Below, in pieces: positions 1 through 64,000 of a stretch of DNA of 64,000 bases. The notes under the pieces are model-generated. The model was not told the DNA's origin and searched no databases. It saw nothing but the letters and a program-made list of their open reading frames with translations. The DNA is from Clostridia bacterium. GTDB taxonomy: Bacteria > Bacillota > Clostridia > JAAYHZ01. Positions within the stretch are counted from its first letter, which is position 1. The number at the start of each line of letters is the position of its first letter. Both the position numbers and the translations under genes were made by a program. Location of the stretch: positions 448,001-512,000 of the forward strand of contig JBMNIH010000004.1 in assembly GCA_050950825.1 (NCBI GenBank), in the 5' to 3' direction.

Positions 1-235
1 AAGCACCCATGTGCCGGAAGACGCTCTTTTGCTGGACGAATTGTTGGAGCACATTGTTCATGAAATCGATAAAAACAATGAAAAAACGGCAAATGTATTG
101 AAAAGAAGGTTGTTTGCCCAAGAGTCTTACGAAAAAATCTCCTCTGCAGAAAAAATCCCCGTCTCCTCGGCACGTACCTATTTTACACGTGGAAGAAGAA
201 GGCTCATGCGTTCCATACAGGAATTCTTTAAGTAA
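1..235 (+). CDS. ECF RNA polymerase sigma factor, C-terminal region 4 (partial, runs off window start)
   Basis: SYEKIS..EKIPVSSARTYFTRGRRRL resembles the sigma region 4.2 HTH; lies directly upstream of a ZAS anti-sigma gene. Confidence 0.75.
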   Translation, partial: STHVPEDALLLDELLEHIVHEIDKNNEKTANVLKRRLFAQESYEKISSAEKIPVSSARTYFTRGRRRLMRSIQEFFK

Positions 236-249
236 AAGAAGATAGGAGG

Positions 250-1956
250 ATGTTTATGAAGTGCATGGATATTGTAAGGAACACATTGGATTATGTTGAC
301 CATAAAATGCCGAAAAAGATGAAGAAAAAATACGAGGATCATGTGAAAAAGTGCGATCAATGCCGTTACGTAAGTGATCTGATTCGAGCCAACTACGACA
401 GCAGCTTGAAAGCCGAGACGATTCCGGATTACAAAGATACGGTGATGGCGTGCGTGCATATATCAAAAGAACAAAGACAAATTTCAAGACCTTTGGTTTC
501 ATGGAAAAGAAAAGCCGTCCTATTAACCTTGCTCGCGATATTGGCCCTTGGAATCCACGGCAGTGCAAAGGGAGTTTTGCAAGGCATAGAGATTCTTATG
601 GGTCGTATAAGGCCTTCTGCGGAATATATACCGCTTCTTGAGAAAGCAGCGGGAGAATCCTTTGAGTCTTTGTTCCCTACGGTAGACCGTTCGAAATACG
701 AAAAAATAGACGGATTGTTTGCCCAAGTACAAGACAAAGTATGGAAGGATTTAAAAAGACTAAAAGCCGGCCAATATATCGAAACCGCATACAATGAAGT
801 ACAAGAAGGCTTTTTTGTAAAAGCGGCTAAACTCAGTACGGGACAGCCCGTCATTTTATACGGCCTGGAAGACGGAGCCGTAACCGGATTGGGCGAATTT
901 AAGAATACGTACAACCATGACGAAAACACCGTCAACCGGGTTATTGCCGCCGGAAATTTTATCGCCGTTCCGAATTACTTGCCTCAAGGATATCAATTCT
1001 CCGCCATTTCGACTTATGACGGACGAGTAGATACAATCTTCTATAAAGATGATAACGGGAACATATTGGCTATAGAACAAAAATCCCATGCCGATGTATC
1101 TTTAGACGGGAAACGTGCGGATGTATCCTTTGTCGGCGGATACGAAGCCTTGTGGATAGAGGATCAATCCGAAGAAACAAGAGAGCTTCTTATTTACTTA
1201 GGCGAAAATGTCGATAAGAAGGTGTTGCGCATCTCTGCAAACCGTTTGGACAGAGATGAAATAATAAAAGTAGCATCCGGTCTCGAATGGCATAACCTTG
1301 ACTCCAACGTAATGACGAAAGAAAACTTCTTCAAAGAGGTCAAGGAGCCCCTCGTCTTGGATTTATATGAAGAAATTGCGGCAAAAGAAAAAGAAGGTGT
1401 AAGAATATACGAATTGGATGTTGTGAACACTAAATTCGATTCGGCAAATATTCGATTCGGCAGAAACGACGCCGGACCCGGGGGATGGTATATGATTGAT
1501 TACAGGGGACTCTCCTATGATCAAGTAAAACACCGGATCAATTATCCTATGTTAGCCGACCCGACATGGCAGGATCAATACGAGCTCAAATATATTCATA
1601 TTGCCGGAAGACCCTACGAAGAAGCCAAGGAAGTAACCTTTGTTTTTAAGCAAAAGGATCAAGTATATACGGAATTTTTAATTACGGCAAAAGGACTGCC
1701 CAAGGAATACGAAAAATACACTTTATGGGATTTGGTTTTACTGACTTATATGGAAAGCCCGAAGGCCAAAATCGTTTACGATCAAAATAACCGACCGTAT
1801 ATCGTACGTTCAAAGGAAACCGACGATATACAAGTGCTTCTTTCGGTTATAGAGCTGGAAGACCGATATGTTATGTATGAAATGATGTTAGCAAGCGAAT
1901 ATTTTAAAGGGTCGACCATAGAAGATGCGGTAAACCGCTTCGAAATCATTCAATAA
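250..1956 (+). CDS. Zinc-binding (ZAS) transmembrane anti-sigma factor with DUF4367-like extracellular domain
   Basis: N-terminal HxxxCxxC (HVKKCDQC), one TM segment, PNYLPQGY motif, GGAGG RBS; start could be 256. Confidence 0.75.
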   Translation: MFMKCMDIVRNTLDYVDHKMPKKMKKKYEDHVKKCDQCRYVSDLIRANYDSSLKAETIPDYKDTVMACVHISKEQRQISRPLVSWKRKAVLLTLLAILALGIHGSAKGVLQGIEILMGRIRPSAEYIPLLEKAAGESFESLFPTVDRSKYEKIDGLFAQVQDKVWKDLKRLKAGQYIETAYNEVQEGFFVKAAKLSTGQPVILYGLEDGAVTGLGEFKNTYNHDENTVNRVIAAGNFIAVPNYLPQGYQFSAISTYDGRVDTIFYKDDNGNILAIEQKSHADVSLDGKRADVSFVGGYEALWIEDQSEETRELLIYLGENVDKKVLRISANRLDRDEIIKVASGLEWHNLDSNVMTKENFFKEVKEPLVLDLYEEIAAKEKEGVRIYELDVVNTKFDSANIRFGRNDAGPGGWYMIDYRGLSYDQVKHRINYPMLADPTWQDQYELKYIHIAGRPYEEAKEVTFVFKQKDQVYTEFLITAKGLPKEYEKYTLWDLVLLTYMESPKAKIVYDQNNRPYIVRSKETDDIQVLLSVIELEDRYVMYEMMLASEYFKGSTIEDAVNRFEIIQ

Positions 1957-1969
1957 CGGCAGTAAGAAT

Positions 1970-2002
1970 AAGGCCTTTCCGGTTACGGAGGGGTCTTTTT
2001 TT
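1970..2002 (+). terminator. Intrinsic terminator after the anti-sigma gene
   Basis: aaggcctttccg-gtta-cggaggggtctt hairpin followed by a T-run. Confidence 0.65.
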
Positions 2003-2108
2003 ACCCAATTTTCGAAAATGAAAAATGCGGTATTTATTGTCGTCGAAAGAAAACACTTTTTTTGCACATAATAAACCTAAGAACGTTTTGGAGGCGAGAA
2101 AGTGTAGA

Positions 2109-2819
2109 ATGAAATGGAAACGATACTTACCGATTATTCTTTTGCCCGTTTTTCTCGTATCTTGTACTGGAATCGAAATTGAAAAATCGGTTGAGGAGGA
2201 TAAGGAAGACGTCGATTTTGATATTGCAATCGAAGAATACGGCAATCCATCGATTACAATTGAAATAACAGGAGGTATAGCGGCTAAGGAAGAGGTGGAA
2301 ATCGGTTCCTTTGAAACCCCGCTACTGGATAAAAGCGAATCTCGAGTGAATAATATAAAGCTTGCGGCGAGAAAATTGGACGGTTACAAAATTAAACCGG
2401 GGAAAGAATTTTCCTTTAACAGGGTTGTAGGGAAGAGAACAATGGAAAAAGGATATAAAGTAGCTCCGATTATCATTCTGTCACCCGAAGGACCGAAAGG
2501 CTCCGAAGATATCGGGGGAGGCGTATGCCAGCTGTCCAGTACGTTATACAGTGCCGTAAATAAAGCCGGTTTAAAAGTAACCGAAAGGCACCCCCATTCC
2601 AAAAAGGTTCCGTATATTGACGAAGGTTATGATGCTACCGTTGATTTTGGCCGCTATGATCTAAAGTTTGTCAATACAAGGAGCAATCCGATAAAACTAA
2701 ATGTAATAATAAATAACGATTCGGTATCGGTAAAGATATTGGAGGACAAGACAAAAGAAAATCGAAAAACAAAAAATGCTCCTCTTTTTCAAAGAGGAGC
2801 ATCGTCTGATATTTACTGA
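2109..2819 (+). CDS. VanW-family lipoprotein
   Basis: Lipobox LVSC; RVNNIKLAA, FSFNRVVG, GGGVCQLSSTLY, ERHPHS, GYDATV and DLKF motifs. Confidence 0.85.
   Translation: MKWKRYLPIILLPVFLVSCTGIEIEKSVEEDKEDVDFDIAIEEYGNPSITIEITGGIAAKEEVEIGSFETPLLDKSESRVNNIKLAARKLDGYKIKPGKEFSFNRVVGKRTMEKGYKVAPIIILSPEGPKGSEDIGGGVCQLSSTLYSAVNKAGLKVTERHPHSKKVPYIDEGYDATVDFGRYDLKFVNTRSNPIKLNVIINNDSVSVKILEDKTKENRKTKNAPLFQRGASSDIY
2765..2802 (-). terminator. Intrinsic terminator of the trigger-factor-like gene, overlapping the 3' end of vanW
   Basis: 12-bp perfect stem atgctcctcttt/aaagaggagcat with a U-tract on the minus strand. Confidence 0.7.
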
Positions 2820-3973
2820 AGATTCGCATTTTGTACCAAGAAATTGATTACTTCTTGGTTCAGAACCAAAAGCTTTAAATAAGGTAAGCCGTATGCCTCT
2901 TCGTATGGCGAATAGTCTCTTTCTCCTTCGTATTCGTAAAAGTAATCGGCCACATCTTCTTCCGTTACCGAAATGTTAGCGTCTTCCGCTATCGCTTGAA
3001 AAATAAGGAACATTTTAACCGCTTGCTCGTTATCCTCGCGATATTCGGCTAATAATTCTTCGCTTGAAGATACCTCCAAATAGGTTTTTAAGAAATCTTC
3101 GTATTCCATTCCGTAATAATCTGCATAGTCTTTAAAATAGCTTACCACCGAATTTTCTTGGTATTTCATCATGGATTCGGGGATAGAGCGTATCGTCGAG
3201 TTTTCAAAAACGTAGTTTTGTATATATTCCTCTAAGGCTACTTTTTGTAAATCGCTTCGAATGGCTTCTTTCATGCTGTTAACGTCCTGCCAGCCGAATT
3301 CGTTCGAAAAATTTTCTTGAACAAAGCTGTCCGTCAGCTCGGGCATAATGGTTTCGATAATGTAATTGATGGTGACCTTAAATAACGCATCCTTGCCGTT
3401 TAATTCTTCGTGACCGTAGTCTTCGGGAAACGTTACTAAAACATCGACTTGCTCTCCCGGCTTATGACCGATCAGCTGCTCCAAAAAATCGTCTATATAT
3501 CGTGTAACACCGATGACTACCGTAGTACCGGCACCGCCCGTACTGCCGCCTTCGAATTCTTTTCCGTCTATGGAGCCCACATAATCGATGTTTACCGTAT
3601 CGCCGTCGGCAACGGCTCTGTCGGTTATTTCATTATAATCCGAATAATAATACAATATATTCTCCAATTCGTACATGATGTCGCTGTCCGTGATTTGATG
3701 AACTTCGGCAGGGACGGGTATTTTCATATATTCGCAAAGCTCCACGTAGTCAAGAGCCCGTATATCTTTCCAAAAACCGCTATCGGTAATGCCTTCGCTG
3801 TAGTTGAAGCCTTCGGTATCCTTTCCTTCGGAAGAAGTACCGGTGGTTACTTGGGTTGTTCCTTCAGTCTCTGTGCCCTCAATTTTTTTGTCCGAACTTT
3901 TACATGCCGTAAACATAAAGAAGACGGCTGTTATCAACAACATTACGACTGATAACTTGATTTGCTTTTTCAT
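2813..3973 (-). CDS. Trigger-factor-like FKBP peptidyl-prolyl isomerase lipoprotein
   Basis: Lipobox FTAC; GDTVNIDYVGSIDGKEFEGG, FLEQLIGHKPGE, VTFPEDY..ELNGK; AGGAGG RBS; no ribosome-binding N-domain. Confidence 0.85.
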   Translation of the reverse strand: MKKQIKLSVVMLLITAVFFMFTACKSSDKKIEGTETEGTTQVTTGTSSEGKDTEGFNYSEGITDSGFWKDIRALDYVELCEYMKIPVPAEVHQITDSDIMYELENILYYYSDYNEITDRAVADGDTVNIDYVGSIDGKEFEGGSTGGAGTTVVIGVTRYIDDFLEQLIGHKPGEQVDVLVTFPEDYGHEELNGKDALFKVTINYIIETIMPELTDSFVQENFSNEFGWQDVNSMKEAIRSDLQKVALEEYIQNYVFENSTIRSIPESMMKYQENSVVSYFKDYADYYGMEYEDFLKTYLEVSSSEELLAEYREDNEQAVKMFLIFQAIAEDANISVTEEDVADYFYEYEGERDYSPYEEAYGLPYLKLLVLNQEVINFLVQNANLQ

Positions 3974-4235
3974 TAAAGCCTCCTTTTGATATCCATAAAT
4001 AATTTTCCCCTTACACGGGCAGATCATCCGGTGAAAGGCATGAAATCATAGGGTATATTATACACTAAATTTATGACCTTTTTGTGAATGGTTTATATCT
4101 TTTTTAAAATTAAGTTTTCTGTCAAGATTTTATCTCGATTTTCCTCGTTAGCAAAAAGAAAAAGCAAATCTATAGAAAAACCGGGCAAAGACTGAACTTC
4201 TTTCAAGGAAGGAGCAGGGAGGGCCGCCGGAGTTG

Positions 4236-4995
4236 CTAGAGAGAGTTTCCAAACCTTCGTCCCAAAAAATCAAAGAAGTGTCCCGCCCATTTTTTTATCG
4301 GGCCTAAGCGGGTTTCATAATAGTAATCGGATTGAAACCATCCTTTTTCCGGATAATAGGTATAGTCAAAACTCTTTTTATCTCTATATTGCAGCCCGCT
4401 TCTTGTGGTTCGAAACAGCATCAGTCTGAAAAAAGAGGGAACCGGCCGAACATCACGAAGAAGATTTCGATAAAACCTCTCCGAGCATTTTTCAATCTTT
4501 TGAACCGCCTTTTTTTTCCGGCTTTCGGACATCGGATCCATCGTCCATATGCTGCAACCCTTTATCACTTCAAATCCCAAATTGGCACCCGAATCTTCAA
4601 GATATTTGCGTACCTGATCGCCGACAGGGACGCCTTGGGTAACAATGGCCGTGAATGTCTTTCCGAAGAAACGCGGCCTATGGAATATAAAGGCTGACCT
4701 ATCCAAAAGGTTTTTCATTCGTCCCGAAACCTGAAAAGCATAGCAGGGTGAAGCGAAAATTACGCCGTCCGATTGTTTTCAGCAATTCATCCCGGTCATC
4801 TTTAAGGGGACAAAAGACTTCTCCTTTATCGAAGCATAGGCAGCAGCCAAGGCAAAAGCCTAAGTTATAATCGCTTAAAAAGACATACTCAAAGTCAATA
4901 TCCTCATATTGCTTCAAGTTATTCTCGAATTGTTGCACGGCAAAGTAGGTAGATTTCTTCCGCGCACTTCCGATGAATGCGGTTACTTTTTTCAT
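4236..4995 (-). pseudogene. Flavodoxin-like / NAD(P)H-dependent FMN reductase (iron-sulfur flavoprotein family), frameshifted
   Basis: GSARKKST and CxxCxxC..C motifs in the first frame; QSDGVIFASPCYAFQVSGRMKNLLDR continues in another frame from ~4778. Confidence 0.8.
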
Positions 4996-5045
4996 TTTTT
5001 ATTCCTCCTAAAAAATCGATTCGTCCGATGCGGATTTTTTAAGGA

Positions 5046-5261
5046 TTAATCGATACTTTCCAACTTTAATAGGCGATCGCATCTTGCATCTACCGTGGCT
5101 TGGATTTCTTCGAGCAATGCCGCATTACGGGATTCAAAAAGGTGCTTGAATCTGCCCTGCTTTAACAAATACTCTTGAACAGGAAGCTTTTGTTTCGGCT
5201 TGTAATTGATTCTATATTGCCCGTTGATAATTTCATACAATGGCCAAAAACATGTTTCTAC
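5046..5261 (-). pseudogene. C-terminal fragment of pyruvate/2-oxoacid:ferredoxin oxidoreductase beta subunit
   Basis: VETCFWPLYE...PVQEYLLKQGRFKHL...IQATVD is the typical PorB C-terminus; the 5' part is absent. Confidence 0.75.
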
Positions 5262-5296
5262 AACCCTTGCGTTGCAAGGGCTTTCATAAAAATTGA

Positions 5297-5349
5297 CGGA
5301 AGAGGTGGGATTCGAACCCACGGTACGTTTCCGTACACCTGATTTCGAG
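5297..5349 (-). pseudogene. 3' half of a tRNA-Ser(CGA)
   Basis: ctCGAaa anticodon loop, variable arm gtacg-gaaa-cgtac, T arm gtggg-TTCGAAT-cccac, acceptor strand ctcttcc-G; no 5' half and no CCA. Confidence 0.8.
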
Positions 5350-5368
5350 TGCTCCGATAAACTTAGAA

Positions 5369-6414
5369 TAAAGTGTACCCTTTTGTCAAGGACAAAATGA
5401 GTTTTTGATTTCAATTCATAAATGAGTATTCAGTGGCTGTTGATTCACCTGTCCCGGACTTTGAGTACTACCATACCGGTGTTTCGGAGTCAGGTTTCCG
5501 CATTTATTCCACGATCCTCTTGACAACGAGCCTCTGCCGGCATGTTTGCTGGCATCAGAGGCATCCCCCATGCTGAACAAGGCAGAAGGGCTCTGGAGGT
5601 GGTTGATGCCCGGTCAGATAGCCTAACATGCCGGGCTCTCATTGTCAAGAGGCTTTCGCGGCATATAAACGCTGCCTTCCCATCAGCTCTCCTTGAATCC
5701 ATTTGGCTTGGGTATATTTAGTGGATACTCGCCAGTTGTTAAATATTTGTAATACTCTGCAGGAGATAGCTTTGCTAAATCCCATTGATATCTTTCGTAG
5801 TTATAATACTCTGTCCAGTCAGTTATTGCTGATAGGATTTCTTCATAAGTGTTACACTCTTCGATATGAATTTCATCCTTCATATGTCCGAAGAAGGACT
5901 CTTGCGGAGCGTTTATCCCAGCAGTTTGCCCTTCTGGACATTGACTGCCTTAATTCGCTGTTTTTAATCAGCTGTATAAAACTAAGACTAGTGTAATGTG
6001 ACCCTTGATCACTGTGGATTAGGGTTTCTGCCGTTAAGGAAATCCCATGTTTTTTCAATGAGCTGATTCACTGTCTCAAGTACAAAATCAACTTCCAAAG
6101 ATGGACTCACTACCCATGCTAGGAGTTCTTTTGTACAGGCATCTATAATAGTAGACATATAGCATCTAGGTGCTCTACCGTTAATAATATATGTGATATC
6201 TGTAAGCAGAACTTTCCGTGGTCCATGTTCCTCAAACTCGCGATTCAGGAGATTTGGAGCGACATAGGAAGTACCTATCGCTTTTGCTATACGTCTGTAT
6301 GGATTTGCTTTGCGAATTGGGCATTTTAATCCATACTTCTTCATAAGACGCCGAATCTTTTTTATGTTCATGACAACCGGTGGAGTCTGATGCAGTAATC
6401 TCATATAAATCCCA
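5369..6414 (-). mobile_element. IS3-family (IS150-like) element, truncated and frameshifted
   Basis: OrfB pieces 6009-6404, 5873-6058 and 5683-5883 (LLTDITYI, IHSDQGSHY, QSMSRRANCWD, YYNYER); probable end repeat taaagtgtacccttttgtcaaggaca at 5369; 5' part cut by the IS256 element. Confidence 0.85.
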
Positions 6415-7806
6415 GTTATAGTCTTAAGTAGTGGTGTAAATTTCGTGGAGTATGCTTGACAAGAGTAACCACGATATGATTTTTACTTTATTAGATTCAA
6501 ACAAAAAAGATAAAGTAAAGGAGGTCATACCGTGGCTACTAAAAATAGAATGTCACTTTTAGAGCAACTTAGCAAGTATGTTGTTGAAAAAGATAAGGAT
6601 TTTTTAAAGGAAGCGCTTACGCTGTTAATCAATGCTCTGATGGATGCGGAAGTTACGTCGATGATCGGTGCGGAAAAGTATGAACGAAGTGAGAATCGGA
6701 ACAATCATCGTAATGGATACCGACAAAGAGAATGGGATACTCGCCTTGGTACGTTACAGTTAAGCATACCCAAATTGAGGCATGGAAGCTATTTCCCAAG
6801 TTTATTAGAGCCTCGGAAGATGTCAGAAAAAGCTTTATTAAATGTGGTGCAGGAAGCTTATGTGCACGGTGTCAGCACTAGAAAAGTAGATGAGTTGGTA
6901 GAATCTCTCGGAATTAAAGGGATGGATAAAAGCGAAGTTTCCAGGATCAGCAAGCAATTGGATGGCTTTGTCACCGAGTTCAAGAACCGCATACTCGAAG
7001 GAGAATACCCTTATCTTTGGCTTGATGCTACTTTTCCTAAGGTTCGTGAAGGTGGAAGAGTATGCAGTATGGCACTTGTAATAGCCGTAGGTGTAAATCA
7101 GTCCGGTGAACGAGAGATACTAGGTTTTGATGTCGGCATGAGTGAAGACGGAGCTTTTTGGGAAGAGTTTCTGAGAAAGCTTGTAGCAAGGGGACTTAAA
7201 GGGGTGAAGTTAGTTGTAAGTGATGCCCATGAGGGGTTAAAATCCGCCATAAAGAAGGTTTTAACCGGGAGCACATGGCAAAGATGCCGAGTACATTTTA
7301 TGCGGAACGTATTAAGCCAAGTGCCGAAGAAGTGCCAAGGAATGGTCTCCTCAATCATACGCACCATTTTTGCACAAAATGATCAGGAATCCGCAAGGGA
7401 ACAGCTAAGACATGTGGTAGATGAACTGAGGGGGCGTTTTCCGAAAGCAATGGAAATCCTTGAAGCAGCCGAAGAGGATATATTGGCGTATATGGCCTTT
7501 CCCCGTGAGCATTGGATACAGATTCATTCTACGAATCCATTGGAACGGCTTAATCGTGAGATACGCCGTCGGACTGATGTTGTATGCATATTTCCTAATC
7601 GTGATGCCGTTATTCGCCTTGTAGGTACTATGCTTATGGAGCAGAACGATGAATGGCAGGTAGGGCGGCGATACTTCAGTTTAGAATCTATGGAAAAGCT
7701 TACACAGGCTAATGGGTTTTCATTAGCTCCGATTGCTATCTTACATAAATGAAACGAAGGGAAGATAAAGTAGAAATCATTTTACACCACTTGACAAGAC
7801 ACTATC
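6415..7806 (+). mobile_element. IS256-family insertion sequence
   Basis: Imperfect terminal IRs gttatagtcttaagtagtggtgtaaa / (rc) gatagtgtcttgtcaagtggtgtaaa around an intact transposase; no target duplication seen. Confidence 0.9.
6532..7752 (+). CDS. IS256-family (Mutator-type) transposase
   Basis: RNGYRQR, GVSTRKV, YLWLDA, VSDAHEGL, WQRCRVHFMRN and STNPLERLNREIRRR motifs; GGAGG RBS with GTG start. Confidence 0.95.
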   Translation: MATKNRMSLLEQLSKYVVEKDKDFLKEALTLLINALMDAEVTSMIGAEKYERSENRNNHRNGYRQREWDTRLGTLQLSIPKLRHGSYFPSLLEPRKMSEKALLNVVQEAYVHGVSTRKVDELVESLGIKGMDKSEVSRISKQLDGFVTEFKNRILEGEYPYLWLDATFPKVREGGRVCSMALVIAVGVNQSGEREILGFDVGMSEDGAFWEEFLRKLVARGLKGVKLVVSDAHEGLKSAIKKVLTGSTWQRCRVHFMRNVLSQVPKKCQGMVSSIIRTIFAQNDQESAREQLRHVVDELRGRFPKAMEILEAAEEDILAYMAFPREHWIQIHSTNPLERLNREIRRRTDVVCIFPNRDAVIRLVGTMLMEQNDEWQVGRRYFSLESMEKLTQANGFSLAPIAILHK

Positions 7807-7831
7807 AGGCCGTTTTTTTATGCCCTTTTTG

Positions 7832-9924
7832 GTAGTGTCAAAAAAGTTATGAAAACAACGAATTGAGATTACAGAAATGTAAGTAATTAGAAGATTGAAC
7901 CTTGACAGCAGAATAGAGTGGAGAAAAAGGGCAAAAATTAAGGGCTTAGTGCGAAAAAGATACGGAAAAACCTACGTAAAAGGATATTATTGCATGATTA
8001 AAAAGCCTTGCTGGCTTAATATATGTTTACCTATTAACTTTCCTGTTAAGCTGCTTGGTGCTCCAAAATATAGTACTGTGCCATGTCAAGCAACTCCAAC
8101 CATTTGGCTGGCATATTAGGGAGCTTCGTAACTCCCGGGATATTGACAGGAACTCTATAACCCAGAGATTTATGTGGTCTTAAGAAATTATGCCAAGTCG
8201 TAAATAGCGTTAAATAGTTTTGGCAGTTATCAAAGGCTCCAAAGCCATTGGTTGACTTGTAATAACGCTTTAAAGTACGGTTGAGTCGTTCAATAACCTG
8301 TTTAAGTGGTCTGTACTCTTCGGAAACGGGATCGTCATTGGTTAGCCCAATAACTTGTGTTACATCGAAGTGAATGCCGTGGCTCGCAAAGAAGTGCTGA
8401 GCCAGCAGATAGATGGGGTTTCCATCAAAGACCATGTTCAGTTTCTCAGGAATCTCCTTGTATTTTGATAAAGTATCATCAATAGCCTTGATAGCGGCAA
8501 CGGTGTCTCTGTTGGGAGAGACATGATGAGAGGTGATAATTTTCTTAATGGTATCAAAGATGAAGAAGACATAATGCCATTTACCATTGACTTTGACGTA
8601 GGTTTCATCGCCACAGATAGAGCTGGTCAATGGATAGTCATAGTTATCCACAAAAGGTTTGAGTAGCATTGCTGCAGCGTTGCCATAGTTGATGACAGTC
8701 TGATGGGAGATGTTAACTCCATGGATATCCCGCATGATGGATGCAACCATTCTTGAGCTCATGCCATAGTTTACGTAGTAAGAGAGAATTAACCCTAAGG
8801 TATAGGGTGAGGAATGGATTTTGGAAAGATCCACATCAGGCATTACAGGTGATTCTTTTGATAATGGTTTAAGCTTGATTGTAAATTCCCTGTGTATGTA
8901 GTGGAGTTTGAACGCCTGTGGATCTGCTATATAGCGATTACGTTCCTCGGAACTAAGTCTTTTGAGGTTGGATAAATAGAAGGAGCATTTGGGATTTTTG
9001 CATTTAAAAACATTAAAATCCTTACGCTTTTTGATTCTCTCCAGAACCCTGTTACAGTGAGGACAACGGAGGGCTACACTCTTTAAGTAGTCAGTACTGT
9101 TACCGAAGGTGAAGTCACACACTTTGCAAAGATATTGAGTATTTTTGGCTTTACCATTATTCCTGTAAATATAGGAATGAGGAGCACCACACTTGGGGCA
9201 AAGAATATCTTCTGAAACTGGAAGACAGCCTTTACGGCGTGAGACAGGCTTCAATGGCTTTCCATGCTCGGCAAAATATTCTTTAAGAAGTTGGAGGTAA
9301 TCAAGCCGTTCAAAAGATTCAACAACAGGCATAGAATCCACCTGAAGCTTCCGGTATTCCTTGCGTACAGGCTCGTCATAGAGTTTCTTCAGGGAATATT
9401 TGCCCAAGTTAATCCACATGAGATAAATAATAATTTTTAATTGTATTTGAATTGTTAAGCACAATGATAGTATAATATTACTCAAGGTGATAATCTCCTT
9501 TCGGGTGATATTTGATTGGTGCTACTTGAGAATATTATACCAAAGGGTTATCACCTTTTCTAATGCAAATCAATTCAGATGCTATTCAAAGAAATTATCT
9601 TGTTGTGGATTTGTGGAAAAGTTCATTCCGGCAAGAATCGCTAAGCAAAAGGCCGTGGACAAAATCATGGATAAACCATGGAAAACCCTGAAGGGTTTCC
9701 CACACCTTACCCACAATTTTGCCCACAACCTTCAGCAAGCAATTCTAAGCCACAATAAACTTTACCACAAGCTCCACAACAACTACTGCTGCTATAAAAT
9801 AACAATAAAAACATAAATAAACTCTGGATATTTTCCAATTTTCAGGGGGGATACAAGAATAACTGGTGAAAGCCAGTGAAATAGATGGTTTAGGTCAAAA
9901 TTCGTTCAGAATTTTTGACACTAC
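7832..9924 (-). mobile_element. IS element with IS6/IS240-like DDE transposase
   Basis: 13-bp terminal IRs gtagtgtcaaaaa (7832) and tttttgacactac (9912-9924). Confidence 0.8.
8046..9485 (-). CDS. DDE transposase with N-terminal zinc ribbons (IS6/IS240-like domain)
   Basis: CPKC, CKVC, CPHC, CKNPKC; GDETYVKVNGKWHY, VFDGNPIY and IERLNRTLK DDE motifs; AGGAG RBS with TTG start. Confidence 0.88.
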   Translation of the reverse strand: MSNIILSLCLTIQIQLKIIIYLMWINLGKYSLKKLYDEPVRKEYRKLQVDSMPVVESFERLDYLQLLKEYFAEHGKPLKPVSRRKGCLPVSEDILCPKCGAPHSYIYRNNGKAKNTQYLCKVCDFTFGNSTDYLKSVALRCPHCNRVLERIKKRKDFNVFKCKNPKCSFYLSNLKRLSSEERNRYIADPQAFKLHYIHREFTIKLKPLSKESPVMPDVDLSKIHSSPYTLGLILSYYVNYGMSSRMVASIMRDIHGVNISHQTVINYGNAAAMLLKPFVDNYDYPLTSSICGDETYVKVNGKWHYVFFIFDTIKKIITSHHVSPNRDTVAAIKAIDDTLSKYKEIPEKLNMVFDGNPIYLLAQHFFASHGIHFDVTQVIGLTNDDPVSEEYRPLKQVIERLNRTLKRYYKSTNGFGAFDNCQNYLTLFTTWHNFLRPHKSLGYRVPVNIPGVTKLPNMPAKWLELLDMAQYYILEHQAA

Positions 9925-12708
9925 GAGCTTCCCGCAAAGAGGCAGTTTTATGAATGGATGGGAGTGAGCGAAAACGATTTTTCCGACCTTATCGTAAAGG
10001 GCACCTATGAAAACGGCAAGGTGGTCAACCCCATGCCGCTTACGGCAAGCAATTTTACAATCGACAGGCGCCCCGGGGAAGACCGCAAGGTTACCATAGC
10101 GGTGGACAATGAAAAGGTTTCGTTCACGATTGATATAGAACCTCGAAAGGTGGTAGCACTGGAACTCCTTTCACCGCCTGATGTAATCAATTATTATGTG
10201 GGAGAATCCTTCAACAAAATAGGCATGGCAGTAAGATACCGTTTCAACTCAGGGGAAACGGTAGATATGATGGACCTCTACCTGGATGACAGCTGTTTTA
10301 GCGGCTTTGACAGCAGGACGCCGGTAATGTGCCAGATAGTTACCTACAGGGTGGATGACGCATCCGTAAGCTTTACTGTCAATGTCCAGGAGTATAAGCT
10401 GATGGGCTTGAGGATCGACAGATTACCCTACAGGGAATGGTTTTACCAGTATGAAGAGCTCAGTTTGGAGGGTATGAAGATTACCGGCCTCATGCCCTAT
10501 GGCGAGGAAAGAGATATGGAGTATGTCCTTTGGGAAATTTCCGGCTTTGACAGCCGCAAGCCGGTACAGGACCAGGAGGTGACCATTCGGATAGAGGACC
10601 GGACCGTCTCCTTCACAGTGGATATTCTGCCCCCGGTGGAAGTCAAAAGCCTGACGTTCAGGGATACGATTAAAGAAGAGTATCTGCTGGGCGAGTCTTT
10701 GGATATGATGTATCATGACTTGGGCGCCACATATACCGGATATGCTTACAACCCTGTCACTAATAATGTGGAACTGAGGGAATTTGGCGTCAATATTTGG
10801 CCTACGGCGGAAGAAATCAGCGGCTTTGACAGCAGCCAGCCTCAAGACAACCAGGTATTGTCCTTTACCTTCGGAGGATTGACAGCGACCCAAACAATAG
10901 ATATCGTGGAGCCGGAGCTTTTAAGCCTCCGTGTCATACCCTCCAAGCCCACCTATTATACGGGGGATGTGCTGAAACCCGAGGAGCTGACGGTACTTTG
11001 TACCTATGAAAACGGATATATACGCACCATGCCGGCCGGTTCCTATCTCATCAGCGGATTTGACAGCACAAAGCCTGTTCAGGATCAGAGGGTTACGGTA
11101 TCTTACAAGGGTCAATCGGATTCCTTCTTCATACAGGTACTGCCCCTTGAGTTGAAGAGCATCAGCGTCAATCCGGGGCTGACGAATTATTACCTTGGGG
11201 AACAGTTTAATCGATCGATGCTGAGGGTAAGCGCCCACTACAACAGTGGTGCAATAAAAGCAGTGTCTCCCGAACTGGTGCAAATCAGCGGCTTTGACAG
11301 CAGCAGGGAAGCGACGGGGCAGGAGGTTGTCGTAAGCTATCAGGGCAAGCAGGACAGTTTCCTGGTGAATATTTTAAGCGGTACTCGCCCTGACGAGCCC
11401 GGGGAAGAGCCCGGCAACGATCCTGGAGAAGAACCCGGTGGAGAGCCCGGCGAAGAACCCGGTGACAAACCTGGCGATGAAACGGGTGATGAACCTGGTG
11501 ACGCCGAGGACACAACAACTACAACGCCTTCCGGTAGTGAAAACACCCTGTCCGTCACGCCCAGCCTGGATAAAGACACCGGAAAGGCAATCGCAGCGGT
11601 TGAAGAGACGAAACTTCAGGAAGCTTTCGACAAGCTGGATGAAGATGAAGAGGGTGTCAGGAAGATATCTATAGAAATATCCACGGTGGAAGAGGCAAAG
11701 GCTTATGTGGCGGAACTGCCATCCGGCTTCTTAACCGAAAAGGGAGCGGAAATACAGCTGGAGATAAAGACCGGTGTAGGAACGGTTACTGTTCCGGGCA
11801 ACATGCTGGCCAATATTCCGGAGACTTTTGGGAAAACAGCCGGTATCACCATCGGCCGGGGCGACAAGTCAGCCTTACCGGAGGAAGTACAGGAAGCTAT
11901 TGGCGACAGGCCTATTATCCGGCTCGCCCTGACCCTGGATGGAGAGCAAGTCAACTGGAACAACCCGGGCGCGCCGGTGACGGTGAGTATTCCTTATACA
12001 CCGACGGAGGAAGAACTTAAGAACCCCGAAAGCATTGTCATCCGGTACATTGACGGCAGCGGCAATGTAATTTCGGTGCCCAACGGGCGCTACGACCCCG
12101 AATCCGGAACCGTCACCTTCACCACCACTCATTTCAGCTATTACGCCGTAAGCTTCAAGCCGGTCAGCTTTAAGGACGTGCCGGGGGATGCGTGGTATGC
12201 GAAGGCGGTTTCCTTCATCGCTGCAAGGGAGATTACCCTCGGCACGGGAGGCGGCAATTTCAGCCCGGAAGATAAGCTCACCAGGGGACAATTCATCGTC
12301 ATGATGATGAGAGCCTATGGTATAGCCCCCGATGAAGACCCTAAGGACAACTTCAAAGATGCGGGCAACACCTGGTATACCGGGTATCTGGCTGCGGCCA
12401 AGAGGCTTGGCATATCGGCGGGCGTGGGCAACAACTTATTCGCACCGGAAAATGCCATCACCCGCCAGGAGATGTTTACCCTTTTATACAACGGGTTGAA
12501 AGTCATAGAGAAGCTACCGCGGGGCAATTCCGGTAAAACCCTTTCCGACTTCAGCGATGCCGATGAGATTGCTCCCTGGGCGATGGATGCCATGAAGCTC
12601 CTGGTGGAAACCGGCATGGTGAGTGGCAGCGGAAACAAGCTTTCACCGAAGGATACCACGACCAGGGCGCAGATGGCTCAGGTATTTTACAACCTGCTTT
12701 CAAGATAA
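9925..12708 (+). CDS. Cell-surface protein with tandem bacterial Ig-like (Big_3-type) repeats, PGEE linker and three SLH domains; 5'-truncated by the IS
   Basis: Five SGFDS repeats; SLH motifs FKDV..WY..FSP...TRGQF, TRQEM and TRAQMA; frame open back to the IS end; no signal peptide left. Confidence 0.85.
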   Translation, partial: ELPAKRQFYEWMGVSENDFSDLIVKGTYENGKVVNPMPLTASNFTIDRRPGEDRKVTIAVDNEKVSFTIDIEPRKVVALELLSPPDVINYYVGESFNKIGMAVRYRFNSGETVDMMDLYLDDSCFSGFDSRTPVMCQIVTYRVDDASVSFTVNVQEYKLMGLRIDRLPYREWFYQYEELSLEGMKITGLMPYGEERDMEYVLWEISGFDSRKPVQDQEVTIRIEDRTVSFTVDILPPVEVKSLTFRDTIKEEYLLGESLDMMYHDLGATYTGYAYNPVTNNVELREFGVNIWPTAEEISGFDSSQPQDNQVLSFTFGGLTATQTIDIVEPELLSLRVIPSKPTYYTGDVLKPEELTVLCTYENGYIRTMPAGSYLISGFDSTKPVQDQRVTVSYKGQSDSFFIQVLPLELKSISVNPGLTNYYLGEQFNRSMLRVSAHYNSGAIKAVSPELVQISGFDSSREATGQEVVVSYQGKQDSFLVNILSGTRPDEPGEEPGNDPGEEPGGEPGEEPGDKPGDETGDEPGDAEDTTTTTPSGSENTLSVTPSLDKDTGKAIAAVEETKLQEAFDKLDEDEEGVRKISIEISTVEEAKAYVAELPSGFLTEKGAEIQLEIKTGVGTVTVPGNMLANIPETFGKTAGITIGRGDKSALPEEVQEAIGDRPIIRLALTLDGEQVNWNNPGAPVTVSIPYTPTEEELKNPESIVIRYIDGSGNVISVPNGRYDPESGTVTFTTTHFSYYAVSFKPVSFKDVPGDAWYAKAVSFIAAREITLGTGGGNFSPEDKLTRGQFIVMMMRAYGIAPDEDPKDNFKDAGNTWYTGYLAAAKRLGISAGVGNNLFAPENAITRQEMFTLLYNGLKVIEKLPRGNSGKTLSDFSDADEIAPWAMDAMKLLVETGMVSGSGNKLSPKDTTTRAQMAQVFYNLLSR
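11388..11508 (+). repeat. Degenerate 12-nt coding tandem repeat (P-G-E/D-E linker)
   Basis: Translation PDEPGEEPGNDPGEEPGGEPGEEPGDKPGDETGDEPGD. Confidence 0.8.
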
Positions 12709-12726
12709 ACAGGTCTTTATCCACAT

Positions 12727-12760
12727 GAAACAGCGTCAACGAATCCGTTGACGCTGTTTC
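12727..12760. terminator. Bidirectional hairpin terminator
   Basis: gaaacagcgtcaacg-aatc-cgttgacgctgtttc, a 15-bp perfect stem. Confidence 0.8.
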
Positions 12761-12770
12761 AATGAAATTT

Positions 12771-12872
12771 TCATTGTATATCGATTCTTCTCCCTTTAGT
12801 TTTTTTGGGTTCTACTTTGGGAACGGTTATGGACAGAATACCGTCTTTATATTCCGCTTTTGCCTGTTCAGA
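12771..12872 (-). pseudogene. Hsp20/alpha-crystallin C-terminal fragment
   Basis: Manual translation SEQAKAEYKDGILSITVPKVEPKKTKGRRIDIQ* shows the AxYxDGIL and IxI motifs. Confidence 0.75.
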
Positions 12873-12878
12873 CTATAG

Positions 12879-13121
12879 GCTCCTTCCAATAAACCTTTTA
12901 AGGACAGGAAAATAGAATTAACCTTCCACCGGTACACATTACTAACAGTTGTGATTTTATCTATAACTGCTATTGCCTTGGGGTCTAATAGCTTGCCTGC
13001 CCGGGTTATATCACTTGCACTGCTTTGGCAAGCTTTTACATTGACACCTGTGGGACATAGATTTATTGGCTTATGCGATTTCCTGCTTACTTTAAATAAG
13101 AAGAGAGGCGAATTAGATTGA
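12879..13121 (+). pseudogene. AgrB-like (accessory gene regulator B) C-terminal fragment
   Basis: Manual translation APSNKPF...hydrophobic...LLWQAFTLTPVGHRFIGLCDFLL resembles clostridial AgrB C-termini; no start codon. Confidence 0.55.
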
Positions 13122-13389
13122 TCCGGATTATATAACCAATAGGCACCGTAATCTGCTAAAAAAAGCCGGGTTACCCCCTATCAGATTCCACGACCTGAGA
13201 CATTCCTGCGTAGGTTTGATAATGGCAAATGAAGTACCTATGGAGCGTATCAGAGATTGGGTTGGTCATAGCGACATCCGGACAACGGTTAACATCTATG
13301 GGCATCCGGAATACCAATCAAAGAAAATGACAGCAAAGATTATCGAAAAGTCTTTACCTCTTAAAAAGGTAGGAGCTGCTAATCTTTAG
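13117..13389 (+). pseudogene. Tyrosine integrase C-terminal fragment
   Basis: Manual translation PDYITNRHRNLLKKAGLPPIRFHDLRHS...VGHSDIRTTVNIYGH; adjacent to the tRNA 3' end. Confidence 0.88.
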
Positions 13390-13408
13390 AATTAACAGCT
13401 CCATGATA

Positions 13409-13496
13409 TGGCGGAGGGTTAGGGATTTGAACCCTAGATACCTTGCGGTACACTGGTTTTCGAGACCAGCTCCTTCAGCCTCTCGGACAACCCTCC
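13409..13496 (-). tRNA. tRNA-Ser(CGA)
   Basis: GGAGGGT/ACCCTCC acceptor stem, ctggt-ctCGAaa-accag anticodon arm, long variable arm, TTCAAAT T loop, encoded CCA. Confidence 0.95.
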
Positions 13497-13668
13497 AAGT
13501 TAAATTATACTCTTCCTTATTCTATTCATGCGACTTGGTCGCTTGTATATTGTACTAGAAAGAAAGCGGCTTGTAAAGCGGAAAAATGAAGAATAAATCT
13601 AAAACTCTTCGTGTATTTTCCGCTTATCGTTCGTCAATCCTTTCCTTCCTCGCTCGTAATACCCGTCG

Positions 13669-14766
13669 TTACTTTTTCGATACATATTCATTCCCTCGAA
13701 TATAAAAACGCCAAGGATAGTCCGCCGCCTCTTCCGCATAATCGATATTGATTCTTTTCGTGGTAACAATGTCCGGGGGCTTGAATTTATGGGGACGAGC
13801 AATGTAAATCTCGTCTTTCGTAAGATCCGTCCCGTTGTGTTCCTTCGTAAGCCCCAAAGCCATACACAATTTTCCGGGACCGTTGGTCAAACCGATCCTT
13901 TTTTTCTTGTCCAGTTTTTCGTAAGGCTCGCCGTAGCGGAGCAAGGACATGGTATTCAACCCCTCAACGGGTTCTACCGCACGTATCAACACGGCGGAAG
14001 GGATTCCTTCCGGACGAGTGACAATATTCAAGCAATAATACATCCCGTAAATGAGGTAAATGTAAGCACGGCCGGGAGGTCCGTACATGACCTCGGTACG
14101 GGGTGTACGCGTATCGTTGTACGTGTGGGAGCCCTTGTCCTCAATTCCGCAGTACGCCTCCGTTTCTACAATCCTTACCGTGAGACGCTCTCCGTTGTAA
14201 TTTCGAATAATGTAAGCACCTAGAAGCGCTTTTGAAAGGTGAACCGTATCGTTGTCAAAGTACAGCTCTGAAAGCTTATACACATTCGTACCGTCGCTTA
14301 AAGAAAATTTCGTTCGGACTTCTTGAAAGAACCCGGTTAAAAGCTTTCGTGATTCTTCTTCCAAAAGAGGAAAGAAGTATTGCGTTTTTCGGTTCCCGAA
14401 ATGCCGGTCCAGTAAATCCGCTTTCGTCGTAACGGCACCGGCGGTTTCGTCCGGAGCACCGAAATAAAGCTTTCCTATACGGGACTGCATGATGGCGCCG
14501 GCACACATGGGGCAAGGCTCCAATGTGACATACATCTCGCATTCATGCAAAGATCGATAGCCTAAAGCGGCGCAAGCCGCTTCAATGGCATTGATCTCTG
14601 CATGACGCACCGGATTGCCGGATTGCTCCGTTGTGTTATGGGCTCTTGCAATAATGGTGTCGTTACGGACAATAACTGCTCCTACCGGAATTTCGCCAAT
14701 GCTGTATGCTTTTTTGGCTTCCAATAGCGCTTCCGCCATATATTTTATTTCTTTGGTCATGATCAC
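13669..14766 (-). CDS. tadA: Fusion of TadA-like tRNA adenosine deaminase and AAG/MPG-type 3-methyladenine/hypoxanthine DNA glycosylase
   Basis: N-half: EIPVGAV, HAE, TLEPCPMC, FF. C-half: IVETEAY, GSH, YIYLIYGMYYCLN, VLIRA, GPGKLC, PWRFY. One uninterrupted frame. Confidence 0.88.
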   Translation of the reverse strand: MIMTKEIKYMAEALLEAKKAYSIGEIPVGAVIVRNDTIIARAHNTTEQSGNPVRHAEINAIEAACAALGYRSLHECEMYVTLEPCPMCAGAIMQSRIGKLYFGAPDETAGAVTTKADLLDRHFGNRKTQYFFPLLEEESRKLLTGFFQEVRTKFSLSDGTNVYKLSELYFDNDTVHLSKALLGAYIIRNYNGERLTVRIVETEAYCGIEDKGSHTYNDTRTPRTEVMYGPPGRAYIYLIYGMYYCLNIVTRPEGIPSAVLIRAVEPVEGLNTMSLLRYGEPYEKLDKKKRIGLTNGPGKLCMALGLTKEHNGTDLTKDEIYIARPHKFKPPDIVTTKRINIDYAEEAADYPWRFYIRGNEYVSKK

Positions 14767-14799
14767 ACGAATGTCGTTCCTTCTATCCTCACGGAATTT

Positions 14800-15786
14800 T
14801 TATCGTAAACTCGGTATGTATTTTTTCTCTCCGTCTTTTGCCGATTCGGCGGCCAAAAGCGTGGCAATAGCCGACATTCCGCCGTCCCAAGCGGGAACGG
14901 CACATTCGATTCCCTTCGTAATACAGTCTAAGAAATGGTCGACCTCCGGCCCGTAGGGATGAGAAGGTATAAACAGCTCGCTCGGCAAATCGATCCACAT
15001 GCTGCCTAAAGCATCGATGCAGATTTTTCTTTGCACCAAGGAAGCCTTTGTTCCGTAAATTTTCAGGTTATACATATCCGGACAAGGTCCGGGAGACCCG
15101 TAAAGGCAGGTCACTTTTCCTATGGCTCCGCTTTTGAATTTGTAGGTGGCGACGATGGATGTTTCTTCACGCATTTCCTTGTATGTGATGTGGTTGGAAA
15201 TGGCATTGACCTCCGTAACTTCTCCCGCATACCATCTCATAAGATCCAAAGGATGGCAGCCGCCGCCTACCATGGGAATTTCGTCGGTAACCTTCCACTT
15301 TTCCATAAAGTATTGGTATCTTAAGTCGTGAATATAGTCGGCTTCCAAATATGCGATTTCACCGAAGAACCCGGAGTCCACCAACCGTTTAATGGCGGCG
15401 TATTGTCTGACAAATCGCAAGACTTGCCCTACTTGGCTGACGAGATTCGGATGCTTTTCCGCTTCCTGAACCATCTCCAAAACGTCTTCGATCCTGTTGG
15501 CCATGGGTTTTTCCACGAAAACATGCTTGCCTTTCTTCAAAGATAAAAGAAACGGTTCTTTGTGGGCCGAATCCCCCGTGTGAATCGATACGGCATCCAG
15601 CTCCGGTATATCCAAAACGGAATAATCCGTGTAAACGGCCGCATGGAATTTTTCACCGGCGTATTTCGCTCTTTCTTGGTCAATATCGCATACGGCAATC
15701 AGTCGGCTTTTCGGATTTTTAGCATACTCCTCGCAAAAAGCCAAACCGTTATGCCCCAATCCGATTACGGCAACATTAACAGTCAT
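14800..15786 (-). CDS. Gfo/Idh/MocA-family oxidoreductase
   Basis: VIGLGHNG Rossmann motif, GKHVFVEKPM and GGGCHPLD motifs. Confidence 0.92.
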   Translation of the reverse strand: MTVNVAVIGLGHNGLAFCEEYAKNPKSRLIAVCDIDQERAKYAGEKFHAAVYTDYSVLDIPELDAVSIHTGDSAHKEPFLLSLKKGKHVFVEKPMANRIEDVLEMVQEAEKHPNLVSQVGQVLRFVRQYAAIKRLVDSGFFGEIAYLEADYIHDLRYQYFMEKWKVTDEIPMVGGGCHPLDLMRWYAGEVTEVNAISNHITYKEMREETSIVATYKFKSGAIGKVTCLYGSPGPCPDMYNLKIYGTKASLVQRKICIDALGSMWIDLPSELFIPSHPYGPEVDHFLDCITKGIECAVPAWDGGMSAIATLLAAESAKDGEKKYIPSLR

Positions 15787-15820
15787 ATTTCACCTCATCA
15801 TACTATTTCATTTTCTTTTT

Positions 15821-16852
15821 TTAATAAGCTCCGAAATCCCGGCCCGCTTTGACCATGGCCTTAATATTCTCTTCGGGTACATCTCTCGGTATCATTTCAC
15901 CGGAATTGTAAATATATCCGCCTCCCGGTTTCCCCTTCAGCATGACTTGCTTGGCGTCTTCGTATACTTCTTCCGCCGTTTTTTCCAGCAACGTTTCAAT
16001 GGGGTTCACGTTACCGATAATGCAGACTTGATCCCCGATGGCAGCCTTTACTTCGCCGATATCCACTCCCGGTCCTGCGCTGACGGCGCTGACACCGGTT
16101 TTAGCCATGGCCTTCAAATGGGGTATGGAGTGCTCGCTTGCGTGGTAGAAGGACCAACCACCTGCGGATTTGAAATTCTCTGCGCAGACTTTAACGCCTT
16201 CGAATGCAAATTCCATAAAGGTATCAACGCTGATTAAATGTCCGGATGCATTGCAGTCTCCTACCCATAATGCATCGGCTCCGGCCTTAATTTGTTCGAT
16301 ACCCCAAAGGGTTTGCATTTCGGTAAAGAACTTCACCGTATCCTTCACCAGCTGAGGATTATCGTATATTCCCAAATAAGTAGGCATCATTCCATACAAC
16401 AGCGTTACGGATGACAAGGGGGCGGCCACTCTTCCGGTGACGCAAACGGTATCTCCGAACTCGTCTTTTATTCTCTTAATGGCGTCAAGCAATACCGGCA
16501 TACGGCCTTCCTTTTTGAAATCGGGAATTCTTAAATTATGATACGTTTCATAAGAAAAAGGAAGATAATCGCATGTTGCCGGCAAAATGTTTCCGCCGCC
16601 TTTTACGCCTACACCCAAGACCTCGAACTCGATGCAGTCGTCCACTTGAAGCCATGCCCAATCGTAATCGTACTTTTTAATGGCATTGATTTGGCTTTCC
16701 GCCATCAGCTTCGAGTTGCTGTTGTAGTCACAGTACATGATACCCGACATACGAACGTCAAATTCTTCGCTTAACGCAAAAACGGGAACTCTGCTCGGGA
16801 CCTCGAGTCGAATGCATTTTTCAATATCTTTTATCAAACCTTTATAAGCCAT
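15821..16852 (-). CDS. Uroporphyrinogen decarboxylase / MtaA-CmuA methyltransferase-fold protein
   Basis: P..EGRMP..LDAI, GRVAAP, IIGNVNP and GGGYIYNSGE.IPRDVPEENIKAMV motifs. Confidence 0.85.
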   Translation of the reverse strand: MAYKGLIKDIEKCIRLEVPSRVPVFALSEEFDVRMSGIMYCDYNSNSKLMAESQINAIKKYDYDWAWLQVDDCIEFEVLGVGVKGGGNILPATCDYLPFSYETYHNLRIPDFKKEGRMPVLLDAIKRIKDEFGDTVCVTGRVAAPLSSVTLLYGMMPTYLGIYDNPQLVKDTVKFFTEMQTLWGIEQIKAGADALWVGDCNASGHLISVDTFMEFAFEGVKVCAENFKSAGGWSFYHASEHSIPHLKAMAKTGVSAVSAGPGVDIGEVKAAIGDQVCIIGNVNPIETLLEKTAEEVYEDAKQVMLKGKPGGGYIYNSGEMIPRDVPEENIKAMVKAGRDFGAY

Positions 16853-17027
16853 TCGGATATTCCTCCTTACACTTTTACAGCATTATAGCATATATTTGCT
16901 TTTCCTTAAAATCGTTTCTCGTAATTTCATGTTAATTATGAATTCTTACGGTTGTTTTCACAATTGAAGTTAGTATATGGTATAATATACATAAATCAAA
17001 ATCCCAAACGAAAAGAGACTAACCCGC

Positions 17028-19190
17028 ATGGATATTATTTTGACATTAAGCAACGAGCTGAACATTAAGAAAGAGCAAGTTATTCAAACGGTTAAGCTGA
17101 TTGACCAAGGGAATACGGTGCCCTTTATCGCACGTTACAGGAAAGAGGTCACCGGGGGTCTGGACGATGTAGTGTTGAGGAAGTTGTTTGACCGACTGTC
17201 CTATCTGAGGAGTCTGGAAGAGCGGCGGGAAACGGTGAAGCGGTTAATCACGGAGCAGGGCAAGATGACCGCCGAAATTTCGGAGAAGCTGGACAAGGCG
17301 ACGATGCTTCGAGATATCGAAGACATATACCGTCCTTTTAAACCGAAAAAGAAGACTCGCGCTACCGAGGCCAAACGCAAAGGGTTGGAACCGTTAGCGG
17401 ATATCCTTTTGAAAAAGGATTTTTCGGGAAGAAGCTTCGAAGAAATCGCCCGGGATTATGTGGATCCGGAAAAAGAAGTGGCAAGCACGGAAGAAGCCAT
17501 ACAAGGTGCTTTGGACATTATAGCCGAAAACTTTTCCGACTCGCCATCCATTCGCAAATACATTCGTACAAGAATGATCAACACCGCCGTTATCAAATGT
17601 ACGAAAAAGAAGGACGAAGATTCGGTTTACGCCATGTACTACGATTACGAGGAACCGGTGAAAACCATCGCCAACCATCGCGTACTGGCGATTAACAGAG
17701 GAGAGAAGGAAGGCTACTTAACTGTAGATATTGAAGCCGACGACTCTCGTATCCTCAGCGGTCTTAAATTAAGACTCTTGTCCGGAGAAGAGGGCGAATG
17801 GAGCGAATACATGGAAAGAGCCCTTACGGATGCCTATTATCGGCTGATTGTTCCGGCTTTGAAAAATGAGATTCGCACCGACCTGCTGAACAAAGCCCAA
17901 GATAAGGCTATGGAAGTGTTCTCGGCGAATCTGAAGAATTTGTTAATGCAGGCTCCGGTAAAGGGGAAGGTGATTATGGGAATCGACCCCGCCTATCGAA
18001 CGGGTTGTAAGATAGCCGTCATTGACAGTACCGGCAAAGTATTGGATACGGCGGTTATGTATCCTACGCCTCCTTTGAAAAAGACCGAAGAAGCGAAAAA
18101 AATAATGTCCGACCTGATAGAAAAACACCATCCGGATATGATCGCCATCGGAAACGGAACGGCTTCCGGAGAAACGGAGATATTTGTTTCGGAATATATT
18201 CGGGAAACGAACTCCGATTTGGTGTATGTCATTGTGAACGAAGCGGGAGCTTCCGTGTACTCGGCTTCCGAGTTGGGTACAAAAGAATTCCCCGATTTCG
18301 ATGTGGCTCTGCGCAGTGCCGTTTCCATTGCACGAAGATTGCAAGATCCTATGGCCGAGCTTGTAAAAATTCCGCCGGAATCCATCGGTGTCGGCCAATA
18401 CCAACATGATATGAACAAAACGAAGCTGGCCCAAACCTTAAAAGGCGTGGTAGAGGATTGCGTAAATCGGGTAGGGGTGGACTTGAATACGGCATCCGCT
18501 TCTTTGCTTTCGTATGTCGCCGGTATCAACAAAAACACGGCCGATAACATCGTGGAATACCGGGAGAAAAACGGACGGTTTACCGAACGCCGGCAGCTTT
18601 TGGACGTACCTCAATTCGGTGAAAAAACATTTGAACAGTGTGCAGGCTTTTTAAGAATATCCGACGGCGAAAACATATTCGATAATACCGGAATTCATCC
18701 GGAGTCTTACGAGGCGGCTAACAAGCTGATCCTGCGCTTGGGGTATACCTTGGACGATGTGAAGAATCACCATATGGAGGATATCGATAAAAAAGTAGAA
18801 GAGATCGGAATTGCCGCTTTAGCGAAGGAAATCAACTGCGGTGTTCCTACCTTAAAGGATATTATTGAGGAGCTGAAGAATCCCGGAAGAGATGTTCGTG
18901 AAGATTTCCCGAGGCCGGTATTCAAAAGAAGGGTCATGGACATCAAAGATTTGGTACCGGGACAAATCATGGAAGGAACCGTCCGCAACATTACGAATTT
19001 CGGTGTGTTTGTGGATATCGGTGTTCATCAAGACGGGTTGGTGCATATTTCCCAGATAAGCGACGCTTTTGTGAAAAATCCCATGAATGTATTGTCCGTC
19101 GGTGAAATTGTAAAGGTCAAAATTTTGGATGTGGACCATGATAAAAAGCGGATCAGTTTGACAATGAAGGATGTTCAACCTGAAGAATAG
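17028..19190 (+). CDS. tex: Tex-family RNA-binding transcriptional accessory protein
   Basis: GNTVPFIARYRKE, GIDPAYRTGCK, SIGVGQYQHD, HhH region and C-terminal S1 domain. Confidence 0.95.
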   Translation: MDIILTLSNELNIKKEQVIQTVKLIDQGNTVPFIARYRKEVTGGLDDVVLRKLFDRLSYLRSLEERRETVKRLITEQGKMTAEISEKLDKATMLRDIEDIYRPFKPKKKTRATEAKRKGLEPLADILLKKDFSGRSFEEIARDYVDPEKEVASTEEAIQGALDIIAENFSDSPSIRKYIRTRMINTAVIKCTKKKDEDSVYAMYYDYEEPVKTIANHRVLAINRGEKEGYLTVDIEADDSRILSGLKLRLLSGEEGEWSEYMERALTDAYYRLIVPALKNEIRTDLLNKAQDKAMEVFSANLKNLLMQAPVKGKVIMGIDPAYRTGCKIAVIDSTGKVLDTAVMYPTPPLKKTEEAKKIMSDLIEKHHPDMIAIGNGTASGETEIFVSEYIRETNSDLVYVIVNEAGASVYSASELGTKEFPDFDVALRSAVSIARRLQDPMAELVKIPPESIGVGQYQHDMNKTKLAQTLKGVVEDCVNRVGVDLNTASASLLSYVAGINKNTADNIVEYREKNGRFTERRQLLDVPQFGEKTFEQCAGFLRISDGENIFDNTGIHPESYEAANKLILRLGYTLDDVKNHHMEDIDKKVEEIGIAALAKEINCGVPTLKDIIEELKNPGRDVREDFPRPVFKRRVMDIKDLVPGQIMEGTVRNITNFGVFVDIGVHQDGLVHISQISDAFVKNPMNVLSVGEIVKVKILDVDHDKKRISLTMKDVQPEE

Positions 19191-19208
19191 ACGAAAGGAA
19201 TTTGGGGT

Positions 19209-20516
19209 TTGCAGTACGCTTTCGTTCGCAAAAAAACGTCTTACCAAAAAGGGACGGATGTTTGGAAAGAATTCGATGAGATTATAGATTTTGATTTCGG
19301 ATTCGGCTGTTTTGAGCCGGAATCCGACCATGAAGTCGATTTGTGCATAAAAGAGGCGGCGGATAAGGGAATAAAAGGTCTTAGTATCGCCGCTCCTTTG
19401 CAATATCGAGCTTTTCAGAGTACGGACCTTTTGTCCGAAGAAGCGATGAAAACCGGCTTGGCGGACACCGTCCGAATCGAAAACGGTGTGTCCGTCGGCT
19501 ACAACACCGAATACTTCGGGTTTTTGAAAGCGTTATCGAGAACCGGTCTGGACCTTACCGGAAAGAAGGTGTTGGTTACAGGATACTCCTGCTCCTTGAA
19601 TACGGTCGTTGCGGCTTTAAAGGATCTAAATGTGTCCGAAACGGTCATTGCCTCCATCGATAAAAAAAGATACTCGGCAAAGTTTCCCGATTGTACGGTT
19701 ATTCATGAGGAGGAACCGGTCAAAGGCAAGGATTTCGCATTGTTTGTAAACTGCGGGCCGGTGGGCATGTTTCCGGATACCGGGTCCGTTCCTGCCGCTT
19801 ATGACTTATCCGCGGATTCTATAGATTGCGTTATCGACTTGGTCTATCATCCGTGGGATACCGCATTGGTGAAAAAAGCAAGAAAAAAGGGAAAAAACGT
19901 TCAAAACGGTATGTGGACCGCCGTATACCAAACGTTAAAAGCATTTGAAATATGGACCGGAACGAGACAAACGGAGGAGTTAGCCGAAGAGCTTTTTTAT
20001 CGTATGAAGAAAAAAGCGGGAGACTGCATCGTGTTAATCGGAATGCCCGGAAGCGGTAAATCCACGGTGGGAAGAACGCTGGCAAAAACCTTGGACATGG
20101 AATTTGTTGATACCGATGAGTACATCGAATCTTTTTACGGCCAAATAGCGGACCTGTTCGACATAGGGGAAGAATTTTTCCGTCAAATCGAGACACGTAC
20201 ATTAAAGCAGTTGTCTTACGGTAATTCCATGGTGATATCCACGGGAGGGGGCATCGTTACCCGGGAAGAAAACATCCCCTTATTGAAAAATGCCGGTAAG
20301 GTATTTTTCTTGGATCGATCGCCGGAATTGATCATACAAAACGAGGAGCTAAAAAACCGTCCTTTACTGGCGGGAGAAGATCGATACGAGAAGTTAATGA
20401 GGCTGTATCGCCAAAGGATCGATCTTTACCGTAAGGCCGCCGATTATATAATCAACAACGACCGGGGAATCTTTCAGACGGTGCAAGCCATAAAGGAACA
20501 CTTGCAAGAAAGGTAA
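19209..20516 (+). CDS. aroK: Degenerate shikimate dehydrogenase domain fused to shikimate kinase
   Basis: C-half IGMPGSGKSTVG, DTD, FRQIE, STGGG and RPLL; N-half has AroE fold marks (GYNT, NCGPVGM, DLVY.P..T, NG.....Q). Confidence 0.85.
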   Translation: MQYAFVRKKTSYQKGTDVWKEFDEIIDFDFGFGCFEPESDHEVDLCIKEAADKGIKGLSIAAPLQYRAFQSTDLLSEEAMKTGLADTVRIENGVSVGYNTEYFGFLKALSRTGLDLTGKKVLVTGYSCSLNTVVAALKDLNVSETVIASIDKKRYSAKFPDCTVIHEEEPVKGKDFALFVNCGPVGMFPDTGSVPAAYDLSADSIDCVIDLVYHPWDTALVKKARKKGKNVQNGMWTAVYQTLKAFEIWTGTRQTEELAEELFYRMKKKAGDCIVLIGMPGSGKSTVGRTLAKTLDMEFVDTDEYIESFYGQIADLFDIGEEFFRQIETRTLKQLSYGNSMVISTGGGIVTREENIPLLKNAGKVFFLDRSPELIIQNEELKNRPLLAGEDRYEKLMRLYRQRIDLYRKAADYIINNDRGIFQTVQAIKEHLQER

Positions 20517-20693
20517 TGGGAGCTTCTCTTAAAAGCCTTGATTTTTACGAAATGTTCTATGTTTATGATATTTACAATCCAAATTTCCTGTGGTAGAATT
20601 GCTAAATATTAAAGAAACTTCGTTACGATACCAAACATCTAAGCTTAGTGTTTGATATCTTCTTTTTTAAATAACACAATAGGAAGGGTTACC

Positions 20694-22382
20694 ATGAATT
20701 TATTAGACAAATATGTAAGCAGAATAGAGTACGAAAGTTACGAGGATTTTGCCGAAAATTTCTCAATAAAGGTTCCGGACCGGTTCAACTTTGCTTATGA
20801 TGTCGTGGACGAATATGCGTTAAAATGCCCGGAAAAAAGAGCCATGGTTTGGTGTGACGACTACGGCTTGGAGAAAACCTTTCATTTCGGCGAATTAAAG
20901 GAACTCAGCGACAAGGCTGCCGCCTATTTTCAAAGCTTAGGGATTAAAAAAGGCGATAAGGTTATGCTCATACTGAAGCGCCGATATGAGTTTTGGTATA
21001 TTATCATTGCCTTACATAAAATCGGAGCCATCGGTATTCCTGCAACCCACCTGTTAAGAAAAAAAGATATCATTTATCGTATTGAAGCCGCAGGTATTAA
21101 AACCATTGTATGTATTAATGAAAATGAGATCGTACATGAAGTGGAATTGGCGGTGAAAGAATCCGAAGGGGTAGAAAACCTGGTCATGGTGGCCGGAGAA
21201 AAAGAAGGGTGGATGTCCTTTGAAAAGGAAATGTCCCTTACGGATAAAGAATTCCTTCGACCGACAGGTGACGATTATCCGGGCGGAGAAGATATCATGC
21301 TGCTGTATTTCACCTCCGGTACAACGGGAATGCCGAAAATGGTATTGCACGATTTTAATTATCCTTTGGCTCATATTGTAACGGCGAAGTATTGGCACTG
21401 CTGTATCGATGACGGACTCCACTTTACCATATCCGATACCGGCTGGATGAAGTCCATGTGGGGAAAGCTCTACGGACAATGGATCGCAGGGTCCGCGGTT
21501 TTAGTCTACGATATGGAAAAGTTCATCGCCGACAAGGTCCTTCGGATCATGGAGAAATACAAGGTGACGACTTTTTGCGCGCCGCCTACCATGTATCGAT
21601 TCTTTATTAAAGAAGATTTGTCCGCTTATGATTTTTCGAACGTAAAGCACTGTACCATTGCAGGAGAGCCCCTGAATCCTGAAGTATACTACCAATGGTT
21701 AAAAGGTACGGGATTAAAATGCTATGAAGGATACGGCCAAACCGAATTAACCCTTGCTATTGCCAATTTCCCTTGGATGGAACCGAAGCCGGGATCCATG
21801 GGACTTGCAAGCCCCATTTACGATGTGGATTTGGTAGATGAAAACGGCGAATCTTGTATTCCCGGCCAAGAAGGGCAAGTCGTTCTAAGAACAAAGACCA
21901 AAAGATTGGGAGTTTATAAAGGGTATTATAAAGACGAAGAATTGACCAAAAGCGTATGGCACGACGATGTATACCATACCGGTGACATGGCTTACCGCGA
22001 TGAAGACGGATACTATTGGTTTGTAGGCCGTGCCGACGATGTTATAAAAAGCTCCGGATACCGAATCGGTCCCTTTGAAGTGGAAAGCGCTTTGATTCAA
22101 CACAAGGCCGTTTTGGAATGCGCCATAACCGCCGCTCCGGACGAAATCCGCGGACAGGTGGTCAAAGCCACCGTTGTTTTGACGAAGGGTTATACCCCCT
22201 CTGAAGCGCTGGTTAAAGAGCTGCAGGAGCATGTAAAAAATATTACGGCACCCTACAAATATCCGAGAATCATCGAGTTTGTCGATGAGTTGCCGAAGAC
22301 CATCAGCGGTAAAATTCAAAGAAACATAATCAAGAAAAAAACCTACGAAGAAAAAGGAATCAACCTGAATCATAAGGAGTAA
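20694..22382 (+). CDS. AMP-forming acetyl/acyl-CoA synthetase
   Basis: [44 protein letters not shown] and PKTISGK motifs. Confidence 0.92.
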
Positions 22383-22392
22383 AGCGACGACC

Positions 22393-22426
22393 AACGGGCG
22401 GGTGAATACCGCCCGTTTGCAGTTTT
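22393..22426 (+). terminator. Probable terminator
   Basis: aacgggcgg-gtgaata-ccgcccgtt hairpin. Confidence 0.55.
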
Positions 22427-22733
22427 AAATGACAAAGACGAGCAATCGTCTTTCATTTTTTTATCTGCTGTTTTAAAATAGGAAATCATGCTATAATGAT
22501 GATACAAGAAATTTTTGCTAATATTGATATTGCAAAGCGATAAGCCTTTGAATAAAAAGGATTTCGAATAAACGGTCCGCAAAGGATACGAAAAAAGGTC
22601 AAAGGACCATTCAAAAAGCATCCGAAAAAAAGAGTTATGATTTAAAAAGAGATTGTGCTAACCGTGGACGCTTTCAAAGCATCTTAGGTATTGCAATTTA
22701 TTCGATAAATTTTTGTTTAGAAAGGGTTATGCG

Positions 22734-25700
22734 ATGGAAAAAGTTAAAAGGGTTTATGTGAAAAAAAGAGAAGGGTTTGATACGGATTCTCAAACTCTTC
22801 TTCGGGAATTGAAGTTTTTATTCGGCTTGCCGGGTTTAAAGGAATTGGCTATCGTCAACCGATATGATGTGGAAAACACGGATGAGGCGACGTTCCGAGA
22901 AGCCGTAAAAACGATCTTTTCCGATCCCGGAACGGATCTTGTATTTTTCGATATCGAGGATGAATTGAAAAAAGCGAAAAGATATCTTCCCGTTGAATAT
23001 TTGGACGGTCAATACGACCAAAGAGAAGACTACGCCGTTCAATGCTTGCGGCTACTGAGCGGACAAGACGGGCCTTGCGTGGAAGCCGCTAAGATTTATC
23101 TTTTCTACGGAGACATTTCGGAAGACGAGTTTGATAAGATAAAGTCCCACATTGTGAATCCTTTGGATGCAAGAATTGCTTCCATGGACCTGCCCGACAC
23201 CTTAAAGAACCGTTATCTTGTGCCGGATAAGGTGGAAAAAGTGGAAGGCTTCTTATCGATGACAAAGGAACAATTGGAAGAATATCTGACAAAGAACGTC
23301 TTGGTCATGACGCTTGAGGATCTATTGTTTGTACAAGCCTATTTTCGCGATACGGAGAAAAGAGATCCGTCAATTACGGAAATCAAAGTGCTGGATACAT
23401 ACTGGTCGGACCATTGCCGTCATACAACCTTCAACACCGTCATCGAATCCGTTACTTTTGACGACGGAGTCGTTTCGGAACGAATCAAGGAATCGTATGA
23501 AAAGTATCTGAATATACGAAATGTCGTTTATAAAGAAAAGAAGAAGGACCTATGCCTGATGGATCTTGCCGTCATCGGCATGAAATACCTCAGACAAAAC
23601 GGTTTGCTAGAGGATTTAGAGGTATCCGAAGAGGTTAATGCCTGCAGTATTCGAGTCGAAGCCGATGTAAACGGCCAAAAAGAAGAATGGCTTGTGATGT
23701 TTAAAAACGAAACCCACAACCATCCCACCGAGTTCGAGCCTTTCGGCGGGGCATCCACCTGTTTAGGCGGAGCCATTCGAGATCCCTTGTCCGGAAGATC
23801 TTACGTATACCAAGCCATGAGGATAACGGGAGCATCGGATCCTTTCCAAAAGTTTGATGATACGCTGCCCGGAAAACTGCCTCAGTACAAAATCACCACA
23901 ACGGCGGCCAAGGGATACAGCTCTTACGGCAATCAAATCGGAATATCCTCCGGATATTTAAACGAATGGTATCATCCCGGTTTTACGGCCAAGAGGATGG
24001 AGCTAGGTGCCGTCATCAGTGCGGCGCCGGCGAAGAATGTGGTAAGAAGAAGGCCGGAAAAAGGGGATGTGGTGATTTACTTAGGAGGGCGTACGGGACG
24101 TGACGGTATCGGCGGAGCCACCGGTTCTTCCAAAGAACACGATGAAGAAAGCTTTGCCTCGGCGGGAGCCGAAGTTCAAAAAGGAAATCCTCTCATTGAG
24201 CGCAATATCCTGCGGCTGTTTCGCGACGAAAAAATCTCCCGCATGATTATCAAATGCAATGATTTCGGTGCGGGAGGGGTGTCCGTTGCCATCGGTGAAT
24301 TGGCCGACGGCTTGGATATATTCTTAGACAAGGTTCCTCCCAAGTACGAAGGAATGGACGGAACCGAGCTTGCTTTGTCCGAATCCCAAGAGCGGATGGC
24401 CGTGGTTGTCAGCGAAAAGGACGCGGAAGCCTTTATTCAAGCGGCGTACGCTGAAAATCTGGAAGCGGTAGTCGTGGCACATGTTACGGATCTTAACCGC
24501 ATGAGAATGTTCTGGAAGGGTCAAACCATTGTGGATCTTTCTCGCGATTTTATTGCCACCAACGGTACGGGGCAAAAAACAACGGTCCATGTTGCGGAAC
24601 CCGTTAAAGACAGCTATTTCAAAGAAAAGAAAGCGAGTTTCAATGATCTGAAGGATGTATTGGCATCTTTGAATACCTGTTCTCGTAAAGGCTTGATCGA
24701 AATGTTCGATTCTACCGTAGGAGCGGCTACCGTATTGGCGCCGTTAGGAGGCAAATACGGCTTGACGCCTCAAGAAGGAATGGCTGCCAAATTGCCGGTT
24801 CTCGATGGAGACACGAATACCTGCACGGTGATGACCTACGGATACGACCCCTTTATCGGCGAATGGAGTCCGTACCACGGTGCGGCTTATGCGGTGGTCG
24901 AATCTTTGGCCAAAATGGTTGCGTTAGGATGCGACTGGAGAAAAACCCGATTGAGCTTCCAAGAATATTTTGAAAAGCTGATGAAAGACCCTATAAAGTG
25001 GGGCAAGCCCTTCTCCGCCTTGTTGGGCGCTTTTGAAGCCCAAATCGCATTGGGGATACCCTCCGTCGGCGGTAAAGACAGTATGTCCGGATCCTTTATG
25101 GACCGAAACGTACCTCCTACATTAGTGTCCTTTGCCGTTTGCACGGCCGATTGCAATCGTATTCGTTCAAGCGAATTGAAGAAGGCCGGCAGCATTTTAT
25201 ATTGGGTAAGAACAAAGAAGGACCATACCGGGGTACCGGATTACGAAGCTTTGGCAAAAACTTGGGATGCCATCGCTTCCGTTAAGGAAGGCATTATCTC
25301 TGCTGCGGTGGTCAAAGGAGCGGGTGTTCTTGAAACCGTTGCAAGAACGGCTTTCGGCAACCGCTTAGGTGTCCGTATTGAAGACACGACAGAAGAAAGG
25401 CTGCTGTTTGCTCCGGATATCGGGTCGCTGTTGCTCGAAGCGGAATCCGACATGGTCTTCCCGTCGGATACGGAAGTCGTCAAGATCGGTACCGTCGTTG
25501 ATGAGCCTTGTATTTATTATAAAGACAAAAAGTTATCCTTGGAAGAAGCATTGAAGGCTTGGGAAAGCACATTAGAGCCCGTATTCCCCACAAGGAAAGA
25601 AACTTTCAAAAAGACGGATTCGGAATATTCCAAACTGTCATTAAAAGGGTATAATGAAAGAAAAGGCACGGCTTCGAAGATCAAAGCGTCAAAGCCGAAG

Positions 25701-26489
25701 GTTTTTCTGCCCGTACTTCCCGGAACCAACGGCGAATACGACGTAAGAAAAGCATTTGAAAAAGCGGGAGCATCGGTGTTCGAGCTTGTGTTCCGCTCTT
25801 TAACCGCCGATGACATAAAGAACAGTATCGAAGATACGGTTCAAGCCATTAAACGGTGCCAAATCCTGACGCTGCCGGGCGGCGCAACCGCCGGGGACGA
25901 ACCGGACGGAGCGGGTAAATTCATGGCGATCCTTTTAAGGAACCCGTATATCGAAGAAGCCGTGAAGGACTTGTTGGAAAACAGAGACGGATTGGTTTTA
26001 GGGATCGGAAACGGATTCCAAGGTCTCTTAAAATCGGGACTTTTGCCGTACGGGGAAATAAGGGAGATGAAAGAGGATTCTCCTGTTCTGGCTAAGAATT
26101 CTTGCGGAAGACATGCATCCTGCATCGTACAAACGAAGGTGATATCCGTCATGTCTCCCTGGTTCTTAAAATGCAGCATAGGAGATATTTATACTTCCGT
26201 TTACTCGGCTTCGGAAGGACGTTTTGTCGCTTCGGAAAAGGATCTTTCGGAAATGATGAAAAACGGCCAAATTGCAACGGCATATGCGGATTTGTCCGGT
26301 CAAGTTTCCGACGATCCGGAATACAACCCCGGAGGGGCTGTAGGAGGAATCGAAGGCATAACTTCACCGAACGGCAGGATTTTAGGTATCATGACGCATC
26401 CGGAGAGAATCGGTAAGGATTTGTGTATCAATGTACCGGGCAACAAGGATGTACCGATATTTGAATCCGGTGTTGCGTATTTTAAATAA
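22734..26489 (+). CDS. purL: Phosphoribosylformylglycinamidine synthase, large single-chain clostridial type
   Basis: YWSDHCRH, KNETHNHPT, GGAIRD, DFGAGG, SESQERM and GGKDSMS motifs; C-terminal GATase domain with altered triad. Confidence 0.95.
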   Translation: MEKVKRVYVKKREGFDTDSQTLLRELKFLFGLPGLKELAIVNRYDVENTDEATFREAVKTIFSDPGTDLVFFDIEDELKKAKRYLPVEYLDGQYDQREDYAVQCLRLLSGQDGPCVEAAKIYLFYGDISEDEFDKIKSHIVNPLDARIASMDLPDTLKNRYLVPDKVEKVEGFLSMTKEQLEEYLTKNVLVMTLEDLLFVQAYFRDTEKRDPSITEIKVLDTYWSDHCRHTTFNTVIESVTFDDGVVSERIKESYEKYLNIRNVVYKEKKKDLCLMDLAVIGMKYLRQNGLLEDLEVSEEVNACSIRVEADVNGQKEEWLVMFKNETHNHPTEFEPFGGASTCLGGAIRDPLSGRSYVYQAMRITGASDPFQKFDDTLPGKLPQYKITTTAAKGYSSYGNQIGISSGYLNEWYHPGFTAKRMELGAVISAAPAKNVVRRRPEKGDVVIYLGGRTGRDGIGGATGSSKEHDEESFASAGAEVQKGNPLIERNILRLFRDEKISRMIIKCNDFGAGGVSVAIGELADGLDIFLDKVPPKYEGMDGTELALSESQERMAVVVSEKDAEAFIQAAYAENLEAVVVAHVTDLNRMRMFWKGQTIVDLSRDFIATNGTGQKTTVHVAEPVKDSYFKEKKASFNDLKDVLASLNTCSRKGLIEMFDSTVGAATVLAPLGGKYGLTPQEGMAAKLPVLDGDTNTCTVMTYGYDPFIGEWSPYHGAAYAVVESLAKMVALGCDWRKTRLSFQEYFEKLMKDPIKWGKPFSALLGAFEAQIALGIPSVGGKDSMSGSFMDRNVPPTLVSFAVCTADCNRIRSSELKKAGSILYWVRTKKDHTGVPDYEALAKTWDAIASVKEGIISAAVVKGAGVLETVARTAFGNRLGVRIEDTTEERLLFAPDIGSLLLEAESDMVFPSDTEVVKIGTVVDEPCIYYKDKKLSLEEALKAWESTLEPVFPTRKETFKKTDSEYSKLSLKGYNERKGTASKIKASKPKVFLPVLPGTNGEYDVRKAFEKAGASVFELVFRSLTADDIKNSIEDTVQAIKRCQILTLPGGATAGDEPDGAGKFMAILLRNPYIEEAVKDLLENRDGLVLGIGNGFQGLLKSGLLPYGEIREMKEDSPVLAKNSCGRHASCIVQTKVISVMSPWFLKCSIGDIYTSVYSASEGRFVASEKDLSEMMKNGQIATAYADLSGQVSDDPEYNPGGAVGGIEGITSPNGRILGIMTHPERIGKDLCINVPGNKDVPIFESGVAYFK

Positions 26490-26520
26490 ATAAATATATT
26501 AAAAAATGGAGTGAGGGATT

Positions 26521-26991
26521 ATGGCGAAGGAGATTATGCGAAGAACGGCTTCCGACAACGAGTATCTGCACAAGGACTTTCATGCATCCATGAATATCGG
26601 ATTGGAATTTTTGCGGAAGAACTACGGTAAAGAAGGCGTAATCGATTATTTAAAAACTTTCACAAAAAAATATCATGCTCCTTTGACGGAAGGGTTAAAA
26701 AAAGAGGGGTTAAAGGTTTTGAAGGATTACTTTCAAAAAATCTATGAAGCGGAAAAAGCCCCTTGTACCATCGAGTACGAGGAAGATTGCATGATCGTTA
26801 AGATCGATGAATGTCCCGCTTTAAAGCATTTAAGGGAGATGAACGTAGCTCCTTCGCCGTATTACGAATACACGACGCTTACCGTGTATGAAACCGTTTG
26901 CGAAGGAACGCCCTTTGCTTTCGAATGTGTTGAGTACGATCGTATAACCGGAAAAAGCATATTAAAATTTTACAGGAGGGATAAGATATGA
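26521..26991 (+). CDS. Hypothetical protein, V4R / ATC-hydrolase-like fold
   Basis: ~155 aa, helical N-terminus, then IDECPA and a YYEY..VYE pattern; good RBS. Confidence 0.55.
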   Translation: MAKEIMRRTASDNEYLHKDFHASMNIGLEFLRKNYGKEGVIDYLKTFTKKYHAPLTEGLKKEGLKVLKDYFQKIYEAEKAPCTIEYEEDCMIVKIDECPALKHLREMNVAPSPYYEYTTLTVYETVCEGTPFAFECVEYDRITGKSILKFYRRDKI

Positions 26992-27425
26992 TATCCTGTA
27001 CGGAATTCATACCGGCTTACAGCGAACTGTTTAAGTATTTGGAACAAAGAGACGGCAAGAAAAAGGTGCTTGAATTTTGGGAAACCATATCCGATGAATA
27101 TTTGAAGGACAGCCTGAAAAAGTGCGTGGAAGAAGCCGGCATTCGAGGATGCTGGAATTATTGGTCCCGTTCCCTGAATGAAGAAGCTGCCGATTTTACC
27201 ATGACATTGGACGAAGAAAACGGAGAATTTACCATTGTCATGCATGCATGTCCTTCGAAAGGAATGCTATTGAATCTCGGCTACATGGAACCCTATCGTG
27301 ACTACTGCGAGCATTGCGATGTGCTGTACAGAAGAGTGTTGGAGCCTTTAGGCTATGAGTATATATTCGACGACAGCGAATGCGACCAAGCCAAGTGCAA
27401 TATAAAGATACGTAAAATCAAGTGA
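26988..27425 (+). CDS. Hypothetical protein, V4R / ATC-hydrolase-like fold with Cys ligands
   Basis: HACPS...YCEHC...C metal-ligand pattern; ATGA overlap with the upstream gene. Confidence 0.6.
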   Translation: MISCTEFIPAYSELFKYLEQRDGKKKVLEFWETISDEYLKDSLKKCVEEAGIRGCWNYWSRSLNEEAADFTMTLDEENGEFTIVMHACPSKGMLLNLGYMEPYRDYCEHCDVLYRRVLEPLGYEYIFDDSECDQAKCNIKIRKIK

Positions 27426-27451
27426 AAAATAATTCGATGGAGAGTGATACT

Positions 27452-28951
27452 ATGTATTTAATGGGCATTGACGTAGGCAGCACCGGATGCAAAGCCACCA
27501 TTGTGGATGCGTACGGAAATGTGGTAGGAAGCTCGTACAGGGAATACGCAACCGTCATTACCAAAGAAGGGTACGGCGAAATACCCGTCGAAAGCATAAG
27601 AAACGAAGTGAAAAACGCAATCCGATTTGCAGCGGAAGGAATCCAAAAAGGCGGTATCAAAGCGATATGCACTTCTTCCTTCGGAGAAGGGTTTGTTGCC
27701 GTCGATGAAAAAGGAGAGCCTTTAAACAACCCTATTCTGTACATCGATCCGAGAGGAAAAGAATATTTGGATCGCTTTTCCCGAGATTCGTTGGGATTTG
27801 ATATGTATAAAACGGCGGGAACAAGCCCGCAATCCATCTATTCGCTGCCGAAATTAATGTGGATCAAGGATCACCGGCCGGATTTGTATAACAAAATCCG
27901 TAAAATCTTGTTTGTCGGCGACTATATACTGTATATGTTAGGTGCCGAACCTTTCTGTACCTACTCTTTAGCGGCAAGAAGCATGGCTTTCGATGTCATC
28001 AATAAAAAATGGAGCGACGAAATAATCGAATGTGCCGGACTTGACCGCAGCTTCTTCCCTCAGCCCGTAAAATCGGGAACGGTATTAGGGAAAATATGCC
28101 CGAAGGTTGCTGCGGAGCTCGGGTTATCCGATGATATCCTTTTGGTAGCCGGAGGTCACGACCAACCTTGCGTTGCTTTGGGTGCCGGTGTCAACAAGGC
28201 CGGGCTGGCGGTGGACGGGCTGGGAACCGTAGAATGTATTACTCCCGCCTTTGATTCTCCCATCATAACGCCCGGAATGGTAAAGAATAATTTCGTGTTG
28301 GTTCCCCACGTATTGGATAACCTTTATGTGACGTACGCTTTCACGCTGACAAGCGGAAGCGTGGTTCGCTGGTACCGCGATACGTTCGGACAACAGGAGA
28401 AAGAATACGCGGAAAGCATCGGTATAAACGCCTACGACTACATTATGGATAACGCCAATCCGGAGCCTTCCGGTATGTTTGTACTGCCTCATTTTTCGGG
28501 ATCCGCTACTCCCTACATGGACAGCGAATCGAAGGGTGCCATTTTGGGAGTTACCTTGGATACCACCAAGGATAAATTCGTGAAAGCCTTATTGGAAGGT
28601 ATCACCTATGAGATTATGGTAAATGCGGAGATTTTGAACCAAGAAGGAATAAAGACCGATCACTTGAGAGCGGTAGGAGGGCTGGCCAAGTCCGACAGCT
28701 ATTTACATCTTAAGGCAAGCATGATGAATTCCATTATCGAAACCTTAAACGTAACCGAAGCCGGTACCGCCGGTGTAGCGATTTTGGCCGGGGTTGCTTG
28801 CGGAATTTACGACAGTATCGAAGACGGTATTGACAAGGTCGTCAAGGTTAAGAAGGTTTATTACCCGGATCCGAAGGTCAGCGAATATTATCAAGAACAA
28901 TTCGTGAAATACAAAAGAATTTACCGGGCCATGAAGGAAATCTATAAATAA
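27452..28951 (+). CDS. FGGY-family carbohydrate kinase (xylulokinase-like)
   Basis: GIDVGSTGCK, GGHDQ, LPHFSGS.TP, LLEGI and VGG.AKS motifs. Confidence 0.92.
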   Translation: MYLMGIDVGSTGCKATIVDAYGNVVGSSYREYATVITKEGYGEIPVESIRNEVKNAIRFAAEGIQKGGIKAICTSSFGEGFVAVDEKGEPLNNPILYIDPRGKEYLDRFSRDSLGFDMYKTAGTSPQSIYSLPKLMWIKDHRPDLYNKIRKILFVGDYILYMLGAEPFCTYSLAARSMAFDVINKKWSDEIIECAGLDRSFFPQPVKSGTVLGKICPKVAAELGLSDDILLVAGGHDQPCVALGAGVNKAGLAVDGLGTVECITPAFDSPIITPGMVKNNFVLVPHVLDNLYVTYAFTLTSGSVVRWYRDTFGQQEKEYAESIGINAYDYIMDNANPEPSGMFVLPHFSGSATPYMDSESKGAILGVTLDTTKDKFVKALLEGITYEIMVNAEILNQEGIKTDHLRAVGGLAKSDSYLHLKASMMNSIIETLNVTEAGTAGVAILAGVACGIYDSIEDGIDKVVKVKKVYYPDPKVSEYYQEQFVKYKRIYRAMKEIYK

Positions 28952-28962
28952 GGAGACAGCGT

Positions 28963-29838
28963 ATGGCTTTAGTAAGCATGAAGGAAATACTGGAGGACGC
29001 CCGAAAACGTAATTACGCCGTAGGGTGTTTTAATGCGGTGAACCTGGACATGACAAGAGGGGTTTTGGAAGCGGCGGAAGAACTGCAAGCGCCGGTAATC
29101 CTGTGCCATGCGGAAGTGCATTTTAAATATACCCCCCTCGAGAAAATTGCTCCGATTCTGGTTAACGAGGCTCGTATGGCGAAGGTGCCCGTTGCTTTGC
29201 TTTTGGACCACGGAAAAAGCTTTTCGGCTATCGTGAAAGCCATGCATTTGGGATTTAACGCCGTCATGTATGACGGATCGGATCTTCCTTTTGAACAAAA
29301 TGCGGAGAACACGAAAGAGGTGGTTCGAATTGCCCGAGCATTGGATGTTTCCGTAGAAGCGGAATTGGGGCATGTGGTTCGTCCGAAAAGCGCCGGTGCC
29401 GACGGTGACGAAGACGATTCCACGGCGGGAGACGAATCTTTTTATACCCGTCCCGACCAAGCATACGAATTCGTGAATCGAACCGATGTGGACGCCTTGG
29501 CGGTGGCATTCGGAACCGCACACGGCGTGTATTTGAAAAAGCCGGTTTTGGATTTGCAGCGTTTGGCGCAAATCCGGGATGCCGTCCCCGTTCCTTTGGT
29601 GATGCACGGGGGGTCCGGATTGGAAGAAGCGGACTTTAAGAATTCCATTTCCGCCGGGATAACGAAAATCAATTACTATACGGGAATGGCGAAATATGCC
29701 GCAGAGAAAATAAAGGAAAAGCTCAATTCGGAAGACGGCATCCTTTTATATCACAACGTCATGATGGATGCGATTCGTGCAATAAAGGAAGATGTAATTA
29801 AAGCTATGGAGCTGTTCGGATGCGAAGGCAAGGCGTAA
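28963..29838 (+). CDS. Class II fructose/tagatose-bisphosphate aldolase family
   Basis: LDHG, MYDGS, VEAELG, GTAHGVY, LVMHGGSG and KIN motifs. Confidence 0.93.
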   Translation: MALVSMKEILEDARKRNYAVGCFNAVNLDMTRGVLEAAEELQAPVILCHAEVHFKYTPLEKIAPILVNEARMAKVPVALLLDHGKSFSAIVKAMHLGFNAVMYDGSDLPFEQNAENTKEVVRIARALDVSVEAELGHVVRPKSAGADGDEDDSTAGDESFYTRPDQAYEFVNRTDVDALAVAFGTAHGVYLKKPVLDLQRLAQIRDAVPVPLVMHGGSGLEEADFKNSISAGITKINYYTGMAKYAAEKIKEKLNSEDGILLYHNVMMDAIRAIKEDVIKAMELFGCEGKA

Positions 29839-29875
29839 TGCCCGAACGATTAACCGAAAAAAGGAGTGATTCGTA

Positions 29876-30931
29876 ATGTCCGACCCGAAATTAATATGCG
29901 GTATGAACTATATTCCTTATACGGAATTAAGAGTTCCGTCAACAAGGATCGCAAAAGCGAAGTTTCCCGTTTTTGAATCCCATGCCCATCTGGGCAAACT
30001 GGTTATCGGTGACAACTACGACACCTTATACGATATGGATACCTTGGTGGAAACCTTAAAGACCTTTGGCATTTACAAAGTGATCAATTTGGACGGCTTT
30101 TGGGGCGAAGAGCTAGACCGGATGCTCAAAAAAACCGAAAAATACAACGACGATTTTGTAGTTACCTTCGGGTCTGTCGATGTTTCCCGGTTGGACGAGC
30201 CTGCCTTCGAAAAAGAGGTGTACCGAACGCTGAAGGAATCGAAGGAAAAGGGAATCAAAGGAATCAAGCTTTGGAAGAATATCAGCTTGTATATGAGGGA
30301 TAAGAAGGGTAAAAAGATTCCTTTTGACGATCCGAGGTTGGATTGTATTTTCAAAGCTGCGGGCGAGCTGGGATTAATCGTATTGGCACATGTGGCCGAT
30401 CCGATCGCCTTTTTCAAGCCTATTGATATGTATAACGAACGGTATGACGAATTGCATGTTCGCCCCGATTGGAGCTTCTACGGGGAAGAATTCTTTGAGT
30501 TCAACGAGCTGATGATTATGCAAGAAAACGTATTAAAGAACAACCCGAATACGACGTTTATCATTGCCCACGGAGGATCCTGCTCCGAGGATTTAGGATA
30601 TGTAGGACGCTGCTTGGACAAGTATCCGAATATGTATATCGACTTTGCCGAAAGGGTGTCGGAAATCGGAAGACAGCCCTATACTTCAAGGAAGTTTTTC
30701 ATGAAGTACCAAGATCGAATCGTGTTCGGAACCGATATGAATCCCTTTAATATCGACTACGAAGCCAATTTCAGATGCTTGGAGACTTTCGACGAATATT
30801 TTGACTATTCCAATAAACCGAAAGCTCCTCACGGAAACTGGAAGATCTACGGAATTGGCTTGGATGACGATGTTTTGGAAAAAGTTTATTGTAAAAACAT
30901 GGAAAGATTGTTGAAGGAGGTAGTAAAATGA
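29876..30931 (+). CDS. Amidohydrolase_2-family metallohydrolase
   Basis: ESHAH, GIKLWK, AHVADP, IAHGG and FGTD metal-binding motifs. Confidence 0.88.
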   Translation: MSDPKLICGMNYIPYTELRVPSTRIAKAKFPVFESHAHLGKLVIGDNYDTLYDMDTLVETLKTFGIYKVINLDGFWGEELDRMLKKTEKYNDDFVVTFGSVDVSRLDEPAFEKEVYRTLKESKEKGIKGIKLWKNISLYMRDKKGKKIPFDDPRLDCIFKAAGELGLIVLAHVADPIAFFKPIDMYNERYDELHVRPDWSFYGEEFFEFNELMIMQENVLKNNPNTTFIIAHGGSCSEDLGYVGRCLDKYPNMYIDFAERVSEIGRQPYTSRKFFMKYQDRIVFGTDMNPFNIDYEANFRCLETFDEYFDYSNKPKAPHGNWKIYGIGLDDDVLEKVYCKNMERLLKEVVK

Positions 30932-32310
30932 GGAAACCGGTAGCCGGATTTATTGTTTACGGGGTGCACAAGGACGGACTGAAGGATCCTATGGGAACAC
31001 CCTTTATCGACGATAAAATCATCGCCGATTCCAAAAAAGCGTTGATCGACAGCGGTATCGTACTTAAGGAGCATGACGTGATTGTTGCTACCAAGGAAGA
31101 AGCAAAAGCGGCATTTTCCGTCATGAAGAAAGACGATGACATTGACCTGGTGATCCTTTTCTCCGGTACTTGGGTTTGGGCGGCCCACATGATTGCCGCA
31201 ATCCGTGACTTCGCGGGAACGGGTAAAGGCATCCTGATTTGGACTCATCCGGGCTCCCAAGGCTGGCGTCCCGTAGGAGGACTGGTATTACACGGTGCCC
31301 TGATGGAAATCGGGTTGGTGCATAAATTTGTATACGGATCCGCCCAAGATCCGAAAGAGGTTGCCAAGATCACATCCTTTGCCAAGGCGTGCATGCTGAA
31401 AAACAAGCTGAACATGTCCACCATCGGTGCTTTTGGCGGCCGCGGAATGGGGCAGACTTGCGGTGTAGCGGATCCTTCCCAGTGGATGAAGACGTTCGGT
31501 GTGGACATCGATTCCCGAGATACCACCGCTTTGCTCAAAACCGCACAGGCGGTAACGGAGGAAGAAATCAAAGAAGTGGAAGAAAGGTTAAAGACCTTGT
31601 TCCGGACGGTTCCCGAGAGAAATGCTGCTGCCGAACGCTCTATCCGATTGTATATCGCAATCAAGAAAATGTTAAAGAAAGAAAAATGGGATTTCTATAC
31701 CATACAATCCTTCCCGGGATTGGGAGACGATTATTCGGCTACTTGCTTTGCCCAAAGCATGATGTTGGAAGATCGCGTTCCCACATCCACGTTGTCCGAC
31801 TTTAATACCGCCATGACGGTTTATCTTTTGTCCAACCTAAGCAATGAACCTGTGTACTACGGCGATTTGCAGCACATTGACAAATCCAATAACGAGATTA
31901 AGATTATCGGCGACGGAGCGATTCCTCCTTCACTGGCTTGTGAGGTGGGACCTGCCGGTTTTGCCGAGCACGGTATCCCTACCGAAGGAGAAGCCGGCGG
32001 ATTATCCATTCAATGCGTATGCAAAGCGGGTAGGGGAGTTCTTGCTCGTTTCGGACGCAACAACGGACAATTCGAATTGACGGTTGCCAAATGCACCGTC
32101 AAAGAACCGGACAAATCCGAAATTGAAAAAAGACGTTTGGAGTGCGGCATTCCTTTCTGGCCTCATGCCTTTGTTACCGTTGACGGCGACATCGATGCAC
32201 TGATCCAAAATTGGACCAACGAGTATGCCGTGTTAGGTTACGGTGAAGAAATCTACGATATACTGGCGGATTTCTGTATGATTACCGGTGTGAAAGCCAT
32301 TATGCTCTAA
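30928..32310 (+). CDS. L-fucose/L-arabinose isomerase-family protein
   Basis: FSGTW, IGAFGGRGMG, TLSD, YYGD and C-terminal WPHAF..W.NEY patterns; sugar operon context. Confidence 0.7.
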   Translation: MRKPVAGFIVYGVHKDGLKDPMGTPFIDDKIIADSKKALIDSGIVLKEHDVIVATKEEAKAAFSVMKKDDDIDLVILFSGTWVWAAHMIAAIRDFAGTGKGILIWTHPGSQGWRPVGGLVLHGALMEIGLVHKFVYGSAQDPKEVAKITSFAKACMLKNKLNMSTIGAFGGRGMGQTCGVADPSQWMKTFGVDIDSRDTTALLKTAQAVTEEEIKEVEERLKTLFRTVPERNAAAERSIRLYIAIKKMLKKEKWDFYTIQSFPGLGDDYSATCFAQSMMLEDRVPTSTLSDFNTAMTVYLLSNLSNEPVYYGDLQHIDKSNNEIKIIGDGAIPPSLACEVGPAGFAEHGIPTEGEAGGLSIQCVCKAGRGVLARFGRNNGQFELTVAKCTVKEPDKSEIEKRRLECGIPFWPHAFVTVDGDIDALIQNWTNEYAVLGYGEEIYDILADFCMITGVKAIML

Positions 32311-32354
32311 ACCGAAGGATACATTTCGATTCATTTTCCAAAGTAGAATACAAG

Positions 32355-32387
32355 AAAAAGCCGTTTTCACAAAAAAGCGGCTTTTTT
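32355..32387 (+). terminator. Intrinsic terminator
   Basis: aaaaagccg...cggcttttt stem with T-run. Confidence 0.7.
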
Positions 32388-32518
32388 AATTTTTTAATAT
32401 AATTCTGATAAAAAATGATTTAATAAAGAAAAAAGTTCATAAAATTTTACTAAAAGGCGGGATAAATCCATGGTAAACTATTCAAGTGTGCTTAAAAACT
32501 TAGGAACATTTTCAATCT

Positions 32519-32538
32519 TTCGACATTCACCGGTCGAA
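32519..32538. promoter_or_regulatory. Putative Spo0A boxes upstream of abrB
   Basis: TTCGACA (reverse complement TGTCGAA, consensus TGNCGAA) plus a one-mismatch GGTCGAA. Confidence 0.45.
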
Positions 32539-32618
32539 GGATGAATTTCATAAAAAACTATGTTTTTACGAGTAAATTGATAAATTATTAAATTTGTATT
32601 AAATTAACAAAGAATAAC

Positions 32619-32646
32619 TTGCATTTTTTTTATTTTCGAGTATAAT
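32619..32646 (+). promoter_or_regulatory. SigA-type promoter of abrB
   Basis: TTGCAT-16 nt-TATAAT. Confidence 0.6.
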
Positions 32647-32792
32647 AATCATTAACTGTTAACTTTAGAAAGAGTCAGACGTTTTATACCATATAGGATA
32701 ATTGCTGCATAGTATGACTTCTATTTGTGGATAGACGGATACTGATTCGATATATAAATAAAAAATAATTTTAGAAGGGATGGATTGTTATC

Positions 32793-33041
32793 ATGAAAGC
32801 AACCGGGATTGTTAGAAAAGTTGATGAGCTGGGTAGAGTCGTATTACCCATGGAGTTAAGAAAGACCTTTGACATTAAGATCAAAGACGCTATGGAAATT
32901 TATGTAGATGATGAGGCTATTATTCTTAAGAAGTATGAGCCTGCCTGCATTTTCTGTGGCAATGCGCAAAACATCGTTAATTACTCCGGAAAAAACATAT
33001 GCAAAGAATGTGTTGCTAAATTGGCCGATTCCATTAAGTAA
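32793..33041 (+). CDS. abrB: AbrB-family transition-state regulator
   Basis: MKATGIVRKVDELGRVVLP.ELR...LKKY; C-terminal CIFC/CKEC. Confidence 0.95.
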   Translation: MKATGIVRKVDELGRVVLPMELRKTFDIKIKDAMEIYVDDEAIILKKYEPACIFCGNAQNIVNYSGKNICKECVAKLADSIK

Positions 33042-33069
33042 ACATAATAAGTCAAGAATACATAAAGAT

Positions 33070-33099
33070 AAAAAGGATGTCCTCATCGGACATCCTTTT
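33070..33099. terminator. Bidirectional terminator
   Basis: aaaaggatgtcc-tcatc-ggacatcctttt between convergent genes. Confidence 0.85.
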
Positions 33100-33108
33100 A
33101 AAATGCTT

Positions 33109-33603
33109 TTATAACTGTTCTTCCAAAAGCCGCTGGCTTAGAGGATCCAGCGCCTTGTAGTTTTGTATCTCGTAACGGTTGTCATTGATATCGTTGACAA
33201 CGATATATCCGTTACCGTACGACTTAATATTCACATTCGGATCTTTCACATCGAAGGAGGTTGTTCCTTTATCGGTAACCACGGTCCAAGTGAATATGTG
33301 ATATTCTTCCTTGATACTGAGTATCCTCTTGATTTTAGGAATAACATAGTATCTGTCCAAGGCGGCGGCTAACGTTTGCTTGGACTCTTTGTTCAAATCC
33401 TTCATGTCGTCCAGAATAAACACTTCTTCTCCTTCATTGTCAATGAAGTTGATGTGTCTTGTTTTCCCCGTCAGCGGAAACAGTCTCCGAGGCTTTATAT
33501 TTTCAATTACCTTTCCTCCGGCACATTCCACTGTTACCGCGCCGTTTTTAACAGGTACGATATTCTTTACTTCAGTCGCTCTAATGTAATTTCCTAATGG
33601 CAT
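33109..33603 (-). CDS. DUF1854-family protein
   Basis: PRRLFPLT, RYYVIPKI, WTVVTDKG and DINDNRYEI motifs; coupled to an ABC transporter gene. Confidence 0.8.
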   Translation of the reverse strand: MPLGNYIRATEVKNIVPVKNGAVTVECAGGKVIENIKPRRLFPLTGKTRHINFIDNEGEEVFILDDMKDLNKESKQTLAAALDRYYVIPKIKRILSIKEEYHIFTWTVVTDKGTTSFDVKDPNVNIKSYGNGYIVVNDINDNRYEIQNYKALDPLSQRLLEEQL

Positions 33604-33619
33604 TTACATCCACCTCCCT

Positions 33620-35893
33620 TTATTGGTACCTAATAATATCGGAACCGAGATCGGTTTGCATTTGTACCAAGTCGTAATAACGACCTTTCTTCGACATCAA
33701 TTCTTCCTGTGTTCCGAATTCGACGATTTCGCCGTTTTCCAACACCAGAATCTTGTGAGCTTTTCTCAGTGTGGACAAACGATGCGCAATGATCAATGTG
33801 GTTCTGTTCTTGATCAAGCGATCGATGGCTTCCTGAATCAATTTTTCCGTTTCCGTATCCACCGCCGAAGTGGCTTCATCCAAAATCAATATCCTCGGAT
33901 TCTTGATGACCGCTCGGGCAATCGATACTCTTTGTTTTTCACCGCCGGATAAACCGGTTCCTCGTTCTCCTAATACCGTATCGTAGGCATCCGGGAACTT
34001 GATGATGAATTTGTGAGCATTGGCCACCTTCGCCGCATCAATGACCTCTTCGATGGTAGCGTCCGGTTTGCTGTATATAATGTTATTGGCGATGGTATCA
34101 CGGAAAAGCAAAGGCTCTTGCAGCACATAGCCAATGTTTTTTCTTAAAAAGTCGATATCGATGTCGGCGATATCGTGACCGTCGATTTTGATTCTGCCTT
34201 CCGTAGGCTCGTAAAATCTCAATATGAGATTAACCAATGTGGATTTACCGGAACCGGTAGATCCTACGATACCGATGGTTTCGCCCGGTTGAACCGTCAA
34301 CGAAATATTCTTAAGGATATTTTTCCCTTTTTCATAGGAAAAATTAACATTTTCAAATTCGATTTTTCCTTGCAGGTTTTCTATGTAATTACCTTTTCCT
34401 AAGTTCGGCTCCGGATCGGCATCTAAGATTTCGAATACCCGCTCGGCAGACGTGGAGGCTTGCTGCAGCTGGTCGTTGAAGTTCGCAAAGAACTGAACCG
34501 GTCCGTAGAACCTGCCTGCGTAGTTGATAAACGCAATCAAGCTACCGACGGATAAACGATCCGGCCGGGTGATAACCCAATAACCTCCCAGACCCCAAAT
34601 GAGTATGCTTCCGAGAACGACTAAAAACGTAATCAAAGGAGAGTAGATACTGGACTTAACCGCAGCGGTTAAATGCTCGTTTAATAGGTCTTCTCCTTGC
34701 TTCGTATATTTTTCGATAACTCGGTCCTCTCCGTTAAAGGCTTTGATAACGCGTATACCGGGTATGGAGTCTCCCAAGATGGCGTTCATTCGAGACATAC
34801 GCCGCCAAATCCTTCTGTACCGAGGTCTCATATGCTCCGCATAAATTTGGGAACCGAATATGACAATGGGAACCGGAATGATGGACAGCAGCGCCAACTG
34901 CCAATCCATATAAAACATGAATACCATGATCCCTATCAAGGTCAGCAACTGAATGATGACGCTTTGGGTCAAGGTGATCATAAAGGATTGCAAACGTTGC
35001 GTATCGTTACTGACACGAGACATAATGGAGCCCGTGCTCCTCTTGTCATAGTATTTCAAGGTCAGCTTCTGTACGCTTTCGAATGCCTTGGTTCTTAAGT
35101 TAAATATGATGGAGTTGGACAGCTTGCTCAGATAATATCCGCGAAAGCCGGAAAATATTCCGTCAAAAAGATAAATAAGAACGAGAGCCATAACGATTTT
35201 CCACAAATCATCCAAGCTCCTTGTGGCAATAACATCGTCAATCAATGTTTTTGTCAGCATGGGTGGAATCAAGGGAAGCGCCGTGACTATTATTGACAGG
35301 AATAATACGACAAAAGTCAGCTTTCTGTACGGCTTCACGTATTGCAGCAATCTTCTTACGACTTTTCGCTTGTCGATACACTTGGTACAGATGGCGTTTT
35401 TGCTTTCCAGTATTCGGCCGCATTTAGGGCATCGATACTTCTTTTCGATTTCATTATCGGTTTCAAAGCTTGCCAGTTCTTCCAATCGTCCTTGCTGCTC
35501 GTAAATGAGCTTAATAAAGTCATAAAAAAAGTCTTCCCTGGCGTTCGTAAAACGATTGACATCGATGGTTTCGTCGTTGTCCAGAACGACCTGGAAAATA
35601 CTATTTCCGTACATTTTTTCTATTGTCGCGTTTCTTATTTCGTTGAGATTGACCTTATAGACGGATCCATGGTGTTTTGGATCGAATGAAATCAGTCTTT
35701 TATTGGTAAGAACCAGACCCGCTTCCTCGAATAAACCGTCTAAAGTCATATCCGACATCACTTCGTTTAATATTTCTTCATCCGGTTCCAGTATTCCCGA
35801 TAAGCGAGATTTTAAATGGCTTGTAAATTCTTTCACGCTTAGATTTACATGTTGTGCTTCTGCATCATTTTCTCTCTTCATAATCCTCAACAT
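33620..35893 (-). CDS. ABC transporter permease/ATPase (MsbA-type) with N-terminal extension and zinc ribbon
   Basis: TM domain, GSTGSGKST, LSGGEKQR, ILDEATS and IAHRLST motifs; CPKC..CTKC. Confidence 0.93.
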   Translation of the reverse strand: MLRIMKRENDAEAQHVNLSVKEFTSHLKSRLSGILEPDEEILNEVMSDMTLDGLFEEAGLVLTNKRLISFDPKHHGSVYKVNLNEIRNATIEKMYGNSIFQVVLDNDETIDVNRFTNAREDFFYDFIKLIYEQQGRLEELASFETDNEIEKKYRCPKCGRILESKNAICTKCIDKRKVVRRLLQYVKPYRKLTFVVLFLSIIVTALPLIPPMLTKTLIDDVIATRSLDDLWKIVMALVLIYLFDGIFSGFRGYYLSKLSNSIIFNLRTKAFESVQKLTLKYYDKRSTGSIMSRVSNDTQRLQSFMITLTQSVIIQLLTLIGIMVFMFYMDWQLALLSIIPVPIVIFGSQIYAEHMRPRYRRIWRRMSRMNAILGDSIPGIRVIKAFNGEDRVIEKYTKQGEDLLNEHLTAAVKSSIYSPLITFLVVLGSILIWGLGGYWVITRPDRLSVGSLIAFINYAGRFYGPVQFFANFNDQLQQASTSAERVFEILDADPEPNLGKGNYIENLQGKIEFENVNFSYEKGKNILKNISLTVQPGETIGIVGSTGSGKSTLVNLILRFYEPTEGRIKIDGHDIADIDIDFLRKNIGYVLQEPLLFRDTIANNIIYSKPDATIEEVIDAAKVANAHKFIIKFPDAYDTVLGERGTGLSGGEKQRVSIARAVIKNPRILILDEATSAVDTETEKLIQEAIDRLIKNRTTLIIAHRLSTLRKAHKILVLENGEIVEFGTQEELMSKKGRYYDLVQMQTDLGSDIIRYQ

Positions 35894-36396
35894 GCGAAGC
35901 TTCGCATGCTGATAAACCTCACATCCTTTCTCGGCAATTCGCTAAGGAAATTGCTTTTGGTAGCGGTATATAGTCGGGATGAAATTCCCGAATCCCCCTA
36001 ACAATGAAAACTTACCTCCATTTGAACATACTTCACTCGTATTATATGGGTGATAAAATAATTAGTCAATTTTGGGATACCGATTATACCCATATTTTCG
36101 ATAATAATCGTTTAAAAATGAAAGATTATCTCATGATTCTTTCAAATAAGTCCATATATCTTAAACTATCTCCGATATTCTGAAAACCGGTACTCGTAAC
36201 GTATTTTGGTAAGGAAAAAAGGTGCGAAAATCCTGATAATCACTGTGTTTTGACGCTTCGTTAATTATACGTTAAGTTTTTTAATCCTTGGTTAAATCGG
36301 TTCGTTTTAATATCCGTGTATCGGTTCGGTATCTTTACTATGGGATATGATATAATATGGATAATTGCAGTATTTAAAAGAAAGGTAAGACCGCCT

Positions 36397-37818
36397 ATGT
36401 TATCAAAGGATTCAAAAAAGATGGAAAATGATTCGCCTGTCATACAGGATGTTTACAAAGAAATCGATAAGTATCAAGAGCGGATGGTCGCCGATATCTC
36501 TCGCCTGGTTCGGTGCAAAAGCGTTGCGGAGACGCCGAAGCCCGGAATGCCTTTCGGAGAAGGCCCGTACAAAGCCCTGCAAATGGCCTTGGAGATAAGC
36601 CGTGAGCTGGGGTTAAAAACCGTTGACTTGGACGGTTATGTAGGTTATGCGGAATACGGAGAAGGAGAGGAGTACGTGGCCGTTCCCGTCCATTTGGACG
36701 TGGTACCGGAAGGAACGGGATGGTCCGTAGACCCCTACGAAGGTGTGATCAAGGACGGAAAGCTGTACGGTAGAGGCTCTTCCGATAATAAGGGGCCGTC
36801 CGTTGCCGCCATTTACGCTTTAAAGGTTTTGAAGGATTTAAATGTTCAAACAAAAAGAAGGGTGAGAGTCATTTTCGGTACCAACGAAGAATCCGGTATG
36901 GCTTGCTTGGATTATTACTTCCAAAAAGAACCTCTTCCGTTGTACGGATTCTCGCCGGATGCGGAATACCCTGCCTATAACAGGGAAAAGGGGATTATGA
37001 GCGTATTTTTAAAGAAGAAGACCGAGGAGCTTACGCGATTTACTCCTATTGTTTCCATCACCGCCGGCAGTGCGATTAACGTTGTACCGGAATCTTGTAC
37101 GGTAACGCTGAAAGAAACTTGGAACGATTCCTTGGAAATCTTAAAAGACATATCCGAAGGAAAACCGGGAAATGTGTATTTTATAAACGAAAAACCGGGA
37201 AAAGTGATTGCGGCGAGAGGTACGCCTGCACACGGCAGCAGACCGGAGGAAGGGTTAAATGCGGTGGCCGTTATGCTTCAATATCTTTTCGAGAAGCTTC
37301 CCTCTCTAAATGAGTGCGAATTTTTACAATATATTAAAGAAAATATCGGGTTTGAAACCGACGGAACGTCGTTAGGAATTGCCATGGAGGACGGCTTGTC
37401 CGGTAAACTGACCAATAACTTGGGCTTGTTTCGTATGACGGAAAAGGAAGCTTCGGCGGGCTTGAATATTCGTTATCCGGTAACCTGTAAAGGCGAGGAT
37501 GTACTGAAAGGTTTGAAGGCTTCCGCGAGAGTAAAGAATATTGACGTTGTGATGGAAAGCGATTCGCCGCCTCTTTATGTTCCGGAGGATCATCCCTTGA
37601 TTCAAAAACTTATGACGGCATACGAAACAGTAACGGGTGAAAAAGGCGAGCTGCGATCCATGGGCGGCGGTACCTATGCAAGAAAGCTTCAAAACAGAGG
37701 AATCGCTTTCGGAGGAACCGGGCATAACGTACACCAAGCGGACGAGCACATTGTCATTGAGGAGCTCATGAGGCATGCCCGTATTTGTACCCAAGCCATT
37801 TATGAACTGGTAATTTAG
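36397..37818 (+). CDS. pepV: M20-family dipeptidase PepV/Sapep
   Basis: HLDVVP, GRGSSDNKGP, GTNEES, SPDAEYP..N.EKG, GGGTYAR and HQADE motifs. Confidence 0.9.
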   Translation: MLSKDSKKMENDSPVIQDVYKEIDKYQERMVADISRLVRCKSVAETPKPGMPFGEGPYKALQMALEISRELGLKTVDLDGYVGYAEYGEGEEYVAVPVHLDVVPEGTGWSVDPYEGVIKDGKLYGRGSSDNKGPSVAAIYALKVLKDLNVQTKRRVRVIFGTNEESGMACLDYYFQKEPLPLYGFSPDAEYPAYNREKGIMSVFLKKKTEELTRFTPIVSITAGSAINVVPESCTVTLKETWNDSLEILKDISEGKPGNVYFINEKPGKVIAARGTPAHGSRPEEGLNAVAVMLQYLFEKLPSLNECEFLQYIKENIGFETDGTSLGIAMEDGLSGKLTNNLGLFRMTEKEASAGLNIRYPVTCKGEDVLKGLKASARVKNIDVVMESDSPPLYVPEDHPLIQKLMTAYETVTGEKGELRSMGGGTYARKLQNRGIAFGGTGHNVHQADEHIVIEELMRHARICTQAIYELVI

Positions 37819-37831
37819 AAGGTGAAATGAT

Positions 37832-37870
37832 AAAAAGAAAAGTACGACCGACGGATCGTACTTTTCTTTT
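37832..37870. terminator. Bidirectional terminator between pepV and tRNA-Val
   Basis: aaaagaaaagtacga...tcgtacttttctttt. Confidence 0.85.
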
Positions 37871-37946
37871 GGTGGGGGATATCGGACTCGAACCGATGAC
37901 CTCTTGCGTGTCGAGCAAGCGCTCTAACCGGCTGGGCTAACCCCCC
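37870..37946 (-). tRNA. tRNA-Val(GAC)
   Basis: Cloverleaf with cttgc-tcGACac-gcaag anticodon arm, TTCGAGT T loop, A73 and CCA. Confidence 0.92.
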
Positions 37947-38034
37947 GCGCTCCTTTTGTATTTTAAACTGTAAGCTTTTAAAAGTCAACAGCTTTTTTCA
38001 ATCGAGACATATTTCCGAGGACGGAGGATAGCAA

Positions 38035-40227
38035 ATGCAAAGCGAAGTAAAGGAACGCTTAATATATGAATTAAGCAACGGAATCTGTCGATTCCCGGCG
38101 GCAGTGGATTTAAATATAACATTTATCGACAGTCATCAAGAGAAAAAGACCGGAAAGGTTTTGGACGTTATTACGGGGACGAAGGGTACATGGACCTTTC
38201 ACGTGGAGAATTTCCACGGGGACTTCGGACCGGAGACGCGGTTTATTCCTCTTGCAACCAATTACCATTTTGCCCACAAATGCCAAACGCAAAAGCCGAA
38301 AGGCCGAGATTATACGACGATACAAGCATGTACCGACGCTAAGCTTCAGATCGGTCCGGGATCTCGATACGGATTTACCTGTCCGTTTTACATTGAAGTG
38401 GAGGAAGGGGTTTTCAAAAAGGGCGACAGCTTCACGGTAACGGTCGGAGACCGAAGCTGCGGCTCGAAAGGATCGGAAACCTATTGGACCGTAACCGAGG
38501 GAACCGTGTATTTGTTTATTGAAAAGGAAGACCGCATCGAAACAAGCGATTATCCGCCGGTGAAAATATTCGGGAAACCTCATCCGGAGGTTCGTTACAT
38601 TCGAACGATTTTACCGACGGTAGCCGCTCCGAAGGAGGAATTTGACGTTACCGTCGGGGTGTATGATCGCAATTCCAATATCATCGAGGATTTCAGCGGT
38701 ACCGTTATTTTGGAAGGAACGGACGGCTTTCAAGGATTAAAGGATCGACTGTTTTTTACAAAAGCCGATAGAGGTACCGTCAAGATCAAGGGTATATCTT
38801 GCCGGGAGGAAGGGGTAAAAAGGATAACGGCAAGGCTTGAGGAAGGCCGGCAAGGTTATTTATCCAATCCGTTAAAGGTTATGAAAAATCCGCCTTATCG
38901 TATCTATTGGGGGGATTTGCACGCCCACGGCCGGGGCGATCGATCCATGTACATAATGTCTGCAAATACGGAAAAAATGAATCCTCGGAATCGCCATTAT
39001 CAAGCCCATGAGCAATGCGCCTTGGATTTTTGCGCCGTAGGTCCCATGTCTTTGCCGCGTATCAACGCTCAAGAAATATGGGACGAATATAAAGCCGCTT
39101 GCCGCGATTATGATAAGGAAAACCGTTATGTCCCTTTTTTATGTTATGAATCTCATCCGGAGCAAAGGGAAGGTGATCGGCAGATAATATTCAAAAGCTT
39201 GGACGAGCCGTTGCCTCCGCCATATGAAACGCCCTTGAAGGAAGTGGAGGGGTTATACGGAAAAAGGGATGACGTCATCATGGAAGTCCATATCGGAGGC
39301 AGTACCCCGAAATGGGACACTTATGACTGCTCAATGGATCGAATGGTGGAGGTGATCAGCGGTTTCGGAAACGCCGAATGGCTGATGCAAAAAGCGTTGG
39401 GCTTAGGAAAGAAGTTTTCCGTATGCGGCTGCACCGACTTGCACGCAGGATTGTTAGGAGGCCCTCGAGCCGTAGAGCCGGGTCGGGGAAGAAACGGTAA
39501 AATCCTTTACCAAAGAGACAGCGCCTACGGAAGCGGACCCTTAACGGCATCCCTATCATCGATATTATCGCGAGAACAAATATGGGCATCTTTCTTGGAA
39601 GGCAGAACCTATGCCGTAAGCGGAGCTCGCATTTATGTGGATTTTGCATGGAACGGGCGAAGGTTCGGCGAGACCGTTCCCGTAGAAAACGAAAACCGAT
39701 TCCGTTTATGCTGTCACGGTGCGGATATATTGGAAAGAATCGATATCATTTGCGGAGCTCGGGTTGTCCGCTCCTACAGACCGGAAAAGCTTGATTTTGA
39801 GACGGAAGACGTCATTTCCTCAAGTTCACTTTTCGGGGAGTGGATATATGTCCGGGTTCGACAAAAAGACGAGCACTACGCCATTACCACGCCTATACGG
39901 TTTGAGACCGGAATGGAAAAATGGAACGAAGGGGTTTGCCGTTTTGATCCCGATACAAAAGAGCAAGCGGCGAAATATTTACCCGACCTTATGGAATACT
40001 TGGAACACAACGAGGACATCAATAAATGGAAAGATATCAAGCCGTTGGCGACGGTAAAGCAGGAGAATTCCGTATGCGCACTGTTTACAGGAAAATATGA
40101 AAACACTCCGGTAACATTACGATGGTTTTACGAGTTTGAGATGCCTAAGTTTCGAATGGATTACGGCTTTTCGGACAACGGTGTCCGGGATGACGAATGT
40201 ATGAGAAGGTACGACATCGGCAAATAG
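38035..40227 (+). CDS. DUF3604-like PHP-fold metallohydrolase
   Basis: YWGDLHAH, VPFLCYE, EVH, VEVISG, GCTDLH and RTYAVSGARI motifs. Confidence 0.7.
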   Translation: MQSEVKERLIYELSNGICRFPAAVDLNITFIDSHQEKKTGKVLDVITGTKGTWTFHVENFHGDFGPETRFIPLATNYHFAHKCQTQKPKGRDYTTIQACTDAKLQIGPGSRYGFTCPFYIEVEEGVFKKGDSFTVTVGDRSCGSKGSETYWTVTEGTVYLFIEKEDRIETSDYPPVKIFGKPHPEVRYIRTILPTVAAPKEEFDVTVGVYDRNSNIIEDFSGTVILEGTDGFQGLKDRLFFTKADRGTVKIKGISCREEGVKRITARLEEGRQGYLSNPLKVMKNPPYRIYWGDLHAHGRGDRSMYIMSANTEKMNPRNRHYQAHEQCALDFCAVGPMSLPRINAQEIWDEYKAACRDYDKENRYVPFLCYESHPEQREGDRQIIFKSLDEPLPPPYETPLKEVEGLYGKRDDVIMEVHIGGSTPKWDTYDCSMDRMVEVISGFGNAEWLMQKALGLGKKFSVCGCTDLHAGLLGGPRAVEPGRGRNGKILYQRDSAYGSGPLTASLSSILSREQIWASFLEGRTYAVSGARIYVDFAWNGRRFGETVPVENENRFRLCCHGADILERIDIICGARVVRSYRPEKLDFETEDVISSSSLFGEWIYVRVRQKDEHYAITTPIRFETGMEKWNEGVCRFDPDTKEQAAKYLPDLMEYLEHNEDINKWKDIKPLATVKQENSVCALFTGKYENTPVTLRWFYEFEMPKFRMDYGFSDNGVRDDECMRRYDIGK

Positions 40228-40283
40228 TACCAAAACAGACGGTAAAAAGGATGATAAAATAATCAAATAGGACAATTTTTACG

Positions 40284-40312
40284 TTGACAAAAGGAGGTAG
40301 TTTCATTATACT
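40284..40312 (+). promoter_or_regulatory. SigA promoter of the SAM-I/metK leader
   Basis: TTGACA-17 nt-TATACT. Confidence 0.8.
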
Positions 40313-40379
40313 GTCCTATGGTCAGTAATTCGTCGAACATGTTGTTCGGCGGATTACTGTTAACATAGATCCATATCGA

Positions 40380-40487
40380 TACTTATCAAGAGAGGTGGAG
40401 GGACATGGCCCTGTGAAGCCCGGCAACCGATATGCCATAAGCATATCAAGGTGCTAATTCCTGCAGGTTTATCCTGAAAGATGAGTA
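40380..40487 (+). ncRNA. SAM-I (S-box) riboswitch
   Basis: cttatcaagaga-ggtggaggga..ggccc.gtgaa.cccggcaacc...ggtgctaattcctgcag..ctgaaagatgag consensus; terminator at 40496-40523; upstream of metK. Confidence 0.95.
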
Positions 40488-40807
40488 GTCATTATAATCT
40501 CTTCCTTCAGGGAAGGGTTTTTTGTTTCTAGAGGGTTTTTTTCAAAGAACCCCTGCAAAACAAAAGCAAGTGCAGTTGAAATAACGGTTATAATATCTTC
40601 GCAGGAATCGAAGTTTTCTAAAAAAGTTAGTTTCACCTGATCTTGAATAAAGGGATATGGAAGGACGAATTCTACGCTGATTTTCGCCCGTACGCGGCTG
40701 CGTGTATTCTTTATGAAAAGCGTAAACAAAAGAACACGGTGACGTCGCACGCCGTTTTGTTATTACAATATGTGCCGCAAGCGACAGCGGCGGAATGGAG
40801 ATTTTTT

Positions 40808-41995
40808 ATGACCGTTAAATTTTTTACATCCGAATCCGTTACGGAAGGACATCCCGATAAAATTTGTGACCGAATATCCGATAGCGTACTGGACTCCATC
40901 TTGGAATGCGATCCTTTTGCCCGTGTTGCCTGCGAAACGGCGGTAACTACCGGAATGGTTCTGGTGATGGGAGAAATTACGACGAATTGTTATGTAGATA
41001 TACCGAAAATTGCTCGCAACGCCATTAAAGACATCGGATACGACAATGCCGAATACGGTTTTGATTACAAAACATGTGCCGTGTTGACGGCTATCGACGA
41101 GCAATCCGCGGATATTGCCATGGGCGTCGATAAATCCTATGAGAATAAGCTCGGAAAGCAGGACGAGCTTCAATACGGCGCAGGAGACCAGGGCATGATG
41201 TTCGGATACGCATGCAACGAAACCGCCGAATTGATGCCGATGCCCATCACTCTTGCCCATAACATTACTCGGGAGCTGGCACGTCTTCGAAAGGAAAGAA
41301 TTTTACCCTATCTTCGGCCGGACGGAAAAGCCCAAGTGACCGTGCAATACGATAACGGTGTCCCGGTTCGGATCGATGCCATCGTCATTTCCACGCAGCA
41401 CGACCCGGACGTAACGCAAAAGAGAATTCATGATGACTTAACGGAAAACATCGTCTTGAAGGTTTTGCCTGCCGGGCTTATCGATAAAGAAACGAAAATA
41501 TTCATAAATCCCACCGGACGTTTTGTCGTAGGAGGCCCCCAAGGAGATTCCGGCTTAACGGGCAGGAAGATCATCGTCGATACTTACGGCGGCATGGGAA
41601 GACACGGCGGCGGCGCTTTTTCCGGTAAAGACGCGACGAAAGTGGACCGGTCCGGAGCATATGCAGCCAGAAATGTGGCGAAAAACATCGTTGCGGCAAA
41701 ATTAGCGGATCGCTGCGAGGTGGAAATCGCTTACGCCATCGGTGTAGCGGAGCCGGTATCGGTTTTTGTGGAAACCTTCGGAACCGGAATCACGGATGAC
41801 GAAAAGATTGCTTGCGCCGTAAAACACTTGTTTGATTTAAGACCCACCGCTATTATTCATAACTATGACTTAAGAAAGCCTGTCTATTCCCGAGTATCCT
41901 GCTACGGCCATTTCGGAAGACCGGATTTGGATCTGACATGGGAAAAGACAAACAAAGTACAAGAATTAAAAGATTACTTTAAGATCCGCACCTAA
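40808..41995 (+). CDS. metK: S-adenosylmethionine synthetase
   Basis: [19 protein letters not shown] and GGGAFSGKD motifs; ATG after a GGAG RBS. Confidence 0.97.
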
Positions 41996-42015
41996 TCGGA
42001 GCATATATTATTGAA

Positions 42016-42061
42016 AGAAGTCCTTCGGAATGCTTAACCGGCATTTCGAAGGACTTTCTTT
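42016..42061 (+). terminator. Terminator after metK
   Basis: agaagtccttcggaatgc...gcatttcgaaggactttct. Confidence 0.75.
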
Positions 42062-42154
42062 GTGGGTACCCTGTCTTTTATTTGCCGAGAAATGAAACTC
42101 TTGATAAACTATTAGGGAAAATGTTCATTAAAATGAACGTATGGGGCTGTGATA

Positions 42155-42955
42155 ATGAAAAAGATCTTTTTCAATTCGTACATAAAAGTTTTCGTATCCT
42201 TTTTGCTTGTCCTTTTTTTATTGGAAGGATGCCTTTTCTTGCCGCCCGATTCGGACAATTCCGATAAAATTACCGTGGGGAAGGAAGTGCAAAGCATGGA
42301 AGCCGGTACCGTGCAAGAAAAAAAAGTATCCCTCGCAGAAGAATCCGTTATAACGGAGCAAAAAGAGCGGGAAATCACGGAAGAGCCGAAAGAGCAAACG
42401 AATACGGAAACAACGGTAACGGATACCGTAAAAGAAGGGACGGAAGAAGATCAACCCCAAGATTTGTTTTTTAATGAGCCGAAGGAGAGCATCGGCACCT
42501 TCCGCATCGAGATTTTCAAAGCGGAAAGACGCTTGGAGCTTTATGCCGATGACGATATAACCGGTCGTTTTCCCGTCGCTTTGGGTTTTAATCCGGTAGG
42601 ACACAAGGAAAAAGAAGGGGACGGAAAAACCCCGGAAGGCGAATACTATATCTGCTATATCAACCGAGACAGCCCTTACCATATTTTTTACGGCCTAAGC
42701 TATCCCAACATCGAAGACGCGAAAAGAGCATACGATAGCAATTTTATCACCGAAAGAGAATTCAAAAGTATTGAAAATGCTATAAATAGAAAAGAAATTC
42801 CCAATTGGTATACAATTTTAGGAGGCGAAGTGGGCATCCACGGGGGAGGTGCATCTCGAGACTGGACGCTAGGCTGCATAGCTTTATCCAACGGAGATAT
42901 CGATATTTTGGACCGATATATCGGCATCGGGACCAAGGTTTTCATCCGGCCTTGA
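42155..42955 (+). CDS. L,D-transpeptidase (YkuD) family protein
   Basis: Signal-like N-terminus, EGDGKTPEGEY, LSYPN and GIHGG...WTLGCIAL motifs. Confidence 0.88.
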   Translation: MKKIFFNSYIKVFVSFLLVLFLLEGCLFLPPDSDNSDKITVGKEVQSMEAGTVQEKKVSLAEESVITEQKEREITEEPKEQTNTETTVTDTVKEGTEEDQPQDLFFNEPKESIGTFRIEIFKAERRLELYADDDITGRFPVALGFNPVGHKEKEGDGKTPEGEYYICYINRDSPYHIFYGLSYPNIEDAKRAYDSNFITEREFKSIENAINRKEIPNWYTILGGEVGIHGGGASRDWTLGCIALSNGDIDILDRYIGIGTKVFIRP

Positions 42956-43344
42956 ATCCGTACCGCCTACGGAAATTTCGTTGGATATTGCCTAATTTTC
43001 GTGAAATAGATCCTCAGAATGGAGAAAGTTCTTCTATTGAGGAAATCATGATTTTACTTTACACGGAACCCTAATTATGATAATATATTAACAGTGATTG
43101 ATATTGAAAAACAAATTTCGTATAATATATATACAGTTGCGTACCGGAGGTGTGTGTCATGACGACTTATATTTTAGGAAAATACATAAACAAAGCCACT
43201 GCCGCCACGACGCACATGGGTATTAATAAAAATAAAGAACTGCACGCAACTTGCAAAGTTGTGTTTTTTTTATTGTTAAATACAAATTTTTATCTATTTT
43301 CGCTATAATTTATTTATTTTTTATGTTATTGAAAGGTTTTGGGT

Positions 43345-43698
43345 ATGACACTGAAAGAAATTGCCGAAATTTTAGAGGGAGAAATACTGTGCACGGGAGA
43401 TAACGAAGATTTGGAGATCACATCGGCTTGCGGCAGCGATCTTATGAGCGACGTAATGGCATTTGTTAAAAACAGCGCCATGCTGCTGACAGGCTTGCTT
43501 AACATGCAAGTGATCCGAACGGCTGAAATGATGGATATGCGCCTGATCGTTTTTGTTCGAGGGAAGAAGCCGGACCCCTGCGTGGTGGAAATGGCAAAGC
43601 AAAAGGGAATCGCTCTCGTTTGTACAAAACATTCCATGTTTGTCGCATGCGGACTCTTGTACTCCCACGGATTGACCGAAGGAGGTAATCATCCTTGA
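43345..43698 (+). CDS. DRTGG-domain protein
   Basis: ACGSDLMSDV..LLTGL..QVIRTA..VRGK. Confidence 0.85.
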   Translation: MTLKEIAEILEGEILCTGDNEDLEITSACGSDLMSDVMAFVKNSAMLLTGLLNMQVIRTAEMMDMRLIVFVRGKKPDPCVVEMAKQKGIALVCTKHSMFVACGLLYSHGLTEGGNHP

Positions 43699-44126
43699 GT
43701 AAGGGAGTTATAACGTTAAGCTATGAAATTAATGCCAATGATTTTCAAGCCGCCGGGGAAGCTTCCTCCACGGTAAAGAAAAAGCTGAAGCTTTTAGGTA
43801 TTCCTCCCGAAGCCATACGGCGTGCTTCCATTGCCATGTACGAAGCGGAAATGAATGTGGTTATTCACGGCAATGGCGGTGTTATGAACGTAGAAATCGA
43901 TAAATCGAAAATTAAAATGGTTTTTCGCGACCAAGGTCCCGGGATCCCGGACGTAGGTCTTGCCATGCAGGAAGGATATTCCACCGCTCCGGATCGAATT
44001 CGTGAAATGGGGTTTGGAGCCGGAATGGGGTTACCGAATATTAAACGCAATGCGGATAAATTAGACATAGAAACCGTCATAGGAAAAGGAACAACGTTGA
44101 CGATTGAGGTAAATATCAATGATTAA
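43695..44126 (+). CDS. RsbW/RsbT-like Ser/Thr kinase (anti-sigma HATPase)
   Basis: YEAEMNVVIH, DQGPGI, GYST, GAGMGLPN and GKGT motifs. Confidence 0.88.
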   Translation: MSKGVITLSYEINANDFQAAGEASSTVKKKLKLLGIPPEAIRRASIAMYEAEMNVVIHGNGGVMNVEIDKSKIKMVFRDQGPGIPDVGLAMQEGYSTAPDRIREMGFGAGMGLPNIKRNADKLDIETVIGKGTTLTIEVNIND

Positions 44127-45408
44127 ATATTTTCACTCGGTAACGCTGGACGATAAAAGGTGCAGGGGATGTACAAACTGCATCAAGCACTGCCCTACCG
44201 AAGCTATACGAGTCCGAAAATCCAAAGCGACCATCATTAATGAGCGTTGCATCGACTGCGGTGTATGCATACGAGTTTGTCCCTATCATGCGAAAAAAGC
44301 GGTAGCGGATAGACCGGAAGACATCGAAAAATACCGTTACAAAATCGCTTTACCGGCCCCTTCTTTATACGGTCAATATGACTTCAGTCGGAAAAAAATC
44401 TTGGCAGGTCTTCTGAAACTCGGATTTGATGCCATTTACGAAGTGGCGAAGGGTGCCGAATTGGTAACCTATACTACCAATATGCTTTTAGATAAACCCG
44501 GAAACCGTTATCCTTTAATTTCCTCCGCTTGCCCTGCCGTTGTAAAACTTATTCAAGTTCGTTTTCCCGATCTAATCGATCATATCATAAAAATTGAATC
44601 TCCCATGGAAGTCAGCGCGGCGATGGCTGCGGAAGAAGCCATGAAAAAAACCGGCCTTCCGCGAAGTGATATCGGTATTTTTTTTATATCTCCTTGTGCC
44701 GCAAAAGTAACGAACGTAAAGGCGCCCTACGAGAAGTCTTCTTCCGCCGTAAACGGAGTCATTGCCATTTCCGAAATCTACAAAAATTTATTGGAGGCCT
44801 GCAACCGAGTCGATGATGCGGATTTGGACTTGGACTTGGATTTAGCCGGTTTTCAGGGAGTGGTTTGGGCCGATTCGGGAGGAGAGGCTGCCGGTATTAA
44901 AAAGCATAAGAAGCTGGCGGTAGACGGAATCCATAACGTGATCGATATATTCGAAAAAATTGAAAACGGCGAATTGCGAGATATTGAATTTATTGAAGCA
45001 TTGGCTTGCACCGGAGGATGCTTGGGAGGTCCTTTAACGGTGGAGAATCCCTTTGTGGCAAAAACCATTTTGCGGAGCAAAGAGGATGTATTCGTAAGAA
45101 AATCCGAGGTTTACATACCCGAGGAAGAGCTGAACAAGTATGTATGGACGAATGATATCCAATACAAGCCCATATTGAAATTGAACGACGACCTCGGAAC
45201 GGCTTTGGAAATGCTGGAGAAGCTGGAGGAAATCACGGAGAGCTTGCCGGGGCTGGATTGCGGAGCATGCGGTGCCCCGGGATGTCGAGCTTTGGCAGAA
45301 GATATTGTAAGAGGTATATCGGTCAAGTCCGATTGTATCGTGGAGCTAAAGGATAAAGTGAAGAAACTGGAGCAAGAAATTATGCACTTGAAAGGACAGT
45401 CAACATGA
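44119..45408 (+). CDS. Putative sensory/regulatory [FeFe]-hydrogenase-like Fe-S protein
   Basis: Two 4Fe-4S motifs; H-cluster-like SSACPA, SPCAAK and EALACTGGCLGG; C-terminal LPGLDCGACG..GC. Confidence 0.85.
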   Translation: MIKYFHSVTLDDKRCRGCTNCIKHCPTEAIRVRKSKATIINERCIDCGVCIRVCPYHAKKAVADRPEDIEKYRYKIALPAPSLYGQYDFSRKKILAGLLKLGFDAIYEVAKGAELVTYTTNMLLDKPGNRYPLISSACPAVVKLIQVRFPDLIDHIIKIESPMEVSAAMAAEEAMKKTGLPRSDIGIFFISPCAAKVTNVKAPYEKSSSAVNGVIAISEIYKNLLEACNRVDDADLDLDLDLAGFQGVVWADSGGEAAGIKKHKKLAVDGIHNVIDIFEKIENGELRDIEFIEALACTGGCLGGPLTVENPFVAKTILRSKEDVFVRKSEVYIPEEELNKYVWTNDIQYKPILKLNDDLGTALEMLEKLEEITESLPGLDCGACGAPGCRALAEDIVRGISVKSDCIVELKDKVKKLEQEIMHLKGQST

Positions 45409-45737
45409 AAGTAAAGGATTTTATTGAAAAAAGTCGATTTACGAATCTGACGGGTACTTCAGGATTGGATAGAGAAATTCGAGACGTTTATGTCGGGGAT
45501 TTGTTAAGCAGAGTGATGAGCAGTGCAACGGCAGGTTCCGCGTGGATTACCATCCATACCCACATGAACATTTTGGCGGTTGCGGCATTGAACGATCTTC
45601 CTCTGATCATTATTCCCGAGGGGATTAACGTACCTGACCCGGTTGTAGAAAAAGCCGTTGAAGAAAATATTGCAATCGCTTCCGCCGACTGCACCGCCTA
45701 TGAAGTATGCCGTACATGCATAAATATCCTGGGCTGA
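45405..45737 (+). CDS. DRTGG-domain protein
   Basis: YVGDLLS.VM...AWIT...N..AVA. Confidence 0.8.
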   Translation: MKVKDFIEKSRFTNLTGTSGLDREIRDVYVGDLLSRVMSSATAGSAWITIHTHMNILAVAALNDLPLIIIPEGINVPDPVVEKAVEENIAIASADCTAYEVCRTCINILG

Positions 45738-45741
45738 CGGT

Positions 45742-46449
45742 ATGAAAGTAGCGGTAGATCTCCACATTCACACGGCGCTGTCCCCTTGCGCGGATAAGGA
45801 CATGACCCCCAACAACATTGTGAATATGGCATGCTTGAAAGGCTTGGACGCCATCGCAATTACCGATCACAACAGTTGTATGAATGTTCGTGCCGTTATG
45901 AGCTGCGGAGAGGAAAAAGATTTGCTGGTCATTCCCGGAATGGAGGTGGAGACAAGAGAAGAGGTCCATGTGATCTGCTTGTTTGAAACACCGGAGGACG
46001 CCGAATGGCTGCAAGAAATCTTGAATTTTTACCGTTTAAAAATACCCTTGAATGAAGAAATATTCGGAAACCAATGGATCCTCAATCGCTATGATGAAAT
46101 TACCGCTTCTTTTTCGGAATTATTATCGGTCTCGGTGGATTTGGATTTGGATACAGTATGCAAATTGGTGAAAGAAAAAAACGGAGTTTTCATACCGGCT
46201 CATGTGGATCGTCCGGCAAACGGCTTGATATCCGTTTTAGGTGCCATACCGAAAACTCCGGATATCCGTGTTATCGAGCTTTCGAAAAGCTGTGATCAGG
46301 AGGACTTTTTAAAGCGGAATCCGTACTGCCGAAAATACAAAAGGTATACGGCTTCCGATGCCCACTACCTGTGGGACATATTGGAAAGGGAATGCTTTAT
46401 GGAGGTTGACGAGCGATCGGTTCCGGCGATATTGGAGTATCTGCGCTAA
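45742..46449 (+). CDS. PHP-domain phosphoesterase
   Basis: DLHIHTALSPC, AITDHNS, GMEVET.EEVH, PAHVDR and SDAH motifs. Confidence 0.9.
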   Translation: MKVAVDLHIHTALSPCADKDMTPNNIVNMACLKGLDAIAITDHNSCMNVRAVMSCGEEKDLLVIPGMEVETREEVHVICLFETPEDAEWLQEILNFYRLKIPLNEEIFGNQWILNRYDEITASFSELLSVSVDLDLDTVCKLVKEKNGVFIPAHVDRPANGLISVLGAIPKTPDIRVIELSKSCDQEDFLKRNPYCRKYKRYTASDAHYLWDILERECFMEVDERSVPAILEYLR

Positions 46450-46532
46450 GATGCTTGAAAATAGCTTTTTTTGAAAGGTTAAAAATATCAAAAACACAGG
46501 CAAAGACGACAAGTTTAAAAATGAAATATTTA

Positions 46533-46561
46533 TTGCTTTTATAGCGATTACATGGTATAAT
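46533..46561 (+). promoter_or_regulatory. SigA promoter of the hydrogenase structural operon
   Basis: TTGCTT-17 nt-TATAAT with extended -10 TG. Confidence 0.7.
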
Positions 46562-46573
46562 AACTTGTCATCA

Positions 46574-46591
46574 TTGTTAAATGGTTAACAA
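46574..46591. promoter_or_regulatory. Rex operator
   Basis: TTGTTAA-atgg-TTAACAA, a perfect clostridial Rex palindrome just downstream of the -10. Confidence 0.85.
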
Positions 46592-46663
46592 TGAGCGATC
46601 GTCGGGAATACAATATAATAACATGCTTCTTAGTTAAAACGGATAGCTTTATTGGGTAGCCAT

Positions 46664-46681
46664 TTGTTAAATCATTAGCAA
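46664..46681. promoter_or_regulatory. Second Rex operator
   Basis: TTGTTAA-atca-TTAGCAA, one mismatch. Confidence 0.75.
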
Positions 46682-46744
46682 TGCTGCCTACTTATTTTGT
46701 AGGCTGACATATGTTTAACATGCAAGAATTTTTGGAGGTAACAT

Positions 46745-47239
46745 ATGAGTAAATGTGGTTGCACTTGCTCTGATGCAAAAGAAAAACAGCTGCAGGAGAT
46801 AATCGAGAAGTATAAGAATACGGAAGGTGCATTGATTCCGGTTCTTCACGAAGCTCAAGAGGTCTACGGGTATTTACCCCTTTCCGTTCAATCCAAAATT
46901 GCAGAAGGCTTGAACGTTCCATTGGCTGAGGTATATGGCGTTGTCACATTTTACACTCAGTTTTCTTTATACCCAAAGGGTGCATACAAAATACAAGTTT
47001 GTCTTGGAACGGCTTGTTATGTTAAAGGGGCTGCACTTGTTTTAAACGAACTTCAAAAGGAATTGGGTATTGAAGTAGGGAAATGCACCGAAGACGGTAA
47101 GTTCTCATTGGATGCATGTCGTTGCATCGGTGCCTGCGGGCTGGCTCCGGTCATCATGATCAACGATGATGTTTACGGACGATTAAAGCCGGAGGACGTT
47201 AAAGGTATTATTCAAAAGTATAAGGATATGACGGAATAA
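46745..47239 (+). CDS. nuoE: Bifurcating hydrogenase 2Fe-2S subunit (NuoE/HndA/HydC-like)
   Basis: LIPVLHEAQ, VTFY, CLGTAC and CIGACGLAP motifs. Confidence 0.92.
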   Translation: MSKCGCTCSDAKEKQLQEIIEKYKNTEGALIPVLHEAQEVYGYLPLSVQSKIAEGLNVPLAEVYGVVTFYTQFSLYPKGAYKIQVCLGTACYVKGAALVLNELQKELGIEVGKCTEDGKFSLDACRCIGACGLAPVIMINDDVYGRLKPEDVKGIIQKYKDMTE

Positions 47240-47244
47240 TCTCT

Positions 47245-47826
47245 ATGCAAGAGTTGTCTTTGCACATATTGGACTTGGTACGCAATTCCATTGCTGCAGG
47301 CGCGACAAAGGTCATCATATCGATTTATCAAAAAGGAAACTTTTTATACATATCGATATCGGACAACGGAAAAGGCATGGATAAGGACACGTTGAGAAGC
47401 GTGGAAAGCCCGTTTATGACATCAAGAAATACCCGAAAGGTGGGCTTGGGAATTCCGCTGTTTAAAGCGGCGGCTGAGCAATCCGGCGGAACATTTGAAA
47501 TTGAATCCGCAGAAAACGTGGGAACAAGGGTTACCGGGAGCTTTGGGATTGACAGTATTGACAGACAGCCGTTAGGCGAATTGGATGAGACCGTAACGGC
47601 ACTCATCATATCCGACCCGGATATCAACTACGAATTGAGACTTGAAAGTACCAAGGACGCATATCGGATGGATACGAAAGAAGTGAAGGATGTACTTGGC
47701 GAGGTCCATATAACCGAGCCTGAGGTTATGGAATGGATAAGGGAACATATAAAAGAGGGAATTCGCACTGTTTTTGGAGGTGTATTAAATGAAGTCAATT
47801 CAGGAATTGGAAGAAATCAGGAATAG
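47245..47826 (+). CDS. HATPase_c (histidine-kinase-like) ATP-binding protein
   Basis: ELSLHILDL..NSI.AGA, DNGKGM, RKVGLGIPL and DRQPLG motifs. Confidence 0.85.
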   Translation: MQELSLHILDLVRNSIAAGATKVIISIYQKGNFLYISISDNGKGMDKDTLRSVESPFMTSRNTRKVGLGIPLFKAAAEQSGGTFEIESAENVGTRVTGSFGIDSIDRQPLGELDETVTALIISDPDINYELRLESTKDAYRMDTKEVKDVLGEVHITEPEVMEWIREHIKEGIRTVFGGVLNEVNSGIGRNQE

Positions 47827-48175
47827 AATGCGCGATCAAATGGCGACACGAGAAAAAAGCGGCGGATATCGCATCGTTGTGGGTATGGCAACATGCGGAA
47901 TCGCTGCAGGTGCTCGTCCGGTCATGAGAGCTTTAATAGAAGAATTGCAAAAAAGAAATCGAAACGATGTACCGGTTACGATGACCGGATGCATCGGCGT
48001 ATGCAGACTGGAGCCTATTGTTGAAGTCATTGCAGCCGACGGATCAAAAACCACTTATGTCAAGATGGACGAAAATAAAGCAAGGCGAGTTGTAGCCGAG
48101 CACATAATAAACGGAAACGTATGCGTGGACTTAACCATCGGCGCAGCTGAAAAGCAAGCGAAATCGAAAGAATAA
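47789..48175 (+). CDS. Thioredoxin-like [2Fe-2S] ferredoxin subunit (HndB/HydD-like)
   Basis: VGMATCGIAAGA and TGCIGVCRLEP motifs. Confidence 0.9.
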   Translation: MKSIQELEEIRNRMRDQMATREKSGGYRIVVGMATCGIAAGARPVMRALIEELQKRNRNDVPVTMTGCIGVCRLEPIVEVIAADGSKTTYVKMDENKARRVVAEHIINGNVCVDLTIGAAEKQAKSKE

Positions 48176-48205
48176 GGCACCGTGCAAAGAAATGGAGGGG
48201 TTATA

Positions 48206-49999
48206 ATGCATTTTTACAGGGCTCACGTGTTATGTTGTGCAGGTACAGGTTGCACATCATCGAAATCATTGGATATCATAAGTAATTTTGAAAAATATAT
48301 TAAAGAGAATCAATTGGAAAACGAAGTAAAGGTTATTAAAACCGGTTGCTTCGGCTTGTGCGCGGAAGGACCGATCGTCGTAGTATATCCGGAAGGTACC
48401 ATGTATGTTCGTGTGTCCCCGGCGGACGTGAAAGAAATCGTTGAAGAACATCTGGTAAAGGGTAGAGCGGTTCAAAGACTTTTGGCCGGTCACGACAAAA
48501 CGGCGGAAGTCAGTCAGTCGTTAGATAATATTGAATTTTTCACCCGTCAAAAGAGAATCGCTTTGAGAAACTGCGGTGTGATCAACCCGGAATGTATCGA
48601 CGAATATATTGCTCGAGACGGATATTCCGCATTGGCGAAGGTTTTGACCCAAATGACCCCGCAACAAGTCATTGATGAAGTTACCGCTTCGAACTTAAGG
48701 GGAAGAGGCGGTGCGGGATTCCCAACAGGTAGGAAATGGCAATTTGCTGCGAACTCTAAAGGAGACATTAAATACGTATGCTGTAATGCCGACGAAGGGG
48801 ACCCGGGCGCATTCATGGACAGAAGCATCTTGGAAGGAGACCCCCATTCCGTTATTGAAGCGATGACCATCGCCGGATATGCAATCGGTGCCAACCACGG
48901 TTTTATCTATATTCGTGCCGAATACCCCATCGCCGTTCAGCGTTTGAATATAGCCATCCAACAGGCCAACGAATACGGCCTTTTGGGAGAAAATATATTG
49001 GGAACCGGTTTTTCCTTTGACCTCCAAATCCGTTTGGGAGCCGGTGCTTTCGTTTGCGGTGAAGAAACCGCGTTGATGACCTCCATTGAAGGTAAAAGAG
49101 GCGAGCCTCGAGTAAGACCTCCTTTCCCGGCGGTGAAGGGATTGTTTGGAAAGCCTACGGTTTTGAATAACGTAGAAACCTATGCCAATATTCCGGTTAT
49201 CATATTAAAAGGAGCCGAATGGTTTAACACCATCGGAACCGAAAGAAGCAAGGGTACCAAGGTGTTTGCCGTCGGCGGCAATATCGTGAATACCGGTCTT
49301 GTTGAAATTGCTATGGGAACCACCTTACGCGAAATCGTTTATGATATCGGCGGCGGTATTCCCAACGGTAAAAAGTTTAAAGCGGCGCAAACCGGAGGAC
49401 CTTCCGGCGGATGCATTCCTGCCGAGCATCTGGATACGCCCATCGAATACGATACGCTGACCAAATTAGGTTCCATGATGGGATCCGGCGGATTGATCGT
49501 ATTGGACGAAGATAACTGTATGGTTGACATAGCAAAATTCTTCTTGGAATTTACCGTAGACGAATCTTGCGGAAAATGTCCTCCTTGCCGAATCGGAACC
49601 AAGCGGATGTTAGAGCTTTTGGAAAAGATTACGTCCGGTGACGGAGAAGACGGCGATATCGAAAAGCTGGAAGAGCTTGCGAAAAGCATTTCCAAATCCG
49701 CATTGTGCGGCTTAGGACAAACGGCGCCGAACCCCGTATTGAGCACTTTAAGATATTTTAGACATGAATATGAGGCCCATGTTTACGATAAGAAGTGTCC
49801 GGCAGGAGTTTGTAAGGCAATGCTGCATTACCACATTATAGCGGATAAATGTATAGGCTGCGGTTTGTGCGCAAGAAAATGCCCGACGAGTGCAATTTCC
49901 GGCGATAAAAAGCAACCTCACGTTATCGACCAATCGAAATGTATCAAATGCGGTGTATGTATGGAAAGCTGTAAGTTTGCTGCTATTTATAGAGGGTAA
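48206..49999 (+). CDS. nuoF: NADH/FMN-binding hydrogenase subunit (NuoF/HndC/HydB-like)
   Basis: LRGRGGAGFPTG, NADEGDPG, CGEETAL and ESCGKC.PCR motifs; C-terminal 2x4Fe-4S. Confidence 0.95.
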   Translation: MHFYRAHVLCCAGTGCTSSKSLDIISNFEKYIKENQLENEVKVIKTGCFGLCAEGPIVVVYPEGTMYVRVSPADVKEIVEEHLVKGRAVQRLLAGHDKTAEVSQSLDNIEFFTRQKRIALRNCGVINPECIDEYIARDGYSALAKVLTQMTPQQVIDEVTASNLRGRGGAGFPTGRKWQFAANSKGDIKYVCCNADEGDPGAFMDRSILEGDPHSVIEAMTIAGYAIGANHGFIYIRAEYPIAVQRLNIAIQQANEYGLLGENILGTGFSFDLQIRLGAGAFVCGEETALMTSIEGKRGEPRVRPPFPAVKGLFGKPTVLNNVETYANIPVIILKGAEWFNTIGTERSKGTKVFAVGGNIVNTGLVEIAMGTTLREIVYDIGGGIPNGKKFKAAQTGGPSGGCIPAEHLDTPIEYDTLTKLGSMMGSGGLIVLDEDNCMVDIAKFFLEFTVDESCGKCPPCRIGTKRMLELLEKITSGDGEDGDIEKLEELAKSISKSALCGLGQTAPNPVLSTLRYFRHEYEAHVYDKKCPAGVCKAMLHYHIIADKCIGCGLCARKCPTSAISGDKKQPHVIDQSKCIKCGVCMESCKFAAIYRG

Positions 50000-50017
50000 G
50001 AAGGAGAGGTTAAGAAT

Positions 50018-51775
50018 ATGAACATGGTGAATGTTACGATAGATGGAATCAAGGTTCAGGTCCCCGAGAATTCAACCGTTTTAGAAGCAGCCAGAATTGC
50101 AAAGGTTGACATTCCTACTCTTTGTTACTTAAAGGATATCAACGAAATCGGTGCATGCAGAATGTGCGTTGTAGACGTAGGAGCAAGAAGCTTGCAAGCT
50201 GCATGCGTATACCCGGTATCCGAAGGCCTGAATGTGAAGACCAATACAAAGGAAATCCGTGATGCCAGAAGAATCACGTTGGAATTGATTCTTTCGAGCC
50301 ACGATAGAAACTGTCTGCAGTGCGTTCGTAACAAAAGCTGCGAATTGCAGAGCTTGGCAGATAATTTGAATATACGCGAAATTCGGTATATGGGTACGGA
50401 AGAGAAGAAAAAGCCCTTGGATGATTTCTCCGCCTCCATAGTCCGTGATCCGAATAAATGTATCTTGTGCAGACGCTGTGTATCCATGTGTAAGAACGTG
50501 CAGACCGTTGCCGTCATTGATACGATGGAACGCGGATATAAAACCATTGTTTCTCCGGCTTTTGAAAAGTCCTTGAGCGAAGTGGCTTGCGTAAACTGCG
50601 GACAATGCATCAACGTATGCCCGGTAGGAGCTTTAAGTGAAAAAGGCGAAGTGGCGAAGGTATGGGAAGCTTTGGCCAACCCGGATCTCCATGTAATCGT
50701 TCAAACGGCTCCTGCGGTCAGAGCGGCCATCGGAGAAGAATTCGGATTGCCGATCGGCACAAGAGCGACGAAAAATATGGTGGCTTCTTTGAAGAAGCTT
50801 GGATTTGACAAGGTATTTGATACCAATACCGCTGCCGATTTGACCATTATGGAAGAAGGAACGGAATTGATTCACCGAATCCAAGAAGGCGGAAAGCTGC
50901 CGTTGATTACATCCTGCAGCCCCGGTTGGATCAAATTCTGCGAACATAATTTCCCGGAATTGCTTGACAACTTGTCTACCTGCAAATCTCCTCACCAAAT
51001 GTTCGGAGCCATTTTGAAGTCCTATTACGCGGATAAAATGGGTATAGATCCTTCCAAGATCTTCGTGGTATCGGTAATGCCTTGTACCGCTAAGAAGTTT
51101 GAAAGTGAACGCCCGGAAATGAATGTCAACGGACTCAAGGACGTGGATGCCGTTATCACCACAAGAGAATTGGCTACAATGATAAAAGAAGCCGGAATCA
51201 ACTTCAACGAAGTATCCGACGAGCACTTTGATGATCCGATGGGCGACGCGACCGGTGCCGGCGTTATTTTCGGTGCGACCGGCGGTGTTATGGAAGCGGC
51301 TATTCGTACCGCCTACAGGCTTTTGGAGGGTGAAGAGCTGGAAGACGTAAACATCTGTGAAGCCAGAGGCTTGGACGGCATTAAGGAATTTACCGTAAAA
51401 CTGCCGAATACCGGCATCGAGTTAAAGGCGGCCGTTGCACACGGATTAGGCAATGCTCGCAAGCTAATGGAAAAAGTTCGATCCGGTGAAGCGGACTATC
51501 ACTTCATCGAAGTGATGGCATGCCCCGGCGGTTGCGTAAACGGCGGAGGACAGCCCATTCAACCGGCAAGCGTAAGAAACTGCATTGATTTAAGAGCCGA
51601 AAGAGCCAAAGCTATCTACGAAGAAGACGAAGCTTCCGTATTGAGAAGATCTCATGAAAATCCGACCATACAGAAGCTGTATGCGGAATTTTTGGGTCAG
51701 CCTTGCGGGGAAAAATCCCATCACTTGCTGCATACCCATTACGTCAAACGGGATTTATATCCTACGGAAGATTAA
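50018..51775 (+). CDS. NADH-dependent [FeFe]-hydrogenase catalytic subunit (group A, HndD/HydA)
   Basis: TSCSPGW, MPCTAKKFE and EVMACPGGCVNGGGQP motifs; N-terminal Fe-S domains; HHLLHTHY. Confidence 0.95.
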   Translation: MNMVNVTIDGIKVQVPENSTVLEAARIAKVDIPTLCYLKDINEIGACRMCVVDVGARSLQAACVYPVSEGLNVKTNTKEIRDARRITLELILSSHDRNCLQCVRNKSCELQSLADNLNIREIRYMGTEEKKKPLDDFSASIVRDPNKCILCRRCVSMCKNVQTVAVIDTMERGYKTIVSPAFEKSLSEVACVNCGQCINVCPVGALSEKGEVAKVWEALANPDLHVIVQTAPAVRAAIGEEFGLPIGTRATKNMVASLKKLGFDKVFDTNTAADLTIMEEGTELIHRIQEGGKLPLITSCSPGWIKFCEHNFPELLDNLSTCKSPHQMFGAILKSYYADKMGIDPSKIFVVSVMPCTAKKFESERPEMNVNGLKDVDAVITTRELATMIKEAGINFNEVSDEHFDDPMGDATGAGVIFGATGGVMEAAIRTAYRLLEGEELEDVNICEARGLDGIKEFTVKLPNTGIELKAAVAHGLGNARKLMEKVRSGEADYHFIEVMACPGGCVNGGGQPIQPASVRNCIDLRAERAKAIYEEDEASVLRRSHENPTIQKLYAEFLGQPCGEKSHHLLHTHYVKRDLYPTED

Positions 51776-51825
51776 AATCGCAAAAAACGCAATCAACAAA
51801 GCAATTGTTTAAACATACCAACCAC

Positions 51826-51868
51826 AAAGAAAGGGTTATTTCCTAAAAAGGAATAACCTTTTCTTTTT
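51826..51868. terminator. Bidirectional terminator
   Basis: aaagaaagggttatt...aataaccttttcttt between convergent genes. Confidence 0.75.
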
Positions 51869-51884
51869 AATTTTTTTATAGGGT

Positions 51885-53000
51885 TTAACGGCGGAACAGG
51901 GAGGCAAGCCGGCGGAGGCGCGGCAAGCATTGATCGAAAAAGGATCGGTAGGAACTGCAGTAGATGTTCAATCCGGGTTTTCCTTCCGTGAAAGGTTCTC
52001 TGTAGCGTTTGCATCCGCCTCGGCATACGGGATAAAAAGGACATGCCCGGCAAGCCGGATCCACATGAAAGGATTCTTTGATAAAAGCTTGGGCTTGAGG
52101 GGATTGAAAAAGCTCATCGATGGAAAGGTCTTTAATGTTTCCCATGCAACAGCGGTCGATGCAGTAAAAGTCGCAGGGATATACGTTCCCGTTTCCTTCC
52201 ACCACGAACTGGCAAGCACAAATTCCGGACATGCCGCAGGATTCGGGAGGTTGACCCATGAGCATTTGAACCAAATTGTCAAAATAGCGAATGCTGACAT
52301 ATTGATTTTCCGTTGCCGATTTGTAGTACAGATCGAAAAGCTGTATAAGGAATTTTTCGTAAAGCTCGGGAGTCAGCGAATAAGGATTTTGTCCTTGGAC
52401 TTGCTCCAAAGGATCCAAACAGGGTATGAACTGCAGATATCGAAAGCCGTTCTTTTTGAAAAAGTTAAAGACCTTTTGGATATGCTGTGCAACCGCCTTA
52501 TTCACTACCGTCAATATGTTATACTCCGCCCCGTGTTTGTCCAAAATTTCGATGCCTCTCATAACACGGTTAAAGCTACCCGATTGGCGTCCGTCTTTTC
52601 GATTTAAATCGTGAATTTCTTTCGGTCCGTCTAAGGAAACCCCGATAAGGAACCGGTGCTCTGCCAAAAAAGACGCCCAATTCTCATCGATTAAGGTCCC
52701 GTTGGTTTGTATAACATATTGAACCGTTATATTTCTATCGTTGTATTTTTCCACCGTTTTAATAAGGGTTTCGTAAAATTCTAAACCCGCTAAAAAAGGT
52801 TCTCCCCCTTGAAAGGCGAACAAAACGGAATCCGCACCGGATGCCAAGGCTTTTGAAACCGTGCTTTCCATAATATCTTCGGACATAATGCCGAAATTTC
52901 CGGCTTCCCGTATGGAGGTGAGATCATGGTAAAAGCAGTAGCTGCACCTTAGGTTGCAGTGCCCGGACGCCGGTTTAATCAACAAGCTTAAATTCTTCAT
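51885..53000 (-). CDS. Anaerobic sulfatase-maturating enzyme (radical SAM/SPASM)
   Basis: IKPASGHCNLRCSYCFY, FQGGEP, QTNG, SLDGP, YPCDFY and CxxC..CxGGC motifs. Confidence 0.92.
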   Translation of the reverse strand: MKNLSLLIKPASGHCNLRCSYCFYHDLTSIREAGNFGIMSEDIMESTVSKALASGADSVLFAFQGGEPFLAGLEFYETLIKTVEKYNDRNITVQYVIQTNGTLIDENWASFLAEHRFLIGVSLDGPKEIHDLNRKDGRQSGSFNRVMRGIEILDKHGAEYNILTVVNKAVAQHIQKVFNFFKKNGFRYLQFIPCLDPLEQVQGQNPYSLTPELYEKFLIQLFDLYYKSATENQYVSIRYFDNLVQMLMGQPPESCGMSGICACQFVVEGNGNVYPCDFYCIDRCCMGNIKDLSIDELFQSPQAQAFIKESFHVDPACRACPFYPVCRGGCKRYREPFTEGKPGLNIYCSSYRSFFDQCLPRLRRLASLFRR

Positions 53001-53056
53001 ACCTTTTCAACCTTTCTTTTACCCATGGTTTTCACGGCGAATATCCGTTCTTATGC

Positions 53057-53266
53057 AAAAACAATGAGTCGGAGGGGGGTCCGACTCATTTACTATAGAG
53101 GCAGTCGTATTCGGTTAAGGAGGATAGCTAACGAAACGGCAAAATAAGACGGGTCATCTTCTAAGGGGAAAATATTTAAAGGCTTAAGATATTAAGGACA
53201 TGACCGTTTCGCCTCAGTTACAATATTCGACTTTGTAACACCCGATAATACTCACCTCTACAACCT
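53057..53266 (-). ncRNA. Candidate structured small RNA or leader RNA (~210 nt)
   Basis: Minus-strand TTGACT-16-TATAAT promoter (53273-53300), self-pairing ends, terminator atgagtcgga/tccgactcat plus U-run. Confidence 0.55.
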
Positions 53267-53542
53267 GAATTTATTATATCCTAACTGTAAAAAAAGTCAA
53301 CGTGAAATTCATGTATAGCTCTATAGATTTACGCCGGAAAGCATGATAAAATCATCGATAATCCGGAAGAAAGGCGGGAAAGCCAAGGATTTTCATTTGG
53401 GAAATCGGAGAATATTGTGAAAAGCAAGGAAAAGGGTATGCATGTCAGGGTTTATGTGTTATAATTTAAATAATATAATATAAACTATAATAATTTTAAT
53501 ATTAAATCAAAGCGGAATAAATTTTTGGACAAGGTGGAGTAT

Positions 53543-54940
53543 ATGACCGAAAGAACAGAAATAAAACAACTATTTAAGAATTACCAAGAATGGAACGGTA
53601 GAGTATTTCATGTTACGGGATGGGTTCGAACCATCCGAAGCTCCAGTGCAATCGGATTTATCGAATTAAACGACGGATCGTATTTTCGCAACGTACAAGT
53701 TGTATTTGAAAATGATAAAATAGAAAATTTCAAGGAAGTAGAGAAGCTGAATGTGGGAGCTTCCATTCGGGTAACCGGTGTTTTGGAAGTTACCGTCAAT
53801 ATGAAGCAGCCTTTTGAATTAAAAGCAAGAGAAATCATTATCGAAGGCGAAAGCTCACCCGCTTATCCTCTGCAGAAAAAAAGACATTCCTTTGAATATT
53901 TAAGAACCATTGCGCACCTTCGACCTCGAACCAATACTTTCTCGGCGGTATTTCGCGTGCGCTCGATCATGTCTCACGCAATTCATACTTTCTTCCAAGA
54001 TCGAGGCTTTGTTTATGTGCACACTCCCATCATTACCGGCAGCGATTGCGAAGGAGCCGGTGAAATGTTCCGAGTGACAACCTTGGACCCTGAAAATCCG
54101 CCCAGAGACAAGGAAGGGAAGGTGGATTTTTCAAAAGACTTTTTCGGAACGCTTACCGGATTGACCGTCAGCGGGCAATTGAACGTAGAGGCCTTTTGCA
54201 TGGCCTTCGGAAAAGTCTATACCTTCGGTCCCACTTTCCGTGCGGAAAACTCCAATACGGCAAGACACGCATCGGAATTCTGGATGATCGAACCGGAAAT
54301 GGCCTTCGCCGAGCTTGAAGACGACATGAATTTAGGGGAGGAAATGCTGAAGTACATTATCCGTTATGTTCTGGACCATGCTCCCGAAGAAATGGAATTC
54401 TTCAACAGCTTCATCGATAAAGGCTTGTTTGAGCGGTTGGATAATGTGTTGGAATCGAAATTTGACCGCATTACCTATACGGATGCCATACAAATTTTAA
54501 AGGATTCGAAGAAGGAATTTGAAAATCCGGTTTTCTGGGGCTGTGACCTGCAAACGGAACATGAACGCTTCCTTGCGGAAGAATACTGCAAAAAGCCGGT
54601 TTTCGTTACGAACTATCCGAAAGAAATCAAAGCTTTCTATATGAGGCTGAACGACGACGGAAAAACCGTTGCCGCCATGGACTTGTTGGTTCCCGGTGTC
54701 GGCGAAATTATCGGCGGAAGCCAAAGAGAAGAACGCTTGGAGGTATTGGAAGGAACCATAAAGCGCCTTGGAATGAATATCGAAGATTATTGGTGGTATA
54801 ACGATTTAAGAAGATACGGTACCGTTAAGCATTGTGGATTCGGGTTAGGTTTTGAAAGAGCCATGATGTATATGACAGGTATGACCAATATTCGTGACGT
54901 GATACCTTACCCGAGAACACCCAAATCGGCAGACTTTTAA
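53543..54940 (+). CDS. asnS: Asparagine--tRNA ligase
   Basis: [46 protein letters not shown] and GFGLGFER motifs. Confidence 0.97.
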
Positions 54941-54984
54941 TGGTTATTATACAAGCAAAAAAATTTAAAAATGGAGGTAGCAAC

Positions 54985-55359
54985 ATGAACGAATTAGTGA
55001 ACACGAAAGCAATGGATACCGTGAAGATTGCGGATGAAGTGGTAGCGACCATTGCCGGTATTACTGCGTTGGAAGTGGAAAATATTACATTGAACGCAGG
55101 CGGCGGATTATTAAGCAAAAAAACATCTGCGAAAGGTGTGAAGGTGGAGTCAAAAGAAGACGGTCTGCATCTGTATATGAATGCAACGGTAAAATACGGT
55201 TGCAAAATTCATATCGTCGCACAAACGCTGCAACAAAGAGTTCGTAAAGCCGTTGAAGATATGACGGGATTAAACGTCGTATCCGTTAATGTCAATGTTA
55301 CCAATATCATTGAAGAAGAATTACCTGCAGAAACCCACAAGGAAAACAATGATGAATAG
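54985..55359 (+). CDS. Asp23/Gls24-family envelope stress protein
   Basis: VKIADEVVATIAG..A.EV, KGVKVE and MTGL.V..VNVNV motifs; GGAGG RBS. Confidence 0.9.
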   Translation: MNELVNTKAMDTVKIADEVVATIAGITALEVENITLNAGGGLLSKKTSAKGVKVESKEDGLHLYMNATVKYGCKIHIVAQTLQQRVRKAVEDMTGLNVVSVNVNVTNIIEEELPAETHKENNDE

Positions 55360-55376
55360 GTTAAACGTACCATTCT

Positions 55377-55402
55377 CCTCCCTCCTTATCGGAGGGGTTT
55401 TT
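55377..55402 (+). terminator. Probable terminator
   Basis: ccctcc-ttatc-ggaggg followed by a T-run. Confidence 0.6.
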
Positions 55403-55548
55403 TATTCGTATTTCATTGTTTCGCCGATGCTGTGCTATAATAAAACGGATAAAGCTTTCGGAATGAACCGAAAGATAAACGAAACGGGCAAAAGCGTCAT
55501 ATGAAGGAGGCTTTCGCTCTTTATAATAATAAACGGAGGTACCGATTC

Positions 55549-57009
55549 ATGTCCGATCAAAGACCGAACGTTGTATTGATTATGGCCGACCAACTACGAG
55601 CCGACTGTTTAGGTTGTTACGGAAACAAGGCCGTTGAAACGGAATACATCGACTATTTGGCATCGGAGGGCACCTTGTTTGAAAACGCCTACAGCCCCAG
55701 CCCTTCCTGTATTCCTGCAAGAACCTGTTTGATGACCGGAATGACTCCTTGGAACACCGGTATCTTGGGTATGGGGGAAGGCCAAGGAAGAGTGACCACG
55801 GGTTTTGCCCATACGCTCCCGGGCGAGCTTTCGAATGCCGGTTATCATACGCAAGGTGTAGGAAAGATGCATTTTTCCCCCCAACGATCTCTAAACGGAT
55901 TCCATCATACGGTTCTCGACGAATCCTTACGTAAAGAAGACAAGAATTTTAAATCGGATTATCATGAATGGTTCGAAAAAAACAGAACCGGAGATTACGG
56001 TCCCGTTGACCACGGGATTTCTTTCAATTCTTGGATGGCAAGGCCCTTCCAAGCACCGGAATTTCTTCATCCTACCAATTGGACCGTAAACCAAGCCATT
56101 TCCTTTTTGGAACGTAGAGATCCTTCCAAGCCCTTCTTTTTGAAAGTTTCCTTCGCACGTCCCCACTCTCCTTATGATCCTCCCTTATGGTATTACGAAA
56201 AGTACAAAAGCAAAGATTTGCCCTTGCCGTATATAGGGGATTGGGCTCATATCCACGACGATGAAAGATTTGCGAAAAATCCGGATGCATGGCACGGACG
56301 GCTTCCCATAGAAAAGGTGATGGAGGCCCGTGCCGGGTACTACGGATCCATTCATCATATCGATCACCAAATCGGTAGATTGATGCAGTTTATGTCTCGG
56401 TACATGAAAAGCGAAATGAACAATACCATGTTCATCTTTACTTCCGACCACGGTGACATGTTAGGGGATCACCACATGTGGAGAAAAACATACGCTTACG
56501 AAGGCTCCGCCCGCATCCCTCTCATTGTGAAGCTGCCTTCGAGCATGAAAATAAAACAGGCGGAAATATGCGATAAACCGGTCACCTTATACGACATCAT
56601 GCCTACCGTTTTGGACCTTGTCGGAGCTCCCATTCCTTCTACGGTAAACGGGGCGAGTCTTTTGCCTTTGACACAAGGCAAGGATGCTCCTTGGAGAGAC
56701 GTGGTTCACGGCGAGCACAGCGCCTGCTATTCAAAAGAAGAAGAAATGCAATTTGTTACCGACGGGAAATTCAAATACATATGGTTCCCGAGAACGGGTA
56801 GAGAGCAGTTCTTCCGATTGACGGAGGACCGTTCCGAAAGCAAGGACTTGATTCATGACCCGAGCTATTCCGACGTTATATGTCGCTACAGGAGCCGGCT
56901 GATTGAAATATTGAGAGAAAGAAACATAGGGCTCACCGACGAGAACGGTCTTACCGTTCAGTCGAAGCCTATCGTTTCACCGGAATATGCAAAAAGGGTT
57001 AAAACATAA
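55549..57009 (+). CDS. Cys-type formylglycine-dependent sulfatase
   Basis: PNVVLIMADQ, CIPAR (CxPxR), GKMH, PHSPY and SDHG motifs. Confidence 0.93.
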   Translation: MSDQRPNVVLIMADQLRADCLGCYGNKAVETEYIDYLASEGTLFENAYSPSPSCIPARTCLMTGMTPWNTGILGMGEGQGRVTTGFAHTLPGELSNAGYHTQGVGKMHFSPQRSLNGFHHTVLDESLRKEDKNFKSDYHEWFEKNRTGDYGPVDHGISFNSWMARPFQAPEFLHPTNWTVNQAISFLERRDPSKPFFLKVSFARPHSPYDPPLWYYEKYKSKDLPLPYIGDWAHIHDDERFAKNPDAWHGRLPIEKVMEARAGYYGSIHHIDHQIGRLMQFMSRYMKSEMNNTMFIFTSDHGDMLGDHHMWRKTYAYEGSARIPLIVKLPSSMKIKQAEICDKPVTLYDIMPTVLDLVGAPIPSTVNGASLLPLTQGKDAPWRDVVHGEHSACYSKEEEMQFVTDGKFKYIWFPRTGREQFFRLTEDRSESKDLIHDPSYSDVICRYRSRLIEILRERNIGLTDENGLTVQSKPIVSPEYAKRVKT

Positions 57010-57037
57010 CTTGATAAATATAAAGGGAGAAGTAAAA

Positions 57038-60000
57038 ATGCACGGCGGTAATTATTTTAACGAAAACAAAAAGTCAATCATTCGCTCCAACATCGAAAAG
57101 TATGCTTGGGCAAAAGAACTGGCGGCACAAACGACGGAAAAAGCGGACAGAATGCTGAAATTCGGGAAAAGGTTTTGGTGGACTCTACCCACTCCCCAAG
57201 AGCTTCCGAGAAGCTCCAACCCTTGCCAAACGAATTACGGCTGTCCCGTATGCGGAGAAGAGATTCTTTTAAAATACGGAGCTACCGGTTGGATTCATTT
57301 GATCGAGGACAACCCGTGGAAAACCCAATGCCCGAACTGTAAAAGCATCTTTCCCGCTAACGACTTTAAAAGTTATTATGAAAGCGGTCTGGACGAGCGG
57401 GGAATTTTCCGAAAAGAATTGGCGGACAAATCTTTCTTAGTCAATACGCTTTATCCCGACAAAGGCGAAGACTATTTTGTCGACGACGGGACCGGATATA
57501 CGGATGCCAACGGAATCTTTTGGTCCTTTATACCTCAATATATCCACTATGCCATCTGGTTGGACGTCCACAACATCGGCGGAACCGATAACGGATTCAT
57601 AACCAACGGGCTGAAGCATTTGAGCGAGGCTTGGATCTATACCGGGGATTTAAAATACGCCTTGTACGTATTGATGATTCTGTACAAGGTATCCATGGTA
57701 TATCCGGATATGGACTTAAATCTTTACATGAGACTTCCCGGGCGGCCCTATCGAAACAGCGACGGATTTTCGCTGCAAGGTAAAGTCGTCGGCAGCATTT
57801 GGGAAACCTTCTCCGCACGTATTTTCTGTTATGCCGCCGATGCGGTGCTGCCGGTGCTGAGAGAATATCCCCAAGAAGTTACAAGCTTTTTTAAGGACGT
57901 TTATCCCACGGATCCCGAAACCATTGAAAAATCCATATTAGACGGAATTGTACGTCAAGTGTACAAGGAAATTAAAAACGCTCGTATCGCAGGCAATGAA
58001 GGAATGCACCAATCCGCTTTGGCAATGGCCGCCGTATGTATGGGCCTTTGCGACGAATCGAGAGAATGGCTCGATTTTCTGTTCAAACCCGGAAAACGGA
58101 TTTTGGAACAGGATCCGATTATGGGCTTAAAAGGTTACTTTACCGGATGCAACGTTTTCGGTGTTTTGGAAAACAAGGTGAACGGCGACGGGTTAGGCGA
58201 CGAATGCTCTCTTATGTACAACCGCTTATGGATGGTGGAATTCGCTCGTTTAGCGGATATCTTGTCCGCTTACCCGGGTATAGCGGGATCGAAGTACGAT
58301 TTGAAAACCCATCCCGTCATGAAAAAAATGTATAAAAGCTACGTTCCTTTCGTAATCGACAACGATTATATACCGAAAACCGGAGATACGGGAAAAACGG
58401 GCAACCCGATGAAGGTATTCGACGGAGACAACCTGCAAAAGTTTTTATGGGACGGCTACCGGGTGACGAAGGATAAAGGCATTTTGGATCTTTTTAATAT
58501 ATCTTATCCTATGGCGAAAGAAGGCACATTCGGCTTTATTGACATTGAAAACCCGGAAGAAGCCGCAAGAATATTGCAAGAAGCCAAAGATCCGAAATCT
58601 CCCATGCACGAAAGGTCCCATAACATGACCGATTACGGAAACGCTCTGCTAAGGCAAAGGGTAAGACACGGATGCAATGTTCATATGTACTACGGCCGTA
58701 CCATGGGACACGGGCATTTGGATAAAATGAATTTCGAGATTATCGCCTACGGTATGAATTTTTCTCCCGACCACGGCTACCCGGAATATGCGGAAAACAT
58801 ACCTAGTCGATACGAATGGACCTCCAATACCGTAAGCCATAACACGGTCATGGTAGACCGAGCCGGGCAACTCAACACCAAGTATGCGGGAATCCCCTTA
58901 GGATACGAGGACGGAAAAAACATCAAATTTATCGATGCGGAAGACGTGAAGGCTTACGAGCAAGTGTCCATGTATCGGCGAACCCTGTGCCTTGTGGATA
59001 TTACCCCCGATAAGGCCTATATCGTGGATTTTTTCCGCGTGGCGGGAGGATCACGGCATGAAATCTCCTTCCACGGCGGAGAAGGAGAGGTTAAGATAAA
59101 GGGAGTCAGACTCATCGATCAACCTTCCGGAACCTTAAAAGGAGAAGACGTGCCTTACGGAGAAGTGAAAGGCTTCCAAAAAGGAGGAGGAAGAAAACGA
59201 GGGGACGGCTATTCCTTCTTGTATGATGTTCGAAAATCCGAAGTGCCCACCGATTATGTGGAGCTGACCTATGAACTGAAGGACACTTGGGGAATGCTTA
59301 CGGATAAGAACGCTAAGCCTTATTTAAAGGTCTACATGCCCGGAAGAAAGCATCGAACGGTGATAGCCAAAGGAAAGCCTCCTACAAACAAAATCGGAAA
59401 CCCGAAATTTTTGTACTATTACTTAGGAGAAAGAAAAGGAAACGATCTGAAAAGCCGATTTGTATCCGTTTACGAGCCCTTCTTAAATGAAGGCTTCATT
59501 CGGTCGGCGGAATTGTCGCCCGTCAATAACGAAAAAGAATCCTTTGAAAGAGGCTGTGTGAAGATAACCCTTTTGGACGGGTCCGTGGATTATGTAATTC
59601 ATTCCGTTGACGATGTGGAAATGAACATCAATAACATCGTAACCTTCCAAGGCCGCTTTGGCTTTTTGAGGGTGAAGGACGGAAAAGTGAAGAAAGCCTT
59701 TATGTGGAGAGGAAGCCGTTTGGCATATAACGGCAATACTTTACTTGAGATGAACAAGCCTTTCATAACGGGAACGGTGAAGGATTTTCAAAAGGAAATC
59801 AGCGACGAGCATTGGGTCGATTTGGTATTGGAGAAGCCCATCGACTCTTTGGAGGATGTTATAGGACGGTACGTTTATATCGACGGAAACGATGTGGGCA
59901 ATGCCGTATACGAGATCTTAGGCGTGGAAAAAACCCGTGAACCGAATACCTATCGATTCAACACCGCAGCCTCACCGGTGCGAGGATACGTTGACGATTG

Positions 60001-60088
60001 CGATCCTTCGAAAGGCTATATATATCGCTTCGGCGAAGGAGCAAAAGCGGAAATACCCCTGTATTGTGAAAGGGATTTTGAAGAATAG
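57038..60088 (+). CDS. Heparinase II/III-family polysaccharide lyase-like protein
   Basis: GHGHLD.MN, D.GYP and SHNTVMVD motifs; N-terminal CPVC/CPNC zinc ribbon. Confidence 0.8.
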   Translation: MHGGNYFNENKKSIIRSNIEKYAWAKELAAQTTEKADRMLKFGKRFWWTLPTPQELPRSSNPCQTNYGCPVCGEEILLKYGATGWIHLIEDNPWKTQCPNCKSIFPANDFKSYYESGLDERGIFRKELADKSFLVNTLYPDKGEDYFVDDGTGYTDANGIFWSFIPQYIHYAIWLDVHNIGGTDNGFITNGLKHLSEAWIYTGDLKYALYVLMILYKVSMVYPDMDLNLYMRLPGRPYRNSDGFSLQGKVVGSIWETFSARIFCYAADAVLPVLREYPQEVTSFFKDVYPTDPETIEKSILDGIVRQVYKEIKNARIAGNEGMHQSALAMAAVCMGLCDESREWLDFLFKPGKRILEQDPIMGLKGYFTGCNVFGVLENKVNGDGLGDECSLMYNRLWMVEFARLADILSAYPGIAGSKYDLKTHPVMKKMYKSYVPFVIDNDYIPKTGDTGKTGNPMKVFDGDNLQKFLWDGYRVTKDKGILDLFNISYPMAKEGTFGFIDIENPEEAARILQEAKDPKSPMHERSHNMTDYGNALLRQRVRHGCNVHMYYGRTMGHGHLDKMNFEIIAYGMNFSPDHGYPEYAENIPSRYEWTSNTVSHNTVMVDRAGQLNTKYAGIPLGYEDGKNIKFIDAEDVKAYEQVSMYRRTLCLVDITPDKAYIVDFFRVAGGSRHEISFHGGEGEVKIKGVRLIDQPSGTLKGEDVPYGEVKGFQKGGGRKRGDGYSFLYDVRKSEVPTDYVELTYELKDTWGMLTDKNAKPYLKVYMPGRKHRTVIAKGKPPTNKIGNPKFLYYYLGERKGNDLKSRFVSVYEPFLNEGFIRSAELSPVNNEKESFERGCVKITLLDGSVDYVIHSVDDVEMNINNIVTFQGRFGFLRVKDGKVKKAFMWRGSRLAYNGNTLLEMNKPFITGTVKDFQKEISDEHWVDLVLEKPIDSLEDVIGRYVYIDGNDVGNAVYEILGVEKTREPNTYRFNTAASPVRGYVDDCDPSKGYIYRFGEGAKAEIPLYCERDFEE

Positions 60089-60099
60089 ATTTTGAATTT

Positions 60100-60141
60100 A
60101 AAACGACGCTTGGTTTTTTATATTCTCAAGCGTCGTTTTTT
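60100..60141. terminator. Bidirectional terminator
   Basis: aaaacgacgcttg...caagcgtcgtttt. Confidence 0.8.
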
Positions 60142-60144
60142 CAT

Positions 60145-60627
60145 TTATACGAATTTTTTTTGGTAATAGAACCAATGAAGGTCATACATATAGGCTTCTC
60201 CAAGCCGTTTGTAGGATAAGGATTCATACAATCCGATGGCTTTGGGATTGGTTTTGCTGACCAAAAGATGAATGCCGTCAAACCCCCGTGTCGAAAGATC
60301 TTTTTCGATATAAAGTAAAAGCCTTTTGGCAAGCCCCTGTCCTTGGTATTCCCGGCGCACTCCTACACGGGACAATGCACAAGGACGATTGAGATTTCCG
60401 TATAGCGTATTCAGTTCGCTGTAATCTTCTTCATAATTGGCGGCGGCAACGGCCGTCAATTTTCCGTCGACATACAATCCGTACAAAGCGTTGTTTAGGA
60501 TGTCTTCCGTTACGTGCTCATCCGCCGGATACTCTTCGCTCCATGTACATCCCGGACTTCCGATCAAGGATCGGTAAATGGATAAAGCGATGTCTTTTTC
60601 TTCGATTGTTACCTTCCTTATTTCCAT
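60145..60627 (-). CDS. GNAT-family N-acetyltransferase
   Basis: VRREYQGQGLA and N.KA..LYE.L.Y motifs. Confidence 0.9.
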   Translation of the reverse strand: MEIRKVTIEEKDIALSIYRSLIGSPGCTWSEEYPADEHVTEDILNNALYGLYVDGKLTAVAAANYEEDYSELNTLYGNLNRPCALSRVGVRREYQGQGLAKRLLLYIEKDLSTRGFDGIHLLVSKTNPKAIGLYESLSYKRLGEAYMYDLHWFYYQKKFV

Positions 60628-60642
60628 ACACGCTCTCCTTCG

Positions 60643-61053
60643 TTAATGACGACGTCCCGTTTCATGGCACCAAAGGGCAATCTCTTTTATAAGGTCCAAG
60701 GGCAGCGGTTTTGTGTAGGGAAGCCGTATCGCTCCTTTGCTTGTTTTATACTCCGAAAGCCGCTCTTTAAAATGAAGGATCGCCTCGTCTCCGGGATAGA
60801 TGCCGATATGGTTTTTAAAAGCCGCGAAATGAATGATATTTCGTTTTTTCTTGTACGTAGGCATACGCCAAGAAATAATTTCATCTGCATCCGGCAGCAC
60901 TTCCTTAATGGCACTTCGCACTTGGTATAAAAAGGGCCGAATCTCTTCCGGCTGCTCTTGGATGTATTCATCCACGGTCACCGGTCCTTGGCCGCAAAAA
61001 TGATTTTGGTTTTCTTTAAGAAGCTTTCTCCCGCATTTCGGACATGTCCACAT
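60643..61053 (-). CDS. DUF1801 (YdhG-like) protein with N-terminal zinc ribbon
   Basis: MWTCPKCGR..NQNH.C; VDEYI, ISWRMPTY, FAAFKNHIGIYP and SKGAIR motifs. Confidence 0.85.
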   Translation of the reverse strand: MWTCPKCGRKLLKENQNHFCGQGPVTVDEYIQEQPEEIRPFLYQVRSAIKEVLPDADEIISWRMPTYKKKRNIIHFAAFKNHIGIYPGDEAILHFKERLSEYKTSKGAIRLPYTKPLPLDLIKEIALWCHETGRRH

Positions 61054-61065
61054 ATAAACCACCTG

Positions 61066-61350
61066 CTACCTTTCTTTTACGGTTACACGGACGATATCGC
61101 CCGGATTTTTGCCGATTTTGCCGCGTATATCCTTCCTTATACCGATGATATGACAAACGGTGCCGTCGGGGTTTTTCAGCCCCATATTGACGATGCTGCC
61201 GTCGTAAGGCTCTCCGTCAAAGGTCGCATGAACCTTTATGCGACCTTTTCCGAATTCCTTTTTGATGTCATAAGGAAACTCCACATAAGCTCCGTCCATA
61301 TCCGGAACCTTTTTTATAACCGCACCAAATCCATAGATTTTCGGATTCAT
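61066..61350 (-). CDS. DUF1905-domain protein
   Basis: GAYVEFPYD...GRIKV.ATFDG..Y.GS...IRGKIGK.PGD. Confidence 0.85.
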
Positions 61351-61491
61351 GCCGTTCTCCGTATAACGCATTTCATTCCTTACGTTTCTTTTTAATTCAT
61401 CATACCACAATTTTTCACGGACTTGCACCGTTTCTTTTTACGAAAACGATGGAAAACAAAAGAAATGGAAATATTCTACATCCTATGCGGT

Positions 61492-61520
61492 TGACTTATT
61501 CCGAATAACGGTTATACAAT
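61492..61520 (+). promoter_or_regulatory. SigA promoter
   Basis: TTGACT-17 nt-TACAAT. Confidence 0.65.
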
Positions 61521-61574
61521 ATATGTAATAAAAAAGAAAAAGAAGCCGTTAATAGTATACGAGGGGGACTTTTT

Positions 61575-64000
61575 GTGAGTATACATAATGAAATATATAA
61601 AGTCGGTATCGATATAGGATCGACTACCGTGAAAATTGTAGTTTTAAATCGTGAAAATAAACTCGTTTATTCTCAATACGAAAGACACTACTCCGATATC
61701 AAAGCCAAGCTTCGCGAGATTATCAAAAATACATGCAAGTTTTTTTGGAATGCATACGGAACGTTCATGATCACGGGTTCCGCAGGAATCGGCATATCGA
61801 AGATGCTGGGCATTTCCTTTACCCAAGAAGTGATCGCTTCCATGAAAGCCGTCAAAGCTTTTCATCCGAATACGGACGTAGCCATCGAGCTAGGGGGAGA
61901 AGACGCCAAAATCTCCTATTTCACCAACGGAACGGAACAAAGAATGAACGGAACCTGTGCCGGAGGGACCGGTTCCTTTATCGACCAAATGGCTACCCTT
62001 CTGAAAACGGATGCAAAAGGGTTAAACGAGCTTGCCAAAAGCGCAAAAGTCATCTATCCTATTGCCGCTCGCTGCGGCGTATTTGCCAAAACCGACGTGC
62101 AGCCTCTTTTGAATGAAGGAGTACCGAAAGAAGATATCGCCGCATCCGTGCTGCAGGCGGTCGTCATTCAAACCGTAAGCGGTCTGGCATGCGGCCGTCC
62201 CATTAGAGGAAACGTGGCTTTTTTGGGAGGACCTCTTGATTTTCTTCCGGAGCTTCGAAAAAGGTTTATTGAAACCTTGAACTTAAGGGACGATCAAGTC
62301 ATTATCCCCGAAAACTCTCGCCTTTTCATTGCCAAAGGAGCCGCCTTGGCGTCGGAGGGAGTAGAACCCATATCCTTTAATACCCTACTTGCCCGTTTGA
62401 ATGAACCGAAAAAGGTAAAAGAAGAAACCGCAAGGCTGGAGCCTCTATTCGTATCGGAGGAAGATTATGAAAAATTCAAGGAAAGGCATTCGAGAAGCAA
62501 AGTAGCAAGGAAGGATATTTCCTGCGCTTACGGAGACTGCTTTTTGGGTATTGACGCAGGATCCACCACCACGAAGCTGGCCTTGACCGATATAGATGGA
62601 AATCTTCTTTATACTTGGTACGGAAGCAACGAAGGAAGTCCTCTTATGTCTACCGTGAACGCTTTGAAGGATCTGTACAAAGCCTTGCCTTCCGGAGCCA
62701 AGATTGCAAATTCGGTTGTGACCGGATACGGGGAAGGATTGATTAAAGCCGCATTGAAAGCGGATATCGGTGAAATTGAAACCATCGCTCATGCCAAAGC
62801 GGCGGAATTCTTTTGTCCCGGAGTCGATTTCATATTGGATATCGGCGGTCAGGATATGAAGTGCATGAAATTAAAAAACGGTGTTATAGACAGCATTATG
62901 CTCAACGAGGCATGCTCTTCCGGCTGCGGGTCCTTTATCGATACTTTCGCTTCTTCCTTAGGCTTAAGTATAGAGGAATTTTCGAAGGAAGCCTTGTTTG
63001 CAAAAAGACCGGTGGACTTAGGTTCAAGATGCACGGTTTTTATGAATTCCAGGGTCAAGCAAGCCCAAAAGGAGGGAGCGACCGTCGGTGAGATTTCCGC
63101 AGGTTTATCCTATTCCGTAATCAAAAACGCTCTGTTTAAAGTTATAAAAGTGAAGGATCCGAAGGAATTAGGAGAAAAAATCGTGGTTCAAGGAGGAACC
63201 TTTTACAACGATGCGGTTTTACGAAGCTTTGAAATTTTATCCGGTCGAGAAGTGATACGACCGGAGATTTCCGGGATTATGGGCGCTTTCGGAGCGGCGC
63301 TGATTGCCGCGGAAAGATACGTACCGGGATACCAAACGAAGCTGCTTACGGCCGAAGAGCTGGGAAATTATACGTTCGAAAGCCGTGCCGAAAGATGCAA
63401 GGGCTGCGGAAACCGCTGTCTGCTTACCGTCAATCGCTTTTCCGACGGAACGAGATTCGTATCCGGAAACCGCTGTGAAAAAGGATCGGGAAGAACCGAG
63501 AAGAGTCCGGAGCTGCCGAATTTGTACAAGCTCAAATACCAAAGGCTGTTCCGCTATACCCCTTTGAAGGAATCGGAAGCCAAAAGAGGTACGGTAGGAA
63601 TTCCGCGCGTGCTGAACATGTATGAGGATTATCCCTTTTGGTTTACCTTGTTTACGGAATTAGGTTTTAGCGTAAAGCTTTCCGGTACGTCCTCCGATGC
63701 TCTGTATGAAAAGGGTATTGAAACGATGCCTTCGGAATCGGTATGTTATCCGGCCAAATTGGTTCACGGTCACATACAGGATCTGGTAGACAAAGGCGTC
63801 AAGCTCATATTCTACCCGTCCCTTGCCCATGAAAATTTGAAAACGGAGTACTCGGACAATACGTATAACTGCCCTATTGTGACTTCTTATCCGGAGGTCA
63901 TTAAGAACAACGTGGATGCTCTCCGAAAACAAGGCATTATGTTTTTAAATCCTTTTCTTCCTCTTGACGATGAAAAAAGGATGATAAAAAGAATTTTTGA
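61575..64000 (+). CDS. 2-hydroxyacyl-CoA dehydratase activator-related multidomain protein (two BcrAD/BadFG ATPase domains plus DUF2229), partial
   Basis: Missing from the ORF track because it has no stop in the window. GTG start; [49 protein letters not shown] and GIPRVLN motifs. Confidence 0.9.

Follow-up and report, generated by a model that had tools for sequence, protein, structure and literature searches.

The window analysed here is a stretch of 64,000 nucleotides from a Clostridia bacterium. On its minus strand a single open reading frame, identified in the ORF list and the translation of the window, occupies positions 13669..14766 and encodes a protein of 365 amino acids; the 365 codons are followed by a TAA stop at 13669-13671, and both halves of the product carry recognizable Pfam domains. 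The frame begins with a GTG codon at 14766, and an in-frame ATG is present at 14760, two codons after the GTG. A Shine-Dalgarno-like GAAGGAA, read off the sequence, lies 10 nt 5' of the GTG (14777..14783, minus strand). The homologous gene in G002, which represents a second genus of the same family, has GAAGGAAA 9 nt ahead of its ATG start, which would likewise be Shine-Dalgarno-like. The source organism is an anaerobic-digester bacterium.

The genes around the fusion are metabolic and include a GFO/IDH/MocA oxidoreductase and a URO-D-like gene. No defence, toxin-immunity or targeting gene was found among the neighbour genes examined, which counts against a programmed DNA-editing system. Downstream of the fusion lies a tRNA-Ser(CGA) gene (13409..13496, minus strand) located with ARAGORN. 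A promoter-like site precedes it at 13577-13549 on the minus strand, although the crude scan that located this site was no richer than shuffled sequence (promoter/terminator scan, 3 sites versus 2.4 on average in shuffles, and 3 versus 2.2); the same scan returned no promoter-like site inside the fusion gene. The tRNA-Ser(CGA) gene is found downstream of the fusion in the genome of the window (G000), in its congener G001, where a glycerol-3-phosphate dehydrogenase gene intervenes, and in G002, and it directly follows the unfused tadA of the class relative G021. The original prediction regarded this adjacency as a common clostridial tadA context. The adjacency itself is borne out and extends to an unfused tadA, but the word common is an overstatement because the arrangement occurs in one of the six unfused tadA loci examined.

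The frame had been proposed to join a complete zinc deaminase to a complete alkyladenine DNA glycosylase, and this is what it encodes: a deaminase at residues 1-153 and an AAG domain at residues 162-365. According to the Pfam matches and the AlphaFold2 (AF2) model, the two domains and the linker between them account for all 365 residues, and the protein is without a nucleic-acid targeting module. Every motif listed in the prediction is present, namely HAE (residues 55-57), PCPMC (84-88), VETEAY (200-205), SH (213-214), YIYLIYGMY (235-243), CLN (245-247) and LIRA (260-263). In all 55 of 55 aligned fusion proteins the invariant residues comprise H55, A56, E57, E83, P84, C85, M87, C88, F146, F147 and R151 of the TadA half and E201, T202, E203, Y205, H214, Y235, Y237, Y240, N247 and R262 of the AAG half.

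The TadA (tRNA adenosine-34 deaminase) domain spans 14308..14766 on the minus strand and was assigned from Pfam, PDB and Foldseek matches. The Pfam models dCMP_cyt_deam_1 (PF00383) and MafB19-deam (PF14437) match residues 3-103 (2.2e-30) and 7-151 (1.1e-34), respectively, and residues 3-153 match the sequences of PDB entries 7cph (1e-37), 1wwr and 2b3j (both ~1e-33). Comparison of the TadA half with TadA structures using Foldseek resulted in target-normalised TM scores of 0.88-0.95 and rmsd of 0.8-1.7 Å. The NCBIfam equivalog NF008113 is the best-scoring deaminase model for this half, yet its score of 111.1 bits falls under the 150-bit cut-off, as is the case for half (6/12) of the control genomes with a match to that model. 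The zinc site of the CDA fold, H(A)E plus PCxxC, is present. The HAE motif (H55-A56-E57; 14596..14604, minus strand), seen in 55/55 fusions, would provide a zinc ligand and the catalytic glutamate, in line with the family description in PMC3239186; the PCPMC motif (P84-C88; 14503..14517, minus strand), part of the TadA EPCxMC signature, would provide two cysteine zinc ligands. PMC3239186 also lists a TadA/Tad2 signature that consists of a glutamate before strand 1, an asparagine in strand 2, EPCxMC, and extra C-terminal helices with conserved glutamate and phenylalanine residues. The corresponding residues of the window protein are E25, N44, E83-PCPMC, E136, F146 and F147, and the AF2 model contains the C-terminal helix at residues 136-150.

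The AAG/MPG (alkyladenine/3-methyladenine DNA glycosylase) domain, residues 162-365, spans 13672..14283 on the minus strand and was assigned from PF02245, NF002001, the human structure 3qi5 and Foldseek. The Pfam model Pur_DNA_glyco (PF02245) covers residues 170-359 with an E-value of 1.9e-66 and 223.3 bits against a cut-off of 27, and the match extends over profile positions 3-180 of 181. The NCBIfam equivalog NF002001 and TIGR00567 likewise score above their cut-offs (279.5 bits against 272 and 206.7 bits against 116.35, respectively). The sequence alignment with human AAG (3qi5) has an E-value of 1.5e-41 and begins at V162. Foldseek aligns the AAG half with 1bnk, 1f4r, 1ewn and 3qi5 with E ~2e-21 and target-normalised TM scores of 0.84-0.89, and the sequence identity to human AAG is 40% over 202-208 structurally aligned columns. 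In the alignments with 3qi5 and 1f4r, E203 (14158..14160, minus strand), conserved in 55/55 fusions, falls on the catalytic glutamate of the human TEAY motif; we take it to be the general base, E125 in human numbering. Residues E203, Y205, H214, Y237, Y240, N247 and R262 are all identical to the aligned residues of the two human structures, which presumably are E125, Y127, H136, Y159, Y162, N169 and R182, with catalytic, base-pocket or intercalating roles. In the AAG tree the window AAG half clusters with stand-alone clostridial 'long-form' AAGs.

The linker, with the sequence FSLSDGTN (residues 154-161; 14284..14307, minus strand), lies between the C-terminal helix of TadA and the first AAG strand of the AF2 model. 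Its predicted length of ~10 residues agrees with the 8-10 or so found, as in the model the last TadA helix runs to residue 150 and the AAG strand begins at residue 161. Amino acid identity in the region of residues 151-166 is 69-88% among G000, G001 and G002. The AF2 model of the whole protein has a mean pLDDT of 93.6, a pTM of 0.89 and a linker pLDDT of 94-95. When the chain was split, the two halves were predicted to associate with an ipSAE of 0.65, compared with 0.00 for the best control, with at least 94% of contacts agreeing between runs and partner pLDDT of at least 89; this prediction used an alignment made in the present analysis and a cut that adjoins the interface. Of 80 solved complexes, 58 attain an ipSAE of 0.65, compared with 2 of 110 mismatched pairs. 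The surface of TadA on which AAG is predicted to pack is formed by helix 1 and the C-terminal helix. The models thus predict that the domains of lineage F1, to which the window protein belongs, pack in a fixed orientation. No PDB chain found with Foldseek spans both halves, the best query-normalised TM score being 0.50.

The prediction had placed a possible frameshift at the junction, around 14270-14320. No indel occurs in the assembled Logan contigs of the four runs compared (4/4), evidence that consists of assembled contigs rather than raw reads and in which the window itself may derive from runs X11 and X13. Contigs from two RNA libraries (X1 record 4, 3367 nt; X2 record 22, 2053 nt) and one DNA run (X11 record 11, 10269 nt) each span at least 13540-15000 with 0 differing letters and 0 gaps, and X13 records 18 and 20 together span the gene without differences. 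The stretch is present in at least 20 runs of 17 studies, six RNA libraries among them. The whole gene is thus present in RNA-library contigs; since DNA carry-over is possible, this establishes presence and not a proven transcript. Two database entries were considered as split forms and rejected: P0007 (310 aa) represents this very sequence, translated across multiple frameshifts that a noisy assembly contains, and P0008 is an M56-peptidase/AAG chimera whose AAG half is 100% identical.

The frame is retained in the congener G001 (80% identity) and in G002 (73%). The two domains are fused in all three genomes of this family, f1, and in 0 of the 396 other genomes of the class that were scored. 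Between G000 and G001, dN/dS is 0.10 for the TadA half and 0.04 for the AAG half at dS of 1.4-3.1; in pairs with G002, dS was returned as -1 for both halves and for the whole gene, which was read as saturation. Both halves are under purifying selection. A frameshift or misassembly is ruled out by the conserved frame, the difference-free contigs and the purifying selection, and the gene is confirmed as a genuine fusion of TadA and AAG that nature has made in one chain.

The fusion is the sole strong TadA match and the single Pur_DNA_glyco match in G000, in answer to the question whether a second tadA or aag exists in the genome. In the genome-wide scan of G000 the TadA model gives it 113 bits, whereas the two runners-up score 47 and 24 bits, and the next matches in G001 and G002 score at most 25 bits; the f1 genomes are 96-97% complete (G000 97%), so the absence of a second tadA is not proven. 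The two weaker G000 matches, a 216-aa deaminase on contig C5 (47 bits) and a dCMP deaminase on contig C10 (24 bits), were rejected as second tadA genes, neither being TadA-like over the C-terminal helices. Among the 53 tRNAs found in G000 there is one tRNA-Arg each with the anticodons ACG, CCG, CCT and TCT, and none with GCG or TCG. No match to Endonuclease_5 was found in this 97% complete genome; AAG would therefore be the main route of hypoxanthine repair. The sole strong TadA match in each of the three f1 genomes, the single tRNA-Arg(ACG), the lack of a detected endonuclease V and the native locus mark the fusion as the housekeeping tadA, in agreement with the original proposal.

A search for further two-domain proteins, which the prediction had suggested, identified at least 74 clusters (90% identity) with TadA-AAG architecture in public databases, where they bear automatic names; one cluster is named 'TadA/3-methyladenine DNA glycosylase Mpg'. 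A second lineage, F2, comprises 68 clusters from uncultured Clostridia, P0018 among them. The F2 proteins have the same domain order, the catalytic residues that are invariant across the aligned fusions, and a linker of ~10-15 residues, and along their full length they are 38-46% identical to the window protein; the TadA half of P0018 scores 154.8 bits, above the 150-bit NCBIfam cut-off. Unlike the window fusion, they carry a short-form AAG of a different subfamily, without a 26-aa insert, and the AF2 model of an F2 representative has no confident inter-domain orientation (pTM 0.56, linker pLDDT ~70). That model was built from a shallower alignment and does not constitute evidence against the interface because the alignment has only 20 rows.

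In the AAG tree the F1 and F2 halves fall in different clades starred at 95. The tree included 5 of 6 F1 rows (P0002, near-identical, was dropped), 20 of 68 F2 rows, 33 locus AAGs and random samples of stand-alone proteins (18/111, 22/126 and 18/33). A single AAG clade for all fused rows, a group defined by architecture and tested after the tree was seen, was rejected (delta lnL 220.9, p-AU 0.00018). The TadA tree contained 5 F1 rows, 19 F2 rows and 53 of the 55 deaminases from the loci; the two left out, from L027 and L057, are guanine deaminases that score below 85 bits. It hints at a third fusion event, F2b, with weak deep branches (11/74 starred). The trees support two or more independent origins of the TadA-AAG architecture, a third one being possible. 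Further searches returned few or no fusions. No fused protein was found outside the lineage itself among the best 80 of 599 confirmed stretches in a contig scan of genomes with alignment A1, nor among at least 80 loci in a metagenome scan with alignment A2, whose patterns mostly caught stand-alone TadAs. The best 150 matches in a representative library, mostly single-domain AAGs and thus an undercount of fusions, included two fused proteins, P0002 and P0130. A comparison of P0018 with a 401-genome phylum sample at E<=1e-65 gave no matches and missed G000 itself, and it says nothing on rarity.

AAG also has other partners. It is fused to a TIM-barrel adenosine/adenine deaminase (PF00962) in 32 of 120 among the clusters listed, those named being from Ktedonobacteraceae; this P0210 family is conserved at 48-84% identity, and the deaminase scores 241.8 bits with TIGR01430 against a cut-off of 216.55. 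In two Bacteroidota MAG loci the AAG gene directly follows a guanine deaminase gene. The recurrent, independent fusions of AAG with adenine deaminases suggest some functional link. AAG is also fused to a GNAT acetyltransferase, a PF02572 domain and Exo_endo_phos; given these unrelated partners, fusion to AAG may in some cases be a neutral accident.

The gene probably encodes one bifunctional polypeptide, a housekeeping TadA and the genome's sole AAG, that was fused at the native tadA locus and has been kept by selection. The N-terminal TadA would deaminate A34 of the genome's one tRNA-Arg(ACG) to I34, a change needed for reading CGU, CGC and CGA, and the C-terminal AAG would excise hypoxanthine and alkylated purines from DNA as the first step of base excision repair. 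A 'long-form' clostridial aag may have been captured behind tadA, with loss of the stop codon, before the members of this small family diverged; purifying selection has since preserved the fusion, and neither active site has been lost. The benefit may lie in the obligatory co-expression of an adenine-deaminating enzyme with one that clears the deaminated base out of DNA, to which the predicted fixed packing might add in the F1 lineage.

A more specific benefit, which we regard as unlikely, is that the tethered AAG removes deoxyinosine produced by collateral TadA deamination of transiently single-stranded DNA, so that the fusion would contain its own proofreader and amount to more than joint expression of two enzymes. 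It would accord with the independent origins of the architecture (p-AU 0.00018, at least two, with F2b hinting at a third), the reverse-order AAG-deaminase fusions (32/120 among the clusters listed), the two loci with adjoining guanine deaminase genes, the lack of a detected endonuclease V in G000 and the predicted F1 packing (pTM 0.89, ipSAE 0.65). The packing, however, comes from the analysis's own alignment and a cut adjoining the interface, the F2 model (pTM 0.56, 20 rows) leaves a fixed interface that is not common to both lineages, and AAG fuses to non-deaminase partners too. Nor is there a fusion-specific change at the one TadA position checked for DNA adaptation, that aligned with E. 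coli TadA D108, where the change D108N is taken as the mark of a DNA-adapted enzyme. This position is D throughout F1 and F2a (20 of the 24 fused rows) and N in the four F2b rows; N is not specific to fusions because it also occurs in 3 of 53 stand-alone TadAs. The TadA half looks like an ordinary, wild-type-like tRNA enzyme.

It is very improbable that the frame, though real, yields two proteins that share only transcription, through internal initiation near V162 or proteolysis in the linker. An in-frame GTG at 14283 encodes V162 in G000 and G001, and stand-alone AAGs start at about this residue, but in G002 the codon is GTA, and none of the three genomes has a Shine-Dalgarno-like or GGAGG-like site ahead of it. 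The short conserved linker, moreover, has a pLDDT of 94-95 within a packed two-domain model, and the frame has been kept through dS of 1.4-3.1 between G000 and G001 as well as across the 68 clusters of a lineage with a separate origin. A programmed DNA/RNA editing or mutator system acting from A through I to an abasic site on the same adenine, for example in phage DNA, follows from domain logic, one domain making the base that the other removes as in the engineered ABE-MPG editors, but is extremely improbable for an ordinary-looking TadA under strong purifying selection that is the only one of a genome requiring it, lies at the native tadA site without a targeting module or a nearby toxin-immunity or defence gene, and resembles the wild-type enzyme, which according to PMC10188366 is inactive on DNA, no natural deoxyadenosine deaminase being known.

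A broader and tentative idea is that AAG may be wired, repeatedly and independently, to adenine and purine deaminases whose families are unrelated or only remotely akin. The burden that natural purine deaminases, among them wild-type TadA, would place on DNA or the dNTP pool would then be countered by obligate coupling, and F1, as a rigid two-domain enzyme, would be a natural forerunner of TadA-MPG editors. All adenine base editors descend from TadA, and engineers obtain transversions by adding the glycosylase AAG/MPG; natural TadA-AAG chains offer compact, mutually compatible domain pairs and linkers, in F1 also with a predicted fixed geometry. The fusion makes it testable whether wild-type tRNA deaminases threaten the genome enough to select a tethered repair enzyme; if they pose no such threat, it is a clean Rosetta-stone fusion of two housekeeping enzymes. 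For annotation, public names such as 'TadA' or '3-methyladenine glycosylase' lose the other half of the protein. The original prediction knew of no description of such a fusion. No paper describing a natural TadA-AAG fusion was found in the literature searched, which included few subscription journals, but the proteins themselves are not new to the databases, at least 74 clusters being already public under automatic names.

Among characterized proteins related to the fusion are the bacterial TadAs of B. subtilis (7cph), S. aureus (2b3j) and E. coli (1z3a), with which the TadA half aligns over its full length (E 1e-37 to 1e-33) and shares HAE, EPCPMC and the C-terminal helix with conserved glutamate and phenylalanine residues. 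The described TadAs are stand-alone proteins of 150-180 residues, whereas the fusion has an added C-terminal AAG domain of ~205 residues, and its TadA half scores under the NCBIfam cut-off. With the AAG/MPG family, represented by human AAG (1f4r/3qi5) and B. subtilis Aag, it has in common the fold and the catalytic and base-pocket residues, but those enzymes lack the N-terminal TadA. B. subtilis Aag is reported to prefer hypoxanthine and ethenoadenine. The AAG-PF00962 fusions of the P0210 family also join AAG covalently to an adenine-deaminating enzyme, but AAG comes first and the deaminase, a TIM-barrel protein unrelated to TadA, works on the free nucleoside or base. The adenine transversion editors AYBE, AXBE and AKBE combine a Cas9 nickase with evolved TadA and MPG. 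The likeness to them is architectural, not a demonstrated mechanism: editors of the AYBE type use a lab-evolved, DNA-active TadA, an engineered MPG and Cas9 targeting, whereas the natural fusion has a wild-type-like TadA and no targeting domain. In both, a TadA-derived deaminase and an MPG/AAG glycosylase are carried in one chain, and the first yields what the second acts on.

The fusion gene (13669-14766, minus strand) comprises 365 codons in the ORF listing, starts with GTG and carries a GAAGGAA site 10 nt upstream of that start. Pfam assigns residues 3-151 of the product to the cytidine/deoxycytidylate-type zinc deaminases and residues 170-359 to a complete Pur_DNA_glyco domain (1.9e-66, profile positions 3-180 of 181). 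The AAG half belongs to the NCBIfam equivalog NF002001, DNA-3-methyladenine glycosylase (279.5 bits vs. a cut-off of 272), and TadA is the top NCBIfam deaminase model on the N-terminal half, at 111 bits and under the cut-off of 150. Every deaminase and AAG motif named in the original prediction was recovered in the translation. A PDB sequence search aligned residues 3-153 with the full length of TadA from B. subtilis, A. aeolicus and S. aureus (1e-37 to 1e-33) and residues 162-363 with human AAG (1.5e-41). The AlphaFold2 model, calculated with 55 fusion sequences, has a mean pLDDT of 93.6 and yields Foldseek target-normalised TM scores of 0.84-0.89 to human AAG and 0.88-0.95 to TadA structures; no solved chain among the Foldseek matches spans both halves. 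An alignment of 55 fusions from F1, the lineage of the window protein, and F2, a second lineage from uncultured Clostridia, shows no variation at the zinc and catalytic positions of the deaminase or at the catalytic and pocket positions of AAG. Each domain belongs to a well-known family.

The fusion is real. The possibility that an indel at the junction had joined two genes was addressed by comparing window positions 13350-15000 with assembled Logan contigs, not raw reads, from four runs, among which two DNA runs are a possible origin of the window itself. Two RNA-library contigs (3367 and 2053 nt) and one DNA contig (10269 nt) span the whole gene without a differing letter or gap, and in the fourth run two contigs cover it jointly. 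Among the matches listed, 20 runs contain the stretch, six of them RNA libraries; they belong to 17 studies sampling biogas, digester and sludge material. The frame also stays open and co-linear in G001, a genome from the same genus (80% identity), and in G002, from another genus of the family (73%), and it is intact in four metagenomic proteins at 72-82% identity. Between the window's genome and G001, dS is 1.4-3.1, with dN/dS at 0.10 in the TadA half and 0.04 in the AAG half; thus, the reading frame has been kept through long divergence. Pairs with G002 gave no computable dS, whether for the TadA half, the AAG half or the gene as a whole (value -1), which we read as saturation. Two public predicted proteins, both from near-identical DNA, deviate from this pattern and are probably assembly artefacts: P0007 (310 aa), read through frameshifts, and P0008 (372 aa), which joins an M56 peptidase N-terminus to the AAG half and matches 49% of the query at 100% identity.

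The window's genome (3.55 Mb, 97% complete) was searched for a second tadA or aag. The TadA model scores the fusion at 113 bits, a 216-aa deaminase on contig 5 at 47 and a dCMP deaminase at 24; in G001 and G002 nothing besides the fusions exceeds 25 bits. Judged by its score of 47 bits, the 216-aa protein does not qualify as a TadA substitute. This CDA-fold protein with a C-terminal extension (L003:1216-1866, minus strand; region G000:C5:113339-113677) also weakly matches an anti-phage dCTP deaminase model (44 bits). The fusion is the one Pur_DNA_glyco match, and endonuclease V has no match in the genome. ARAGORN identified 53 tRNAs, including one tRNA-Arg(ACG) and no tRNA-Arg with a GCG or TCG anticodon. 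By established decoding rules such a set requires I34, and therefore this genome needs it.

The fusion is closely followed by a tRNA-Ser(CGA) gene in the window's genome and in G002; in G001 one gene intervenes. The suggestion that this is a common clostridial tadA context holds in part: in the class relative G021 the tRNA directly follows an unfused tadA, but this is one of six unfused tadA loci examined. The downstream tRNA shared by the fused genomes and unfused G021 is what would be expected if tadA had captured an aag gene behind it at the native locus. The neighbors of the fusion are metabolic genes, with no repair, defence or toxin genes around it. In another class relative (G037, locus L014) tRNA-Arg(ACG), the TadA substrate, occupies 1400-1476 directly upstream of an unfused tadA. 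In the window, a 57-aa ORF adjoining the tRNA-Ser(CGA) (13216-13389, plus strand; …HSDIRTTVNIYGH…) has no Pfam match; we take it to resemble the C-terminal end of tyrosine recombinases, and it could be what is left of an integrase at a tRNA integration site. A 916-aa surface protein (9958-12708, plus strand) contains three Big_3 domains, a Pro/Glu/Gly-rich spacer and three C-terminal SLH domains.

A fusion profile matched end to end in three of 399 scored class genomes, all of family f1, and elsewhere TadA and AAG were matched apart; in four class relatives with strong matches to both, these lie on different contigs or 60 kb from each other. The F2 lineage was first met at about 42% identity to the window fusion, and a search with its member P0018 returned fusions among the matches listed down to 46% identity. 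The search for proteins carrying both domains, classified by BLAST, yielded 74 of 383 collected proteins (6 F1 and 68 F2). The AAG tree (116 domains) groups F1 with 20 stand-alone "long-form" clostridial AAGs in one starred clade (95) and places F2 in another (95) with short-form AAGs that are devoid of a 26-aa insert. If all fused AAG rows are constrained to a single clade, the likelihood falls by 220.9 log units (p-AU 0.00018). The TadA tree, weakly resolved at depth, contains three starred (99) fused groups, F1, F2a and F2b, with F2a next to Oscillospiraceae TadAs and F2b next to a Blautia TadA. Together, the two trees and the rejected single clade indicate at least two origins of the architecture, possibly three.

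For the window fusion, the AlphaFold2 pTM of 0.89 and linker pLDDT of 94-95 imply a confidently predicted, fixed TadA/AAG orientation. Folding the halves as two chains (residues 1-156 and residues 161-365, both with our own 55-row alignment, the cut adjoining the interface) gave a median ipSAE of 0.65 over three runs vs. 0.00 for the best of three controls. Of 80 solved complexes 58 attain the 0.65 mark, as do 2 of 110 mismatched pairs. Contact agreement between the runs was at least 94% and partner pLDDT at least 89. On the TadA side, the predicted interface comprises helix 1 (residues 15-25), the C-terminal helix (141-156) and residues 47-48; on the AAG side, it comprises residues 161-180, 185, 196, 267-268 and 323-330. 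As a prediction, the model supports binding between the two domains. An F2 representative modeled with a 20-row alignment has a pLDDT of 91.3, a pTM of 0.56 and a linker pLDDT of about 70; the low pTM and linker pLDDT suggest that a rigid interface is not common to the independent fusions.

AAG also occurs in other combinations. In P0210 and P0384-P0414 (about 570-620 aa) an N-terminal AAG precedes a TIM-barrel adenosine/adenine deaminase (PF00962), a family accounting for 32 of 120 clusters among the matches listed at 48-84% identity; its named members come from Ktedonobacteraceae MAGs, and TIGR01430 scores 241.8 bits vs. a cut-off of 216.55. At two Bacteroidota MAG loci (L027:3923-4930 and L057:1647-2657) a gene for a 157-158-aa guanine deaminase similar to B. 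subtilis GuaD (1wkq, 4.8e-44) is followed after 12-21 nt, on the same strand, by a short-form aag whose product clusters near the AAG half of F2 fusions; these are two of 43 stand-alone AAG loci, from a search biased towards such pairs. Further architectures pair AAG with a GNAT acetyltransferase (5 clusters), a preceding PF02572 domain, an Exo_endo_phos nuclease, plausibly a two-step base-excision-repair fusion, or a second AAG in tandem (P0349, P0353, P0354, P0356, P0363, P0376, P0175 and P0126).

The best-supported reading, which we consider probable, is that of a plain bifunctional housekeeping enzyme, in which the two halves would be made as one chain, TadA acting on tRNA-Arg(ACG) and AAG on damaged purines in DNA. 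Some functional link between the two halves, rather than an accidental pairing, is suggested by the independent recurrence of the fusion, by the conserved reverse-order fusion to an unrelated deaminase and by the guanine deaminase-aag gene pairs. A specific guardian coupling, in which AAG would clean up off-target DNA deamination by its own TadA, is unlikely: according to the available text of PMC10188366, wild-type TadA is unable to process DNA and a natural deoxyadenosine deaminase is not known, the TadA domain bears the ordinary family signature described in the accessible part of PMC3239186, its D108-equivalent residue has no fusion-specific change, and AAG is also fused to acetyltransferase, PF02572 and nuclease domains. 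A programmed editing or mutator system is very improbable. So is the production of separate polypeptides; the in-frame GTG at 14283 (V162) noted in the original prediction is GTA in G002 and follows no Shine-Dalgarno-like site, and a crude scan found no promoter-like site inside the gene.

The TadA-AAG fusion is real, conserved and recurrent, and points to clear experiments; its more exciting functional reading is so far what we infer and no more. That no natural fusion had been described stands for the full-text literature searched (few subscription journals, no supplements) and for the available part of the deaminase-fold survey PMC3239186. However, databases already contained the architecture: some F2 proteins are public under the automatic names "tRNA adenosine(34) deaminase TadA [Clostridia bacterium]" and "DNA-3-methyladenine glycosylase", and one bears the JGI name "TadA/3-methyladenine DNA glycosylase Mpg". 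Among engineered proteins, the ABE-MPG transversion editors come closest; according to the accessible text on them, they combine, unlike the natural fusion, an evolved, DNA-active TadA with a Cas9 targeting module.
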